In this document: piece by piece, positions 1 through 64,000 of the stretch
How the letters are laid out: every line of letters begins with the position of its first letter
How positions within the stretch are numbered: position 1 is the first letter of the stretch
Assembly: GCA_965217115.1 (NCBI GenBank)
Contig: OZ244239.1
Span: 1,216,001-1,280,000 of the forward strand
Length of the DNA: 64,000 nt
Direction of reading: 5' to 3'
From: Bdellovibrionales bacterium
Lineage (GTDB): Bacteria; Bdellovibrionota; Bdellovibrionia; Bdellovibrionales; CAYMLA01
Translations under genes and position numbers: made by a program
The notes under the pieces: model-generated
Database searches by the model: none
Told to the model about the DNA's origin: nothing
What the model saw: only the letters and a program-made list of their open reading frames with translations

Positions 1-61
1 CACAATGCCTAAACCCTGTCGAGAGCCTTTTTAAAACTAGTACACTGTTTTATACTCTCTG

Positions 62-1732
62 TTACCCGCCCATACTATCCAAAAACTCGTCATTTGTTTT
101 ACTCTGCTTAAGCTTAGAGAGCAAAAACTCCATGGCGTCAATCACGTTCATTGGCGACATCACCTTCCGCAAAATCCAGAGCTTATTAAGCTTAGCAGCA
201 TCAATCAATAAATCCTCCTTACGAGTTCCTGACTTATTGATGTCCATACAAGGGAATATCCTTCTTTCCATTAATTTACGGTCAAGAGCTATTTCACTGT
301 TACCCGTTCCCTTAAATTCTTCAAAAATCACCTCATCCATGCGAGAGCCCGTATCAATAAGAGCCGTTGAAATAATTGTCAAACTTCCGCCCTCTTCAAT
401 ATTACGTGCTGCTCCAAAAAATCTCTTCGGTTTGTGAAGAGCATTAGAATCAACACCACCAGAGAGGATCTTTCCAGATGGTGGCACAACTGTATTGTAT
501 GCCCGAGCCAAACGAGTGATTGAATCAAGTAGAATAACCACATCATGTTTGTGCTCAACCAAGCGCTTCGCCTTGGCAATCACCATATCAGCCACTTGGA
601 CATGACGAGTGGGAGGTTCATCAAATGTTGAACTCACCACCTCGCCCTTTACATTCCTCTGCATATCCGTCACTTCTTCTGGACGTTCGTCGATCAGCAA
701 AACAATCAACTTCACCTCAGGATGATTTGTCGTAATTGCATTGGCTATATTCTGCATTAAAACAGTTTTTCCTGTACGAGGAGGGGCTACAATCAAAGCC
801 CTCTGTCCTTTCCCAATGGGAGCCATCAAGTCCACCACACGAGTTGTGTTTTCATCGGGATGGTGTTCTAAGCGAAGACACTCATCTGGGTACAAAGGCG
901 TCAGGTTGTCAAAAAGACTTTTGTCCTTTGACGCTTCAGGTGTCTCAAAGTTAAGTTCATCCACCCGAAGAAGGGCAAAATAACGTTCACCAGGCTTAGG
1001 CGGCCTGACCGTTCCCGTCACTGTGTCCCCCGTCCTCAGACCAAGGCGACGGATTTGAGATGGGCTCACATAAATATCATCTGGACCTGGCAAGTAATTA
1101 TAATCTGGCGACCGTAAAAATCCATAGTTATCTGGTAGGATCTCTAAAACTCCGCTGCCAAAAATATCTCCTAACTTCGCTGCTCGCTTAAGAATTTGAA
1201 AAACCATATCTTGACGGCGCAAGCCCGATGCGTTTTCAATTTTTAACTTCAGAGCCAAACTTGTTAACTCTTGAATGTTTTTGCTCTTTAGATCTTTAGA
1301 GTTAAGCTCCTTCTTTTCTGCGTCTGTTAAATCAATATCACTCAAATCAATCTCATCTTCCTCTTCTGTTGTATCACGAGAGGCTCCGCTATAGTTACCC
1401 TGATTGTAATTACCACCGCTTTGATTGCGACCCTTCTTGTAATACTTGCGACCACCACCACCACCACCACGGTTGTTGTTTCGCCTTTGAGGACGATTAT
1501 CTTCCTCTGATCGATTAGACTCTACAGGCTTGCTTGCTTCTACAGGCTTGCCTGATTCTACGGCCTTGCCTGATTCTACGGCCTTGCCTGATTCTACAGC
1601 CTTGCCTGATTCTACAGCCTTGCCCGTTTTCGCCGACTCACCAGATTTGGCTCGACTCGTGCTCTTAACCGCCGTCTTCTTACTGGCTTCTTTCTTTCCA
1701 CCCTCTGCCACTTCTGTCCCTTCTTCAGACAC
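62..1732 (-). CDS. rho: Transcription termination factor Rho with long disordered N-terminal extension
   Basis: [18 protein letters not shown]-binding motif, [12 protein letters not shown]-loop [24 protein letters not shown] start after AAGGAG. Confidence 0.98.
1521..1624. repeat. 18-bp in-frame tandem repeat (~6 units) in rho encoding [18 protein letters not shown]
   Basis: ttctac(a/g)gccttgcctga repeated; protein GKAVESx4[12 protein letters not shown]. Confidence 0.95.
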
Positions 1733-2033
1733 ACAAAACTCCTTATGATTTTTAAGTAAAACGACCAGACAATTTCAATTCTTCTTCTTTTTTGGATTTT
1801 AATTCAACGGATCTATTTATGGACTTTCCACGACAACCCTACCAAGAGGACGTGACTTTTATTGAACAATAGGTAACACCACGCATCTTTGTTTGCCAAG
1901 CTTTTTTACAGAAAGAGCTGTTTTTTTTTAGAGATTTAAAGGCTTTTTATCTATATTCTCCCAAAAAACAGCTCTTTTTGGGGCAAAAAGCAAATTATTC
2001 TAAAAGAAGACAGCCGATTTCTCTTTAAATGTG

Positions 2034-2061
2034 TAAATATTGGGCGCCATTTTGCCGATAA
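2034..2061 (+). promoter_or_regulatory. Putative sigma-28 (FliA) promoter upstream of PilZ gene
   Basis: TAAA (2034-2037), 16 nt, then perfect GCCGATAA (2054-2061); canonical spacing is 15 nt. Confidence 0.55.
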
Positions 2062-2131
2062 GAACTCAGACAAAGGAACTGGGAAAGCCCCTTTTCTTCT
2101 GTGTTATGGACCTATGTTTAGGAGGATTTTT

Positions 2132-2503
2132 ATGGACTCTGACCTTTCAATATCTCCAGCAGAGAGAATGCAGCTTTTCATAGACGTAGAGTATAAGAAG
2201 AGCTACGCGCGTAAGCAAAACATTGGAATTATGAAAAACATCAGCCTCACAGGCGCCTTCGTCTCCCATGGAGTAGAAAAACTTGATGCCAATGAAAAAA
2301 TCATGTTGCACTTTAAAGTTAGCGGAAGAGCTAGAAAAATTCAGGCTTCTGTTATATGGACCGACGTCAACGGTGCTGGTGTGAAGTTCCACCCTTTCAA
2401 CAATAGAGACATTCAGATTATTGATGACCTCATGTACTTTGTAAAATCAAAAAAAGAATCCCAGGCTTTTTTGCTAAACAATATTTTTAAACAAGTCTCC
2501 TAG
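2132..2503 (+). CDS. Stand-alone PilZ-domain protein
   Basis: NISLTGAFV (D/NxSxxG) and VIW...GAGVKF PilZ barrel pattern; AGGAGG RBS before ATG 2132 (ORF track starts at 2114). Confidence 0.8.
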   Translation: MDSDLSISPAERMQLFIDVEYKKSYARKQNIGIMKNISLTGAFVSHGVEKLDANEKIMLHFKVSGRARKIQASVIWTDVNGAGVKFHPFNNRDIQIIDDLMYFVKSKKESQAFLLNNIFKQVS

Positions 2504-3747
2504 GGAGCTCTGCCAACTTGGGTTTTTTCTTCAAAATCATCCTGAAAAACCGTTTCTTCAAAAACGTCCGCTTGAGCCGATTTCCTGCGACGAACAATAA
2601 AAATAATTATTCCTAAAAGAACCATGATCCCCACACCAATAATAAGAATGGTGTTTTGATCCAAGGACTCTATCCCGTATCCATCTGATGAAAACGCCTG
2701 GGGGATCTTCGGCCTTTCAGGGGCTGGAGGCGGTGGTAGTTCTGCAACAGGATTTGATTCTAAAGGCGGCGGCGGTAGTTCTGCAACAGGATCTGATTCT
2801 AAAGGCGGCGGCGGCGGTAACTCCTCTACAGCAGCTGGAGAGACTTCTTCCTTTGGTAAATCCAGAGAGCGACTCTCTGGCACATCAAGTGTCTCCTCTA
2901 AACCCCCTGTCTCTTCAACAGCAGTATTTAGCTCTGGGGGTTCTACCTGGGCTACAGGAACAGGGATCAATTTTTGATTTCCCGCTTTTGACCAATACCG
3001 AAGCTCTGTGCCTAAAGGCATCTCTCCTTTTGAATCCACTGCATTTGTTGCATAAATCTCCATCCAACTACGAGAATGTCCAAGTAATTTTTTTGCCACA
3101 CGACGTATGTTATCTCCTTCCTTAGAAATGTAAGTCTCAGGAGATAAACCTCGATCCTCATAAAACGTTAAAATTTGACTGCTGTCTTCCTGTCTCTGTG
3201 GAGAGTTATAATAAACCTTGTCTCCAACACTAACGCCTCTCTTTAAATGAGCGTTTACAATTAATAGCTCTCCAGAACTATCTAAACCATAAATTTTCTC
3301 TGCTATAGAGACGAGCGAATCCCCCTCTCGAACGAGATAAACAGCATTTGCTAAAATTCCTCCTCGATAAAAAGGAGTTTTTTTAATTTTTTTCACTGAA
3401 ATTAGTTTTCTCGTCTTTTTAACTACGGGGGAAATTATAACAGGGGCATCCGTAATTTCATCCATTTCGTCATTAATTTCATCTGTCAAAGCTAACGAAG
3501 AATCTTCTGTCTGTGCTTCAGCAATATCTGGCTCTGGTGTTTCCCCTTGGGCTTTGTCGTCCTCTTTCTCATCTGCTTCCTTATCTGCAATTTTTTCGAA
3601 ATCCTCCCCTTCCCCTTCGTCATCCTTATCACCTAGAATCGCTTCGATCTCGGCGTTTCCCTCGTCTGTTGCTTTATTGGATGAACACCCAATAAAGCTA
3701 ACTGTCGAAAATAAACATAGTGTCAGAAAAATAAGTAAACTTTTCAT
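2500..3747 (-). CDS. LysM-domain lipoprotein with Pro-rich linker and C-terminal TM helix
   Basis: Lipobox FIGC; two LysM-like motifs (YLVREGDSLVSIAEKIYG, YISKEGDNIRRVAKKLLG); ELPPPP repeats; TM TILIIGVGIMVLLGIIIFIV followed by RRRK. Confidence 0.75.
   Translation of the reverse strand: MKSLLIFLTLCLFSTVSFIGCSSNKATDEGNAEIEAILGDKDDEGEGEDFEKIADKEADEKEDDKAQGETPEPDIAEAQTEDSSLALTDEINDEMDEITDAPVIISPVVKKTRKLISVKKIKKTPFYRGGILANAVYLVREGDSLVSIAEKIYGLDSSGELLIVNAHLKRGVSVGDKVYYNSPQRQEDSSQILTFYEDRGLSPETYISKEGDNIRRVAKKLLGHSRSWMEIYATNAVDSKGEMPLGTELRYWSKAGNQKLIPVPVAQVEPPELNTAVEETGGLEETLDVPESRSLDLPKEEVSPAAVEELPPPPPLESDPVAELPPPPLESNPVAELPPPPAPERPKIPQAFSSDGYGIESLDQNTILIIGVGIMVLLGIIIFIVRRRKSAQADVFEETVFQDDFEEKTQVGRAP
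2729..2823. repeat. 39-bp tandem repeat (2 full units plus a partial) encoding ELPPPP(P)LES(D/N)PVA
   Basis: ggcgg(t/c)ggtagttctgcaacaggat(t/c)tgattctaaaggc at 2729 and 2768. Confidence 0.9.
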
Positions 3748-3903
3748 TGATGCCGCCTCGTGCTGAGTTCCTCTTCCATAGGTAACTAGAACCTCTATTT
3801 ACACATTAAATTAAAGCACAAAAGTGTTTTTTTTCGAATTAATCTTGTTAGTTTTGTCCTTATATATATTTGAATCTAGCCATTAGCCTAGTTACACCTC
3901 TAA

Positions 3904-4374
3904 CTATTGGGGCAATAACCTCAGCTTTTCTCCCAGCTTTACACCTTCTTTCTTAAACCACCCCATGGGCATTTCAAGTGCATATTTTGCCCTTCCTTTG
4001 CTCTGATACTTTTTTTTCGGAAGTTCCATAATATTTTTCATCTCTTTCATTTCTTCAATATTAAGAAGTTTTCTCTCTACACTAAAAAAACCAATGCTTA
4101 AAGGGACCAACGTGTTCTTCATCCAAAAAGACAGTTCTTTTGAGTCTTTAAAAACAAATAGCATTCCCCTTTTTATTTTCTTGCGACACATAAGCCCTCG
4201 ACTCAATTGATCCGAAGTTTTCGCCAAGTCCACTTCAAAAAATTTTCCAGCTAGTTCTATTTTCTGTTTTTCAAAAGAAACTTTCCGCCTACACTCTGAA
4301 ATATCAGAAAAAGCCCCCTCTTCCAAAAAGAGGCTCAACAAAAAAAACCCGCCAATAAAAATTTTATTTTTCAA
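3904..4374 (-). CDS. DUF192 family exported protein
   Basis: RGLM..R, GMLFVF, FWMKNTLVPLSIGF, YALEMPMGWF signature. Confidence 0.88.
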   Translation of the reverse strand: MKNKIFIGGFFLLSLFLEEGAFSDISECRRKVSFEKQKIELAGKFFEVDLAKTSDQLSRGLMCRKKIKRGMLFVFKDSKELSFWMKNTLVPLSIGFFSVERKLLNIEEMKEMKNIMELPKKKYQSKGRAKYALEMPMGWFKKEGVKLGEKLRLLPQ

Positions 4375-5285
4375 AATTCACCAATAAGTCCATGGCGGAT
4401 TCCTCTCGTCGAAACGGTTAACTCTTCAAGTCCCCAATACTCTAAAGATAAGAACAAAAGTACACTTCCTGCCACCAAAATGTCAGCTCTTTTCATTGGA
4501 ATTCCAAATTTTTCCGCCCTCTCTTTGACACTAAGGTCCGACAAGGTTTTTATCCAGCTTTTAATTCTTTTTTTTGACAGGGTGTAGTTTTCAATCTTTT
4601 CAATAACAAATCCTTCTCCTATTTCAATCATTGCTAACGTCGTTGGTGTTCCCGCGACAGCAATCATACTGGTCACTTGACTCTTTTTTTTCATTATCCC
4701 TAGAGACAACGCCATTTTCTCTCTAACATAGGTTATCATTTTTTGAAGTTCAACGTCATTAATCGGATGGGATGAAATAAACATTTCAGTTAACCGCACG
4801 CCCCCCACATCTACGCTCTGAGCATTAATTCTTCCAGAGTTTTTTTCGATACACTCTGTCGATCCTCCTCCAATATCCAAAACAAGAACACCCTCTCCTT
4901 CCTCCTCGGGAGCAGAAAAATCAACTCCCAAATATGTCAATTCCGCCTCTCTTTGTCCTCCTATGATTTCAATGGGAATTTCCAATTTTCGACCCATCTC
5001 TATCAAATCATTGCCATTAGAGACATCTCTTGCCGCGCTTGTCGCCACGGCTTTAACATCATTAACTCCGCAACTCACAATCCTCTCTCTAAAATTTTCA
5101 AGACAAGCCTCTGCCCTTTGCAATGCTTCTGGATGAAAAAATTTATTCTCATTCACACCTTGCCCTAAGCGCACAAGAACACAGTGGTCCTCAACAACTC
5201 TGACTATTTTCTTTTGTTCAATATCAGCTATCAGACATAAAAAGGAATTCGTTCCAATATCAATCGTGGCCACTCTTTTTACCAT
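4371..5285 (-). CDS. ppx: Ppx/GppA family phosphatase (short form)
   Basis: ATIDIGTNS, AVATSAARD, EAELTYLG, LDIGGGSTE, RADILVAG, GIRHG; start moved to ATG 5285. Confidence 0.9.
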   Translation of the reverse strand: MVKRVATIDIGTNSFLCLIADIEQKKIVRVVEDHCVLVRLGQGVNENKFFHPEALQRAEACLENFRERIVSCGVNDVKAVATSAARDVSNGNDLIEMGRKLEIPIEIIGGQREAELTYLGVDFSAPEEEGEGVLVLDIGGGSTECIEKNSGRINAQSVDVGGVRLTEMFISSHPINDVELQKMITYVREKMALSLGIMKKKSQVTSMIAVAGTPTTLAMIEIGEGFVIEKIENYTLSKKRIKSWIKTLSDLSVKERAEKFGIPMKRADILVAGSVLLFLSLEYWGLEELTVSTRGIRHGLIGEF

Positions 5286-5401
5286 TTCCACCCCGTTATT
5301 ACAAAACCCGCCTGCCCTATTATGACTGAGGGTCCCTCTCCAGTAAAGACTTTGAAAAAGAAACTTCACAAAACTTGAACTTTTAGATGAACCGAGTATA
5401 A

Positions 5402-7531
<2,130 letters not shown>

Positions 7532-7620
7532 CACCAAGCCCTTTTGCAAAGAAATATCGACTGGCTACGTAGCTCGTTTAGAGAGCATCGTAACCATCAA
7601 TATTTAAAAAATTTCTGTTT

Positions 7621-7815
7621 TTATATATGATCAATTTTAATATCTCTAGCCATAACTGTTTTACGACCTTCTGATTTTGCCGACTCAACAGCTCTATTAC
7701 AAAGAGCCTCAATCGCTTGGCTTAACACTTCAATTGTCTCTCCCGAAGTATTACATCCACCGTTTTCTTTAATAAATTTCTTAACCTTACTCGTTACTAC
7801 AAGAACTTCTGCCAT
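7621..7815 (-). CDS. Bacterial histone-fold protein (Bd0055/HBb-like singlet histone)
   Basis: 64 aa; helix-loop-long helix-loop-short helix pattern with the histone-fold L2 motif GRKTVMARD; closely resembles B. bacteriovorus Bd0055 as recalled; GAGGAG RBS. Confidence 0.92.
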   Translation of the reverse strand: MAEVLVVTSKVKKFIKENGGCNTSGETIEVLSQAIEALCNRAVESAKSEGRKTVMARDIKIDHI

Positions 7816-8033
7816 TTTAAATCTCCTCTCAGAATATGATCATTAAACTCAATAGAGCTGAAAAGCTCCCAATTTTCACTTGAGCTTAAAGGATTCGTGA
7901 AATGAAAACAAAGCAAATTTGAGAAGAAAGACAAATCCTCGAAATTCCAAGACGATGCACTGCGTTTTTCTCTGTTCAACGCGTTGCGCGTGGCACAGAG
8001 AGTGACTGTAAAACTCGATTTAAGGCTTCGTTC

Positions 8034-10301
8034 TTAAAAAACACTCTTTCTAGACGAATCAACCACGCTAATATTCTGGGTCTCTAAAAACACCGCCTCT
8101 CCATAGGGACTGTCATAACTATCGTGAACAATCACATTGTTGAGCCCTTGAGGCGCATTAAAGATAAGAAAGTAGCCCTCAGCAACTCCTCCATCCAAAG
8201 ATAGCTCACCATCTTGACTGAAGTAGGCCACAGAGGTTTCTTCCCGTCGATGGGAAAGCGTTACTTTATACTCTGAATGAACACCCCAACCAAAAACAAC
8301 TCCTGTCTCAGGCAGAGATTCAATTTTTAAACGCTTCCTTGTTTTTTCTAACCACTCTTTTGATATTCTTGGCACTCGCAGGTATTGACTCTGGGGCTTC
8401 AACGTTGACACGGTTGCCATCAAATCAAGAGTTGCTGAGGTTTCAACATAAGTCGGCCCCACGGTCTTAGGCACCTTTAACAACATTTTGTCCTTCGTCC
8501 ACACGGGACGATCTACACTGCTAAAATAAACATCTGGTTCTTGCCGCCCCTTCTTTCCTTCAAAAGAAAACCGAACATTCCTATATTCTGGAGCCCTGAG
8601 TTCAACGGTCGAGACGTGTCCATTTTGCACAGCCACCATTTCCGTTGGCCACTCCTCCCGCCCTTCTCCTTCTCCGTAAATAACTTTAATTCCTTGTATA
8701 CCTTCATCTAAATTTAAAATCTGATCACTCCTATCGCGACGACCGACAATGATAAACTCACCATTACTCGATGTCTGAGTTAAAGACCCATCCGGGAGGA
8801 ATCCACTAAAGTAATAAACACGACTGTTCGGGTCGCTCGCCACAACTTTAGCCTGCGCCAACGGGTTTCCCTGTAAATCAACGACTTTCCCCCAGACGAT
8901 AGCACCCTCTGAATTATCAGTTAATTCAGGAATCCAATCCTCCAATAAACTTAGTAGGGTTTCCGAAAAAGCTTTCTTCTCGGTTTTTTCCTGAAACCCT
9001 ATCCATGATATTGTTTTTCTTTTCTGATGAGATTCTTTTCCATTTTTTAAAATTGAAACAATAAAAGAATCCCTACGCCATGTCTGTTCTTCCTCTTTTC
9101 CATCAGTCGCTTCTTTTTTTATCAAATCTAAGTTTATATCTAGAGAAATCTTTTCTAACTCTCCCCTAGACACCTTCTCTATCTGAGAACGGACGTCTCC
9201 ATTCAAAAGAGATGTTTTTTGATGACCAAGCACTTCTCCTTTGTCATTAAGCAAAACCCCCTCTATGTATCCCTCATCTCCTTTAAAAGATATTTCATAG
9301 CGCCCTTCATTTAGCCAAACAACGCCTTTCTCTAAAATCTCTCCCTCGAAAGTACGATAAACAAATAAAGAAGAACCTTCAGCTAAAGCCAGCCCATTGA
9401 CCACCGAAATCTCCCCCCTTAAAACAACCAAATCCCTCTGCCTGTCCCTGTCTTCATTGGCAAAAGAGTAAATCTTCGCTCGAATTTTAGGCTGAGACTC
9501 AGAAAAATACGCCTGTTCACGGCTTCTCTGCGTTGAAGGTGTTCGCCTATTATTGCTTGCGTAATGATTATTTTTAAACGACTGACTCTGTTGATTTAAC
9601 GCTGGACTATTAACATAAACCACTGGTTGACCTTGAGAGTCTTTAATCCACCTTTCACCATTCCTTGAATCTTCTTCTTTTAACTCCTTAGATATTTCCT
9701 CTCGTAAGCGCACCTGAAAACTTGGCTGAGCTGGAGTTGATAGTTCCACTTCTTCGATTCCTCTAGTCAACGCCCAGCGCCTTTTTAACTCTTCACTAAG
9801 AAAAGGCTGACGTTCTTGCCTATAGTCGTTTTCCGAAAAAGACTCTTCTCTTAAACCAGAAACATTAATTTGCTCTTCTGACAGAGAAATAGCAGGTGAA
9901 GTATTTTGAATCTCTCTTCTAGCAAAGGTTACAACAGCTGGCCGTGCAATTCCTTCAGCCTTAAGAACAAGGGTTTTTGATGAACTTACTTGTAACACCT
10001 CAGGAAGTAGTTCCAATACCCTAGGCCTTTTCTCTTTGCCTTGAAACATCTGCGGACTTATCTCTTCAACTCCTGCAGATAAATGCATCTCTCTCTTTCC
10101 TTGCAAATAAATTTTATGGCTTACTTGCAAGTTAACATCATTAAGAGCAGCAAAAGAAGGCGCTGTTTTAGAAAGAAGAATCACTAAAGGTCTGTGAAAG
10201 CTGATCCATCTATTTTTTTTGGAAACCAACGGCGTAGACAACATACACGTCACTATCACTGCTACAAACCTTTTTTTTCCAACCATTTCAATGCCTGTCA
10301 A
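8034..10301 (-). CDS. Large exported hypothetical protein with carboxypeptidase-regulatory-like beta domains
   Basis: 755-aa ORF, hydrophobic N-terminus, VWGKVVDLQGNPLAQAKV...TQTSSNGEF motif. Confidence 0.6.
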   Translation of the reverse strand: MTGIEMVGKKRFVAVIVTCMLSTPLVSKKNRWISFHRPLVILLSKTAPSFAALNDVNLQVSHKIYLQGKREMHLSAGVEEISPQMFQGKEKRPRVLELLPEVLQVSSSKTLVLKAEGIARPAVVTFARREIQNTSPAISLSEEQINVSGLREESFSENDYRQERQPFLSEELKRRWALTRGIEEVELSTPAQPSFQVRLREEISKELKEEDSRNGERWIKDSQGQPVVYVNSPALNQQSQSFKNNHYASNNRRTPSTQRSREQAYFSESQPKIRAKIYSFANEDRDRQRDLVVLRGEISVVNGLALAEGSSLFVYRTFEGEILEKGVVWLNEGRYEISFKGDEGYIEGVLLNDKGEVLGHQKTSLLNGDVRSQIEKVSRGELEKISLDINLDLIKKEATDGKEEEQTWRRDSFIVSILKNGKESHQKRKTISWIGFQEKTEKKAFSETLLSLLEDWIPELTDNSEGAIVWGKVVDLQGNPLAQAKVVASDPNSRVYYFSGFLPDGSLTQTSSNGEFIIVGRRDRSDQILNLDEGIQGIKVIYGEGEGREEWPTEMVAVQNGHVSTVELRAPEYRNVRFSFEGKKGRQEPDVYFSSVDRPVWTKDKMLLKVPKTVGPTYVETSATLDLMATVSTLKPQSQYLRVPRISKEWLEKTRKRLKIESLPETGVVFGWGVHSEYKVTLSHRREETSVAYFSQDGELSLDGGVAEGYFLIFNAPQGLNNVIVHDSYDSPYGEAVFLETQNISVVDSSRKSVF

Positions 10302-10358
10302 GGTTGTCCCTTCTTCATAGATTAATCTAACTATTCACAAAAGTTATCTTAATTTTAT

Positions 10359-10766
10359 TTAGAAAGCCCTGAAGTCGTCAATAACATTACGTTCATTGCG
10401 ACTAGTGGATAGCCTTTTTTGGATTTTCTTGGCTATTCCTTTTGACAGATCTTGATCTTTCTCAACAAAGATCCACTGACCACCTTCTTTTCTCTCAATA
10501 TAAACCTCTACAGTAATATTGTAGGGACGACGCTCCCCTAATATTTTCACCAAAACATAGGCCCTGTCTCCTCTAGAGCCTGGTCGGCGAAAGTAGTTAG
10601 AAAAAAACTCCCTGTCATTGGAGCTTCTTCTCTTCAAACCAAGTGGTAAAGAGGCCGTCACGGCTTTTTTTATAGTCACCAAAGAGGTTCTTTTTCCAGA
10701 GACCCCCTTAGGGGATTGGCAGGCAAATAAAAAAGCAACTGCTACAAACAAAATCCCTTTTTTCAT
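10359..10766 (-). CDS. Hypothetical lipoprotein
   Basis: MKKGILFVAVAFLFAC signal with lipobox; operonic with fsa. Confidence 0.7.
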   Translation of the reverse strand: MKKGILFVAVAFLFACQSPKGVSGKRTSLVTIKKAVTASLPLGLKRRSSNDREFFSNYFRRPGSRGDRAYVLVKILGERRPYNITVEVYIERKEGGQWIFVEKDQDLSKGIAKKIQKRLSTSRNERNVIDDFRAF

Positions 10767-10768
10767 AT

Positions 10769-11413
10769 CTATTTTGAAGACTTCTCAAAATCAGCACGAA
10801 ACTGAGAAATTCCCTTATCTGTTAATGGATGCTTCGTTAGTTGTTGCATAACGCTGTAGGGCAGCGTCGCTATATCTGCACCAATAAGAGCAGAGTCCAA
10901 AACATGCATTGGATGGCGAACACTCGCCACTAAAACCTTACTTGAAAAAGCATAGGTCTCTTTTATTTGGATAATCTGATTAACCATGGATAATCCCTCA
11001 GATCCCACATCATCTAAACGACCGATAAAGGGAGAGATCATTGTTGCCCTCGCTTTACAGGCAAGCAAAGCTTGGAGTGGAGAAAAGACCAAGGTCACGT
11101 TTGTCTGAATACCCTCGGCTGTAAATTTTCTAACAGCGACGAGCCCTTCTTCACACATTGGAATCTTCACAACGACATTATCAGCTATTTTAGCAAGTTT
11201 AAGTCCCTCGGAGTACATTTCTTTAGAGTCGAGACTATTCACCTCAGCTGAAACGGGGCCAGAGACTTCCATACAAATTTCTTTAATAACTTCCTCGTTT
11301 CCACGACCTGTTTTTGCAATAAGCGACGGATTCGTTGTTACTCCATCCACCCAGCCCCGTTGATTCGCCTTACGAATTTCCTCTATATCAGCCGTATCAA
11401 TATAAAATTCCAC
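10769..11413 (-). CDS. fsa: Transaldolase / fructose-6-phosphate aldolase (small type)
   Basis: FYIDTAD, GVTTNPSL, VVKIP Schiff-base Lys, SPFIGRLDD; GTG start after AGGAG. Confidence 0.92.
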   Translation of the reverse strand: MEFYIDTADIEEIRKANQRGWVDGVTTNPSLIAKTGRGNEEVIKEICMEVSGPVSAEVNSLDSKEMYSEGLKLAKIADNVVVKIPMCEEGLVAVRKFTAEGIQTNVTLVFSPLQALLACKARATMISPFIGRLDDVGSEGLSMVNQIIQIKETYAFSSKVLVASVRHPMHVLDSALIGADIATLPYSVMQQLTKHPLTDKGISQFRADFEKSSK

Positions 11414-11512
11414 TCTCTCTCTCCTTATCTGTAAATCCAAAATTAAATGTTATTTTAAGTCCAAAAAAATATCTTTCCTCCATCTCTAGCACGAGCAGAG
11501 ACTATTGGGTAC

Positions 11513-12247
11513 TCAAAAAACGTCTTCTAAAGAATAAAGTCCTCGCTTCTTTTGAGAAATAATCCAAGAGGCCGCTCGCAAAGCTCCTCTAGCAAAAACT
11601 TTTCGATCAGTGGCCCTGTGTTCAAAACTCAAGACCTCTTCTTCCCCCAAAGCCAAAACAACGTGTTGACCTATATCCTCCTTCTTTCGAGTGGAAAAAA
11701 TCGGAACATCTTTCTCTTTTGCTATTTCTTTTAACTCCTCTTGTAACATCAAAGCCGTTCCACTGGGGCTGTCTTTTTTTTCTGTATGATGGCTCTCATG
11801 TATTTGAAACTCAAACCCTGAAACAAGAGACAGCCCTTGCAACGATTTCTTTAGCGCCGCAACCCCTAAACTCATGTTCGGTGCCCAAAGAATTCTTGTT
11901 TTTTGAGCCCATCGATTGATCTCTTCCCAGTTCTTTTTACTAAACCCCGTCGTTCCACTAACAACTGGAATCCCTGTTCGGGCCGCCCACGCCATTGCTC
12001 CCATAGAAACCTCAACGGACGAAAAATCTATTAAAACATCCACCGAATCTTTTTCAATCTCCAAACACTCAATCTCCTTGAGGTTTTTAAAATAATATTT
12101 AAATCCTAATTTCTCGTTACGACCAATTCCGAAAATTAAACTCCATTTTTTTTCTACACAAGCCAGCTCAGAAATTAATTGTCCCATTCGGCCACTGGCC
12201 CCTATAACTCCTAGTTTTATTTTCTCACCTTCCACTTTCTCTTTCAT
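11513..12247 (-). CDS. dapB: 4-hydroxy-tetrahydrodipicolinate reductase
   Basis: GASGRMG, IDFS, VSGTTG, ESHHTEKKDSPSGTA, FARGAL; ATGA overlap with dapA stop. Confidence 0.95.
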   Translation of the reverse strand: MKEKVEGEKIKLGVIGASGRMGQLISELACVEKKWSLIFGIGRNEKLGFKYYFKNLKEIECLEIEKDSVDVLIDFSSVEVSMGAMAWAARTGIPVVSGTTGFSKKNWEEINRWAQKTRILWAPNMSLGVAALKKSLQGLSLVSGFEFQIHESHHTEKKDSPSGTALMLQEELKEIAKEKDVPIFSTRKKEDIGQHVVLALGEEEVLSFEHRATDRKVFARGALRAASWIISQKKRGLYSLEDVF

Positions 12248-13128
12248 AATCGCTTCCATTGATTTAACTCTTTACGTAAATCAGATACGTATTTTTGGTC
12301 TAATTCGACCAGTGGTAACCTCACCTCTGGTGTAGGAATAATCCCCATAAGATACATCGCCATTTTTAAAGGCACAGGATTAGACTCAACAAACAAACTC
12401 TTAATTAGTCCTTGTGCCATTTTAAACTCCTCGTCTGTCTCTTTTCCGTTGGGATCAGCCATCCAAGACTTTATTTCTCTTGGAAAAATATGGGATAAAA
12501 CAGAAATAGCCCCATGCCCTCCTTTGCGCAAGAAAGGGACAAGAGTTTCATCGTCGCCAGAGAGGACTAAGAATCCATTGTTTTTTTCTGCTAAACCAGT
12601 AAATGGTTCCACCCGTGATAAATTGCCCGTCGCGTCCTTTACGCCTACAACATAGGGATTCTTCGCCAATTCTTTAATCGTCTCCATATCTAAAGTAACG
12701 CCTGTCCTTCCCGGAACGTCGTAGAGAATAATGGGCCCCTGAACACTCTTGGCCACTTCACTAAAGTGGGCTAGCAACCCTTTTTGAGAAGGTTTGTTAT
12801 AGTAAGGTGTCACAACCAACACTCCGTCTGCTCCCCAGTCTAAAGCTCGACGGGAAAAATTAATTGTACAGCTCGTGCTGTTACTTCCCGTCCCAACAAT
12901 CAAGGGAACTCTATCCTGAGCCACCTCTCTCACAAGATGAAAAATCTGTTTTTTTTCATCCAAAGACAATGTTGACGACTCTCCCGTTGTTCCTAAAATA
13001 ACAAAACCATTCACTCCATCTTTTATCTGATTTTCTACTAGCTGAATAAGGGACTCTCGATGAATCACGCCATTTTCAAAAGGCGTGATCAACGCCGTAT
13101 AAAGACCTTTTTTTATTTCAAATTCCAT
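12244..13128 (-). CDS. dapA: 4-hydroxy-tetrahydrodipicolinate synthase
   Basis: TALITPF, GTTGES, TPYYNKP, LYDVPGRTG, GVKDATG, SGDD, NPVPLK. Confidence 0.96.
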   Translation of the reverse strand: MEFEIKKGLYTALITPFENGVIHRESLIQLVENQIKDGVNGFVILGTTGESSTLSLDEKKQIFHLVREVAQDRVPLIVGTGSNSTSCTINFSRRALDWGADGVLVVTPYYNKPSQKGLLAHFSEVAKSVQGPIILYDVPGRTGVTLDMETIKELAKNPYVVGVKDATGNLSRVEPFTGLAEKNNGFLVLSGDDETLVPFLRKGGHGAISVLSHIFPREIKSWMADPNGKETDEEFKMAQGLIKSLFVESNPVPLKMAMYLMGIIPTPEVRLPLVELDQKYVSDLRKELNQWKRL

Positions 13129-13943
13129 TCGCCACCCTCTTTATCTTCATACTGAGCAGAACCCACCATCTCAATCCGTTCCTCTCTAAAGACAACTTCA
13201 ACCTCTCCTCCAGGCAAGCAAACAAGCACCTCTTTCAACTTAACATTTGGTTCTAAAGACTGTTTATAAGCCACCGCTGCCGCCACCGCTCCCGTCCCGC
13301 AGGCAAGTGTGAAATTTTCAACTCCTCTCTCAAAACTGATCGATTTAATTTTGTTTTTTTCCTGCTTTTTAAAAAAAGTAACGTTAGCTCCATTGGGTTT
13401 AAAACTTTCACTGTTGCGACAGAAAAAGGCCAGTTCAAAATCCTCTCTATGTTGCTCTTCATTAATAACAAAATGAGGCACTCCTGTATTTACCCAAAGC
13501 CCTCTAATTTTTTTTTCTTTCCATAAAATACCATGCTCTCTTTCATAAACAACTATCGAAGGCATTTGTACTCGTATTTTATCCAGCCCATCTCTATGCA
13601 GCACAACGACACCTGCAAGAGTTTGAAGACTTATCTCTTTCCACTGAGGCTCTCTATCAAAGTAGTATTTCCCCATGCATCTTGCCGCATTTCCACACAT
13701 CTCTGCTTGAGAGCCATCTCTATTATAAAAATCCCAGATCACCTTTTTCAGACCCTCTTTTTTGAAGAAAAAAAATCCATCTGTTTTTTTCTTTACATCT
13801 CTCTCTTGAGAAAGAAGAAAACCCCTCACCCAGTCGCCACGTTTTCCCCACGCTGGAAGGTTTTGTCGTGAAATGCTTAATTGGCGCTTATCTTCATCAA
13901 TCAACACAAAAGAATTTCCAGCCCCTGACATTTTTATTGGCAC
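13113..13943 (-). CDS. dapF: Diaminopimelate epimerase
   Basis: KMSGAGNSF, EMCGNAARC, NTGVPH, ERGV..TLACGTGA. Confidence 0.95.
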   Translation of the reverse strand: MPIKMSGAGNSFVLIDEDKRQLSISRQNLPAWGKRGDWVRGFLLSQERDVKKKTDGFFFFKKEGLKKVIWDFYNRDGSQAEMCGNAARCMGKYYFDREPQWKEISLQTLAGVVVLHRDGLDKIRVQMPSIVVYEREHGILWKEKKIRGLWVNTGVPHFVINEEQHREDFELAFFCRNSESFKPNGANVTFFKKQEKNKIKSISFERGVENFTLACGTGAVAAAVAYKQSLEPNVKLKEVLVCLPGGEVEVVFREERIEMVGSAQYEDKEGGEWNLK

Positions 13944-13945
13944 TG

Positions 13946-14143
13946 CTATATATTCCTCTGTTTTTCTTTGGTCTCAGTCGTTCGCTCCATCTTTTTTAGT
14001 TTTTTATCTTCTTTCTCCTGAGAAGAGGATTGATCCGCTGGCGTTAATGGCGGAAGAGGTTTCCCTTTGACTCCACAACCACTCAAAAACACAAGTGCCG
14101 ATAGCCTTAGAATAACAAAAAACCTCTGTTTGCCTTTGTACAC
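13946..14143 (-). CDS. Small lipoprotein, LptM/LppL-like
   Basis: LSGCGVKGKPLPP matches the CGxKGPL-type motif; position upstream of dapF. Confidence 0.7.
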   Translation of the reverse strand: MYKGKQRFFVILRLSALVFLSGCGVKGKPLPPLTPADQSSSQEKEDKKLKKMERTTETKEKQRNI

Positions 14144-14154
14144 AAATGTCTCCT

Positions 14155-14187
14155 AAAAAAAAAGCGACAACCAAGGTTGCCGCTTTT
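14155..14187 (-). terminator. Intrinsic terminator
   Basis: Minus strand GCGGCAAC-CTTG-GTTGTCGC stem followed by T9. Confidence 0.8.
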
Positions 14188-14219
14188 AGAAAAACTTCTT
14201 ATCTTCCTTTAACTCGCTA

Positions 14220-14792
14220 CTATTTACCGCGACGGGAACTTTTCAAGTTAATTTTAACTTTTCCAAATTGACCGGGTTGGATGCTTTTTATCATCCCATT
14301 AATGGGAATCTCTTGAGGGTTAATCCATACCTCAGAATTCTCATTCTTATCTAAATCGCGAATTTTGAGATAGATAGAGCGGTACGTTCCGGCTGGAACA
14401 GTCACTTCAGCTTCTTTTTGCTCGACAATTTCAATATTGCTATCAGGGACCTGCTCTTCTTTTCCATTCACAATAAGCTTTAAAATAGCACCTGTGTTAG
14501 GGTCCATTAATATTTCAACTTTTACTTTTTGAATTTTTAAATCCATATCTTGATCAATCCAAAAGCCCTCTGCCACTTCTTCGCGAACTGACATCTTCAT
14601 CGTCCCTTTTATGATACCCATGTCTAAGTCGTATTCGTTCGTGTCTCCAACAACAAGGTTAAGCCCCTGAGTCTCTGCATTAGAAAGAGTTGATTTTTGA
14701 AAAGAGACAACCATTTCTTCTAAAAAATTTGGCATTGCAGACACTTGAATCGATACAGATGCAATCAAGGTCGCCACTAACATTTTAAACAT
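14220..14792 (-). CDS. Secreted hypothetical beta-rich protein
   Basis: Signal peptide ending VSA; VTVPAGTY motif typical of DUF3108-like proteins; AAGGAG RBS. Confidence 0.65.
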   Translation of the reverse strand: MFKMLVATLIASVSIQVSAMPNFLEEMVVSFQKSTLSNAETQGLNLVVGDTNEYDLDMGIIKGTMKMSVREEVAEGFWIDQDMDLKIQKVKVEILMDPNTGAILKLIVNGKEEQVPDSNIEIVEQKEAEVTVPAGTYRSIYLKIRDLDKNENSEVWINPQEIPINGMIKSIQPGQFGKVKINLKSSRRGK

Positions 14793-14984
14793 TTTAACTC
14801 TCCTTAGTTATTTTTTATTCAAACAAGCATGAACTCATAAAGGCTAGCACATAAAAAACAATTCAGAGAAAATATATTTTTAAAAGAACTTCTTCAGAGG
14901 CTATTAACTGGACTTTTGCCTAGACTTTTTTTTGCAGAGAGAGTTTGTCCACAGAGGAATCTTTTTGTTTTTTTAAAAACTTCA

Positions 14985-17333
14985 TTATTTAGAGGCATCA
15001 TAACCATTAACAAGAACTTGGCGTGGCTTGCTGCCTTGAGCTGGACCCACGACGCCCTCTTTTTCAAAAATTTCTATAAGACGAGCTGCTCTTGGATAAC
15101 CGATGCGATATTTTCTTTGTAGAAGAGATGCACTGACATGTTTTAAAGAAGATATCTCATCCAAAACACGGTCATACATATCATCTTGATCAAACCCCTC
15201 TGATTCAAAACCAAAATTCTCTTCGTCAGGTGCTCCCGATCGACCCTCTAAAACTCGAAGAATTTTGGGATCATACTCTGGTTCACTCTGATCAGACCAA
15301 AATCGAGTGATCCGAGATATCTCCTTATCCGACAACCATGGCCCGTGATGCCTTCTCGGCTTAGAAAGCCCTGGTGACAAAAACAACATATCCCCTTGAG
15401 CCAAGAGTCTCTCAGCTCCTGAATCATCTAAAATAATTCTTGAGTCCATCTTACTCGCCACTTTAAAACTAACTCGTCCTGGAATGTTTGTCTTAATCAA
15501 GCCCGTAACAACATCCTTCCGTGGACTCTGCATGGCTAAGAATAAATGAATTCCAGCAGCACGAGCCTTCTGTGCCAAGCGCACCACTTGATGCTCAATG
15601 TCCGCTTTCTCTACAGACATTAAATCTCCAAACTCCTCTACGACGACAACAATATAAGGCTGAGGTGTGTAGTAGTACTGCTGTAAAACCTGCGCTCCGT
15701 TTTCAGCCATCTCGGTATTTTTCTGCTCGTGTTCTTTCATTTCTTTACTTGGTAAATCACCAACGACATCATTAAACTCTTCTATTTTTCGTACACCAAA
15801 ATTTTTCAAAGATCTGTAACGTTTCTCCATTTCATTAACAACCCAGCGTAAAGCAATGACAGCTTTTTTTGCTTCGTATATCGGAGGCATTAGTAAATGC
15901 GGTAGTTTCTCAAACGCTGCTAAATCCACTTGCTTGGGGTCTATCATAATCAAACGCATCGTCTCCGGAGAGTGACGCATAATTAAACCCGTTATACACG
16001 ACACCGTAAAAACAGATTTTCCAGACCCCGTAGACCCAGCGACAAGCAAATGAGGCATTTTTCTAAAATCGACAACTTGTATCTCTCCGTTCGCCTGACG
16101 CCCTAAACATAGAGGCAAAACCATGTTTTCACTCCAAAAAATTTTTTCTGCTAAAACATCTTTTAAATAAACGATCTCTCTTGTCGAATTAGACGTCTCT
16201 ATTCCCACGACATCGCGTCCTGGAATTGGAGCTATAATTCTCACCGACTCACTACTCAAAGCTAAAGACAGGTCATTCTCAAGTTTAGTGATTTTCGAAA
16301 CGGGGACATTCACCTCTGGCTTAAACTCAAACATTGTTACTGCGGGACCTGTTCTAATCGCAACAACCTCTCCCTGCACTGAAAACTGCTCTAGCTTGTC
16401 AGAGAGTAAGTGGGCTTTCATTTTTACTTCTTTTTCATTTACCTTAACCCCAGAGAGTGGAGGGTCATCCAAAAGATCCAATTTAGGCATCATCCAGTTA
16501 GCCACTTTTTTAGGTGTTTTTGTTGTTAAACGCACCTTTCTTTTGCTTGTTTTTTTCTTCTGGAAAAAAATCTCTTTCCCTGAAATCTCTTCAGTGATTT
16601 CGTCTTCTTTATTAAACTCAATATCATCTTCAACTTCTCCCAAAAGAGAAGAACTCTTTTCCTCTTTCTGTCCATTTACTTCCGTCTTCCTTGTCCTAGA
16701 AAACCAAGATTTAATCTTAAAATAAGTAACTTTAAAAAAAGATCTCGTTCTTTCAAAGCCAAAATCCATTGTTTCAACTCTTTCACTCATCCAATAAAAT
16801 AATTTAACAAAAAACCTCACAAAGTCTAATAACGTCCTCTGTGTGTAGAAAACAATTAAGACGAGGGCAGCACTCCATAAAACAACTGAAACTCCAATAA
16901 AGTTAAATGCCTTTATCATCAGCTGAGTGACAAGAAACCCTAAAACTCCGCCCACTGAAATAGGACTGTTAAATATTTTTTCTTCTGGATAGTAAAGAGA
17001 CATCAAACTCGCCAAAACAAGTATTAACAGAGTTCCCCAAAAAAACTGCATTTTATGGAAAGCGGCCTCTTCTCCAGTGAAACCCTGAAGAGCCATTCGT
17101 AAACAAGCAAAGACCACCACCCAAGCCGCCAACCCAAACCCTTGATAGAGAAGGTCCGCTAAAAAACTCCCCACATAACCACAGTAGTTGCTCACTTCCA
17201 CATTATAACTGGCTGAATTCAATGAGGGATCTGAGGCTGCGTAACTCCAAAGGGACAAGCCAACAAAGACAGCTAAGCTTAGCCAAAGAATCCCTTTTAT
17301 ATCATTGCCAAACTTCCTCAAGATGCCGTTCAT
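14985..17333 (-). CDS. ftsK: DNA translocase FtsK
   Basis: N-terminal 4TM domain, PHLLVAGSTGSGKS, RLAQKARAAGIH, gamma domain SASLLQRKYRIGYPRAARLIE. Confidence 0.97.
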   Translation of the reverse strand: MNGILRKFGNDIKGILWLSLAVFVGLSLWSYAASDPSLNSASYNVEVSNYCGYVGSFLADLLYQGFGLAAWVVVFACLRMALQGFTGEEAAFHKMQFFWGTLLILVLASLMSLYYPEEKIFNSPISVGGVLGFLVTQLMIKAFNFIGVSVVLWSAALVLIVFYTQRTLLDFVRFFVKLFYWMSERVETMDFGFERTRSFFKVTYFKIKSWFSRTRKTEVNGQKEEKSSSLLGEVEDDIEFNKEDEITEEISGKEIFFQKKKTSKRKVRLTTKTPKKVANWMMPKLDLLDDPPLSGVKVNEKEVKMKAHLLSDKLEQFSVQGEVVAIRTGPAVTMFEFKPEVNVPVSKITKLENDLSLALSSESVRIIAPIPGRDVVGIETSNSTREIVYLKDVLAEKIFWSENMVLPLCLGRQANGEIQVVDFRKMPHLLVAGSTGSGKSVFTVSCITGLIMRHSPETMRLIMIDPKQVDLAAFEKLPHLLMPPIYEAKKAVIALRWVVNEMEKRYRSLKNFGVRKIEEFNDVVGDLPSKEMKEHEQKNTEMAENGAQVLQQYYYTPQPYIVVVVEEFGDLMSVEKADIEHQVVRLAQKARAAGIHLFLAMQSPRKDVVTGLIKTNIPGRVSFKVASKMDSRIILDDSGAERLLAQGDMLFLSPGLSKPRRHHGPWLSDKEISRITRFWSDQSEPEYDPKILRVLEGRSGAPDEENFGFESEGFDQDDMYDRVLDEISSLKHVSASLLQRKYRIGYPRAARLIEIFEKEGVVGPAQGSKPRQVLVNGYDASK

Positions 17334-17439
17334 ACTTACAATTTACGAGACTACTTGAAGGAAGGAAAGGACGAAGATCGAGAGCTTGACCTAAGTGAAG
17401 TCTATGGTAAAGAAACCTTATGAATGTCCAGGTCTATCA

Positions 17440-18078
17440 GTGTTGAAAATAAATGAGATTTTCTACAGCATTCAAGGGGAATCTTCCTATTCTGGACTTC
17501 CAACCGTTTTTGTTAGAACAACAGGGTGTCATCTCCGCTGCACCTACTGTGACACGACCTACTCCTACTATGAAGGAACAAAATACGATTCCGATAAAAT
17601 CATCGAACAAGTTCTTTCCTATGGGACTAAATACGTTTGCATTACAGGGGGGGAGCCTCTCTTACAAGAAGACGTCTTTAGCTTAATGACAGAGCTCTGT
17701 GATCACGGGCTTGTCCTCTCACTCGAAACCAGCGGATCTATCTCTTGTGAAAAAGTTGACCCACGGGTAAAAATTATTTTAGACATTAAAACCCCAGACA
17801 GCGGAGCTGAGGGCTGTTTCCTGTTGGAAAACCTCAATCTTTGTAATGTCAATACCGAAATTAAATTTGTTATTTGTTCAGAAAAAGATTGGCTCTGGTC
17901 AGTGGAATTTTGCAAAACCCATCAACTATTTGAAAAGTTTATTGTTTTATTCAGCCCCTCTTTTTCAGAAATTGACAACCAGTGGCTTGCAAAAAAAATT
18001 CTTTCTAAAAAACTAAATGCAAGGTTGCAATTACAGCTTCATAAGTATATTTGGTCACCTGAAACTAAAAGTGTATGA
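17440..18078 (+). CDS. queE: 7-carboxy-7-deazaguanine synthase (radical SAM)
   Basis: EIFYSIQGE, CHLRCTYCD, TGGEPL, QLHKYIW. Confidence 0.9.
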   Translation: MLKINEIFYSIQGESSYSGLPTVFVRTTGCHLRCTYCDTTYSYYEGTKYDSDKIIEQVLSYGTKYVCITGGEPLLQEDVFSLMTELCDHGLVLSLETSGSISCEKVDPRVKIILDIKTPDSGAEGCFLLENLNLCNVNTEIKFVICSEKDWLWSVEFCKTHQLFEKFIVLFSPSFSEIDNQWLAKKILSKKLNARLQLQLHKYIWSPETKSV

Positions 18079-18146
18079 ACAATTTCAACATGCAAAAGCA
18101 CCGCCGCTCTGACTTTTCACAAATAAAAGCATGTTTAGGAGCAGCA

Positions 18147-18446
18147 ATGACCCCAGACCTAAATATTTCCGATAACCTCCTCGTTGCCAATTTAAAGTCT
18201 GTCAGCCTAGAAAGACTCGTTAAGAGCAAATTGAAGGTTTTCTTCGATCAACAAAAAAAGACGAACGTTGAGCTCAACGGAGTCTATTCCTTCGTACTTG
18301 AACAGGTTGAAAAACCCTTAATTGAACTCGCTCTACAGGCCAGCAACGGCAATCAAGTCCGAGCAGCTAACCTCCTTGGAATTAACCGCAACACTTTAAA
18401 AAAGAAAATTGATACTTACGATATCTCTGTGCATAAGAGCCCTTAA
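18147..18446 (+). CDS. fis: Fis-family helix-turn-helix DNA-binding protein
   Basis: VLEQVEKPLI...GNQVRAANLLGINRNTLKKKI; AGGAG before ATG 18147; 99 aa. Confidence 0.75.
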   Translation: MTPDLNISDNLLVANLKSVSLERLVKSKLKVFFDQQKKTNVELNGVYSFVLEQVEKPLIELALQASNGNQVRAANLLGINRNTLKKKIDTYDISVHKSP

Positions 18447-18640
18447 AACAAATAAAAGCACCTAAGTTCAGTAGTTTACCCCCTGATTTAGTGTCTTTCA
18501 AGGGGATGGAATTTTTTGAACCTTTTTCAATGAATTCAGTGGGACAAATGAAATTGTCGATGTTGCTTCAAATTGTCTCATAAATCGTATAAGTTCTTTT
18601 TGTGCATTTAAGGATGCACCTTATTGGCGAGGAGGAAGCC

Positions 18641-20077
18641 ATGGGCGCTCAAGTTCCACCACAATCATTAGAGGCTGAAGTCTCTGTTCTTGGAGGCCTT
18701 CTTCTCGATGAAGATGCCTTTGATGAAATTAGCGATCTCATCACTCCTGAAGATTTTTACAAACCCTCCCATCAAATTATTTATCGAGCCATTTGTGACC
18801 TTAAACACAACCGCCAACCCCTAGATTTAATCACTGTTTCTAACTATTTAAAGGAACAAAAAAAATTAGAATCTATTGGTGGCACTCAGTATGTTCTAGA
18901 CGTGGTTGATCGTGTTGTCAGCTCGGCCAATATTACCAATCACGCTAAAATCATTACTGATAATTCCCTACTTAGAAAGCTTATTTCCACCAGTTCAAAA
19001 ATTGTTGAGCGTGCTTACAATCAAGAATTTACAGACATCACTAGTTTTATAGATGAAGCCGAGGCCTCTGTCTTCAAAATTGGAGAAAAGGACAAATCCT
19101 CAGGGCTCATCACTGCCATGGAAGCTGTTCGTGGAAGCATGATTAAAATTGAAGAGCTTTACGGAAATAAGCAAGAGACGACGGGGATTCCCACAGGTTT
19201 TCATGAGTTTGACAACATGACGGCTGGTCTGCAAAAAGGCGAACTCATTATACTCGCCGCTCGTCCTTCCATGGGAAAAACAGCCCTCTCTCTTAATATG
19301 GCCCTTAACATGGCCCTTAGAGAAAAAAAGAATGTGGCCTTTTTCTCCTTAGAGATGGGAAAAGAAGCCATTATGATGAGGTTCTTAGCCCAACAAGCTC
19401 GAATTAATATGGGAGATCTACGCATTGGTCGAATCTCTGATAATAAGTGGCCTGAACTCATCAACGCAGCTGGTGAGTTGAGTGAATCAAGTCTCTTTAT
19501 TGACGACACCTCTGGACTCAGCCCCTTTGAATTAAGAGCAAAGTGTCGACGCCTGAAAGCTCAGCATAATCTCGATGTCATTGTCATTGATTACCTCCAA
19601 TTAATGCGCATGAAAACCAAAGTCGACTCCCGTGAAAGGGAGGTTGCTGAAATCTCTGGGCGACTAAAAGAGTTAGCCAAAGAACTTCAGATTCCAGTGA
19701 TCGCTCTTGCCCAACTCAATCGAGGTGTGGAAGGAAGAACCGTGAAACGGCCCATGCTCTCAGATTTAAGGGAATCAGGTTCTATTGAACAAGATGCCGA
19801 TTTAATTATGATGCTCTATCGTGAGGAGTACTACGATAAAGAGGACCCTGAAAAAAGAGGAACTGCTGAGTGTATTATTGAAAAACATCGTAACGGCCCA
19901 ACAGGGACTGTGAAACTGACCTTCGATGCTCGATTTGGTCTTTTCCAAAATCCCCAAACAGCCCAGCGCTCAAATTATTCCGCGGGACCGCTGACCCATG
20001 AAACTAATCTTTCCACAGCAGATAGCTCCGGAAAGCAAAGCAAACCCAAAAACTTTGCACCTGACAGTGAACTATAG
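18641..20077 (+). CDS. dnaB: Replicative DNA helicase
   Basis: PPQSLEAE, AARPSMGKT, IDYLQL, SDLRESGSIEQDAD, KHRNGPTG; GAGGAGG RBS. Confidence 0.98.
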   Translation: MGAQVPPQSLEAEVSVLGGLLLDEDAFDEISDLITPEDFYKPSHQIIYRAICDLKHNRQPLDLITVSNYLKEQKKLESIGGTQYVLDVVDRVVSSANITNHAKIITDNSLLRKLISTSSKIVERAYNQEFTDITSFIDEAEASVFKIGEKDKSSGLITAMEAVRGSMIKIEELYGNKQETTGIPTGFHEFDNMTAGLQKGELIILAARPSMGKTALSLNMALNMALREKKNVAFFSLEMGKEAIMMRFLAQQARINMGDLRIGRISDNKWPELINAAGELSESSLFIDDTSGLSPFELRAKCRRLKAQHNLDVIVIDYLQLMRMKTKVDSREREVAEISGRLKELAKELQIPVIALAQLNRGVEGRTVKRPMLSDLRESGSIEQDADLIMMLYREEYYDKEDPEKRGTAECIIEKHRNGPTGTVKLTFDARFGLFQNPQTAQRSNYSAGPLTHETNLSTADSSGKQSKPKNFAPDSEL

Positions 20078-20079
20078 TT

Positions 20080-20526
20080 TTAGCTTCGCTCAACGTTTAT
20101 TTTAATATCACCCTGAAGGCCTTCTCCCAACTTTATATTTGCCTTGTGTTGCCCTAAAAGACGTATTGGCTCCTCAAGAAAAATATCACGCCGATCGACA
20201 ATCATTCCCATCTCATCTAATTTTTCAGAAATATCAAAGTTTGTGATCGAACCGAATATTTTGTCTGATTTTTCTCCCGCATCCACTTTAAAGGTAATAT
20301 CCACTTTAGCTAGTTTAACCAAAAGCTCCTTGCGTACACTGAGCATCTTCGTTTTTTTTATCTCAGCAACTTGTTGCAGGTGCTTAAACTCTTTAACTTT
20401 GGCTTCCGTTGCTTCAGCAGCCAGCCTTCTCGGAAACAAAAAATTTCGTGCATAACCTGAGGACACATTGCAAAGATCGCCCGCTTTTCCTAAATCCTTC
20501 ACGTCTTCTTGTAAAACAACTTTCAT
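20080..20526 (-). CDS. rplI: 50S ribosomal protein L9
   Basis: MKVVL.EDV..LGK.G...V..GYARNFLFP, FGSIT. Confidence 0.97.
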   Translation of the reverse strand: MKVVLQEDVKDLGKAGDLCNVSSGYARNFLFPRRLAAEATEAKVKEFKHLQQVAEIKKTKMLSVRKELLVKLAKVDITFKVDAGEKSDKIFGSITNFDISEKLDEMGMIVDRRDIFLEEPIRLLGQHKANIKLGEGLQGDIKINVERS

Positions 20527-20538
20527 AATTTCTCTCTC

Positions 20539-21417
20539 CTATTTTAGTAATTCCTTAATTTGTAATTTTTTTCTAAATTCCAACCAAAAATCAACCACTC
20601 CAACTAAAGTCACCCCCACAAAAAATTGAGTCACAATAAAAAAATAAGCCAAGTATTGCCACAAAACGCCTATTCTCTTTACAGCAAAAAAAGTCGCTAT
20701 AATAGCCACCCCCTGCCAAAAAAACAATGCCACAAGGATGTTTAAAATATTTATTGATACAATCTCAACCGCCTTCATCTCAAAGTTCTTAAAAGACAAA
20801 AGAAAAACCACCATTAAAACCCAAATAAACAGGTCTGGCATTTTAAATTCCAATGGAGACGGATGAGACACTCCCTCTCTCTGCTTTCCAAGCCACTTTA
20901 ACAAGCGCCCCTCCAAGACCAAGGAAAGCCCAAGAGCAAATATCAACACCACCACAAAAATCGATGGCAACTGCTCTAAAACGACCTCTGACTCTATCTG
21001 TACCTTTGGGTTAATCTGTTTTATTTGCAAAACAAACTGTCCAACCTGTTCTGAAGCCACATCTATAAAAGATTGCCAACTAAATCCATGGAAAATCAAT
21101 TGTAAAACTCCGCCCATCAAAAGCCCAACCATAACAGCAACAAATCCTGATATAAAAAAGTCTCTCCCCTTGCGTTCTTGCTCACAAAAAATAATCGAGA
21201 GGGATGCTAAAGCTAAAAAAACCGTTGCCATGGGCCACATATCGAGCAACATCATAAGTGTAACGATCATTCCCGTCATCAAACAAAACTTTTTCCAACC
21301 AAGAGAAAAGCTCAGTGTTCTCAAGGGAGCTGCCCCTAAAACCACTGTCATCGAAGACAGAATCACGGCCAACAAGACACTTAAGGTCAGGCGCAGCCGA
21401 TCAGAAGGTGTTTTCAT
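20539..21417 (-). CDS. YybS/DUF2232 family membrane protein
   Basis: Multi-TM protein between rpsF and rplI; FWQG and GVVDFWLEFRKK motifs. Confidence 0.75.
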   Translation of the reverse strand: MKTPSDRLRLTLSVLLAVILSSMTVVLGAAPLRTLSFSLGWKKFCLMTGMIVTLMMLLDMWPMATVFLALASLSIIFCEQERKGRDFFISGFVAVMVGLLMGGVLQLIFHGFSWQSFIDVASEQVGQFVLQIKQINPKVQIESEVVLEQLPSIFVVVLIFALGLSLVLEGRLLKWLGKQREGVSHPSPLEFKMPDLFIWVLMVVFLLSFKNFEMKAVEIVSINILNILVALFFWQGVAIIATFFAVKRIGVLWQYLAYFFIVTQFFVGVTLVGVVDFWLEFRKKLQIKELLK

Positions 21418-21839
21418 TGCCTTCTTTGACGTTTTTGTTTAAAATTCTCTTCCCGCTCTTTTTCTGCCTTAAGCGCTTCAACGAGACACTCTTTAAAGTT
21501 ATCAACAAATTTCTTCAAATCTGTCTCTTCTTCCAAACGAGTGTGCATCACACGAAGAACACGGTCGTTAATTCCCATTGTTCTTTCAAGTTCTGCCACA
21601 GCCTCTGGCTCTGCCATAAATGTTGTGTGAAAATAAATCGAATTGCGAATTTTTTTCACATGGTTCGCCAAGCGGCGACGGCCCCAGGAATCAACATGAT
21701 TCACCGAACCATTAAAAGACTCAACGATTGCCTTGTTTTTTTGAAAAAGCTCTTTTTGCTGATCTTCTGTTGCGTCTGGATGCATCAAAATGACAGCCTC
21801 ATAGGGTCGAACTACTTTTGGGTGGGTTACAAAATCCAT
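21414..21839 (-). CDS. rpsF: 30S ribosomal protein S6
   Basis: RPYEAVILMHPD, WGRRRLA, ELER...NDRVLR. Confidence 0.95.
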   Translation of the reverse strand: MDFVTHPKVVRPYEAVILMHPDATEDQQKELFQKNKAIVESFNGSVNHVDSWGRRRLANHVKKIRNSIYFHTTFMAEPEAVAELERTMGINDRVLRVMHTRLEEETDLKKFVDNFKECLVEALKAEKEREENFKQKRQRRQ

Positions 21840-21843
21840 TAAA

Positions 21844-21887
21844 ATCCCCTTGGGTTAACAGCCCACAGACAATCTGCGAGCAAGGAT
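21844..21887 (-). promoter_or_regulatory. S6:S18-type ribosomal protein leader RNA
   Basis: Minus strand TCCTTG-[CTCGCAG attgt CTGTGGG]-CTG-TTAAC-CAAGGGG: outer stem sequesters the SD, inner hairpin, CCR-like position reads CUG. Confidence 0.6.
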
Positions 21888-22008
21888 AAAATCTAGCCAA
21901 GGAGAAATATCACGACTCAAGCCAATTCACAAGCGCCTCTTGCCCTTCGAGACCTTTTGTTAAATTTCTTATTGGCTTAAGACAAAAAAACTGTAATATA
22001 TTGAAATT

Positions 22009-22698
22009 ATGGACCTTTTTTTTGATGTGATCGAAGGAGCGGCTAAGGGCTCCCGTCATAAAATTAAAAATGGCATGTCTGTTGGCCGTCTAGAGGGGGA
22101 TCTCATTCTAAATGACTCCAAAGTCTCCTCTCTTCACGCTCGTGTTGGTAAGGACGACCGCGGAAGATTTCTCCTTGTCGACAACAACTCTTCAAACGGC
22201 ATGTTCATCAATGGACAGAGAGTTGGAAAAGCAACTCTGCTCCCTGGCCTCACCCTCCAAATAGGACAAACTCTCCTAAAAGTTGTCGAAGAGGGGTTTG
22301 GAGCATTTGTTCTTCAACCAGAAAAAAACTGGGAGGAAATGCTTGAGGAAGCCTTTATCAAAGGGGAAACCCTTGTAAAACAAATAGACAAAGGAGTCAG
22401 CCTTTTTCAACCAGCTTTAAAACTCACATTCATCCAGGGAATACAAACCGACCAAATTTGGGAGTTGTCCTATGGCCCTCGACATTTTGGCAAAGCCTCC
22501 TTTGAATTCCCCCTCTTTGAACCAAACTGTCCCGATCAATGTTTTGTTTTAGCCCCCCTCTCTCCATCAGAAATAGAGTTCCAAACACGGCACCCCCATA
22601 AAGTTCTGCTCAATGAACAAGAGAAATCCTCCGAAAAGATTAAAAGGGGAACTCTTATCCGTATTGGCGACACTGTGATTGAAATCGACTTTATCTAG
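22009..22698 (+). CDS. FHA-domain protein (canonical N-terminal FHA plus degenerate second FHA-like domain)
   Basis: VGR, VSSLHA, SSNGMFING; C-terminal half ends IRIGDTVI. Confidence 0.8.
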   Translation: MDLFFDVIEGAAKGSRHKIKNGMSVGRLEGDLILNDSKVSSLHARVGKDDRGRFLLVDNNSSNGMFINGQRVGKATLLPGLTLQIGQTLLKVVEEGFGAFVLQPEKNWEEMLEEAFIKGETLVKQIDKGVSLFQPALKLTFIQGIQTDQIWELSYGPRHFGKASFEFPLFEPNCPDQCFVLAPLSPSEIEFQTRHPHKVLLNEQEKSSEKIKRGTLIRIGDTVIEIDFI

Positions 22699-22712
22699 AG
22701 AGGAAAAATTTT

Positions 22713-23606
22713 ATGGGTCATATTGAAAAAAAAACTGGCTTCTTTAACAGTTTCGATGACGCCCCGATCTATTATGAGGTTAGGGGCGAGGGTCAACCCA
22801 TTGTTTTCGCCTATGGTCTCCTCTGTCTTATTAATCACTTCCATCCTCAACTGCAATATTTCTCAAAAAACTATCAAACCATTGTTTTTGATTACCGAGG
22901 ACATCACAAAAGTACCTCGCCAAAAAACAAAGATTCTTTAACCGTTGAAAGCCTCGCTAAAGACCTTCAGCTCCTGTTAGATCACTTAAACATCGAAAAA
23001 GCTCATTTTGTTGGACACAGCTTTGGTGCCCAGGTCTTATTAAAAAGTTACAACCTTTTTAGTGATCGTTTTTTATCCATTTCTTTTCTCAACGGATTTG
23101 CCCGTCTCCCTGCTGAGAATATGTTCGGCTCTCGCTTTGTTCCTGCGGCAGTAAAACTCTTACGAGAAACCCATAAAACAGCTCCTTCCCTCTCTTCTGC
23201 TCTATGGAAAATAGCTATTAACAATCCTATATCTATTGGCATTAGCTTCCTTGCAGGGGGGTTTAATCTACAGCTTACAAAAATCAAAGATGTGGAAATT
23301 TACATCAAAGGTGTCTCTTCTATTGATCTTGATGTTTTTACGGCGCTTTTTAATGAAATGGTGACACTCGATTTCCGCCCTCTATTAAAGAACATTCAAA
23401 TTCCTGTTCTCATTATTAGTGGAGATAAAGACACGCTCACTCCAGAAAAATACCAACAGGAACTTCATCGAGAGGTTTTTAAAAGTGAATTATTGCTTGT
23501 CCCCTATGGGTCCCACTGCACGCAATTGGATTTTCCTGAACTTATTAATTTACGTATTGAAAAGTTCTTCCACGATCAAAGAAAAAAAGACAAAACACAG
23601 GTTTAA
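22713..23606 (+). CDS. Alpha/beta hydrolase
   Basis: DYRGH, nucleophile elbow GHSFG, GDKD, GSH. Confidence 0.9.
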   Translation: MGHIEKKTGFFNSFDDAPIYYEVRGEGQPIVFAYGLLCLINHFHPQLQYFSKNYQTIVFDYRGHHKSTSPKNKDSLTVESLAKDLQLLLDHLNIEKAHFVGHSFGAQVLLKSYNLFSDRFLSISFLNGFARLPAENMFGSRFVPAAVKLLRETHKTAPSLSSALWKIAINNPISIGISFLAGGFNLQLTKIKDVEIYIKGVSSIDLDVFTALFNEMVTLDFRPLLKNIQIPVLIISGDKDTLTPEKYQQELHREVFKSELLLVPYGSHCTQLDFPELINLRIEKFFHDQRKKDKTQV

Positions 23607-23666
23607 AGGGTCTTTCACGACCCCTCTAAAAGAAAGAAAGAGAGTTTCTCTTTTCAGAAAATAAAG

Positions 23667-24998
23667 TTATTCAACGCTTTTCTCTGTAGGAGGATAGGCC
23701 TCGTTGATCAAGGCCTGATAAGCATTCACCATTCCGCCAGAAGCAATTCTTCCTTTTAGGACAGAAAAAGGCCTTGATGTTCTTTTCAGGCGCTCAATTA
23801 TTTGCTCGGGAGTGAGGTCTCTTTCATTGGAAAGAAGTAACGCCGCAACTCCTGAAACGTAGGGCACTGCGAATGATGTTCCTGAATTTAACTTAAGAAC
23901 ACCCGCAAGAGTTTTGCCTACGACGTGTTCCCCAGGAGCTGTTATATCCACTGTCTCTACACCAAAGTTAGAATCAGACCACAGTTTTCCTCTATTGGTC
24001 ATTGCCCCTACAGAAATAACATTCGGCACTTCATAGTTAGACGGATAATGGGAGGTGACGTCATTGTTTTGTCCCACATTTCCTGCAGAAGCGACAAACA
24101 ACACACCCTTTGCGTGAGCCCTTTCTATAGCTTCTTTAAGAATGTCTGAATAAGAACTGCCACCCCAAGAGTTACTTATAATATCAGCACCCATTTCTAT
24201 GGCATAATCAATGGCCATCACCACTCTGGCCGTGGTCCCTCTACCAAGAAAATCCGCGTATTTCAAAGACATCATTCTTACATCCCATGCAACTCCGACA
24301 AGACCAACACCGTCGCCACCCTTAGCCCCAATAACACTGGCACACATGGACCCATGGCCATTATCGTCCTTCGAATCACCATCGTTGTTCGCAAAATCAT
24401 AACCATGAATGTCATCAACAAAACCATTGCCATCATCATCAAGGCCATTGTTCGGGATTTCGCCTTCATTCACCCACAGGTTTCCACGGAGGTCTTCGGA
24501 TGAAAAATTCAATCCTGTATCAACAATAGCAATAACAATTTCTGGGCTTCCTGTTTGAATGTTCCACGCTTTCTCAGCTCCGATATCAACACCCCTAATA
24601 CCATCGAGGCCTTTTTGAGCGATTTTTTGTCCAAAATTAACTAAGCCCCACGAATATTTTAAATATTCATCATTTGGAATGCGATTTATTTTGTAAATAT
24701 AATTTGGTTCAGCATACTTCACCTCAGAGTAGGTTTTGAGGTCCTCCAAAACAAAATCGCTCTGCATCAGTATGGAGGCTCGAACAACTAAAACCTTCTC
24801 TCTCTTGTTTTTAATATCATAACCAAAAGACTGAACCTCGGCTCCTTCCTTAAACTGAATAACAAACTCTCCTGGAACAGCCTCAAAATCACTCAAGCTC
24901 TCTGCCGTTTTCTTCCCTTCTGTCTCTCCAGATCCATAGGCCATGGGACCCATTAAACTAAAACTGATAAGGCTCACTAATAAATGATTTAATCTCAT
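23667..24998 (-). CDS. Secreted S8 (subtilisin-like) serine protease
   Basis: Signal peptide, prodomain YAEPNY, triad AIVDTG / NGHGS / SGTSFAVP. Confidence 0.92.
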   Translation of the reverse strand: MRLNHLLVSLISFSLMGPMAYGSGETEGKKTAESLSDFEAVPGEFVIQFKEGAEVQSFGYDIKNKREKVLVVRASILMQSDFVLEDLKTYSEVKYAEPNYIYKINRIPNDEYLKYSWGLVNFGQKIAQKGLDGIRGVDIGAEKAWNIQTGSPEIVIAIVDTGLNFSSEDLRGNLWVNEGEIPNNGLDDDGNGFVDDIHGYDFANNDGDSKDDNGHGSMCASVIGAKGGDGVGLVGVAWDVRMMSLKYADFLGRGTTARVVMAIDYAIEMGADIISNSWGGSSYSDILKEAIERAHAKGVLFVASAGNVGQNNDVTSHYPSNYEVPNVISVGAMTNRGKLWSDSNFGVETVDITAPGEHVVGKTLAGVLKLNSGTSFAVPYVSGVAALLLSNERDLTPEQIIERLKRTSRPFSVLKGRIASGGMVNAYQALINEAYPPTEKSVE

Positions 24999-25236
24999 TT
25001 TACCCCCCCATGGAATCACTTTAAAAAGGCCTCTGTCTTAGATGAGACCTTTTCAATTTCAAAGTAGTACCATTTTCTGAACGTAGGATAAAACAAAAAA
25101 CCTCGTGTCTCCCTAACGCAGTGCTAAGGTGACAGGCTTCACTTCCTGTGAGCGTCTGTCCCCTTCTAAGCAAAAGCCATCCTAGCTGTTAAAAGATCAG
25201 ACAGCTTCTTCTTCGTTTTTGGTTAATTCTTGTTTT

Positions 25237-25998
25237 TTAAAATGAGGCTTTTAAAACTTCGCGATTCATTCGTGCGATGTTAGAGAGACTTATCTCTTTA
25301 GGGCAAACAGCAGAACATGACCCTGTGTTTGTGCAGGCACCAAATCCCTCTTCTTCCATTGTTGTTACCATTTTCTGTGTTCTTTCCTTCGCCTCTGTCT
25401 GCCCTTGGGGTAATAACGCTAAATGGGAAATCTTCGCACTGACAAAAAGCGATGCCGAAGCATTTTTACAAACAGCCACACAGGCTCCGCATCCAATGCA
25501 AGCCGCCGAATTAAAAGCTTCATCGGAATCCTCTTTTCTAATCGCTGTTGCATTTGCATCAGTCGCACTTCCTGTAGAGGCAGAGATATAGCCCCCCGAT
25601 GAAATAATACGGTCAAAAGCTGAGCGATTTACAACTAAGTCTTTTATCAAAGGAAAAGCCTTCGCTCTAAAGGGCTCAATTCTGATCGTGTCACCGTTTT
25701 TAAATGTTCTCATATGTAACTGACAAACGGTTGTTCCCTTTGATGGCCCATGGGGGTTTCCATCTATATTGACCCCACAAGTTCCACAAATTCCTTCACG
25801 ACAATCGTGATCAAAGGCCACGGGCTCTTCATTAGACGAGATTAATTCTTCATTTAATTGATCTAACATTTCCAAGAAAGAAGCGTGGGAGGAAACATCT
25901 TTAATCTGATATTCGATAAAACTCCCTTTTGATTCTGGACTCTTCTGTCTCCAAATCTTCAAGGTTAAGTTCATTAATTTACTGTTTTTTTCCGCCAT
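25237..25998 (-). CDS. sdhB: Succinate dehydrogenase/fumarate reductase Fe-S subunit
   Basis: [32 protein letters not shown]. Confidence 0.95.
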
Positions 25999-26014
25999 CT
26001 CAGTTCCCTCTAAA

Positions 26015-27934
26015 CTATTTGTAACTTCTCGTTGCTAATTTAACTCTATCAAACTCTAAGTTCTCTCTGTGTAGTTCAAAATCGTTGGAATCACTCTTGC
26101 GCTCCCATGCGGCTACATAGCAAAAATTTTCATCATCCCTCTTAGCTTCTCCGCCTTCAGTCTGATACTCCTCTCGAAAGTGTCCACCACAGGACTCTTC
26201 TCGATTCAAAGCGTCTTTACACATCAGCTCACCTAATTCCAAAAAGTCGGCCACACGCCCTGCTTTCTCCAGCTCAGGGTTTAACTCCTTCGCAGAACCA
26301 GGAATTCGCAAGTCATGCCAGAACTCTTCACGGAGTTGAGGTATCTCTTTCAAGGCCTGTTCGAGCCCCCCTTTATTCCGTCCCATTCCACAGTTTTTCC
26401 ACATAATCCGACCAAGCCGTTTATGAAAACTATCCACAGAATGGGCCCCTTTGATATTCATTAATCTGCTGACCTCTTCTTCCACTTCATTGGCTGCCGA
26501 CTGAGCCTCGTCGCTCTTCCCGTTATAGTCACCAGGGCTTTCTCCGGCTAAGTAATTTGATAACGTTGCTGGAATAACAAAGTAGCCATCGGCCAATCCC
26601 TGCATCAATGCCGAGGCCCCTAAGCGATTCGCTCCATGATCTGAAAAGTTGGCCTCACCAAGAACAAACAAACCAGGTATTGTACTCTGTAAATGATAAT
26701 CAACCCACAAACCACCCATCGTGTAATGGGGAGCCGGAAATATACGCATTGGCTTTTGATAGGGATTCTCTCCAGTGATCCTCTGATACATATCAAATAA
26801 ATTACCATAACGAGACGAGACAGTGTCCTGCCCCAAGCGGCTAATTGCATCGCGGAAATCTAAATAAACAGCAACCCCCGTGTCTCCCACTCCATGGCCA
26901 TCATCCACACGATACTTCGCCTGCCGAGAAGCCACATCACGAGGAGCTAAATTACCAAAGCTCGGATAAACTCTCTCTAAATAATAATCCCTTTCACTGT
27001 CAGGAATTTTTTCTGGAGGTCTCTTATCTCCCCTTTTCTTTGGCACCCAAACTCGCCCATCATTGCGCAGAGATTCAGACATTAAGGTCAGTTTGGACTG
27101 CATTTCCCCTGCAACGGGAATACACGTGGGATGAATTTGTGTGTAACAGGGGTTTGCAAAAAAAGCCCCTTTCTTATGGGCCTTCCAAGAAGCCGTCACC
27201 GCCGAAGCCATCGCATTCGTTGAGAGAAAAAAGACATTGGAGTAGCCTCCCGAGCATAACAAAACAGCATCGCCCATGTGCGTTTCAATTTTACCTGTCA
27301 AAAGATCACGAACAACAACTCCTTTCGCCTTGCCATCGACTAAAACGAGATTCAACATTTCACGGCGAACATGTAAAACAACCTGTTTTTTTTCCACCTG
27401 TCTCATCATAGATTGATACGCTCCATAAAGAAGCTGCTGGCCCGTTTGCCCTTTGGCAAAAAACGTTCTCGATACCTGGGCACCACCAAAAGAGCGATTA
27501 TCAAGAAGACCACCGTAATCACGGGCAAAAGGCACGCCTTGAGCCACACATTGATCAATAATTTGGGATGAAATTTGAGCTAAGCGATAAACATTTGCCT
27601 CACGGGCGCGAAAATCTCCCCCTTTTACCGTGTCATAAAACAATCGGTGAACAGAGTCTCCATCTCCTTGATAATTTTTAGCGGCGTTAATCCCCCCCTG
27701 CGCTGCAACCGAGTGCGCCCTGCGCGCGCTTTCATGGGTGCAGAATGTGTGAACATTGTATCCCTGCTCTCCCAAAGTCGCTGAGGCACTTGCTCCCGCC
27801 AATCCTGTGCCGATACAGATAACTTTAAACTTTCGCTTATTAGATGGGTTTACTAACTTCATATCAAACTTGTGCTGATCCCACATTGTTTCAAGCGGGG
27901 TATCGGGAATCTTTGTCTCTAGTATTTTCGCCAT
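26015..27934 (-). CDS. sdhA: Succinate dehydrogenase/fumarate reductase flavoprotein
   Basis: [17 protein letters not shown] covalent-FAD His, [17 protein letters not shown]. Confidence 0.95.
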
Positions 27935-27967
27935 TCTTTAACTCCAACTTCTTTTCTTAAAAGATTT

Positions 27968-28633
27968 TTAATAACAAAAATAAAAATAAAAGGGTTGCAC
28001 AATAAAACCGAGGGCCACAATCGCAGAATAAAAATAACCGATTTTCTTTATTTTCCCATGAAATTCTGTGGAAAAAAGCCCCAAAGACTGGAAGGCAGAA
28101 GCAAAACCATGGCTCAGATGAAACCACAACCCCAACAAGCAGACCCCGTACCAAGAGACGAAGATGGGATCTTGAAAAGATTCTCTCAATAAACGAAAAA
28201 TATCTCGCATTTTTTCACCACCGTACTCCACCTCGTAGTAAGTTCCGTACTTAAAGGAGATTAAATGGTAAACAACAAAGACAAGGATCAATGACCCATG
28301 GAAAATCATCGTTCTCGAAGCCAAGCTCGCCGCTCCATCGCCACTGGGAAGCTGCGCGTCTCCCGTTTGACGGGCTCCTCTGTTTTTCAACGTCAGTTGA
28401 ATTGCTAAAACAAGATGAGCCAATAAGGTCAAAGATAAAATGGCCTCCACCCCGTACAGAAGGGGCAAATTAGACACAATGCCATGGGCATAGCGATTGT
28501 AAACTTCTGGGCCAAAAAAAATAAGCATATTGCCCAACATATGCCCCATGATAAAACCACACCAGACAAGCCCAGTGATTGCCATTACGTATTTTTTACC
28601 AATGGATGTTTTAAAAAATTGAATCTGACCCAT
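27968..28633 (-). CDS. sdhC: Succinate dehydrogenase cytochrome b subunit (single-subunit anchor)
   Basis: SIGKK..MAITG, heme His motifs HMLGN / HL / HLSHG; directly upstream of sdhA. Confidence 0.92.
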   Translation of the reverse strand: MGQIQFFKTSIGKKYVMAITGLVWCGFIMGHMLGNMLIFFGPEVYNRYAHGIVSNLPLLYGVEAILSLTLLAHLVLAIQLTLKNRGARQTGDAQLPSGDGAASLASRTMIFHGSLILVFVVYHLISFKYGTYYEVEYGGEKMRDIFRLLRESFQDPIFVSWYGVCLLGLWFHLSHGFASAFQSLGLFSTEFHGKIKKIGYFYSAIVALGFIVQPFYFYFCY

Positions 28634-28761
28634 AACGATGCCCCGTGCCGAATTTCTACCTACTAAATATGTCGCTCTTTTTCAAAAAACACAAGGGTTC
28701 AGCTCTTTAACCCTGACCTAAGCTTGGCCACAACAGGCATCATGGGCACAAGAAAAAACAA

Positions 28762-29271
28762 CTAATACTCAGTCAATACTTTTTTTTCATTGATGCTAAA
28801 CTCTGTCGAGTAGCCGTATGCGCCAGTCGTCACAAGATTCTCCGAATTGGTCGTCCGAGTCGCGCAAGCAGTAAATTTGCTGGGGCCAGGCATACAGACC
28901 CCTTGGACATACGAGAACGCAGTGTAGGGGGTAGTGAGAAAACTCACCCCCTGGGTGTAGAGGCTCGGCGCGGTACCCCCAATATTTATACCAAAACCAA
29001 TTCGACCAAAATACTTTAACGGAACAGGCTCCAATCCAATCTCTGAAAGATCCCCAGAGTAGGTCTCATATTGAGCATAATGAGTCTTCTCTGCCGTGTA
29101 TATTCCGGATAAAACACCCTTTACCTCTGCTTTCTCGGCTCTCTCTATATAACCCTCGTAGCCTGGGACAGCAATGGCTGCCAACACGCCAATAATGGCC
29201 ACTACAACCATCAGCTCGACTAAAGAGAACCCCGCCGCTCTGGAAAGGATTTTAATTTTTCTAGAATCCAT
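28762..29271 (-). CDS. Type IVa pilin-like protein, copy 1
   Basis: Prepilin cleavage site AAG|FSLVELMVVVAIIGVLAAIAVP with E5; C-x9-C near the C-terminus. Confidence 0.92.
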   Translation of the reverse strand: MDSRKIKILSRAAGFSLVELMVVVAIIGVLAAIAVPGYEGYIERAEKAEVKGVLSGIYTAEKTHYAQYETYSGDLSEIGLEPVPLKYFGRIGFGINIGGTAPSLYTQGVSFLTTPYTAFSYVQGVCMPGPSKFTACATRTTNSENLVTTGAYGYSTEFSINEKKVLTEY

Positions 29272-29499
29272 CTCTTAATTTTACCACTTCTCTTTTAAAT
29301 GGACAAAGTTTTTACCCTTTTGAGACTATTTCCATTTTAAAAATAGACCTTTTAAAAAATGGAATCTGACCCATAACGATGCCCCGTGCCGAATTTTTAT
29401 CGACTAAATATGTCGCTCTTTTTCAAAAAAAACAAGGGATCAGCTCTTTAACCCTGACCTAAACTTGGGCACAACAGACATGGGCACAAGAAAAAACAA

Positions 29500-30006
29500 C
29501 TAATACTCTCTGAACACTTTTTTTTCATTGATGCTAAACTCTGTCTTCTGACCGAAAGCATTAACAAACAGCACATTAGTCGAGTCGGTCGTCCGAGTAG
29601 CGCAAGCATTAAATCCGCCGGGGCGAACCATACACACCTCTGGGCTATACCCTGACACAATGTAGGGGGCAGTGCCAAAACTCACCCCATGGGTGTAGAG
29701 ACTCGGCGTGGCCCGAGTGTTTGTAGAAAAACCAATTAGACCAAAATACTTTAACGGAACAGGCTCCAATCCAATCTCTGAAAGATCCCCAGAGTAGGTA
29801 TCATATTGAGCATAATGAGCCTTCTCTGCCGTGTATATTCCCGATAAAATAGCCTTTACCTCTGCTTTCTCGGCTCTCTCTATATAACCCTCGTAGCCTG
29901 GGACAGCAATGGCTGCCAACACGCCAATAATGGCCACTACAACCATCAGCTCGACTAAAGAGAACCCCGCCGCTCTGGAAAGGGTTTTAATTCTTCTAGA
30001 ATCCAT
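29500..30006 (-). CDS. Type IVa pilin-like protein, copy 2
   Basis: Same N-methylation motif; C-x9-C; divergent C-terminal loops. Confidence 0.92.
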   Translation of the reverse strand: MDSRRIKTLSRAAGFSLVELMVVVAIIGVLAAIAVPGYEGYIERAEKAEVKAILSGIYTAEKAHYAQYDTYSGDLSEIGLEPVPLKYFGLIGFSTNTRATPSLYTHGVSFGTAPYIVSGYSPEVCMVRPGGFNACATRTTDSTNVLFVNAFGQKTEFSINEKKVFREY

Positions 30007-30240
30007 CTCTTAATTCTACCATTTTTCTTTTAAATGGACAAAGTTTTTACCCTTTTGAGACTATTTCCATTTTAAAAATAGACCTTTTTTAAATAAAAAA
30101 TTGAATCTGGCCCATAACGATGCCCCGTGCCGAATTTTTATCGACTAAATATGTCGCTCTTTTTCAAAAAACACAAGGGTTCAGCTCTTTAACCCTGACC
30201 TAAGCTTGGCCACAACAGGCATGGGCACAAGAAAAAACAA

Positions 30241-30765
30241 CTAATACTCAGTCAGTTCTTTTTTTTCATTGATGCTAAACTCTGTCAGGAGGCCTTGGCC
30301 AGCACCCCAAACATCGGAGTGATCGGTCGTCCGAGTCGCGCAAGCAGTAAAATTTCCTCTGCCAGCCATACAAAGATTTTCGTGATACATGTTCACAAGG
30401 AGGTATGAATCGGTAAAACCCACCGTCTGGCTGTAGAGGTGGTTCGACCCGGGTTCTTCCGATTCAAAAATATAATCGTAGGCACCAAAACCAATTAGAC
30501 CAAAATGCTTTAACTGAACAGGCTCCAATCCTATCGCTGAAAGATCCCCAGAGTAAATATTATATTGAGCATAGTAGGTCTTCTCTGCTCCATATATTCC
30601 GGATAAAATAGCTTTTACCTCTACACTCTCGGCTCTCTTTATATAACCCTTGTAGCCTGGGACAGCAACGCTTGCTAACACGCCAATAATGGCCACTACA
30701 ACCATCAACTCGACTAAAGAGAACCCCAGCTCACTGGGAAGGTTTTTAATTCTTCCAAAATCCAT
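30241..30765 (-). CDS. Type IVa pilin-like protein, copy 3
   Basis: ELG|FSLVELMVVVAIIGVLASVAVP; C-x9-C; most divergent copy. Confidence 0.92.
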   Translation of the reverse strand: MDFGRIKNLPSELGFSLVELMVVVAIIGVLASVAVPGYKGYIKRAESVEVKAILSGIYGAEKTYYAQYNIYSGDLSAIGLEPVQLKHFGLIGFGAYDYIFESEEPGSNHLYSQTVGFTDSYLLVNMYHENLCMAGRGNFTACATRTTDHSDVWGAGQGLLTEFSINEKKELTEY

Positions 30766-30974
30766 TTCTTAATCCTACCACTTCAAATTCTTCAATGGGG
30801 TAAAAAGAAAAAAACTTTGCGTGGGGCCAACCACTCTGATTATTCCGTCCTAAAATGGGATAACTCGCCGTTTAAGTTTCTTTTACAAAACTAATCTATT
30901 GCCAAAACCATTGTTTTTAGGCACGGTTTTAAGCTCGTACTGAGAAAAAAATATTTACGCTTGGGGTGCTTCAG

Positions 30975-31751
30975 TTGAGAATTTATGTCTGTATTAAGCA
31001 AGTTCCTGACACAGAGACAAAAATAACAATTAATAACACAGACAGTGGTATTAGCGACAGTGGTGTAAAGTGGGTTATGAACCCCTACGACGAACTTGCT
31101 GTGGAAGAGGCAATTCATCTTAAAAGCCGTCACGAGGGGGCCGTTGTTACGATCATTAGCTTAGGCCCTAAGAAAAGGCTTGTTGATGTTTGCCGCACAG
31201 CTTTAGCCATGGGAGCTGATGATGCTATTGTTGTCGACGCTCCAAACAACCTAGACAGCCACGCAACGGCCAAGGCGTTGGCGGCAGCTATAAGTGCTGA
31301 GGGCCCTTGCGATTTTATTTTCACTGGAAAACTTGCCATAGACAACAACAACTCTTGTGTCAGCCAAATGGTTGCAGAGTTTCTGGGGCTTCCCCATGCA
31401 ACGGTTGTTAGCAAGTTTGAAGAACTTGACGGAAAATCCGTTGTCGAAAGAGAGGTTGAAGGCGGCGCTAAGGAAATTCTTGAACTTCATGGCCCCTCCG
31501 TTGTCGGCGCAAACAAGGGCCTCAACTCTCCTCGTTACCCTAGTTTACCTGGAATTATGAAAGCAAAAAAGAAGCCTCTTAAGGAGATCGAGCTCTCAGC
31601 CCTTGGCGTTGACGAATCCCAACAAAAAACAAGACTCAGCGGCTACCAGCTCCCCCCTGAAAAACCTCCTGTTAAAATAATTTCTGGAGACGCAGACACC
31701 CAGGCACAACAGCTTGCCTCCCTTCTTCGCAATGAAGCTAAGGTTATTTAA
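30975..31751 (+). CDS. etfB: Electron transfer flavoprotein beta subunit
   Basis: VCIKQVPD, MNPYDELAVEEA, ALAMGAD, PRYPSLPGIMKAKKKP; TTG start. Confidence 0.96.
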   Translation: MRIYVCIKQVPDTETKITINNTDSGISDSGVKWVMNPYDELAVEEAIHLKSRHEGAVVTIISLGPKKRLVDVCRTALAMGADDAIVVDAPNNLDSHATAKALAAAISAEGPCDFIFTGKLAIDNNNSCVSQMVAEFLGLPHATVVSKFEELDGKSVVEREVEGGAKEILELHGPSVVGANKGLNSPRYPSLPGIMKAKKKPLKEIELSALGVDESQQKTRLSGYQLPPEKPPVKIISGDADTQAQQLASLLRNEAKVI

Positions 31752-31760
31752 GGATTTTAT

Positions 31761-32717
31761 ATGGGAAAAATTTTAATCTTTGCAGAACACGATCAAGGGA
31801 ACCTTAAAAGAGGGACCTTAGAGTTGCTCACCTCTGCCAGAAGCTCAAAGCACGAAATACACGCTGCTGTTCTTGGCTCTCAAGCAGACGATCTCATCGG
31901 TGAGCTTGAAAAAAATGGAACCACCCACGTCCATCTTTGCCCCTCGACTCATTTAGATAAATACAATCCCGAATCGTTCACCCAAGCCCTTGAACAAATT
32001 CTGACAGCCATTCAGCCTCAATTTGTTTTTGCCTCTGCCTCAATGCTTGCTCGAGATCTTTTCCCACGAGTGAGCGCCCGTGTCGACGGAGGAATTGCTT
32101 CAGACTGCACAGAGTTAAAGATTGATGGGGACAGCTTTGTTGTTCGAAAACCTCTCTACGCAGGAAGATGCTCAGCACAAGTTGATTTTAAGAGTGACAC
32201 TAAATTTATCCTTATGCGCCCCAACCAATTGCCCGTCGAAGAGAGTTCTGGTGGAACTGCTCAGATTCACCGTTACGATCTCCCTCCATGCAATCTAAAA
32301 ACTCTTCTGCGAGACATCGTTAAAGGAACCTCTGAAAAACTCGACCTCACCGAAGCCAATGTTATTGTCTCTGGCGGACGGGGGCTGAAAGAAGCGATCC
32401 ATTTTAAACTCTTAGAAGACTTGGCCGAAACCCTTGGAGCCACCGTTGGTGCCTCTCGTGCCGTTGTTGACTCTGGGTGGGTACCCCACTCCATGCAAGT
32501 CGGGCAGACAGGAAAAACGGTCGCCCCCTCTCTATATATCGCTGTAGGAATTTCAGGGGCCATTCAACATCTTGCTGGAATGAACGGGAGCAAGGTTGTT
32601 GTTGCCATTAACAACGATCCGCAGGCACCTATTTTTCAAAAATCAACTTACGGTGTTGTCGGTGATCTCTTTGAGGTTATCCCCGCTTTAAATGATGAAT
32701 TTAAAAAAATACTTTAG
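31761..32717 (+). CDS. etfA: Electron transfer flavoprotein alpha subunit
   Basis: IVSGGRG, GASRAVVD, QVGQTGK, GISGAIQHLAGM. Confidence 0.96.
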   Translation: MGKILIFAEHDQGNLKRGTLELLTSARSSKHEIHAAVLGSQADDLIGELEKNGTTHVHLCPSTHLDKYNPESFTQALEQILTAIQPQFVFASASMLARDLFPRVSARVDGGIASDCTELKIDGDSFVVRKPLYAGRCSAQVDFKSDTKFILMRPNQLPVEESSGGTAQIHRYDLPPCNLKTLLRDIVKGTSEKLDLTEANVIVSGGRGLKEAIHFKLLEDLAETLGATVGASRAVVDSGWVPHSMQVGQTGKTVAPSLYIAVGISGAIQHLAGMNGSKVVVAINNDPQAPIFQKSTYGVVGDLFEVIPALNDEFKKIL

Positions 32718-33366
32718 ACGACATTTTTTTCCCTTCCTTGTTTATTGGCTCTATCGTCTCTGGTCCTTTTCTTGGAGGATTCACCTCGATGAACCCCCTG
32801 AAATGCAAAAAGCTCTTAAAAATAACCAACCCTTTATTTTGGCCCATTGGCATGGAGATGAGTTGGCTCTTCTTGTTTTAGCCAAACGCTATCGGATTGC
32901 AACGATGACTTCCACCTCCCAAGACGGAGAGCTTATGAACTATGTTCTAAAAAAACTCGGAGCTAAAACCTCCCGTGGGTCCTCTACTCGCGGCAGTATC
33001 TCCGCCTTGAGAGGACTTTTGAATTTAATGAAAAAAGGAAATAACGGCAGTATGGCCGTCGATGGCCCAAAGGGTCCTCTGCACAAAGTAAAACCTGGCG
33101 TCTTCGAGCTTTCACGACTGACAAAGGCCCCTATCTTTGCTGGAGGCGTCTCTTGTAGCAACGCTCTTGTTTTCAAAAATGCATGGAATAAAGCCAGGTT
33201 ACCTATGCCTTTTTCTAAAATTGTTGTTAAATGGGCCGAGCCTATTGCCTTTATTGATAAAACCCAAGACCTTCGATCAAGACAGCTCGCCTTAAAACTC
33301 GAAGAATCGATTCATACCGCACGCCAGCAAGCTCTTAATTTAATTGTGAAAGAGGGGGGCCGATGA
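32692..33366 (+). CDS. DUF374 / lysophospholipid acyltransferase family protein
   Basis: AHWHG, S.DGE, RGSS.RG, DGPKGP, WNKARLPMPFS. Confidence 0.85.
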   Translation: MMNLKKYFRRHFFPFLVYWLYRLWSFSWRIHLDEPPEMQKALKNNQPFILAHWHGDELALLVLAKRYRIATMTSTSQDGELMNYVLKKLGAKTSRGSSTRGSISALRGLLNLMKKGNNGSMAVDGPKGPLHKVKPGVFELSRLTKAPIFAGGVSCSNALVFKNAWNKARLPMPFSKIVVKWAEPIAFIDKTQDLRSRQLALKLEESIHTARQQALNLIVKEGGR

Positions 33367-33432
33367 TAAATTTTTACATGGCATGTCGAGGTTTTCGCCA
33401 AAGCCTATTTTAAGTTTGATTAAGGAGTCACT

Positions 33433-34254
33433 ATGACCGCAGCTCAGAAGTTTTCTTACATCCTATGTCTTTTGTTTCTTATTAACCCAGCTTTGGCTGC
33501 CAAAAAAAACTCCGTCGTTGCCGTTGTTGGCAAAGAAAAAATCACTCGAGGAGAATTTGATCGGCGATACAAGGAAGTTCAAGAAAAAACAGTGAATCCT
33601 CCAAGTAAAAAAGTATTTCTTCAAGACATCATTCAATACAAAATGGGCGTACAGGAGGCTAAACGACGTAAGCTAACCAGCGACCCCGTTTTAAAAGAGC
33701 GTGTTAACCAAGAACTCTATAAAATCCTCGTTGAGAGAGGGATTACAAGCCAAGTAAATAGTATCCGCATAAAAAAAAGAGAAATGAAGTCTTGGTATAA
33801 AAAAAGCCCTAACATCCGCACAAGTCATATTCTTATTGAGCTAAAGCCTAATTCAACTCCAAAACAAATAAAACAGGTTAGAGCCCGGGCAATAGAAATC
33901 TTAAATGAAGTTAAAAAAAGCAAACGTCCTTTTTCCGAATTGGTAAAACTATACACAGACGACTCTCTTAGCCGAAGAGTTGGTGGAGACCTCGGTTTTC
34001 AGAATAGCCAAACCCTAGACTCTAAGTACTATCTCGCGGCCCTAAAGTTGAAAAAAAACCAGATCAAAGGGCTTGTTCAAACAAAATATGGCTTTCATAT
34101 TATTAAATTTACAAATAAACAAAGCTACAAAAAGGCAAGCAAAAGAGCTATCCGAGCTTATATTTTTGAAGAGAAAAAGAGACGTGTTTTTAAAAAGTTT
34201 TTTGCTAAACTTAAAAAAAAATATCCTGTTAAAATTATTAAGAAAAACTTATGA
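33433..34254 (+). CDS. Exported parvulin (PpiC-type) peptidyl-prolyl isomerase
   Basis: Signal peptide; SHILI, GGDLGF, TKYGFHIIK. Confidence 0.88.
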   Translation: MTAAQKFSYILCLLFLINPALAAKKNSVVAVVGKEKITRGEFDRRYKEVQEKTVNPPSKKVFLQDIIQYKMGVQEAKRRKLTSDPVLKERVNQELYKILVERGITSQVNSIRIKKREMKSWYKKSPNIRTSHILIELKPNSTPKQIKQVRARAIEILNEVKKSKRPFSELVKLYTDDSLSRRVGGDLGFQNSQTLDSKYYLAALKLKKNQIKGLVQTKYGFHIIKFTNKQSYKKASKRAIRAYIFEEKKRRVFKKFFAKLKKKYPVKIIKKNL

Positions 34255-35234
34255 ACAGAATAAATTTCCGCCCTTTAAAAAACCTCGCTATAGCGGGGTT
34301 TTTTCTTCTAATTTTACCTTCTTGCAATTCCCCTGAATCTTTAAAAAAAATGGTTGTTTTAAAAATTAACAACGACACCGTGACTGCCGAAGAATTCTCC
34401 CTCTCATTGGCAAAAGAGCTACAGAAACAGGAAGCTGCCTTCATAAAAGACCCTTTGACTATCCAGAGAATAAAGACTCAACTCACAAAAAAACTCACCC
34501 TCAAGAAAATAACTCAGCAATGGGCCAAAGCACACGGAATTACAGTCAGTCAAGCCTCCTTAGAAGAAGAAACAACCAAGATTCGCTCTCAATACCCCAG
34601 TGATATTGAATTTCGAAAAAACCTTGCCACTGGGAACACCTCTTTTAAAGAGTGGCAAAAGGGGCTTCGCTTCGCTCTCCTTGAAAAAAAAGTCGCTTTT
34701 GAATTAAAAAAAAACCTCTCCCCCGTTACCGATAGAGAGAGGCGCATTTTCTACAAAGAGCACCGCTTTCTCTTCTTGCTGCCCGACAGGCTTCTGTTAA
34801 GGCAAATTGTTCTCAATAAAAAAAATTCTGCAGAGAGAATCTACAGAGAGCTTCGATCCCGCAAATCAAAGACAACATTCAAAGAGCTTGCAAAAAAATA
34901 CTCTGTCTCTCCTGAGGCCAGGGAGGAGGGGCTTGTGGGGTGGATCGAGAAGCCCACCCTGCCTATATTTGACAAGACTTTTTCTTTGCCCCTTGGCCGA
35001 ATTAGTAAAATTTATAAAAGCGATTACGGATTTCATATTTTTAAAGTTGAGAAAAAGCAAAAAGCCCGTTATATTCCTTATCAAGAGGCTAAAGAGCGCA
35101 TAAGAAAACGCCTTCTTTCTCAACGAGAACAGGCTCATTATCTGTTTTGGTTAGAAAAACAAATTCATCGGTCAAAAATTTATAAAAATGACTCTTTGAT
35201 TGATAAACTAAAAGTTAGCTTAAAAGGTAGTTAA
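34251..35234 (+). CDS. Parvulin-type PPIase lipoprotein (SurA/PrsA-like)
   Basis: Lipobox LPSC; FKELAKKYS, GLVGW, SDYGFHIFK. Confidence 0.85.
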   Translation: MNRINFRPLKNLAIAGFFLLILPSCNSPESLKKMVVLKINNDTVTAEEFSLSLAKELQKQEAAFIKDPLTIQRIKTQLTKKLTLKKITQQWAKAHGITVSQASLEEETTKIRSQYPSDIEFRKNLATGNTSFKEWQKGLRFALLEKKVAFELKKNLSPVTDRERRIFYKEHRFLFLLPDRLLLRQIVLNKKNSAERIYRELRSRKSKTTFKELAKKYSVSPEAREEGLVGWIEKPTLPIFDKTFSLPLGRISKIYKSDYGFHIFKVEKKQKARYIPYQEAKERIRKRLLSQREQAHYLFWLEKQIHRSKIYKNDSLIDKLKVSLKGS

Positions 35235-35236
35235 AA

Positions 35237-36190
35237 ATGAAGGTTTTCTTGTCTATTCTGCTGTTTTTTCCACTATTGGCTCACTCCGCCCGTGTTGTCG
35301 ACCGTATTATGGCCATTGTTAACGACGAAATTATCACTCTTTCTGATTTTCAAGCGTTTCGCAATAAAATTAAAAACAAAAAACCTCTTGATGATATTTT
35401 GTTTTTTAACAAAAAGCCTCGGTTTTTTCTTAATAAGAAGAGCGAACTTTTAAATCTCCTCGTTAACGAGAGTATCTTGGAATCTGAAATTAAAAAAAAT
35501 TCTCTTCAAGTAACTCAACAACAGGTTGCTGGTGAAATTCGTCGAATTGCCAAAAACTACGGTATTTCACAAGAACAATTAGTTAAGGAATTAAAAAAAG
35601 ACGGTCAAAGTTTTTCTGAATACAAGGCCTTTATTAAAACCCGCATGGAGAGGCAGAGGCTCGTTGGACAGGCCATTACTTCAAAAATTAAAATCACTGA
35701 TGACGAAGTTCTTCAATACTATCTTAAACAAAATTCTTCAGCAAAAGAGCAGGTCTTTGAATACACGCTCTCCCATATTTTTTTCTCTCCGAACAAGAGC
35801 GGGGGTCACGATGCTGCTATTGAGAGAGCTAGTCGGGTTTTACGGAAACTTAAAGGCGGTGAAAACTTTGAGCTTGCAGCAAAAAAGCACAGCGAAGATC
35901 CTAATTTCAGCTCAGGGGGATATCTCGGCACAGCAAAAGCTGGAGAGTTTAATGCCTCTGTCTCCCGTTCTATTTCTAAACTCAAGCCTGGCCAATTTTC
36001 AAAAGTTGTTAAAACACCTGCTGGCTATTCAATTTTAAAAATTATTAAGATTCAGATCGCTGACGACCCAAAATTTGCTAAAGCCAAACCCCAAATTAGA
36101 GATCTTTTAACTCAAAAAGCCTTTAAAAAACAATTTTATTTATGGATAAAAGAAAAACGACGTCTCGCCTTTATTAGGTTCAACAAATAA
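35237..36190 (+). CDS. surA: SurA-like periplasmic chaperone/PPIase
   Basis: VVDRIMAIVNDEIITLS N-domain, SHIF, FELAAKKHSED, GGYLG; directly upstream of pdxA. Confidence 0.8.
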   Translation: MKVFLSILLFFPLLAHSARVVDRIMAIVNDEIITLSDFQAFRNKIKNKKPLDDILFFNKKPRFFLNKKSELLNLLVNESILESEIKKNSLQVTQQQVAGEIRRIAKNYGISQEQLVKELKKDGQSFSEYKAFIKTRMERQRLVGQAITSKIKITDDEVLQYYLKQNSSAKEQVFEYTLSHIFFSPNKSGGHDAAIERASRVLRKLKGGENFELAAKKHSEDPNFSSGGYLGTAKAGEFNASVSRSISKLKPGQFSKVVKTPAGYSILKIIKIQIADDPKFAKAKPQIRDLLTQKAFKKQFYLWIKEKRRLAFIRFNK

Positions 36191-37194
36191 TGCTCAAACC
36201 CCTTCGCATCTCCCTTACAACAGGTGATGTTGATGGGATTGGCTTAGAAGTCACCTCAAAATCTCTTGCTAAAATAAAGCCTCTCCGCGGAGTTCATTTT
36301 TATATCTGGCGAAATCCGAGGTGTGACAAACGATATCTTCGGCTTATTGATTCTCAGTTTAAAAGAAAGACCGTTAACACTTGGTACGAAGCTTTGAACA
36401 CGCCCCATGAGTCTTATAAGTGGATCATCGATATAAGTACTCAACAGCCCCCTGCTAAGTGGGTCGAAGAATCCTCTCTGGCAGGGGCTTTTGGGCATAT
36501 AGACGGAATAGCTACGGCTCCTTTATCAAAAACATCCATTATAAAAGCAGGAATGAAAGACCTTGGCCATACTGATATTTTAAAGCGCATTACTAAAACA
36601 AAAGAACTCTATATGGGTTTTCTCGGTTCCAAATTTAATATTCTTCTGGCAACAGGCCATCTTCCCATAGAAAATATTACCCAGTCTATAAATAGCAAAT
36701 CTATCGAAAAATCTATTCTTGCTGCCAATCAGCTAAGACAAATTCTTCCCAAAAAATTTATCCACAGGCCCCTTGCTCTGCTTGGATTAAATCCCCACTC
36801 TGGAGAAAATGGACTTATCGGCTCTCAAGAAAAAAAATACTATGAAAAGGCCCTAAAAAGTGTCCGTGAGAAAAAAATTAACATCTCCGATATCCTTGTT
36901 CCTGATTGCGCTTTTTTTGAAAAAAATTGGCGTAAGTTTTCTGTTTATATTTGTTCCTATCATGATCAGGGCCTTATTCCATTTAAGATGGTTCATGGCC
37001 AAGATGCTGGCGCTCAAATTACAATGGGCTTAAAATTTATTAGAACAAGTGTCGACCACGGCACGGCAAAAGATATTTTTGGTAAAAACAAGGCTAACCC
37101 CTCCTCTATGATTGAGGCTATACTGCTTTGTACAAAACTTTGCCAAGTCTCTAATAGAGAAGGGACTGTTTTAACTAAAATAACTAAGGACTAA
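36190..37194 (+). CDS. pdxA: 4-hydroxythreonine-4-phosphate dehydrogenase
   Basis: GDVDGIGLE, TAPLSK, GHT, GLNPHSGE, YHDQGL, RTSVDHGTA. Confidence 0.93.
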   Translation: MLKPLRISLTTGDVDGIGLEVTSKSLAKIKPLRGVHFYIWRNPRCDKRYLRLIDSQFKRKTVNTWYEALNTPHESYKWIIDISTQQPPAKWVEESSLAGAFGHIDGIATAPLSKTSIIKAGMKDLGHTDILKRITKTKELYMGFLGSKFNILLATGHLPIENITQSINSKSIEKSILAANQLRQILPKKFIHRPLALLGLNPHSGENGLIGSQEKKYYEKALKSVREKKINISDILVPDCAFFEKNWRKFSVYICSYHDQGLIPFKMVHGQDAGAQITMGLKFIRTSVDHGTAKDIFGKNKANPSSMIEAILLCTKLCQVSNREGTVLTKITKD

Positions 37195-37197
37195 CAT

Positions 37198-38565
37198 ATG
37201 ATGAACCCCGTTATTTTCAGAGAATATGATATTCGTGGTGTTTACCAAAGAGACTACGATCTTAAGTTTGTCGAAGACCTGGGAAAGGCCTACATTCAAC
37301 TCTTTTTAAAAAAAACGGGAAAAAAAAACCCCACAATAACATTAGGGTATGATGCCCGTCTCTCCAGCCTTGAAATTGAAAAAGCTCTTACCAGAGGAAT
37401 TACAAAGAGCGGTGGCCATGTTATTCACCTGGGACTAATTACGACACCAATCTCTTATTTTAGCACTTTTGATATGGACAATGTGGACGGGGCAATCATC
37501 GTCACAGGCAGTCACAACCCCCCCGAATACAACGGCTTTAAAATCTCTGTTGGCAAGAGCACTATTTTTGGTGAAGACATACAGACTTTAATGGCAATTG
37601 TTGAAAAAAAAGACTTCTTGTCTGGAATCGGGACAGAAGAGACTTTTAATATTTTTCCTCAATATCTCTCTAAATACACCCAAGAATTTAAAAATCTTAA
37701 AAAAATAAAGGTTGTTTTAGATCTCGGGAACGGGGCTGCTGGTTGTATCGCTCGATCTCTTTATGAAGGCTGTGGCTTAAGCCCTGTGATTATATTTGAA
37801 AAACCCGACGGTACCTTTCCAAACCATCATCCAGATCCGACGGTAGAAGAAAACCTTGAGGCTCTTAAAGAAAAAGTCACCGAAGTCGGGGCTGAATTAG
37901 GTATCGGATTTGATGGAGATTCTGACCGCATTGGTCTTGTTGACAAAAATGGTTCGATGGTTATGGGCGATGAAATTATTTATCTTTTTGCTAAAAATAT
38001 TTTGAAAAAAAATCCAAATTCAAAAATTATCGGTGATGTTAAGTGTTCTGATAGAATGTATAAAGCTATTAATAGGTCTGGCGGTAAAGCTATCATGTGG
38101 AAAACAGGGCATAGTCTCATTAAAGAAAAAATAAAATTAGAAAAGGCGCCTTTTGGTGGGGAATTAAGCGGACATATTTTCTTCTCTGATCGAAACTATG
38201 GTTATGACGATGCCCTCTATGCTGGTTTACGTATGATCGAAATCATCTCAGAAACAGGACTATCTATCAAAGAAATGCTCGCCGATATGGGACACGGCTA
38301 TAGCACCCCTGAAATTCGTATTAATACAACAGAAGAAAAGAAGGTCTCTATTGTTGAAAAAATAAGAGATATCTACACCAAAGATCAGAGTGGTATAGAG
38401 GTTAATCAAATTGACGGTGTTCGCATTAGTTATAAAGATGGCTGGGCCCTAGCTCGTTCCTCTAATACCCAGCCAGTTTTGGTCTTGCGTTTTGAATCAG
38501 AGACACAAGAGGGTTTGAACCGTATACAAACCGAGATTAACAATATCGTCAACCCTCTGCTCTAA
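37198..38565 (+). CDS. Phosphomannomutase/phosphoglucomutase
   Basis: FREYDIRG, TGSHNP, FDGDSDR, GELSGH, RSSNTQP. Confidence 0.93.
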   Translation: MMNPVIFREYDIRGVYQRDYDLKFVEDLGKAYIQLFLKKTGKKNPTITLGYDARLSSLEIEKALTRGITKSGGHVIHLGLITTPISYFSTFDMDNVDGAIIVTGSHNPPEYNGFKISVGKSTIFGEDIQTLMAIVEKKDFLSGIGTEETFNIFPQYLSKYTQEFKNLKKIKVVLDLGNGAAGCIARSLYEGCGLSPVIIFEKPDGTFPNHHPDPTVEENLEALKEKVTEVGAELGIGFDGDSDRIGLVDKNGSMVMGDEIIYLFAKNILKKNPNSKIIGDVKCSDRMYKAINRSGGKAIMWKTGHSLIKEKIKLEKAPFGGELSGHIFFSDRNYGYDDALYAGLRMIEIISETGLSIKEMLADMGHGYSTPEIRINTTEEKKVSIVEKIRDIYTKDQSGIEVNQIDGVRISYKDGWALARSSNTQPVLVLRFESETQEGLNRIQTEINNIVNPLL

Positions 38566-38579
38566 ACTTGCGCTCTAAA

Positions 38580-38885
38580 CTAGATTTTTCCAACTAATTG
38601 GAAAGCAATAACAAATGCGTAGATCACCAGAGATTCAATCAAAGCAAGACCGATAATCATTGGCACAAAAATCTTCGGTTGTGCCGCTGGATTTCGAGCA
38701 ATTCCTTCCAAGGCGGCGGCAGCCACTTTTCCCTGTCCTAAACCACCGCCAATGGCAGCAATACCTATCGCGAGGCCTGCGGCTAAGCCAATAAGGCCTG
38801 ATGCTTCTGGAGAACCCCCCTCTGCAGCGAAGGCAGGAGCTGAAATTAAAACCGTAGTGACTGCTAACATTGCTTTGTTAAACAT
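38580..38885 (-). CDS. atpE: ATP synthase Fo subunit c with N-terminal signal-like extension
   Basis: GGGLGQG, IARNP loop, LALIESLVIY. Confidence 0.95.
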   Translation of the reverse strand: MFNKAMLAVTTVLISAPAFAAEGGSPEASGLIGLAAGLAIGIAAIGGGLGQGKVAAAALEGIARNPAAQPKIFVPMIIGLALIESLVIYAFVIAFQLVGKI

Positions 38886-38901
38886 TGTGAATCTCCCTTA
38901 A

Positions 38902-39600
38902 CTAGTGATCGTGTGATGTCGCCATCGCCACATAAACCATTGATAATAAAGTAAAAACAAATGCCTGCACAATACAGACAAATAAACCCAAACCATAAAA
39001 AATAACCGGAATTCCTATTGGCACTAAATCTAAAAAAATTCCTAAAACGGTGTGATCTCCAGACATGTTTCCAGCCAAGCGAAGTCCTAAACTCATTGGT
39101 CGGACAATATGAGAAATCAATTCAATTGGCAACATAATAGGCGCTAACAAAGCTAAAGGGCCAAGAAAGTGCTTTAAATAACCCACCCCGTGCTCTCTTA
39201 TTCCTTCAAAGTTATAGACGATAAATATAAACAAACCTATTGCCAGTGTTTTATTAATGTCTGCAGTTGCCGATGTCATTCCAGGGATAAGACCAAAGAC
39301 ATTGTTGACAAGAATATAGATAAAAACTGTTGCAAACAAAGGGACGTATTTGCGGCCATTAGGGCCGATGATCATGTCCGTTTGCGCTGCAATAAACTCA
39401 GTTAAAACCTCAAAAACACCACGAACTGAGAATCGACTGGCTGGCAAAAAAGTCCCCTCACCCGAGCCAAGTCTTTTTCTCGCTATGAATCCAAAAGTGA
39501 TTAAAGCTATCCCCACAAGCAAAGACGTCGCAACCCCAAGGTTGTCGTGATTGACTCCAATGCTATCTAAAAATAATAACCAACTAAAATGATGTTCCAC
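38902..39600 (-). CDS. atpB: ATP synthase Fo subunit a
   Basis: NNVFGLIPG, RPMSLGLRLAGNM, QAFVFTLLS. Confidence 0.96.
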   Translation of the reverse strand: MEHHFSWLLFLDSIGVNHDNLGVATSLLVGIALITFGFIARKRLGSGEGTFLPASRFSVRGVFEVLTEFIAAQTDMIIGPNGRKYVPLFATVFIYILVNNVFGLIPGMTSATADINKTLAIGLFIFIVYNFEGIREHGVGYLKHFLGPLALLAPIMLPIELISHIVRPMSLGLRLAGNMSGDHTVLGIFLDLVPIGIPVIFYGLGLFVCIVQAFVFTLLSMVYVAMATSHDH

Positions 39601-39611
39601 TCTATAAACCT

Positions 39612-39965
39612 CTAAATGGGGCCTTTAATCTTTCCTATATATCTAATAAAACCATAAAAAAGACAACTTATAACCAATGAGCCGACTCCAAAACCAAAAA
39701 ATAAGCCTTGAATCAAATTATTGCTTATCAATAAATAGATTCCCCAGCCTATTAATGCGTATTTAAATATAATAATATTTATAAAAAGCACAATTACTTT
39801 TTTATTTAAAATAAAATGATAGGCCAGACTCAAAAAGAGGATGTTCAGAGTAACAGCTAACCCCCCCGCAAAGAAAGACAGGCTTTTATGCGTTGTGTAA
39901 AAGCCCGCTACCAAGAGTCCCAACCCCCCTAATATGATCAAATGAAGTAAGATAAACTCTTTCAT
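39612..39965 (-). CDS. atpI: ATP synthase protein I-like membrane protein
   Basis: Four TM segments; directly upstream of atpB. Confidence 0.65.
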   Translation of the reverse strand: MKEFILLHLIILGGLGLLVAGFYTTHKSLSFFAGGLAVTLNILFLSLAYHFILNKKVIVLFINIIIFKYALIGWGIYLLISNNLIQGLFFGFGVGSLVISCLFYGFIRYIGKIKGPI

Positions 39966-39968
39966 CTC

Positions 39969-40178
39969 CTATTTTATGTCCTCTTCTCTGTCGGTTAATC
40001 TTTTTAATAGGATAACTAGGTGATAAAACCAAGAAATCAGGCCGAGGAAGATAAGAGAGATTAAGCCTATTCCGTTTAGCTCGTACTTCCTATCTAGCCA
40101 TGAACCAAAAAAAGCCATTGTTAAAACAATCCCAATTAATTCAACTCCAATACCGATAAATATGTAATATTTTCCCAC
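39969..40178 (-). CDS. AtpZ/AtpI-family two-TM protein
   Basis: GIGVEL...GSWLDRKY pattern; position in the Fo cluster. Confidence 0.75.
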   Translation of the reverse strand: MGKYYIFIGIGVELIGIVLTMAFFGSWLDRKYELNGIGLISLIFLGLISWFYHLVILLKRLTDREEDIK

Positions 40179-40996
40179 TATTTTTTAAACCTTTTGCCCT
40201 CTGGTAAATTCTTTTTTCTTTTAATAAGATTTTCAATTCGTATCTGGATGAGTTGAGGGTCCTCAGCTCTAACAATTTCTGATTTTAAAACCTCTATGGC
40301 TTTATCAAATTCTTTTAGCTCTTCGTAGGATGTGGCTACGACCATAAATATTTTTTCTTTGAAGGCTTTTACAGGGAACTTTTTAATAAGGGACAAAAAA
40401 ATCTCAATTGCTTTTTCTGTTTTCTTTTCAACAAGATAAATGTTCCCTAAAATCAGGTGGGCCTCAAACAAGAATGTCCCATTTTTCTCCTCTGCTATTG
40501 TCTTAATCTCTATTTTCGATTGATAAAATTTATTCAGGAAAAAATAGCTTCGAGCAATTTGTAACCGGTATATGTTTTTATCAATATTTTTTCCTCCTAT
40601 TTTGAGAAGCTGATTATAATACAAAATAGCTTGGTTGTAATTATTAAAAACAGAAAAATTTAATGTTGCTAATTGTCTCTGTGACATTGTTTTCTCTGTC
40701 TTGCTTTCTGAGTGGATAAGAAGAGTTTTATAGTATTTTTCAGCTATTTTAAATTTTTTTAGGTAGAAATAACAAATATCTGCTGCTCTTCGGATCGCTT
40801 TAAGCCCCCTTTTTGTTGGACCGAGCTTTTTAAAAACATTCTCATAGTGAAAAAGGGCTGTTTTAAAATTTTTAACTTCCTCAGCTGTTTGGGCTTTTTC
40901 CCAATCGATGTTAACAGGAGATTGACACGAAGAGAGACCAAAAATAAAAATAAAAAAGAACTTTTTAATCTTTTTTCTCTTCTCTAGAATCGTCAT
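40178..40996 (-). CDS. TPR-repeat lipoprotein
   Basis: Lipobox LSSC; repeated A..YY / LGNIY TPR-like helices; overlaps the gyrA end. Confidence 0.7.
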   Translation of the reverse strand: MTILEKRKKIKKFFFIFIFGLSSCQSPVNIDWEKAQTAEEVKNFKTALFHYENVFKKLGPTKRGLKAIRRAADICYFYLKKFKIAEKYYKTLLIHSESKTEKTMSQRQLATLNFSVFNNYNQAILYYNQLLKIGGKNIDKNIYRLQIARSYFFLNKFYQSKIEIKTIAEEKNGTFLFEAHLILGNIYLVEKKTEKAIEIFLSLIKKFPVKAFKEKIFMVVATSYEELKEFDKAIEVLKSEIVRAEDPQLIQIRIENLIKRKKNLPEGKRFKK

Positions 40997-43421
40997 CAGT
41001 AATTAAGGCGAGACCTTTAACTGTTTCGTTAGAAGAGAGATTCATTAGCCTTACCCCTTGAGTGTTTCTTCCTAAGACTGAAATATCTGAACAGGCCATA
41101 CGGATAACCTTACCCTGGTCAGTAATAACCATGATGTCTTCATTGCCCTCAACTTTACGTGTTGAAACAACCTTCCCTACTTTATCTGTTGTCTTTTGAG
41201 TAATGATTCCCACTCCTCCGCGACTTTGGCAACGATACTCTCCGACTTTAGTTCTTTTCCCATAGCCTTTCTCTGTAACCATTAACACTGTCGTGTCTTC
41301 TTCTTTAGAGATTATGTCCATGCCGATAACTTCATCGTCTTTACCTAAAGAAATTCCCTTAACTCCTCTAGCTGAACGACCCATGGAGCGTACATCAGAT
41401 TCATTAAAACGAATCGACATTCCTGATCTCGTTGCAATAAAAACGTCATCATTTCCTGAGCTTAATTTTGCTTGCAAAACAGTGTCGTCGACATTGGTTG
41501 TTAAGGCGATAACTCCGGAGGGACGTGGCTTAGAGAAAACCGATAATTGTGTTTTTTTAATAATCCCCTTTTTCGTTAGCATAACAACATATTTATTCGG
41601 GTCAAAACCCTCAACAGGTAATATTGCCCTTACTTTTTCACTCTTGTCTAAGTTGACAACATTGGCAATAGCTCTGCCTTTAGAGATTCTTGTTCCTAAA
41701 GGCAAGCGATAAACTTTTTGCCAATATAATTTCCCTTTATCAGTAAAAACAAGCAGTGTTGTTAAGCTGTTTGCAAAAAAGATGCGGTCAATAAAATCTT
41801 CTTCCCTTGTTTCCATGCCCTTAAGGCCCTTGCCGCCCCTCTTCTGAGTTCGATACTGATCCGAAGAGATTCTCTTAATATAACCCGTGTGTGTTAAAGT
41901 AACAATCATGTCCTCTTTAGCAATAAGGTCTTCGTCTTCAATGTCTGAATTATCAAGGCTTATCTGTGTTCTTCTTTTGTCAGAAAATCGTTTTTTTATA
42001 TCCTCTAATTCTTCAACAATAATTTTATAGATCTCGTTAACATCACCTAGAACCATTCTTAGCCAGTTTATTTTTTTCATAAGCTCGTCTAGTTCTTTTA
42101 AAATTTTCTCTTTTTCAAGTCCTGTGAGTCTCTGTAATTTCATCTCTAAAATAGCTTGAGCCTGTTTTTCTGTATACTCAAACCGCTCTATTAAAGCACT
42201 TCTCGCAGAATTGGCATCACGGCTTTCTTTGATTGTTTTAATGACTTCGTCGATTTGGTCTAAAGCCTTTCTCAGCCCTTCAAGTATGTGCGCTCGTGCT
42301 TCTGCTTTCTTTAAATCGAAAATGCAACGTCTCGTGACAACGTTCTTGCGGTGATCAATAAATGATTCAAGCATGGCTTTTAAATTAAAAACACGGGGTT
42401 GATTTCGAGCATCCAGCGCCAAAAATATAATACCGAAGCTCACTTGCATCTGCGTGTATTTATAAAGGCGATTAAGAAGAACATTTGCGTTTTCATTTTT
42501 CTTTACGTTAATAACAATGCGCATTCCTTCTCGGGAAGACTCATCTTTAATATCAGATATTCCTTCTATTCTTTTGTCTCTAACTAATTGAGCCATGCTT
42601 TCAATCAATTTAGCTTTATTCACCTGATAAGGAAGCTCCGTCACGATAATATCTTCACGCCCGTCTTTTTTAATAATAATCTCGGCCACAGCCTTGATTG
42701 TAATAACACCCTTTCCTTTTTTGTAGGCTGACTGGAGTCCATTTGTTCCTGAAAGAACGCCAGCTGTTGGAAAATCTGGCCCTTTAATATGTCCCATAAG
42801 ATCATCAATTGTTACTTCTGGATTATCAATAAGAGCAATACACCCATCCACAACTTCCCCTAAATTATGAGGAGGAATATTTGTTGCCATTCCAACTGCA
42901 ATTCCAGAACTTCCGTTAATTAAAAGGTTGGGGATCTTAGCCGGTAGCACAAGGGGTAACTCTAAGGAGTCATCATAGTTCGGCCCCCATGGAATTGTTT
43001 CTTTTTCAATATCCTCTAAAAGCTCTTCAGCCATTTTAGTCATGCGAACTTCTGTATAGCGCTGTGCAGCAGCTCTATCTCCATCAATAGAGCCAAAGTT
43101 ACCCTGTCCATCAATTAGAGGGTAACGCATAGAAAAACCCTGTGCCATACGAACCATCGTATCGTAAACAGCAACATCACCATGGGGGTGGTACTTACCT
43201 ATAACATCTCCAACAACACGTGCTGATTTTTTATATGGTTTGTCGTGAGTGTTATTTAAAACATGTTGTGCATATAAAATTCTTTTATGCACTGGTTTTA
43301 AGCCGTCACGAACATCCGGTAAAGCTCGGCCAACAATTACGCTCATAGAATACTGAAGATAAGCTTCACGCATTTCTTTGCTTATATCTACATCAGTTAT
43401 TCCTAATTCATTCATTGCCAT
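40965..43421 (-). CDS. gyrA: DNA gyrase subunit A
   Basis: [21 protein letters not shown] catalytic Tyr, GyrA-box QKRGGKG. Confidence 0.98.
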
Positions 43422-43438
43422 TCTTAATTACCCCAACA

Positions 43439-47015
<3,577 letters not shown>

Positions 47016-48128
47016 TTATATCCGCATCGGCATAACAACACAGGTGTAATTTGAATCTGTCTCTGGCCTAATCAAACCGGGAGAAAGTTGATCTTTTAGT
47101 TCTAATTTTATGTTTTCTTCATTGATACTACTTAAAACTTCTAAAATATATTTTGCATTAAAACCAATTTTCAACTCATTTCCTTCATAATTAATTTCAA
47201 CTTCTTCTTTAGAATCACCAAGATCAGGATTATTAGAAGTGATCTCCATTTTGCCAGAGTTAAAAGTAAAAGTAACTCCTTTAGACTTTTGGTTAGAGAG
47301 AAGAGACACTCTTTTTAAAGAAGTCAGAAGATTGTTTTTTTGTAAATTAATAACTGATGAGAGCTTTTTAGGAAGAAGTTGCTCATAATTTGGATATTTC
47401 CCTTCAATTAACCTTATCATTAAAAGAGTTGTTTTATAGCGAATAACAACTTGAGAACCCTCTACAGCTATTTCAAACTCACCATCGACGGCATCTAATA
47501 GTTTTTTTATTTCAGAAAGACCTTTCCGAGGAATAATAACCCCGCTATTAATATTTATTTCCTCATTTGAAGTTCTATCAATCATCGATAAGCGGTGGCC
47601 ATCTGTTGCAACCATACGATAAAAAGTTTTATTATTTTTTGAATATTGTTCGAAATAAACTCCATTCAAATGATAACGTGTTTCATCACTAGAGACACTG
47701 TAAATTGTTTTTTCTATCATTTCACAAATAATAGCTGCTGACATTTTAACAAATTTTTCTGCTGAGTGAGTTGGCAGTTTAGGGTATTCTTTAACACTAA
47801 TACCAACAATGTTTGAAACAGATTTATTTTGTTTTATCTCTAGCCAATTATTTTCTTTTTTAGTTAAGTGAATTTTTCCCTCGTTTAATTCTCTAATAAC
47901 ATCAAAAAAAACTTTAGCTCCAACTGCAACTTGCCCTTCTTTTTTTATGTTTGCAGAAACTTGATCTGTTAAACTAACTTCTAAATCTGTCGCAAAAACA
48001 GTTAAAGCATTTTTACCGGTGCTCAGCAAGATATTTACCAAGACAGGCATCGTATTTCTTACCTCAACAATTTTTTGTGTTTTAGAAATCAGGTCCATTA
48101 AATCTTTCTTTTCTATCTCTAATTTCAT
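47016..48128 (-). CDS. dnaN: DNA polymerase III beta clamp
   Basis: ATDLE, ATDGHRL, IIPRK, GFNAKY, VVMPMR. Confidence 0.97.
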   Translation of the reverse strand: MKLEIEKKDLMDLISKTQKIVEVRNTMPVLVNILLSTGKNALTVFATDLEVSLTDQVSANIKKEGQVAVGAKVFFDVIRELNEGKIHLTKKENNWLEIKQNKSVSNIVGISVKEYPKLPTHSAEKFVKMSAAIICEMIEKTIYSVSSDETRYHLNGVYFEQYSKNNKTFYRMVATDGHRLSMIDRTSNEEININSGVIIPRKGLSEIKKLLDAVDGEFEIAVEGSQVVIRYKTTLLMIRLIEGKYPNYEQLLPKKLSSVINLQKNNLLTSLKRVSLLSNQKSKGVTFTFNSGKMEITSNNPDLGDSKEEVEINYEGNELKIGFNAKYILEVLSSINEENIKLELKDQLSPGLIRPETDSNYTCVVMPMRI

Positions 48129-48358
48129 CTCTTTTTTCCATCCTTTATTTACTATATATTATTAATATTATTAATAAGTAGAAGTAGTAGTGGTGTAGAT
48201 TGTGTGTGTTTCTTGTCAACCCTTCGAAAACACTTAATAATTACTGTGGATATCTCACTTCATATTCCCCTTGTCTATTCTATTTTTTTGTTAATAAGTT
48301 TAATCCACAAATTTGATAACACGTTTTTACACAGAGTTTTCCACAGAGGTTATCTACA
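48129..48358. other. Chromosomal replication origin (oriC) between dnaA and dnaN
   Basis: DnaA-box-like 9-mers at 48245 (reverse), 48301, 48325, 48337 and 48350; TAG-type trio run at ~48176-48192; AT-rich DUE at ~48145-48178; gene orientation diverges around this region. Confidence 0.85.
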
Positions 48359-49757
48359 TCCCTGTGATATTGTGGATTTTATTTGTTAACTCCTCGATAT
48401 CTCGTTTTAAATCTAAATTTTTCGTCTGTAGATTCGTTATTTTTCGGACGGCACTAATAACGGTCGTATGATCTCTGCCACCAAACGCCCGGCCAATATC
48501 TACAAGGGACTTATCTAAGTGTTTTTTTATTAAATACATAGCAACTTGACGCGCTATAACAACAGGTTTTGATCGTCCTTTGGATTTTAATTCTGAAATT
48601 TTAATGTCGTAATGCTCAGAGGCCAGTTTTTGAATTTCCTCTAAGCTGATAGAGGCTGGGTCGTCATGAATTGAGAGGATTTTTTTAGCAATTTCTAAGT
48701 TCATTTTAAGGCCCTGTAACTCGGCAAACATTTTAACCTTATTTAAATTTCCCTCAAGCTCACGAATTGATCTTTTTGAAATCCGTGAAATATAATTTAT
48801 AACCTCCCCAGGAAGGGAAAAACCAATTTGCTCGGCTTTATAACGCAAGATAGCAATGCGAGTTTCAAGGTCGGGCATTTGAATATCAGCAATTAAACCC
48901 CACTCTAAGCGCGAGCGAATACGATCTTCTAAACCATTAATATCTTTAGGCATTCGGTCACTTGCAACGACAACTTGCAGGTTTTTTTCAAAAAAATGAT
49001 TAATTGTGTGAAAAAATTCCTCAGGGGTCGCCTGCCCGCGACCAAGAAATTGACCGTCATCCATTAGCAAAACATCACATTGATTGCGAAATTTATTTCG
49101 AAAACTTTCCATGGTTTTTCTATGGATATTAGAGACGACTTCATTCATAAATCTTTCAGCGGAGATATAAACAACCCTTAATTCAGGCCTATTCTCTCGA
49201 ATCTGGTTACCAACAGCATTTAGTAAATGAGTTTTTCCCATTCCTACAGGGCCGCAAATAAAGAGAGGATTATAACCACCGACACCTGGGTTTTGAGCGA
49301 CGTTGTAAGAAGCTGCGTGGGCAAACTCATTATTTCGACCAACAACAAAGGTTGAAAAAGAGTAATTCCGATTAAGGGCATCTTGCCGAGATGGAGGTTT
49401 TTTTAACTGTGGGCTCTGTTGAGAATCAATACTTTGGACTTCAGACCCGTCTCCTTCAGGTTTGAGAGGGGCTTGCGTCTGTCCCGTCACTTCAAATTCA
49501 ATTTCGAAGCCCCCCTTGTAAACAGCTGAAATCTCTAGGCAGATTCTGTCAAAAAGATTTTCTATTATCCAATACTTGTGGAGTTTTGTAGGCACTCCGA
49601 GGCGCATCTTAGAGTGGCCATTTTTATCAGTTATCACAGAGATCAACTCAGTTGGCTCAAACCAAGTTTGAAGTAATTTATTGTTAGAGTTTTTAATTTT
49701 AAGACTATTCTTAATTGCGGACCAAAGTTCTTTATTTTCGTTTAATTCAATTTCCAA
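48354..49757 (-). CDS. dnaA: Chromosomal replication initiator DnaA
   Basis: YNPLFICGPVGMGKTHL, EEFFHT, RELEG, FGGRDHTTV; probable TTG start after AGAGAGG (ORF track extends to 49811). Confidence 0.98.
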   Translation of the reverse strand: MEIELNENKELWSAIKNSLKIKNSNNKLLQTWFEPTELISVITDKNGHSKMRLGVPTKLHKYWIIENLFDRICLEISAVYKGGFEIEFEVTGQTQAPLKPEGDGSEVQSIDSQQSPQLKKPPSRQDALNRNYSFSTFVVGRNNEFAHAASYNVAQNPGVGGYNPLFICGPVGMGKTHLLNAVGNQIRENRPELRVVYISAERFMNEVVSNIHRKTMESFRNKFRNQCDVLLMDDGQFLGRGQATPEEFFHTINHFFEKNLQVVVASDRMPKDINGLEDRIRSRLEWGLIADIQMPDLETRIAILRYKAEQIGFSLPGEVINYISRISKRSIRELEGNLNKVKMFAELQGLKMNLEIAKKILSIHDDPASISLEEIQKLASEHYDIKISELKSKGRSKPVVIARQVAMYLIKKHLDKSLVDIGRAFGGRDHTTVISAVRKITNLQTKNLDLKRDIEELTNKIHNITGM

Positions 49758-50043
49758 TAGGGCCTCTCTTACGCTGATCGTATTTATTCTTGATGCACAC
49801 GCAAAAACCAAGCCTAAATTGGATCTATGTATGATTTATAGGGTGCTTTTACTAAGATGATAAAATTCTGAAATTTTGTCTAGATGTGATTTTTGAAGGT
49901 CATAACAGAGATAAAGTGACTTTTCAATACCTTGACCTGTTTGCTGCAATGTGCTTTTATCCTGGCTTAATTTAATAAGCCTAAAGAAAAAAATAAATAA
50001 CTTACGTTTATATGGCATTATTTCTAATCAGGAGTCTTTAGAT

Positions 50044-50193
50044 ATGAAAAGAACATTTCAACCGAGTCGAAAAAAGAGAGCAGGGGCCCATGGCTTTCGC
50101 TCTCGAATGGCAACAAAAAGTGGTCAAGACACAATTTCTCGTCGTCGAACCAAGGGGCGAAAGCGCTTAACAGTTGCTGTTGGTGGAAAATAA
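50044..50193 (+). CDS. rpmH: 50S ribosomal protein L34
   Basis: MKRTFQPS...HGFRSRM.TK.G...RRR.KGRKRL. Confidence 0.97.
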
Positions 50194-50198
50194 AGAGT

Positions 50199-50588
50199 TT
50201 GTTAAAAGTTCTCAAAAGGCGGAGTCAGTTTTCTACGATCAAAAAGAATGGCAAGCGTTTCTTTTCAGACCGCTGGTTGCTCATTAACTACTTAAGCAAT
50301 CCAAACCTTGAAAACTCTTTTGAAAAAGCCAGCCCTAAAGAAATTCAAGTGGGATGGACGATTTCTAAGAAAGTCGGAAAAGCGGTTGTTAGAAACAAGT
50401 TAAAACGATGGTGTAGAGAATATTTTAGGGAAGATATAAAGAAAAACTCCTATGACTTTTCGATGCACGTGAATATTGTACTACGCAAAGCCGATAAGGG
50501 TTTGTATAAGTCAATCCGCCGGGAGTGTTTTTTGGAAAAGTTAAACGAAGGATGGATTGAAGTTGTTAAAAAAAACCAAAAGAGCTGA
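50199..50588 (+). CDS. rnpA: Ribonuclease P protein component
   Basis: VGWTISKKVGKAVVRNKLKR (RNR motif); follows rpmH. Confidence 0.92.
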   Translation: MLKVLKRRSQFSTIKKNGKRFFSDRWLLINYLSNPNLENSFEKASPKEIQVGWTISKKVGKAVVRNKLKRWCREYFREDIKKNSYDFSMHVNIVLRKADKGLYKSIRRECFLEKLNEGWIEVVKKNQKS

Positions 50589-50856
50589 AATTATTTTTAA
50601 TAAATTAAGTCGTCTTGGACTTCTAGTTGTTTATTTTTATCAACGCAGTTTTGCGTTGTTTCTAGGGGGAGCCTGTCGTTTTCAACCAAGTTGTTCTGAG
50701 TACGCTGTGTCGGCCTTGAAAACCAGTGACTTTCCGAAAGCCGTAAAATTAATTATTAAAAGACTACTTAAATGCCAGCCCTTCGGGCCCTACGGATACG
50801 ATCCAGTGCCTTGTTGCGAAAAGAAAGATATTAAAAGGCAAATTTATGGAAAATAG
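50557..50856 (+). CDS. yidD: Membrane protein insertion efficiency factor
   Basis: CRFQPSCSEYA...RLLKCQPF..GYDPVP. Confidence 0.92.
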   Translation: MKLLKKTKRAEIIFNKLSRLGLLVVYFYQRSFALFLGGACRFQPSCSEYAVSALKTSDFPKAVKLIIKRLLKCQPFGPYGYDPVPCCEKKDIKRQIYGK

Positions 50857-52480
50857 AAATGGCAATTTTATGGACCCTAAGACGATATTTGCTGTCGTTT
50901 TAGTTGGATTAATGTGGTTTGGTTGGCAGTATCACTTACAACAGAAATACCCCGAGGCCTACAAGAAGAAAGAGACGGCCAAAAGAAGCCAAGGTATTAA
51001 AAAGAGTTTAGAACCCCCTCAAGCAGCAATGGGAAGGCAAAAAGAAAGGGAGCCGTTTCAAAAAGAAACTAAAGAGAAAAAAGAGCGTATTTATGAATAC
51101 TCTTCAGAAAACGTAGACTTTGAAATTTCCTCTCAGGGAATGGCCCTGCAAAATGTTTATTTAAAAAAATACACAGACAGGGAAAATCAGACAATTGTTC
51201 TTAATTCAAAAAACAATAATTTCCCTTTTAAATCTTTGCAAAGTAATTTCGTTGATTCTGATGAAGCTATCCCATTTGAAATTTCAAAAAAAGATGAGAA
51301 CACCTATGTTGGCCACTATGTCACAGAATTTATTAAAATTGAAAAAACACTCTTTATAGACCCGGTTCACTATACGATTAGCAGTGTGATAGAAATTTCA
51401 AAAATATCAAAAAACTTCAAGGGCATAAGTGTTTTTCTAACAGAGAAAATGGAGAGTGGAGAGGACAAAGGTTCTTTTTTTATGCCTCAGTTTGGTCGAC
51501 AAGAGGCTTATGTTTCTTATGAAGACACAGACAATCGCGTTCCCCTTGCAGCAAGCGAGAATATTGATAGAGATGAGGCGCACTACAAACAAGTTAATTT
51601 AATAGCTCTGAGTAGCCACTATTTTTCGACAGCGCTTATCGACAAATCAGCAATACTTCCAGAGGTGAAAATAGAACAAAATAAAGCGGCTCAAATGATT
51701 GTCGCCCGTGTTGATTACAAGCCAACAAATCACCTCAATTCCTTAGAAATAAAGAGCTTGTTTTTCATCGGTCCGAAATCAGCAAACCTGATGGAAGAAG
51801 TTGATGGAGTCTTGGCAAAAGTCATTGATTTTGGAATTTTTCACTCTTTAGCAGTTCCGATGTTAAAATTGATGAATTGGTTCTTTAGCCTTTTTGGGAA
51901 CTACGGCTTAGCTATTATACTCCTCACTTTAGCGGTGAGAACGGTTGTTCTTCCCTTTAATTTAATGTCGTATAAATCAATGAAAACGATGCAAAAAGTC
52001 CAGCCACAAATCAAGGCGTTAAGAGAAAAGTATAAAGAGGAACCACAAAAACTGAATCAAGAAATGCTTGTTCTTATGCGAGAAAATAAAGCGAATCCCC
52101 TGGGGGGATGTTTACCCATGCTTTTGCAATTCCCTGTCTTTATTGCTCTATATCAAGTGTTTGGGCAAAGTATTGAATTGTACAAAGCCCCGTTTGCTCT
52201 ATGGATTTCGGACTTGAGCCTAAAAGACCCCTATTTTATTCTACCAATTGCCATGGGAATAACCATGTTTTTACAACAAAAGATCACCCCGACAAGCATG
52301 GACCCAGCTCAAGCTAAAATACTAATGTTCATGCCTATAATGTTCACTCTTTTTATGTTATTTCTACCGAGCGCCTTAACGCTTTATATTTTTATAAGTA
52401 CTTTATATGCTATTTTACAGCAAATTTTATTTTTAAAAGACAAAAAGAAAAGCAAGGCTGTAACCACTGCCAATGCTTAA
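50846..52480 (+). CDS. yidC: Membrane protein insertase YidC
   Basis: GNYGLAIILLT, NPLGGCLPMLLQFPVF, WISDLS..DPYFILP. Confidence 0.97.
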   Translation: MENRNGNFMDPKTIFAVVLVGLMWFGWQYHLQQKYPEAYKKKETAKRSQGIKKSLEPPQAAMGRQKEREPFQKETKEKKERIYEYSSENVDFEISSQGMALQNVYLKKYTDRENQTIVLNSKNNNFPFKSLQSNFVDSDEAIPFEISKKDENTYVGHYVTEFIKIEKTLFIDPVHYTISSVIEISKISKNFKGISVFLTEKMESGEDKGSFFMPQFGRQEAYVSYEDTDNRVPLAASENIDRDEAHYKQVNLIALSSHYFSTALIDKSAILPEVKIEQNKAAQMIVARVDYKPTNHLNSLEIKSLFFIGPKSANLMEEVDGVLAKVIDFGIFHSLAVPMLKLMNWFFSLFGNYGLAIILLTLAVRTVVLPFNLMSYKSMKTMQKVQPQIKALREKYKEEPQKLNQEMLVLMRENKANPLGGCLPMLLQFPVFIALYQVFGQSIELYKAPFALWISDLSLKDPYFILPIAMGITMFLQQKITPTSMDPAQAKILMFMPIMFTLFMLFLPSALTLYIFISTLYAILQQILFLKDKKKSKAVTTANA

Positions 52481-52506
52481 CGAAATACAGACAGAAGGGA
52501 GGAAAA

Positions 52507-53052
52507 GTGGGATTTTTTAGTAAAATTTTTGGTGGACAAAAGGGAGCCTCAAAAGAAGTTAAAGCCTTGGTTGATGAAACTATTCAAGGGGTTTTAGAAA
52601 GAAGCGGGCTAGAGCTTTCTTATGAGTTAAAGGTCGTGGAGGGAAAAGGCGACAGATACGACACGCTTCATGTTGAATTTTTTGGTCCTGATGAAGAGAT
52701 GTTAACAGAGAGAGAGGGACAATTGTTGGAGTCGTTACAGCTTTTACTCAAAAGAATTTTGCAACACAATATAAACGGAGAGCCTTATAATGTCTTGTTT
52801 GATTCAAACGATTTTCGTAGCAACGTTGACAAGGCCTTGGTCGAATTAGCTGAAAAGCTTAAGGGAATTGCCATTGACAAAGGAAAGCCCGTTTATTTTC
52901 GAGCCCTTCCACCGAAAGATCGAAAAACAGTGCATCAACACCTCTCTTCAGACGACCGAGTAAAAAGTCGCTCTGTTGGAGATGGCTTGTATAAGAAAAT
53001 AAAAATTTTCCCAGCAAAGTCTCAACAACAGCGAAATGAAGCTAGAAGATAG
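52507..53052 (+). CDS. jag: Jag/KhpB (EloR) RNA-binding protein, short form
   Basis: KH-like region plus R3H motif (DRKTVH, SRSVGDG); located between yidC and mnmE. Confidence 0.8.
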   Translation: MGFFSKIFGGQKGASKEVKALVDETIQGVLERSGLELSYELKVVEGKGDRYDTLHVEFFGPDEEMLTEREGQLLESLQLLLKRILQHNINGEPYNVLFDSNDFRSNVDKALVELAEKLKGIAIDKGKPVYFRALPPKDRKTVHQHLSSDDRVKSRSVGDGLYKKIKIFPAKSQQQRNEARR

Positions 53053-53083
53053 CTCTTTAGATATTTTTGATTGAGATTTAGAT

Positions 53084-54478
53084 ATGTGGAAGCCCTTAAA
53101 TGACAAAGAAACAATTTGCGCGGTTTCGAGCCCATCAGGAGTTGGTGGGCTTTCGGTTATTCGAATAAGCGGTTCAAAATCATTGAACTACCTAAGAGAG
53201 CTCTCTTTTTTGTTTCCTGAAAAACCAGAAAGTCACAAGGCCTATCTTACGCGGTTAAAATACTTGGACAAAAAAGATGTCATCGACGAGGTTCTTGCCA
53301 TTTATTTTGCCAAGGGAAGATCCTATACAGGAGAAGAAACAATTGAAATCTCCTGCCATGGCAACCCCTTTATTTGTTCAGAAATTATAAGAGTTTTTCT
53401 CTCCTTAGGTTGTCGAATTGCAGAGCCAGGAGAGTTTACTTATCGGGCCTTTATAAATGCCAAGATTGATTTAGTACAAGCTGAAAGCGTGCTGTCTTTA
53501 ATTAATTCTCAATCAAAGAATGCGGCAAAAAGCTCTTTAAAGCAGTTAAAAGGAGAACTCTCTGAACGTCTTTATGAAATAGAGAATATCTTAACCCATG
53601 TTTTAGCACACATAGAGGCGGGTATTGATTTTACCCATGAAGACATTGAGATAGACGAAGAAAAAAAACTAATTAAAGAAATCGAGGCAGCATCTAAAAA
53701 AATACAAACACTTGTTGAGACGTACAAACAAGGACGGGTTATTCAAGAGGGGCTTTCCGTGGCTTTATTGGGAGAGCCTAATGTGGGGAAATCTAGTTTA
53801 TTAAACTCTCTATTGGGCGCAGAGAGAGCGATTGTTACCGATACAGCAGGAACAACTCGCGATACGATTGAGGGATCGATAATTGTTGATAATCAACTTA
53901 TTAACTTTATTGATTCTGCTGGAGTTAGAGAATCAAAAAACAAGGTTGAAAAACTGGGCGTTCAAAGAGCTCTTGAAGCAGCAAGAGCAAGCGACAGAGT
54001 TCTTTTTATTATAGACATGACTCTTGAATCTACAGATTTTCGTATTTTAAATGAAATTGAAAAAGAAAAAGTAATTATTGTTTTAAACAAACAAGATATG
54101 GATAAAAATAATATTAAATATAAAAGGTGGCGGAAGATAATTTTAGAAAAAGGTTTTTCCGATGACGATCACTGCAAAACGGACACACTTTCTCAAAGAG
54201 GAACTGAGCCCCTACTTCGACTGTTAAAAGAGAAAAAAATAAATCAGCAGGATTTAGATAACTCGATTGTTATTACACAAGCCCGTCATTTTGATCTATT
54301 AACAAAAGCCCTTGATAGCTCAAAGAGGGCTTTGGCTGGGGTGAAAGAGAACATTGGTCTAGAGTTTATAGCTTTAGATCTCTATGAGTCCTTGAACTTT
54401 GTAAAAGAGGTTTTAGGAAAAAAATTTGACGATGATGTTATGGACCGGGTTTTTAAAGAGTTCTGCATAGGAAAGTAA
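53084..54478 (+). CDS. mnmE: tRNA modification GTPase MnmE
   Basis: SYTGEETIE, PGEFTYRAF, GEPNVGKSS, GTTRD, C-terminal FCIGK. Confidence 0.97.
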   Translation: MWKPLNDKETICAVSSPSGVGGLSVIRISGSKSLNYLRELSFLFPEKPESHKAYLTRLKYLDKKDVIDEVLAIYFAKGRSYTGEETIEISCHGNPFICSEIIRVFLSLGCRIAEPGEFTYRAFINAKIDLVQAESVLSLINSQSKNAAKSSLKQLKGELSERLYEIENILTHVLAHIEAGIDFTHEDIEIDEEKKLIKEIEAASKKIQTLVETYKQGRVIQEGLSVALLGEPNVGKSSLLNSLLGAERAIVTDTAGTTRDTIEGSIIVDNQLINFIDSAGVRESKNKVEKLGVQRALEAARASDRVLFIIDMTLESTDFRILNEIEKEKVIIVLNKQDMDKNNIKYKRWRKIILEKGFSDDDHCKTDTLSQRGTEPLLRLLKEKKINQQDLDNSIVITQARHFDLLTKALDSSKRALAGVKENIGLEFIALDLYESLNFVKEVLGKKFDDDVMDRVFKEFCIGK

Positions 54479-54522
54479 AGAAGGCTGAAGCAAAAAAATA
54501 TTTTTACAAATGGAAAATCACC

Positions 54523-56403
54523 GTGATGAATGAATTTGATATTATTGTAATAGGGGCAGGCCACGCAGGGATAGAGGCTTGCTTGGCGAGTTCAAAAAAG
54601 GGGATGAAAACCCTGATGATCACTCAAAGCCTGGAAAAAGTGGGCTTTATGAGTTGTAATCCCTCTATTGGAGGTTTGGCCAAAGGACATATGGTTAGAG
54701 AGCTGGATGTGCTTGGAGGTGAGATGGGTCGAGCCGCCGACACAACGTGCATTCAATTCAAAAGACTGAACGCGCGGAAGGGCCCCGCGGTGAGAGGCTC
54801 TCGTAGCCAAAACGACAAGGAAAAATATGCGCTTTATATGAAACAAAGATTAACTCTCCAGGAAAACTTAACTTTAAAACAGGGAGAGGTAAAAACTCTT
54901 CTTATTAAAAACCACCAGTGTCGTGGTGTTGTTGTAAAAGACGGGAGTGAAATTCATGCTAAGGCCGTGGTTATTACCGCTGGCACGTTTATGAATGGAG
55001 TTATACATGTTGGCGATCGCTCTATAAATGAAGGTCGAGTGGGAGAAAAAGCTTCCACGGGCTTGTCTGATCAAATTCGTGAAAATGGTTTTTCCGTGCA
55101 ACGCTTAAAAACGGGTACCCCTCCCCGTCTTCACCGAGACTCCATTGATTGGGATAAAACAGAGGCCCAAAATGGAGATAAAGAGTTCTACCCTTTTAGC
55201 TTTCGCTCATCCCGAAAGCTACAACTACCACAGATTCAATGCTTCTTAACGATGACGAACGAAAAAACCCACGAGATTATTCGCAGTAACTTGAAAAGGT
55301 CTCCTCTTTACGGAGCTCTTATTGATGGTGTCGGCCCCCGTTATTGTCCAAGCATTGAAGATAAGATTGTTCGTTTCTATGAAAAAACGACTCACCAAAC
55401 TTTTCTTGAACCAGAGGGTTTAAACTCTAAGAGTATTTATTTACAGGGAATTTCAACAAGTCTTCCAGAGGAAATACAGTATCAGTTTTTAAGAACAATT
55501 CCTGGTTTAGAAAACGTAAAAATGATTCAACCTGGATACGTTGTTGAATATGACTTTATCGAACCGACTCAAATTTTACACACCCTGGAAACCAGAACAG
55601 TTCAGTCTCTTTTCTTGGCAGGCCAGGTGAATGGTTCCAGTGGCTATGAAGAAGCTGCCGCTCAGGGATTTATTGCGGGAATTAATGCTGCACAAAAAGT
55701 TTTAAATGAAAAAGAGTTTATACTTTCTCGTGACGAGGCCTATATTGGAGTTTTAATAGATGATCTTGTGACAAAAGGAACTAAAGAACCCTACCGCATG
55801 TTTACGTCCAGGGCCGAACATCGACTGGTCTTAAGAGAAGACAACACGTTGGATCGCTTGAATGAAAAAGGTTTTTCACAGGGAGTTTTAGATAAAAAAA
55901 CGCATGGTGAAGTGACAGCTTATCTGTTAGAAAAAAAAGAGTATTTCGACAAGCTTGAAAAAACACAGGTTTGTCCGAGTAGAGAAATCCAAAGAAAACT
56001 AGAAGGGCTCAACTCCCCTACTTTGTCAAAACCGATAAGCCTCAAAAGCCTTATTAGGCGTAATGAAATCTCATGTGCTCACGCACCTTTATTTGCCGAA
56101 GGTTTTGAAATACCAAGCTTATTTCATGATCCACTGGAGATAGAGATCAAGTATGAAGGGTATATTAAAAGGCAGTTGGAAATTATTAAGCAGCTAGAAA
56201 AACTTGAAAAAATGAAAATTCCTGCAGATTTAAACTATGCCAATATCCACGGACTGTCGAATGAAGAGGTGGAAAAACTGGGAATCGTAAAGCCGAGAAC
56301 GATCGCTCAAGTTCAAAGAATTAGCGGGGTGAATCCCTCCGCGGTGCAGGCTATATTGGTTCATCTAAAGGGCCATCGAAAAACAAACGAACGACCTGAG
56401 TAG
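54523..56403 (+). CDS. mnmG: tRNA uridine-5-carboxymethylaminomethyl modification enzyme MnmG
   Basis: GAGHAGIEA, MSCNPSIGG, GPRYCPSIEDK, GYEEAAAQG. Confidence 0.98.
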   Translation: MMNEFDIIVIGAGHAGIEACLASSKKGMKTLMITQSLEKVGFMSCNPSIGGLAKGHMVRELDVLGGEMGRAADTTCIQFKRLNARKGPAVRGSRSQNDKEKYALYMKQRLTLQENLTLKQGEVKTLLIKNHQCRGVVVKDGSEIHAKAVVITAGTFMNGVIHVGDRSINEGRVGEKASTGLSDQIRENGFSVQRLKTGTPPRLHRDSIDWDKTEAQNGDKEFYPFSFRSSRKLQLPQIQCFLTMTNEKTHEIIRSNLKRSPLYGALIDGVGPRYCPSIEDKIVRFYEKTTHQTFLEPEGLNSKSIYLQGISTSLPEEIQYQFLRTIPGLENVKMIQPGYVVEYDFIEPTQILHTLETRTVQSLFLAGQVNGSSGYEEAAAQGFIAGINAAQKVLNEKEFILSRDEAYIGVLIDDLVTKGTKEPYRMFTSRAEHRLVLREDNTLDRLNEKGFSQGVLDKKTHGEVTAYLLEKKEYFDKLEKTQVCPSREIQRKLEGLNSPTLSKPISLKSLIRRNEISCAHAPLFAEGFEIPSLFHDPLEIEIKYEGYIKRQLEIIKQLEKLEKMKIPADLNYANIHGLSNEEVEKLGIVKPRTIAQVQRISGVNPSAVQAILVHLKGHRKTNERPE

Positions 56404-56430
56404 TCAAACTGGCCAGTGGAGAACAAAAAA

Positions 56431-57108
56431 ATGAGTAAAACTGCCAATGGGAAAGGCCGAGCACCGGAAAACTGGCGTATTCCTGAGTGGTTTCCAAAAA
56501 TGGAAAAGGAAAAAAAAGAAAAGCTCTACGTTTATTATGGGGAGTTAAAGCACTTTAATAATAAGATTAACCTTGTCTCGCCAAAGACAATGGACAATGC
56601 AGATTTAATTCATTTTGCGGATTCTATTTGTGCTTGTAACTTGATCGTAAAAAACGAGAGTTTTCTCACTGACATACATGATATTGGTAGTGGGAACGGC
56701 TTTCCTGGACTGGTTATGGCGATTTTGTTTCCAGACCTAAAGATAACAGTGGTTGATCGTGATAAGAGAAAAATTGAATTTATTAAACACGTGGCTTGGA
56801 AAATCAAAATAAATAACGTGAGCTATTTAGCTTGCCCCGTAGAGGATTTGCCGAGATGTTCAATTGAGACAGCTATCTCCAGAGGGTTTGCTCCCCTGGA
56901 CAAAGGGCTGGCGTTAACGGGGAATTTATTTAAAAAAGAAAGTCGCTATTTCCACTTAAAAGGGAGCCAATGGAGGGAAGAGGTTAGTCAGGTCTTAGCT
57001 TCTGCCGAGGGACATCCCCTTTGGAGGTCCAGTCTTCTTGGAGAATACCGACGCCCCCTTGAAGAGACGGCATTTGCCGTGATCAAAACAGTAAAAATCG
57101 CCGATTGA
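56431..57108 (+). CDS. rsmG: 16S rRNA m7G527 methyltransferase
   Basis: HFADS, DIGSGNGFPG, SRGF, LKG; follows mnmG. Confidence 0.92.
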   Translation: MSKTANGKGRAPENWRIPEWFPKMEKEKKEKLYVYYGELKHFNNKINLVSPKTMDNADLIHFADSICACNLIVKNESFLTDIHDIGSGNGFPGLVMAILFPDLKITVVDRDKRKIEFIKHVAWKIKINNVSYLACPVEDLPRCSIETAISRGFAPLDKGLALTGNLFKKESRYFHLKGSQWREEVSQVLASAEGHPLWRSSLLGEYRRPLEETAFAVIKTVKIAD

Positions 57109-57231
57109 GAATTGTTTTATAAAAACCGAGTATAATCAGAAGATTAGAGGCGATAAGGGTGTTTTTTGTTCATCTTCAAGGGAGTTTATTGGTCAAAAAA
57201 GACATCAGACAGGCCCTGGATAAAGACAAAG

Positions 57232-57247
57232 TGTTCCACGTGAAACA
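57232..57247. promoter_or_regulatory. parS centromere-like site
   Basis: TGTTCCACGTGAAACA matches the TGTTNCACGTGAAACA consensus; just upstream of parA. Confidence 0.93.
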
Positions 57248-57334
57248 TAAATAACTAGCGTTAAAGAGAAATTATCTTGAAAATTAGGCCAAACTCCGCA
57301 AAAACTAGGGGAGGGACTTTAAGTGAGAGGGGTT

Positions 57335-58180
57335 ATGGGGAAAATAATTTGTGTGACTAATCAAAAAGGCGGGGTTGGGAAGACAACAACAGCCGTAAAC
57401 CTATCTTCGTTCTTGGCCAGTATGGGGAGAAAGGTTCTTCTTGTGGACATGGACCCCCAGGGAAATGCTTCATCAGGCCTTGGAATCAAGCGATTTGATA
57501 TTCAAGACAGCAATGTTTACCATGTTCTTATTGGAAACAAGGAGGTTCATCAGGCTATCCATAAAACGTCTGTTGAGCGTCTTGAGATTGTGCCAGCCAA
57601 TCCTGACCTCGTTGGGGCTGAAATTGAATTAGTGGATATTGAGAGGCGTGAGTTTCGCCTCAAAGCGTCCCTTGAATTGGTAAAAGAAAACTATGATTAT
57701 ATATTTATAGACTGTCCCCCGTCGTTGGGGCTATTAACCTTAAACTCTCTTTCGGCGGCAGATAGTTTTATTGTGCCCCTTCAGTGTGAGTACTACGCCC
57801 TAGAGGGGTTGAGTCAGCTTTTAAACACGGCTGGCCTCGTTAGAAAGGGGCTTAATCCCCGTTTAAAAATAGAGGGAATTGTGCTGACGATGTTTGATAC
57901 CCGGAACAAGCTTAGCCATCAGGTGGTTTCAGAAATTCGAAATCACTTTGGAGACAAGGTTTTCGATTCTGTTATTCCAAGAAATGTGAGAGTGAGCGAG
58001 GCTCCAAGTCACGGTCAGGCTATTTTTGAATATGACCCCCGTTCAATAGGGGCCATTCGTTATTCAGAATTGGCGGCTGAGGTGGATCAAAAAAACAATC
58101 AACAGGCAGATGTGTCTTGCGGTGAAAATCGCAATGGGAATCAAGACGAAGGTCGAGGGGAAAACATTTATGTTAGATAA
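57335..58180 (+). CDS. parA: Chromosome partitioning ATPase ParA/Soj
   Basis: NQKGGVGKTTT, DMDPQGNA, IDCPPSLG, IPRNVRVSEAPSHG. Confidence 0.96.
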   Translation: MGKIICVTNQKGGVGKTTTAVNLSSFLASMGRKVLLVDMDPQGNASSGLGIKRFDIQDSNVYHVLIGNKEVHQAIHKTSVERLEIVPANPDLVGAEIELVDIERREFRLKASLELVKENYDYIFIDCPPSLGLLTLNSLSAADSFIVPLQCEYYALEGLSQLLNTAGLVRKGLNPRLKIEGIVLTMFDTRNKLSHQVVSEIRNHFGDKVFDSVIPRNVRVSEAPSHGQAIFEYDPRSIGAIRYSELAAEVDQKNNQQADVSCGENRNGNQDEGRGENIYVR

Positions 58181-59084
58181 AAAGACAACTAAAAATAGCA
58201 ATCCGCTGGGGCGGGGTTTAGAGGGACTTTTTAAGCATAGCGAGATTGAGGAAAAAGAAAACAACAACAATGTCAGAGACCTATCTGATGAAAAGAGGGT
58301 TTGGTCTATTCCAGTGGAAAAGCTTGTTGCCAACAAAAAGCAACCGAGAAAAACTTTTAATAAAGAGACTCTTCTTGAATTGGCAAATTCGATTCGAGAG
58401 AAGGGGGTTATTCAGCCTATTCTAGCAAGAAAACGAGAGAATGGTTTTTTTGAAATTATCGCAGGGGAGAGGCGATGGAGGGCCTCCCAAGAAGCGGGCC
58501 TAAAAGAAGTCCCTGTTGTTTTAAGAAAGTCTAATGATAAAGACACCTTAGAGGTTGCTTTGATTGAGAATATTCAAAGACAAGATCTTAATCCCATTGA
58601 AGAGGCCGAGGCCTATCAGTTCCTGTTAGAGTCCCACTCAATGACCCAAAAGCAGGTTGCTCAGAAAGTGGGCAAGGACCGAGTGACTGTGGCCAATTCT
58701 TTGCGTCTTTTAGGGTTGGCTCCAAGGGTGAGAGAGATGGTGGTGAACTTGCTTCTATCTGCGGGGCATGGGCGAGCGCTCTTGTCAGTTGAAGAGAAGT
58801 CAGAGCAATTGCAAATGGCGAAAAAAATAGTCACAGAAAAATTGAGTGTAAGGGCTGTGGAGATATTGGTGGCCAAGAAAAACAGAATTTCCAGGGGCGG
58901 GGGGCACGAAGAGCCAGATGCTAGTGAAAAAATGGTTAAACTCTTAGTTGAAGAGCTACAAAGAAAAACAGGAACAAAGGTTAAAATTGACTACAACAAA
59001 GGAAAGGGCAGGGTCTCGGTGTGTTTTTATTCTGATGACGAGTTGGGTAAAATTGTAGAAATGATGGGGAAGGGATGTCGATAG
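58170..59084 (+). CDS. parB: Chromosome partitioning protein ParB
   Basis: LGRGL, QPRK.F, IIAGERRWRA, ALIENIQR.DLNPIEEA, HTH. Confidence 0.96.
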   Translation: MLDKKTTKNSNPLGRGLEGLFKHSEIEEKENNNNVRDLSDEKRVWSIPVEKLVANKKQPRKTFNKETLLELANSIREKGVIQPILARKRENGFFEIIAGERRWRASQEAGLKEVPVVLRKSNDKDTLEVALIENIQRQDLNPIEEAEAYQFLLESHSMTQKQVAQKVGKDRVTVANSLRLLGLAPRVREMVVNLLLSAGHGRALLSVEEKSEQLQMAKKIVTEKLSVRAVEILVAKKNRISRGGGHEEPDASEKMVKLLVEELQRKTGTKVKIDYNKGKGRVSVCFYSDDELGKIVEMMGKGCR

Positions 59085-59482
59085 TAGAAAGGGAAGAAAG
59101 GGAAGAAAGGGAAGAAAGGGAAGAAAGGGAAGAAAAAGAAGCTCCCTCTGAATTTGATTCAGAGGTCTCAGCCATTTTAGACAGAGGGTCTTCTTTCGAG
59201 GGAAAGCTTACTTTTGCTGGAACGGTTCAGATTGGAGGAAATTTTAAGGGAGAGATCTTTACCAATGATATATTGGTTATTAATCGAGGGGCGAAGGTTC
59301 AGGCAGAGATTGAGGCCAGTGTTGTGATTGTTAGCGGCGAGGTTGAGGCCAATATTTACGCCAAGAACAAAGTTTTGATGCACCCTCCGGCCATCTTTAA
59401 AGGGACGGTGACGACGCCAAGTTTACGCATTGATGAAGGGGTTGTGTTTGAGGGGGCTTCTTATATGCCCAGCAAAAAATAA
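59075..59482 (+). CDS. Bactofilin (polymer-forming cytoskeletal protein)
   Basis: ILDRGSSFEGKL...IGGNFKGEI...LRIDEGVVFEG beta-helix repeats; overlaps the parB stop. Confidence 0.9.
   Translation: MSIVEREEREEREEREEREEKEAPSEFDSEVSAILDRGSSFEGKLTFAGTVQIGGNFKGEIFTNDILVINRGAKVQAEIEASVVIVSGEVEANIYAKNKVLMHPPAIFKGTVTTPSLRIDEGVVFEGASYMPSKK
59087..59140 (+). repeat. 9-bp tandem repeat (gaaagggaa)x5 plus one variant unit, encoding (ERE)5-EKE
   Basis: Read directly in the sequence. Confidence 0.95.
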
Positions 59483-59596
59483 AGGCACGTCTAAGGGACT
59501 AGAATTCTTATCATTGCATGATCAAAGGCTTGCCAATGTTTATAGGAAGTATTACTAAGTTCTCTGGAAAAACAAAATAAAACAAGGCAAAGAGTT

Positions 59597-60037
59597 ATGG
59601 AACTACTGACGTCTTTAGGCGTGAATTCGACAATTTGGGCTCAGTTGATTATTTTCATGGGTGTTTATTTTGTCCTTTCCAAGACAGTGTTTGGTCCCTA
59701 CTTAGAAGCTTTGAAAAAGAGAGAAGAAAGTACGGTCGGTGGAGAGGAAAGTGCAGAAAGAATTTTGGAAGAAGTGACCTCCTTAAAAAAAGAGTTTGAA
59801 GAAAAAGCAAAGAAATTAAGCTCTGAACAAATGGTTTTGTATAATCAAGCGCGCGAAGGGGCTCAAAAAAAACATGATAGAGCGATTAGTCAAGCCCGTG
59901 AAGAAGCTGAAGATGTGATTGAAGGTGTTCGTCAAAAAATAAAAAAAAACATAGAACAGGTCAGGAAAGAGATGTTTTCAGAAATTCCAGCTGTTAGCAA
60001 AAACATTGTGGGCAAGTTAGTGGGAGGCGGAAGCTAA
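59597..60037 (+). CDS. ATP synthase subunit b'
   Basis: N-terminal TM (QLIIFMGVYFVL...FGPY) followed by a charged coiled coil; first gene of the cluster. Confidence 0.85.
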   Translation: MELLTSLGVNSTIWAQLIIFMGVYFVLSKTVFGPYLEALKKREESTVGGEESAERILEEVTSLKKEFEEKAKKLSSEQMVLYNQAREGAQKKHDRAISQAREEAEDVIEGVRQKIKKNIEQVRKEMFSEIPAVSKNIVGKLVGGGS

Positions 60038-60607
60038 GTGCTACAGATAAAGGCCATTTTAATTGTTTTAGCTTCTGTGTCTCAAGAGGTTTTTGCGTCG
60101 AACAGTTCTCACGGGGAGGTCATTGAGGTTCCTGGAGTTGTTTTTTATCAAGCCTTAAATGCAGGAATTTTTTTTTTGGGACTGTTTTTGATATTGAGAC
60201 CTCATATAAAAAAATATTTTACTGATCGAAAGAAAAACTTCGATGAGGCGAAGCAGAGAGCTGAAAACTTGTTAGAGGAGGCTCAACAGAGTCACACTCT
60301 TCTTACAGAGAAACTTCTAAAACTAGAGAGAGAGTCGAAAGCCGGAATAGAAAAGGCAAGGGCTGAGGCCGCAGAAATGGGAGAAGAAATAATCAAAGAA
60401 GCTCAGAGAGTGTCTGAAAGAATAAAACGAGAAGGAGCAAGAACGGCAGATCGAGAGATCTCGTTAGCCAAGGAAGCCCTGCGAAAAGAGATGTTAGAAA
60501 AAGCGCTGCAAGCAGCTGAAGAGGCTTTATCTGAACAATTATCTGGTGATGATAAGACTCGATTGCAAAAAGATTTTTGCACTCGAGTTGAGGCGATGAG
60601 ACCATGA
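60038..60607 (+). CDS. atpF: ATP synthase subunit b
   Basis: N-terminal extension, TM (QALNAGIFFLGLFLIL), coiled coil; upstream of atpH. Confidence 0.88.
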   Translation: MLQIKAILIVLASVSQEVFASNSSHGEVIEVPGVVFYQALNAGIFFLGLFLILRPHIKKYFTDRKKNFDEAKQRAENLLEEAQQSHTLLTEKLLKLERESKAGIEKARAEAAEMGEEIIKEAQRVSERIKREGARTADREISLAKEALRKEMLEKALQAAEEALSEQLSGDDKTRLQKDFCTRVEAMRP

Positions 60608-61143
60608 ACAAAGAATTGTCACGCGCCTATGCGACAGCCTTGTATGAGAGCCTGAAGAAAGAGGAGAGGTTGAATACTCTTGAGCAATTAAAAAAAGTTT
60701 CTTCTGCATTTAGAGACAATGAAGTGAAACTTTTTTTTGAGAACCCTTTAATTAGTGAGATTGAAAAAAAAGAAGTTTTTCACAAAGCCCTCGCCCCTTT
60801 AGAAGCAGGGGAGGTTTTTAAAAGCTTTCTCTCTGTTGTTGCAGACAAAAGAAGAGCGGCTTTTTTACCCGAAATCACTGAAACCTTTGAAGAGGTTCTC
60901 AACAAAGAGACAGGCATTACAAAAGGAATAGTTTATAGTGTGGCGAAACTGGAGTCCCATGATAAAGACGATATTGTTCTGAGTATTGAGAAGATTGTTC
61001 AGAAAAAGGTAAATTTGGATTATAAACAAGATGCAAGTTTGCTTGGTGGCTTAGTGGCCGAAGTGGGAAGCTGGCGTTTTGATGATTCTTTAAAATCCCA
61101 TCTTAAAAATTTAAACGATGAATTAAACAGGAGCGTTAACTAA
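60604..61143 (+). CDS. atpH: ATP synthase delta subunit
   Basis: [18 protein letters not shown]...DDSL. Confidence 0.92.
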
Positions 61144-61144
61144 T

Positions 61145-62668
61145 ATGGAAGTCCAAATTCAAGCTGATGAAATCAGTCGGGTGTTGAAAGATCAAATTAG
61201 TAATTACAATAAAAAAATTGAAGTGAGTGAAACGGGGCAGGTTTTAAGTGTCGGTGACGGTGTTGCTCGTGTTTATGGATTAGAAAACGTGATGGCTGGA
61301 GAGCTAGTTGTTTTTCCTAATGATGTTACGGGAATGGTTCTGAACCTAGAGTCAGACATTGTCGGTGTTGTTGTTTTTGGCGAAGACAGAAGCATAAAAG
61401 AGGGCGATAGAGTTAAGAGAACGGGTTCTATTCTTTCGGTGCCAGTGGGCAAGGGGTTATTGGGAAGAGTTGTTGATACATTGGGAAACCCTATTGATGG
61501 CATGGGAGCAATCGACTCAACTCAGAAGAGGCAAGTTGAGTTCAAAGCCCCTGGAATTGTGTCTCGTCAGCCAGTTGAAGAGCCTTTGCAAACTGGAATT
61601 AAGGCTATTGATTCCATGATTCCCATTGGTAGAGGGCAGCGTGAATTGATTATTGGAGACCGTCAAACAGGGAAAACAGCGATTGCAGTGGATACAATTA
61701 TTAATCAAAAAGGACAAAATGTTCACTGCTTTTATGTTGCGATTGGGCAGAAGCGATCTACTGTGGCTCAAGTGGTAGAGAAACTAAAAGCTTCTGGTGC
61801 TATGGATTACACAACGGTGATTGCGGCAACGGCTTCTGATCCAGCGCCTCTGCAGTTTTTATCTGCCTATAGTGGTTGTGCTATGGCTGAATATTTTAGA
61901 GATAATGGAATGCATGCTTTAATTGTCTATGATGATTTAACGAAACAGGCCCAGGCCTATCGTCAGATTTCTTTACTTCTTCGTCGTCCCCCGGGCCGAG
62001 AGGCTTATCCTGGAGATGTGTTTTATATTCACTCTCGTTTATTAGAAAGAGCGGCAAAAATGAGTGAAGATAAAGGTGCCGGATCGTTGACGGCACTGCC
62101 TATTATTGAAACTCAAGCCGGAGATATTGCGGCCTATGTTCCAACGAACGTAATTTCAATCACTGACGGTCAGATTTTTCTTGAAGCGGACCTGTTTAAT
62201 AGTGGTATTCGTCCTGCGGTAAATGTGGGAAAATCAGTGTCTCGAGTGGGCGGTGCAGCTCAGATTAAGGCCATGAAGAGTATTGCGGGAACGTTGAAAT
62301 TAGATTTAGCTCAATTTCGCGAGGTGGAAGCTTTTTCTGCTTTTGCATCTGACTTAGATGATGCGACAAAGGCGCAGTTAAATCGAGGATACCGTCTTGT
62401 TGAGATGTTAAAACAACCGCAGTATCAACCCTATAAAGTGGAAGAACAGGTTGTCATTATCTATGCGGCTTCAAAGGGGTATTTGGATGAAGTCCCTGTA
62501 AAAGATATTCAACGTTATGAAGTTGAATTTATAGAGTTTATGCGATCAAAATACAAAAATCTTTTAGATCAAATCATTAACGATAAAAAAATAACAGATG
62601 AAACTTCCGAGAATCTTGTCGCTGGAATTCAAGAATTTTCAAGGGTTTTTAAAGTTTCTAAGGATTAG
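61145..62668 (+). CDS. atpA: ATP synthase alpha subunit
   Basis: [29 protein letters not shown]. Confidence 0.98.
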
Positions 62669-62671
62669 TGA

Positions 62672-63547
62672 GTGGGTAATTTAAAAGAAATTCGTGTTCG
62701 AATAGGAAGCACGACTAATACAAAAAAAATCACTTCGGCAATGAAGTTGGTTTCGGCGGCGAAGCTTCGTCGAGCGCAAAATAGAATAACTAACCTGCGG
62801 CCCTATGCATTGAAAATGCTTCAGTTGATTGCCGATGTTGCTTTGACGAATCGAGTTTCACATCCCCTTTTGGAGATAAAGGAAGACGCAGAGAGCTGTC
62901 TTCTTGTTGTTGTGAGTAGTGACCGAGGGCTTTGCGGCGGTTTTAATGCTCAGATTAACAAAGCGGCGCAACAGTTTTTGGACGAAAATAGTAACAAGTA
63001 CGAATCTTTAGATATTCTTTTTGTTGGTCGACGGGCAGCGGATTTTTTTAAAACGAAGGGGACTGAAGGGAAAGAAGTTATTCTCGACCTTGCCAAGGAA
63101 ATCTCCTATGAAATGGCCTCGGATATAGCTCATAAAGTAATGAAAGCTTTTGTTGATGGCGATTACGATGAGATTCAATTTATATATAATGAATTTAAAT
63201 CAGCTATTGCCCAGGAGATTGTTTGTGAGAGAGTACTTCCTGTTGATTTAAAAAAGCAAAGTTTTGATTCAGAAGCTCGTTTTTCGAGGGATATTATTTT
63301 TGAACCATCTCCAGAAAACTTAATTGAAGAACTTTTGCAGAAGCACTTCACAACTCAAGTGTACAGAGTTCTTTCTGAAAGCGTGGCCTCTGAACATGGA
63401 GCAAGAATGAATGCAATGGAAAACGCAACTAAAAATGCAGAGGGAATGATTCAAGAGTTAACACTAAATTATAATAAATTAAGACAAGCTGCGATTACAA
63501 CTGAATTGATTGAAATCACAAGTGGTGCGGAAGCATTAAAGGGATAG
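62672..63547 (+). CDS. atpG: ATP synthase gamma subunit
   Basis: [33 protein letters not shown]. Confidence 0.98.
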
Positions 63548-63557
63548 GAGTCATCTT

Positions 63558-64000
63558 ATGGAATATGGAAAAGTAAAACAAATATTGGGACCTGTTGTCG
63601 ATGTGGAGTTTAACTCTGAGGAATTACCTCCTATCAATACGGCTTTGCAGTTAACTAACAAAGCAATTGATGACAAAGAGTGGAATTTGGTTTTGGAGGT
63701 CGCTCAACATTTAGGAGACAAGGTGATTCGCGGGATCGCTATGGATTCAACAGATGGTTTGGTTCGAGGAACGAAAGTTAAAAATACAGGAAAAATGATT
63801 ACAGCGCCCGTTGGACGTGAAGTTCTAGGCCGTATTATCAATGTTGTAGGACAACCAATAGATGAAGCGGGTCCATTTAAACCGAAGGACTATTGGAATA
63901 TCCATCGTGATGCCCCGGGGTTTGATGAACAGTCAACAGCCCAGGAGATATTGATAACAGGAATTAAAGTTGTGGATCTTTTGGCTCCTTATGCGAAAGG
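63558..64000 (+). CDS. atpD: ATP synthase beta subunit (truncated by the window end)
   Basis: [18 protein letters not shown]...LEVAQHLG...[11 protein letters not shown]...[22 protein letters not shown]. Confidence 0.95.

Follow-up and report, generated by a model that had tools for sequence, protein, structure and literature searches.

What does the short open reading frame at positions 7621..7815 of the DNA stretch studied here encode, and how would its product act on DNA? The stretch, which we call the window, comprises 64 kb from the genome of a bacterium of the Bdellovibrionales (CAYMLA01; contig OZ244239.1, positions 1,216,001 to 1,280,000). An initial annotation made from these letters alone had proposed that the gene encodes a bacterial histone closely resembling Bd0055, also called HBb, of Bdellovibrio bacteriovorus HD100. 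Several structures of the latter are available (PDB 8FVX, 8FW7, 8CMP, 9EZZ, and 9F0E) and were used here as the main point of comparison.

HBb ranks 12th among 2,125 quantified proteins and is the top protein of the nucleoid fraction, and attempts to delete its gene failed in two laboratories (PMC10627809, PMC11317129). The protein has a short alpha2 helix and a one-turn alpha3, is a dimer in solution, and binds DNA via its L1-L2 surface and the start of alpha1 with no sequence preference (PMC10627809, PMC11317129). The initial annotation had summarized this literature as describing an abundant, probably essential dimer that does not form nucleosomes, in agreement with both papers. However, the binding mode is disputed, i.e., a sheath on straight DNA (PMC10627809) versus a bend of ca. 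84 degrees (PMC11317129), and a 2025 preprint states that the in vivo function of HBb is still unknown (10.1101/2025.09.24.678257).

A compact gene with a strong ribosome-binding site

The gene and its immediate upstream signals are as follows:

7621..7815, minus strand: coding sequence, with its stop codon, for a singlet histone of HBb/Bd0055 type and 64 aa in length, assigned from the open reading frame, phmmer, PF00808, and the predicted fold and dimer
7823..7827, minus strand: Shine-Dalgarno sequence AGGAG, 7 nt 5' of the histone ATG, read from the sequence
7816..8033, minus strand: 218-bp upstream intergenic region, from its sequence the presumed site of the histone's own promoter

The ATG at 7815-7813 is the first start codon past the upstream in-frame stop (stop-to-stop frame 7624..7839), and the reading frame ends with a TAA at 7623-7621; its 64-aa translation is identical to the one given initially. 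The strong ribosome-binding site claimed for the gene is likewise found, with AGGAG at 7827-7823, and a GGAG motif lies at most 20 nt from the histone start in 73 of 78 upstream regions of related loci (the window among them). In eight of the related loci (L007, L021, L035, L039, L045, L048, L059, and L076), an in-frame ATG upstream of the conserved MA(E/D)VL start results in open reading frames of 66-96 aa. Gene callers may over-extend the histone, e.g., in a database protein of 93 aa (P0103).

A scan of the minus strand from 7300 to 8200 gave no sigma-70-like site, and the best sigma-70-like matches in the 78 histone upstream regions showed no positional clustering. A terminator-like hairpin with six pairs and a T-rich tail is located at 7869-7854 (minus strand), ca. 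40 nt 5' of the histone start, although one such site upstream of the histone compared to 0.7 expected may mean nothing. No Rfam family matched anywhere in the 64-kb window at gathering thresholds.

Sequence comparisons point to an orthologue of HBb

When all PDB chains were searched with phmmer, HBb was by far the best match to the window histone (E 1.8e-25 for 8FVX/8FW7 and 2.1e-25 for the form in 8CMP/9EZZ/9F0E). The alignment covers all 64 residues without gaps, and 49 of them (77%) are identical, so that the resemblance to Bd0055 noticed at the outset extends over the full length of the protein. The next matches were far weaker, i.e., the archaeal histone HTkC (1.3e-6), HLp (2.9e-5), HMfA (0.014), and HMfB (0.21). 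Among Pfam families, PF00808 was the only one above its cut-off (26.2 bits vs. 21.4), while the NCBIfam model NF043032 (archaea_histone) scored 35.9 bits and thus stayed under its cut-off of 50. With 64 aa in total, the protein comprises a single tail-less histone fold and no extra domains.

Relatives are encoded in at least 241 genome stretches in a scan with one genome per species. We kept the best 80 of these 241, which are labelled as Bdellovibrionales or Bdellovibrionota except for one metagenome-assembled genome named "Proteobacteria bacterium"; residue counts cover 79 loci, since the gene of one (L031) runs off its contig end. Given an E-value of 1.8e-25 over 64 residues and these 241 genome stretches, the match to the HBb type is far beyond chance. 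These results support the view that the gene encodes a tail-less singlet histone-fold orthologue of B. bacteriovorus Bd0055/HBb. By its clustering with HBb, the window histone would fall into the "bacterial dimer" type of alpha3-truncated histones, a category that was itself defined by sequence clustering (Schwab et al. 2024, PMC11390915).

The assignment of the gene to a recently described rather than a new family can be upheld as well, because Bd0055/HBb-type histones have been in print since 2023-2024. Histone homologues were reported for 67% of Bdellovibrionota genomes (Hocher et al. 2023, PMC10627809), so that in a known family of this spread the window histone appears to be the expected orthologue. 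Beyond correct annotation, the significance of the locus is consequently small, because publications since 2023-2024 already describe this family together with its structure, the way it binds DNA, and how widely it occurs in Bdellovibrionota. The naming of orthologues is nevertheless still inconsistent across database clusters: among the 120 clusters listed, 5 are called "hypothetical protein", 15 "histone H3/H4", and 3 "NFYB/HAP3 family transcription factor subunit", with the rest unnamed.

Searches of protein databases widened this picture. A word-indexed protein collection contained 726 relatives, the closest of which are 91% and 88% identical to the window histone, and an exhaustive search of 1.84 billion cluster representatives returned 604 matches at E <= 0.001, including 68 at E <= 1e-10. 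Many top representatives of 50% clusters are 120-270 aa long and match the 64-aa query twice (P0121, P0122, P0126, P0127, P0132, and others). These proteins look like HBb-like histone-fold doublets or fusions; histone doublets are mentioned as a class by Hocher et al. (PMC10627809).

DNA-contacting and dimer-core residues of HBb are kept

The window histone shares with HBb the length of 64 aa, the N-terminus MAEVLVVTSK, the S9-K10 pair, the alpha1 lysines, the RKTV motif, the RD clamp, the dimer core, and all side-chain DNA contacts, as well as, by prediction, the short alpha2, the one-turn alpha3, and dimer formation. At the level of individual residues, the DNA contacts T8, S9, K10, K12, K16, N22, T23, S24, K52, T53, and R57 are kept, and the sole listed contact that has changed is A25, a backbone contact, which is Gly in the window histone. 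The dimer core (V11, L31, I35, L38, and I59) and the RD clamp formed by R51 and D58 are retained. As initially read, R51-K52-T53-V54 and D58 are all present in the translation and give the RKTxxxD motif; S9, K10, K12, K13, and K16 are found as well. Across orthologues, C39, R51, K52, T53, V54, R57, and D58 as well as K10, K13, and K16 are invariant in 79 of 79 loci.

Differences from HBb are confined to 15 substitutions at positions 14, 18, 20, 21, 25, 29, 33, 37, 40, 41, 42, 48, 49, 60, and 64, including M21C, A25G, G42A, A48S, D49E, and V60K. This copy from a deep lineage thus shows which residues of HBb are tolerant of change (15 of 64) versus intolerant. In HBb, D49 and R51 are joined by an additional salt bridge (Hu et al. 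2024, PMC11317129). The window histone has Glu at position 49; the residue is Asp in 79 of 79 loci. Three other positions bear on DNA wrapping, because the substitutions S45F, A48H, and I61L let Bd0055 bring DNA ends together or wrap DNA (Hocher et al., PMC10627809). At these sites, the window histone has S45, S48, and I61.

We also considered A42, E49, and K60 as possible features unique to the window histone given that all three are absent from the 79 orthologue loci, and rejected this idea because they recur in closer or wider relatives. A42 is found in the closest database relatives (5 of 110) and is the majority residue of the wider family (122 of 150), E49 occurs in 10 of the 110 closest database proteins and 13 of the 150 wider-family representatives, and K60 in 1 of 110. 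Since they are found again in other relatives, these residues seem to be lineage-level variation.

Structure prediction yields a histone-type homodimer

An AlphaFold2 monomer model built on 111 aligned sequences reached moderate confidence (pLDDT 77.4, pTM 0.54) and has helices at residues 9-19 and 24-48 followed by one turn at 56-58. Counting this turn, it comprises three helices and two loops. The very short alpha3 that had been proposed from the sequence thus appears in the model as a single helical turn, and the prediction (pLDDT 77.4) matches the truncated alpha3 (3-4 residues) and short alpha2 of the HBb type. A Foldseek search with this model gave five PDB matches at E <= 0.001, all of them HBb chains (E 1.2e-5 to 4.1e-5, TM 0.55-0.62), followed by HTkC (1.4e-2) and HMfA (3.1e-2). 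The superposition on HBb has an rmsd of ca. 5 Å, and such a modest fit may be expected because this is the monomer model of an obligate dimer.

Predicting two copies together resulted in a homodimer with an ipSAE of 0.66 (0.67, 0.64, and 0.66 in the individual runs) compared to 0.00 for the best of three controls. Of the proteins that had been solved as one-chain pairs, 20 of 30 reached the mark used for this score, compared to 1 of 23 among those known as single chains. The dimer runs agreed in at least 94% of contacts with a partner pLDDT of at least 81. Predicted contacts between the chains include 31-35', 38-31', 39 with 11', 14', and 15', and 21-24 with 52-54', i.e., alpha2 pairs with alpha2' and L1 with L2' in an interface of the histone handshake type. 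The initial annotation had made a handshake dimer in structure prediction a touchstone of its reading, and a histone-type homodimer is what the models show. We take this result to indicate likeness to the HBb dimer rather than binding, and it may reflect the memory of the model because HBb dimers have already been solved (8FVX and 8CMP).

The window histone would most probably bend DNA as a dimer

We consider it very probable that the window histone is an HBb orthologue that forms a handshake dimer, binds the backbone of the DNA minor groove non-specifically, and bends DNA without wrapping it. This explanation was chosen because the HBb contacts, core, and clamp are kept and because the window histone has S45, S48, and I61. 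Most likely, two 64-aa chains would associate via their antiparallel alpha2 helices into a histone-fold handshake dimer, each end of which would present an L1-L2' surface composed of N22, T23, S24, K52', T53', and R57'. The start of alpha1 would add T8, S9, K10, K12, and K16 to this DNA-binding surface, which would touch phosphates of the backbone on both sides of the minor groove regardless of sequence. The dimer would bend DNA locally with an effect resembling that of HU or IHF, and the protein would probably be an abundant nucleoid-associated protein. The DNA binding, bending, oligomeric state, abundance, and essentiality that we ascribe to it are carried over from HBb, and we infer the histone-based chromatin suggested for the CAYMLA01 host from orthology only.

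HBb itself has been likened to HU/IHF by Hu et al. (PMC11317129) and Schwab et al. (PMC11390915). These proteins are functional analogues in that they are small, abundant, dimeric, and sequence-independent DNA benders, but their fold is unrelated. Among the open reading frames scanned in the 64-kb window, none was found to encode HU or IHF.

The main rival to bending is the sheath mode, in which dimers would bind end-on via a single L1-L2 interface and polymerise on straight DNA. This corresponds to the nucleohistone filament of Hocher et al. with about one dimer per 2.5 bp, for which these authors presented a co-crystal of Bd0055 with 35-bp DNA, DNA ends that gave no FRET signal, and a loading of over 60 dimers per 147 bp in analytical ultracentrifugation (PMC10627809). 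The window histone keeps the MAEVL N-terminus that dimers exchange with one another in the filament and the same L1-L2 residues. However, Hu et al. reported compaction in TPM, ligase-mediated circularisation, and constrained supercoils as evidence of bending, found no MNase protection, and obtained the 84 degree bend in molecular dynamics simulations (PMC11317129), and later papers of the same group continue to call HBb a bending dimer (PMC11390915, PMC12701072). In addition, the window histone differs from HBb at surface positions, i.e., K60 (V in HBb), S48 (A), and E49 (D), which may or may not affect contacts between dimers. On balance, we regard a sheath as unlikely for the window histone, though as clearly more plausible than any of the other alternatives discussed below.

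A bending dimer is also favored over a role in gene-specific regulation. PF00808 is the family of CBF/NF-Y and archaeal histones, and the three orthologue clusters named after NFYB/HAP3 could suggest a sequence-specific transcription factor subunit of NF-YB/HAP3 type without a general role in chromatin. However, this name derives solely from the Pfam family, all listed DNA contacts of HBb are with the backbone, and DAP-seq of HBb revealed genome-wide binding with no motif (PMC11317129). There is also no NF-YC-like partner or second histone-fold open reading frame in the window, where the search gave a single match among 771 six-frame open reading frames with the next at E 0.85. It is therefore very improbable that the protein is a transcription factor subunit of this kind. 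By the same search with an HBb-type HMM, no second histone resembling Bd3044 was found among the 771 six-frame window open reading frames of at least 35 aa, though a divergent type might escape it.

Wrapping of DNA as archaeal HMf-type tetramers and hypernucleosomes or in the manner of face-to-face (FtF) histones was the third alternative that we weighed. The window histone has the histone fold, the tail-less singlet architecture, the RKTV motif, the R-D clamp, and PF00808 in common with the archaeal histones HMfA, HMfB, and HTkA (1HTA, 1B67, 1A7W, and 5T5K). The alpha3 truncation and RD clamp are likewise found in the FtF histones HLp of Leptospira perolatii (9QT0-2) and HTkC of Thermococcus kodakarensis (9F2C), which form stable tetramers through the end of alpha2, L2, and alpha3 and wrap ca. 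60 bp (PMC12701072). The shared fold and RKTV/RD-clamp motif and the weak phmmer matches to HTkC, HLp, HMfA, and HMfB would fit with wrapping.

Foldseek and phmmer do match archaeal nucleosomal histones, though weakly. However, the alpha2 helix of the window histone lacks about one turn relative to theirs, and the model gives alpha3 a single turn where archaea have three. The archaeal tetramerisation His, which corresponds to A48 of HBb, is Ser in the window histone, and S45, S48, and I61 stand where F, H, and L made Bd0055 wrap DNA. Bacterial singlets do not conserve the sprocket arginine of archaeal histones either, as Hocher et al. state (PMC10627809). The window histone is far closer to HBb (E 1.8e-25), described as strictly dimeric (PMC12701072), than to any tetramer-forming histone; compared to the FtF histones, its E-value to HBb is better by ca. 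20 orders of magnitude. Since it is without a long alpha3 and the tetramerising His/Phe/Leu of archaea, nucleosome-like wrapping would not be expected, nor would hypernucleosomes, and we view this alternative as highly unlikely.

Cys21 and Cys39 occupy hydrophobic core positions

The initial annotation had highlighted Cys21 in loop 1, in addition to Cys39, as a variant worth testing. This does not hold for Cys21, which is the majority residue among orthologues of the Bdellovibrionales: position 21 is C in 65, M in 11, Y in 2, and F in 1 of the 79 loci, so that it is the Met of HBb that represents a minority. The 110 close database proteins carry C39 without exception and C21 in 109 cases. In 150 representatives of the wider family, position 21 is mostly occupied by M (84), L (38), F (15), or C (10) and position 39 by C (111), L (12), A (11), or I (8). 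According to the dimer model, C21 packs on V54', and C39 of alpha2 packs on alpha1' (11', 14', and 15') and touches residue 31'. The listed contacts do not include one of C21 with C39.

From these data, positions 21 and 39 appear to be ordinary hydrophobic core positions and a role in redox or metal chemistry is unlikely. A functional pair of Cys21 and Cys39 was rejected because of the substitution pattern and of a co-occurrence that is not beyond chance among the 150 wider-family representatives (both in 3, C39 only in 108, C21 only in 7, and neither in 32). As an alternative weaker still than the coupling with ligA considered below, the near-universal Cys39 and the Cys21 of most Bdellovibrionales might provide thiol chemistry that is unexamined in the studies on HBb; we found no discussion of the cysteines in the main texts of four histone papers (PMC10627809, PMC11317129, PMC11390915, and PMC12701072), though the supplements may cover them. 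That C21 and C39 make this protein a redox- or metal-responsive histone variant nonetheless seems extremely improbable to us despite the invariance of C39 in the 79 loci and 110 database proteins, because both positions take hydrophobic residues, the 14 loci that lack C21 carry M, Y, or F instead, and HBb works with Met at this position.

A conserved convergent arrangement with ligA

Downstream, the histone gene faces the gene of a DNA ligase:

5408..7531, plus strand: NAD-dependent DNA ligase LigA, convergent neighbour (NF005932, E 1.9e-232)
7552..7605, no strand assigned: long imperfect hairpin found by folding, a candidate (inferred) shared terminator of ligA and the histone gene

The stop codons of the two convergent genes are 89 bp apart. 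Examination of the relatives, as the initial annotation had suggested, revealed that convergence with ligA is a conserved trait of this locus, because it was found in 72 of 80 loci at distances of less than 400 bp (55 loci), 400-2000 bp (15), or further (2). In six of the eight loci without convergent ligA, the sequence stops within 1.5 kb downstream of the histone gene; of the 74 loci with sufficient flanking sequence, 72 thus have it. The other two (L021 and L032) truly have no adjacent convergent ligA despite 6.0 and 2.5 kb of downstream sequence, respectively.

The histone of the window is 70-81% identical to those of the best 80 loci. Proteins encoded around it are much less conserved across related loci (LigA 47-57%, Fsa 54-70%, DapB 34-49%, and Ppx 35-57% identity), which argues for strong purifying selection on the histone.

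The 54-nt hairpin at 7552-7605 has a folding energy of -25 kcal/mol (z -2.95) that is reached by 1 of 200 shuffled sequences, and it was not called by a rule-based terminator scan. The supply of histone might be tied to DNA ligase and replication load, either through convergent transcription or through a bidirectional terminator that both genes share; if true, this coupling would act during the multi-fork, filamentous growth of these predators. However, a functional unit of histone and ligA that goes beyond their conserved neighbourhood seems quite improbable to us. The main texts of PMC10627809 and PMC11317129 contain no discussion of ligA or synteny that we could find, though their supplements may differ, and the literature found for Bd0054, Bd0056, and BD_RS00255 says nothing about a histone-ligA arrangement. 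As far as the main texts go, the published picture thus gains two small points, this arrangement and the hydrophobicity of positions 21 and 39, both of which the supplements may already cover.

Position relative to the replication origin

The window contains rnpA-yidC on one side and the dnaA-dnaN-recF-gyrB-gyrA gene set on the other, with dnaA at 48354..49811 (minus strand) followed by dnaN, recF, and gyrB; gyrA is found in the window as well. The origin can be placed as follows:

48245..48358, no strand assigned: probable oriC between dnaA and dnaN with a cluster of four DnaA boxes, each with one mismatch (from the boxes, gene order, and GC skew)

The sign of the GC skew flips from the 48-50 kb bin to the 50-52 kb bin, and its minimum lies near 50 kb. 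Together with four DnaA boxes within ca. 115 bp, this suggests that the dnaA-dnaN gap is the probable oriC. The initial description of the histone gene as located near the origin is correct in a loose sense only: its ATG is ca. 40.4 kb from the DnaA-box cluster, and a distance of ca. 40 kb is ca. 2% of the 2,170,531-bp contig. The gene is transcribed away from the origin and thus co-directional with the replication fork.

Other chromosomes offer two hints at an origin-proximal position in relatives. In HD100, a point in the interior of Bd0054 lies at coordinate 48,168 according to a published paper. The histone gene is found ca. 50 kb from the start of the record in one complete Bdellovibrio chromosome and at 2.38 Mb of 3.92 Mb in another complete chromosome. 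Reading the HD100 and ca. 50-kb positions as hints of origin proximity assumes that both records start at dnaA.

A deep host lineage and other genes of the window

To place the host, we used LigA. A FastTree phylogeny had 65 rows, comprising the window and those 64 of the 80 loci whose LigA is nearly full-length, with the remaining 16 excluded. The LigA of the window falls into no supported clade; its branch is long (0.66), and it is at most 57% identical to any other row. Because of this long unplaced branch and low identity, the host seems to be a deep lineage of the Bdellovibrionales, and its GC content is ca. 40% compared to 50.5% for HD100. With a contig of 2.17 Mb, it appears to have a small, low-GC genome.

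Directly upstream of the histone gene, at 8034-10301 (minus strand), lies an open reading frame of 755 aa (orf755) that has a relative in the same position in 24 of 80 loci at 20-31% identity. No Pfam or NCBIfam family matched orf755 above cut-off, with a weak match to CarboxypepD_reg (E 0.0015), and its nearest Atlas cluster is a hypothetical protein of Bdellovibrionota (0.87), which we regard as a lead only.

Further into the window, at 18075-18446 (plus strand), a protein of 123 aa has a C-terminal helix-turn-helix of the Fis family (PF02954, E 3.1e-15), and its start overlaps the end of a radical-SAM open reading frame at 17395-18078. This protein is a second candidate for a nucleoid-associated protein, or a regulator, encoded in the origin-proximal region. 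Finally, three tandem genes for proteins of ca. 170 aa at 28762-29271, 29500-30006, and 30241-30765 (minus strand) each have an N-terminal prepilin methylation motif (PF07963), and this trio resembles paralogues of type IV pilins or pseudopilins.

Follow-up and report, generated by a model that had tools for sequence, protein, structure and literature searches.

A tandem array of type IVa pilin genes with polymorphic head segments in a Bdellovibrio-like bacterium

The window analyzed here, a 64-kb stretch of DNA corresponding to genome positions 1216001-1280000, contains three intact type IVa pilin genes (A, B, and C; genome coordinates 1244762-1246765) that follow one another in units of ~740 bp, all of them open and co-oriented on the minus strand. 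The features of the locus, in window coordinates, are listed below.

27968..28633, minus strand: downstream flank, a gene heading the sdh genes, which we take from its sequence and context to be sdhC-like
28609..28761, minus strand: third spacer copy, merging with the true start of sdhC at 28633
28762..29271, minus strand: pilin copy C (169 aa), PF07963 match, AlphaFold2 model with the pilin fold
28779..28807, minus strand: 29-nt block encoding the TEFSINEKK strand, same letters in A, B, and C
28808..28992, minus strand: variable head of C, predicted loops between conserved strands
28993..29271, minus strand: 5' constant region of C, which covers codons 1-93 and comprises the leader, the alpha-1 helix, and the first strand
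29272..29499, minus strand: B-C spacer, built like the A-B spacer, with an sdhC-start remnant at about 29353-29374
29278..29306, minus strand: sigma-70-like site of C (TTGTCC-17-TAAAAT, TG), duplicated from that of B and not independent of it
29500..30006, minus strand: pilin copy B (168 aa), PF07963 match
about 29546-29727, minus strand: head counterpart in B
30007..30240, minus strand: A-B spacer, comprising the 3' region of A, an sdhC-start remnant at about 30094-30115, and the promoter-like site of B
30013..30041, minus strand: sigma-70-like site of B (TTGTCC-17-TAGAAT, TG), with its end 6 nt upstream of the ATG
30241..30765, minus strand: pilin copy A (174 aa), first and most diverged gene of the array, PF07963 match
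about 30287-30486, minus strand: head counterpart in A
30966..31751, plus strand: upstream flank, a divergent gene that, judging from its sequence, is presumably etfB-like

The identification of three intact type IVa pilins in the initial annotation was confirmed by the frames, which are open in spite of indels, and by PF07963 (N_methyl) matches above the cut-off in all three proteins, which display the class III signal peptide (G/F, E5, hydrophobic alpha-1N) with the G/FSLVE motif. The AlphaFold2 model of C (mean pLDDT 73) comprises a helix (residues 17-68) and five strands, and in a fold search of the PDB with this model, ranks 1-11 were type IV pilins, headed by the Myxococcus xanthus pilus (8tj2; E 1e-3). 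The description of diverged heads with indels bounded by conserved blocks also held, the blocks being invariant across A, B, and C. In the model of C, these blocks coincide with the predicted strands 88-93, 134-139, and 157-161, and the variable segments correspond to the low-confidence loops 105-119 and 145-153. The so-called invariant blocks are mostly predicted β-strands, and the variation, assigned to pilin loops at the outset, does fall in predicted loops.

The repeat period depends on the feature measured: the 741-bp value given initially applies to the spacer (741/741), whereas the genes are spaced by 735 and 759 bp from start to start and by 738 and 741 bp from stop to stop. The intergenic DNA is indeed near-identical, with 10/228 mismatches between the spacer copies of A and B, 4/150 for A-C, and 9/150 for B-C (94-97% identity), while the coding stalk of A is only about 87% identical to those of B and C. 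The sdhC-like gene downstream contributes its first 8 codons to the repeat unit. From its match to the consensus, the site preceding B is predicted to be a leaderless promoter; sigma-70-like sites were found 4 times, versus 4.7 expected by chance. No terminators were called in the spacers, and the one Rfam match to a structured RNA in the spacer scored 22 against a cut-off of 73 bits. With regard to the flanks, the sdhC-like gene has relatives in 37 of 41 genomes, and etfB adjoins sdhC without an intervening pilin gene in 19 of 29 loci of relatives.

Within the first 260 coding nucleotides, B and C differ at 7 positions, 6 of them non-synonymous, reproducing an earlier manual count, and across the entire 5' constant region (28993..29271 in C and 29728-30006 in B) 8 of 279 nt differ. 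The 5' half of A differs from B and C at about 13% of sites (pS 0.13-0.14, pN 0.12-0.14), so that the notion of a constant, homogenized scaffold is valid for the spacer and the B/C stalk but not for A. Among codons specifying the same residue in B and C, synonymous differences amount to 1/84 in codons 1-93 and 8/42 thereafter (Fisher 6e-4, with the boundary chosen after looking); a boundary-free max-chi-square permutation gave p 0.013, with the break at column 102, and a simpler run test on synonymous sites was not significant (p 0.12). Such heterogeneity was absent in A-B (p 0.44) and A-C (p 0.60). The lower number of synonymous differences in the stalk than in the head points to recent homogenization of the B/C stalk, and homogenization of spacer and stalk requires recombination between copies. 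The 5' constant region of C likely serves as one recombination anchor, and the 29-nt TEFSINEKK block together with the spacer behind it is a likely anchor on the 3' side.

To gain insight into variation at the population level, we analyzed the contigs of four public sequencing runs (X1-X4), which by record come from one sample and belong to one study. These runs are probably the source of the assembly and likely represent the same population. Their contigs hold all three heads and, in addition, two head alleles, D and E, both absent from the assembly.

28809..29148, minus strand: departure of allele D from C (X2 record 11, 448 nt, depth 5.4; X1 record 3, depth 2.3)
28836..28938, minus strand: allele E tract, 103 nt of C swapped for 103 other letters (X3 record 10, 236 nt, depth 11.5)

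Allele D has 25 other letters in 29008-29178, is unlike the reference between 28809 and 29007, and rejoins it at 28808; if both ends are anchored as apparent, its length is 448 nt versus 438 nt in C. Allele E equals C over 28790-28835 and is C-like again from 28939, with an in-frame 3-nt insertion nearby; its support consists of the joint 28835-28939 in X3, where its depth of 11.5 is at the level of the flanks (9-14), and of loose ends in X1. The head of A is the same in all four runs, with one contig each and 0 other letters over 30225-30706 (X1, X2, X3) or 30293-30706 (X4), and the flanks differ from the assembly over about 2.4 kb by 0 letters in X1 and X2, 2 in X3, and 3 in X4; in X2, contigs of 27 and 28 kb reach up to the array. 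In the contigs, no fewer than four heads (B, C, D, and E) are seen for the internal positions of the array, and A is constant; no contig of the four runs ties D or E to a given position in the array.

Because the locus is mixed in the sample and no single contig of the four runs spans the whole array, one could suspect that alleles from different strains, B and C, were joined end to end in the assembly. However, in X2 the depths of heads A, B, and C (33.6, 29, and 29) are close to those of the flanks (32.6 and 40.4), and the collapsed stalk contigs have about twice the flank depth in X1 (23.1) and X3 (24.5), rendering an artefact extremely improbable. The B-head contig was recovered in every run (depths of 7.49, 29, 5.92, and 4.57 in X1-X4). 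Depth sums hint at a unit number above three in X1 and below three in X4, although this is hand arithmetic and contig depth does not equal copy number.

Alternatively, the heads could be fixed paralogues of co-occurring strains, with stable head sets, occasional whole-gene replacement, and no ongoing exchange within the array. Consistent with this possibility, the runs vary in heads, with D shared by X1 and X2 and E by X1 and X3, both runs containing D list the same differences for it, and X3 and X4 show a few flank differences; the non-listing of E in X2 and X4 and the lack of coverage of C-type 28936-29033 in X3 are contig gaps and no proof of absence. Nevertheless, E is a sub-genic mosaic, with C at both ends of the head and a different central tract, and the homogenized spacer and stalk imply recombination between copies, making strictly fixed sets improbable.

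The ratio dN/dS of the heads is 1.19 for A-B, 2.11 for A-C, and 1.15 for B-C, with uncertain loop alignments, and the pN-pS interval lies above zero in one of the three pairs (A-C), which would weakly suggest positive selection. The head variation itself is real in the population, as alleles D and E demonstrate. Values of dN/dS of at least 1.1 were obtained for 10 of the 23 other computable tandem pairs of the same genome; accordingly, a ratio near 1 is not pilin-specific, and relaxed selection accounts for it equally well. The genome contains 18 groups of neighboring paralogues, several of which show a block mosaic like that of the pilins; its other tandem arrays include those at 934858-939730 and 2154451-2156963. 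Since other tandem arrays share both the mosaic and the dN/dS values, a diversification system unique to the pilin locus is not supported. These paralogue groups and ratios, the head dN/dS indistinguishable from 1 in two of three pairs, and the location of the canonical pilA locus elsewhere favor neutral birth-and-death, whereby a small, repeat-rich genome often duplicates genes for exported proteins, the extra pilins drift under relaxed selection, and D and E represent long-standing alleles of strains without an adaptive role. Yet A, B, and C have accumulated head divergence of dS 0.3-0.5 without a stop or frameshift, the strands and both cysteines are retained, pN exceeds pS in A-C, and several head types coexist beside nearly monomorphic flanks and a nearly monomorphic A. 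We consider purely neutral evolution unlikely, albeit with an appreciable residual probability.

The alternation of conserved blocks and variable segments, the presence of several alleles within one sample, and recA in the genome are all features expected if antigenic variation were programmed as in Neisseria pilE/pilS, or if a recombinase drove a head switch, with one expressed copy drawing on silent donors. The likeness to the Neisseria system, as described in the available part of the source (PMC6796969), extends to the constant 5' region, short conserved blocks, mosaic alleles, and the availability of RecA. By the same account, the array differs from pilE/pilS in that all copies are intact, 5'-truncated silent donors and an upstream G4 are missing, and the new segments have no template in the genome. 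Specifically, blastn and tblastn searches of the genome for partial copies yielded only a 68-nt N-terminal pilA match and full-length paralogues, and in a genome-wide scan for G3 tracts, the nearest G4 motifs were at 1164940 and 1275091, with none in between. None of four short motifs from D and E, both known in part, occurs in the genome with up to one mismatch. Moreover, every copy retains the 5' constant region, B and C are preceded by promoter-like sites, and the "invariant blocks" carry synonymous changes in allele E. The minicassette reading of the initial annotation is therefore not upheld, and a programmed switch appears very improbable. Because the blocks are mostly predicted strands and further arrays in this genome are built alike, the conserved-block/variable-segment pattern by itself is no sign of a programmed system.

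As annotated initially, no recombinase or reverse transcriptase is encoded nearby, a search for five families having found none in the window; elsewhere in the genome, tyrosine recombinases are located at 605410, 743415, and 1679109, a resolvase at 1448809, and one RT at 1868639. A DGR was rejected, as the sole RT match is at a distance of 620 kb, the 11 kb around it contain no repeat match, and mismatches show no enrichment at the letter A in any of six directed comparisons. In switches of the Moraxella Piv type, the pilin copies lie in inverted orientation, and a gene for Piv/IS110 or an invertase is linked to them. This mechanism was rejected as well: the copies are co-oriented, the recombinases are distant, and the genome has no match to IS110/Piv (PF01548).

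Searches for independent assemblies of the array retrieved none. No close relative of the array proteins from outside this genome was present in the best 120 of 524 protein matches, the clusters are singletons, and a shorter-length search confirmed 0 of 3 candidates. No RNA data set was listed as containing the locus. Scans of metagenomes and genomes confirmed the array in 0/161 and 0/41 stretches, respectively, with very near genomes possibly missing from these sets; an 18-nt pattern search retrieved three loci, all chance matches, and the one other genome of the family has no array match. Among 18 pilin loci in 10 genomes of relatives, no pair exceeded 90% identity over the first 240 nt or 59% downstream. 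In the openly accessible full texts searched, we found no report of a recombining pilin array in Bdellovibrionota.

The genome of this uncultured bacterium encodes pilD, six T2SSE ATPases, and four secretins, and the type IVa machinery families are present, as are recA and genes of the comEC and dprA families. The canonical pilA, at 409082 (pilA locus, 407400-409800), is away from the array, the genes of which are not pilA-locus pilins; A, B, and C form, together with a fourth paralogue (genome 294083), a long branch of their own apart from this pilA. Among the matches listed, PilA-type pilins of Bdellovibrio are the best named ones for the array proteins, yet the two are just 33-43% identical in the alignment. 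To judge from the available parts of the sources (PMC5430801; bioRxiv 10.64898/2026.07.08.737194), the array proteins resemble B. bacteriovorus PilA in the class III signal and the pilin fold. PMC5430801 describes the Bdellovibrio type IVa pilin as required for predation but not for prey binding.

Overall, the locus is best read as an ordinary tandem multigene array with heads that are polymorphic in the population. We assign a probability of roughly 0.65 to an array evolving by RecA-type unequal crossing-over and gene conversion on shared blocks, with head segments likely exchanged among copies and strains; new heads likely arise by ordinary recombination of this kind, with no dedicated switching machine. 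Under this scenario, a lineage-specific pilin gene would have become located between etfB and sdhC, as the relatives suggest, followed by tandem duplication with one breakpoint 8 codons into sdhC, of which the remnants are visible in the spacers. Recombination would then have kept spacer and stalk alike, as the synonymous sites indicate, while at least four head types came to occupy the internal positions, as seen in the contigs, with A constant. The head segments of D and E, of which the four motifs are absent from the genome, would stem from outside the assembled genome, that is, from other strains or lost copies, and the comEC- and dprA-family genes suggest transformation as a route. Each copy, with its own predicted promoter, may feed the type IVa machinery, giving rise to mixed or alternative pili, and selection for new surfaces, most plausibly exerted by pilus-binding phage, may favor novel heads. 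A broader proposal strikes us as unlikely: a Bdellovibrio-like predator would maintain a population-wide pool of head segments and exchange them at the internal positions of an array that has no donors, is expressed in full, and begins with one constant copy, yielding mosaic pili tuned to prey or phage. Along with at least a dozen arrays of exported proteins that are similarly mosaic, this would constitute genome-wide surface diversification without a dedicated enzyme. Head polymorphism of a pilin array in a Bdellovibrio-like bacterium is visible within one sample set, and phage or prey selection on predator pili becomes testable using existing long reads.

Multiple pilin paralogues are found in other bacteria as well. 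In Xylella fastidiosa, there are several pilA paralogues per genome (pilA1-3) with non-equivalent functions; unlike these, the copies of the array are apparently recent and recombining, and the available text of PMC9956873 does not mention tandem arrangement or gene conversion. A published precedent is Streptococcus sanguinis, in which pilA1-3 and pilE1-2 of the pil operon are, according to the accessible parts of the reports (PMC11121087, PMC6497953), proven major pilins that form heteropolymers. In contrast to the S. sanguinis genes, the array represents a lineage-specific subfamily apart from pilA/pilG and the machinery, resides in a diderm, Bdellovibrio-like host, and has duplicated promoter-like sites from which expression is predicted. 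The likeness, within the same parts of these reports, consists in two or three full-length paralogues per locus, in a number that is strain-dependent in S. sanguinis, with two copies far closer to each other than to the third, a conserved N-terminal helix and less conserved head, and greater similarity of the pilins within than between strains. Of the hallmarks of such loci, intact adjacent pilin paralogues, a conserved helix, and a variable head are present in the array.

The array lies in a window that spans positions 1216001-1280000 of a single-contig genome of 2,170,531 bases (99.4% complete), the sole representative of its genus in the collection, and comprises three tandem type IVa pilin genes, each with a 5' stalk and a variable 3' head:

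30241-30765, minus strand, pilin A, open ORF with class III signal peptide
29500-30006, minus strand, pilin B, open ORF with class III signal peptide
28762-29271, minus strand, pilin C, open ORF with class III signal peptide

Recounting B against C gave the seven differences in the first 260 coding bases, six of them non-synonymous, reported in the initial annotation, and 8 differences over the first 279. The intergenic DNA is indeed near-identical, with aligned spacer mismatches of 10/228 (A-B), 4/150 (A-C), and 9/150 (B-C). The proposed 741-base period holds for the spacer but not beyond it; the constant scaffold holds for B and C but not for A, whose 5' half is ~87% identical to theirs, and is thus a property of B and C. 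The spacer is common to A as well, despite its diverged 5' half. Between B and C, divergence is uneven also at synonymous sites: among codons for the same residue, 1/84 differ synonymously in codons 1-93 versus 8/42 thereafter (boundary-free permutation, p 0.013; longest-run test on synonymous sites, p 0.12), and no such step was found for A-B or A-C. The suggested rapid diversification of the heads is weakly borne out by head dN/dS, which is 1.19 for A-B, 2.11 for A-C, and 1.15 for B-C; A-C alone of the three pairs has a pN-pS interval that lies above zero.

Two heads missing from the assembly, D and E, are present in contigs from four public runs (X1-X4), which derive by record from one sample and one study with the library unrecorded and, as the possible source of the assembly, are not independent of it. 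These findings hold among the contig pieces of the region listed (32/110 and 24/75); contigs lose rare variants and do not resolve phase. E (depth 5.8 in X1, 11.5 in X3) is identical to C over 28790-28835, then replaces the next 103 letters by an equal number of different ones, and is C-like again from 28939 on, apart from 6 other letters and a 3-base insertion that keeps the frame. Its 30-letter loose end, read by hand, contains no stop and changes ATRTT to ATRTN with two synonymous changes, so conservation of this block is at the protein level and not that of a DNA signal. D (depth 2.3 in X1, 5.4 in X2) leaves the B/C stalk at ~29149, shows 25 other letters over 29008-29178, and rejoins at 28808. 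Four motifs from D and E were searched for in the genome, and none (0/4) was found. Leader variants occur at 29237, 29245, 29969, 29972, and 29980. The A head is a single contig with 0 other letters in 4/4 runs; the flanks show none in X1 or X2, 2 in X3, and 3 in X4. In X2, two contigs, 27,083 and 28,438 bases long, reach up to the array. A short contig (X1 and X3, depth ~4) skips ~96 spacer bases (29377-29474 or 30119-30214); with sides of 28-30 letters its support is weak, and the skip would delete, between copies, the duplicated stretch that precedes sdhC.

At the end of every spacer stands a copy of codons 1-8 of the sdhC-like gene that lies downstream; these remnants mark a duplication breakpoint. 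When 30 of 37 matches were taken as sdhC loci, one being this genome, 0 of the 29 relatives' loci had a pilin match within the 1.5-kb flanks examined, which suggests that the pilin reached this site within this lineage; etfB stands head-to-head with sdhC in 19 of the 29. In a tree of 65 rows, drawn from part of the protein matches and flagged by the tool for long branches meeting at the A/B/C grouping, the three array pilins share one long branch with a fourth paralogue, separate from pilA (genome position 409082) and its two neighbours. The fourth paralogue (294083-294613) is solitary and 41% identical to C. The pilA locus is duplicated likewise, with a unit that also runs a few codons into the gene behind it: at 407495-409708, two additional pilins (dN/dS 0.75, divergence more even) come after pilA, and then the gene whose first codons the unit takes in, presumably pilG-like.

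The array is real, has population-level support, and is a known kind of locus rather than a new system. It is best explained, with a probability of roughly two in three, by ordinary homologous recombination within a tandem array. The spacer plus stalk and a 29-base 3' block would serve as anchors, heads would be exchanged in patches among copies and among strains, and A would remain outside the exchange. Recombination would thereby cause the observed pattern, and transformation may supply the head segments. The genome has recA, mutS-family, comEC-family, and dprA-family genes and pilD, together with six T2SSE-family ATPases and four secretins. As originally noted, no recombinase or reverse transcriptase lies near the array; recombinases are far away, and the only reverse transcriptase is at genome positions 1868366-1869313, with no repeat match nearby. 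IS110/Piv is absent from the genome, no G4 motif was found near the array, and mismatches between copies show no adenine bias. The reverse transcriptase (315 aa; region 1867567-1877763) stands behind rpsG, preceded by an HTH-like gene and followed by one for a membrane protein; we take the region to be retron-like, and its neighbours to be restriction-modification-like genes.

Neighbouring paralogues form 51 pairs in this genome, which fall into 18 groups; 27 pairs from 17 of the groups were tested. Among the 24 outside the pilin array, dN/dS is at least 1.1 in 10 of the 23 computable, and downstream DNA is at least 85% alike in 5/24. The same block mosaic occurs in several exported-protein arrays, so the pilin array is one of many in this genome. 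Exported-protein tandem arrays with block mosaics and dN/dS around 1 lie at 934858-939730, 1560497-1567371, 2154451-2166485, 527610-530955, and 95850-100277. Dispersed non-coding repeats (~120-440 bases, 89-97% identity) occur at 12559-12860 and at dozens of further sites across the genome.

In the AlphaFold2 model of C (mean pLDDT 73, from a 108-row alignment), a helix spans 17-68 and strands lie at 88-93, 104-106, 134-139, 157-161, and 166-168; segments 105-119 and 145-153 fall below pLDDT 50. Its fold neighbours are type IV pilins, the best being the Myxococcus xanthus pilus 8tj2 (E 1e-3). The conserved blocks FG.IGF, F.ACAT, TEFSI, and EY coincide with predicted strands; LY and CM lie off them, and CM contains one of two kept cysteines. 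A sigma-70-like site ends 6 bases upstream of the ATG in B and C, and a similar extended -10 was seen by eye in A; since the scan found 4 sites versus 4.7 expected by chance, the promoters of B and C are predictions only. The copies may be co-expressed.

Type IV pili serve as phage receptors, and selection may act on the array, with phage weakly favoured over prey range as its putative agent. According to the available part of PMC5430801, the Bdellovibrio type IVa pilin is required for predation and not for prey binding; the portion consulted of a 2026 preprint (bioRxiv 10.64898/2026.07.08.737194) continues to count T4aP among the candidates for early contact with prey. The suggested parallel with Neisseria antigenic variation did not hold, the array departing from it in three tested features, as described in the accessible part of PMC6796969. 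Known here from DNA, the array would instead work like the multi-pilin locus of Streptococcus sanguinis, where a strain has either two or three pilA genes, one pair usually being more than 90% alike and the third gene 65-85% (PMC11121087), with products that form heteropolymers (PMC6497953), both as given in partial text; excerpts of PMC9956873 and PMC12102498 describe further multi-pilin cases. No report of such an array in Bdellovibrionota was found in full-text literature searches.

Other pilin arrangements occur in relatives. In a 1.6-Mb genome (G018), pilA genes occur as two pairs whose members face in opposite directions (L022:2812 and 5521; L023:2582 and 5059), with 150 upstream bases 87% and 100% identical within the pairs and heads ~55% alike; inversion may swap heads there. 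An inverted pair of this type is also seen in its congener G028 (L024). A 2.6-Mb relative (G037; loci L029-L032, L037, and L038) yields 36 matches to the pilin query, many as duplicated pairs, and represents a large pilin expansion.
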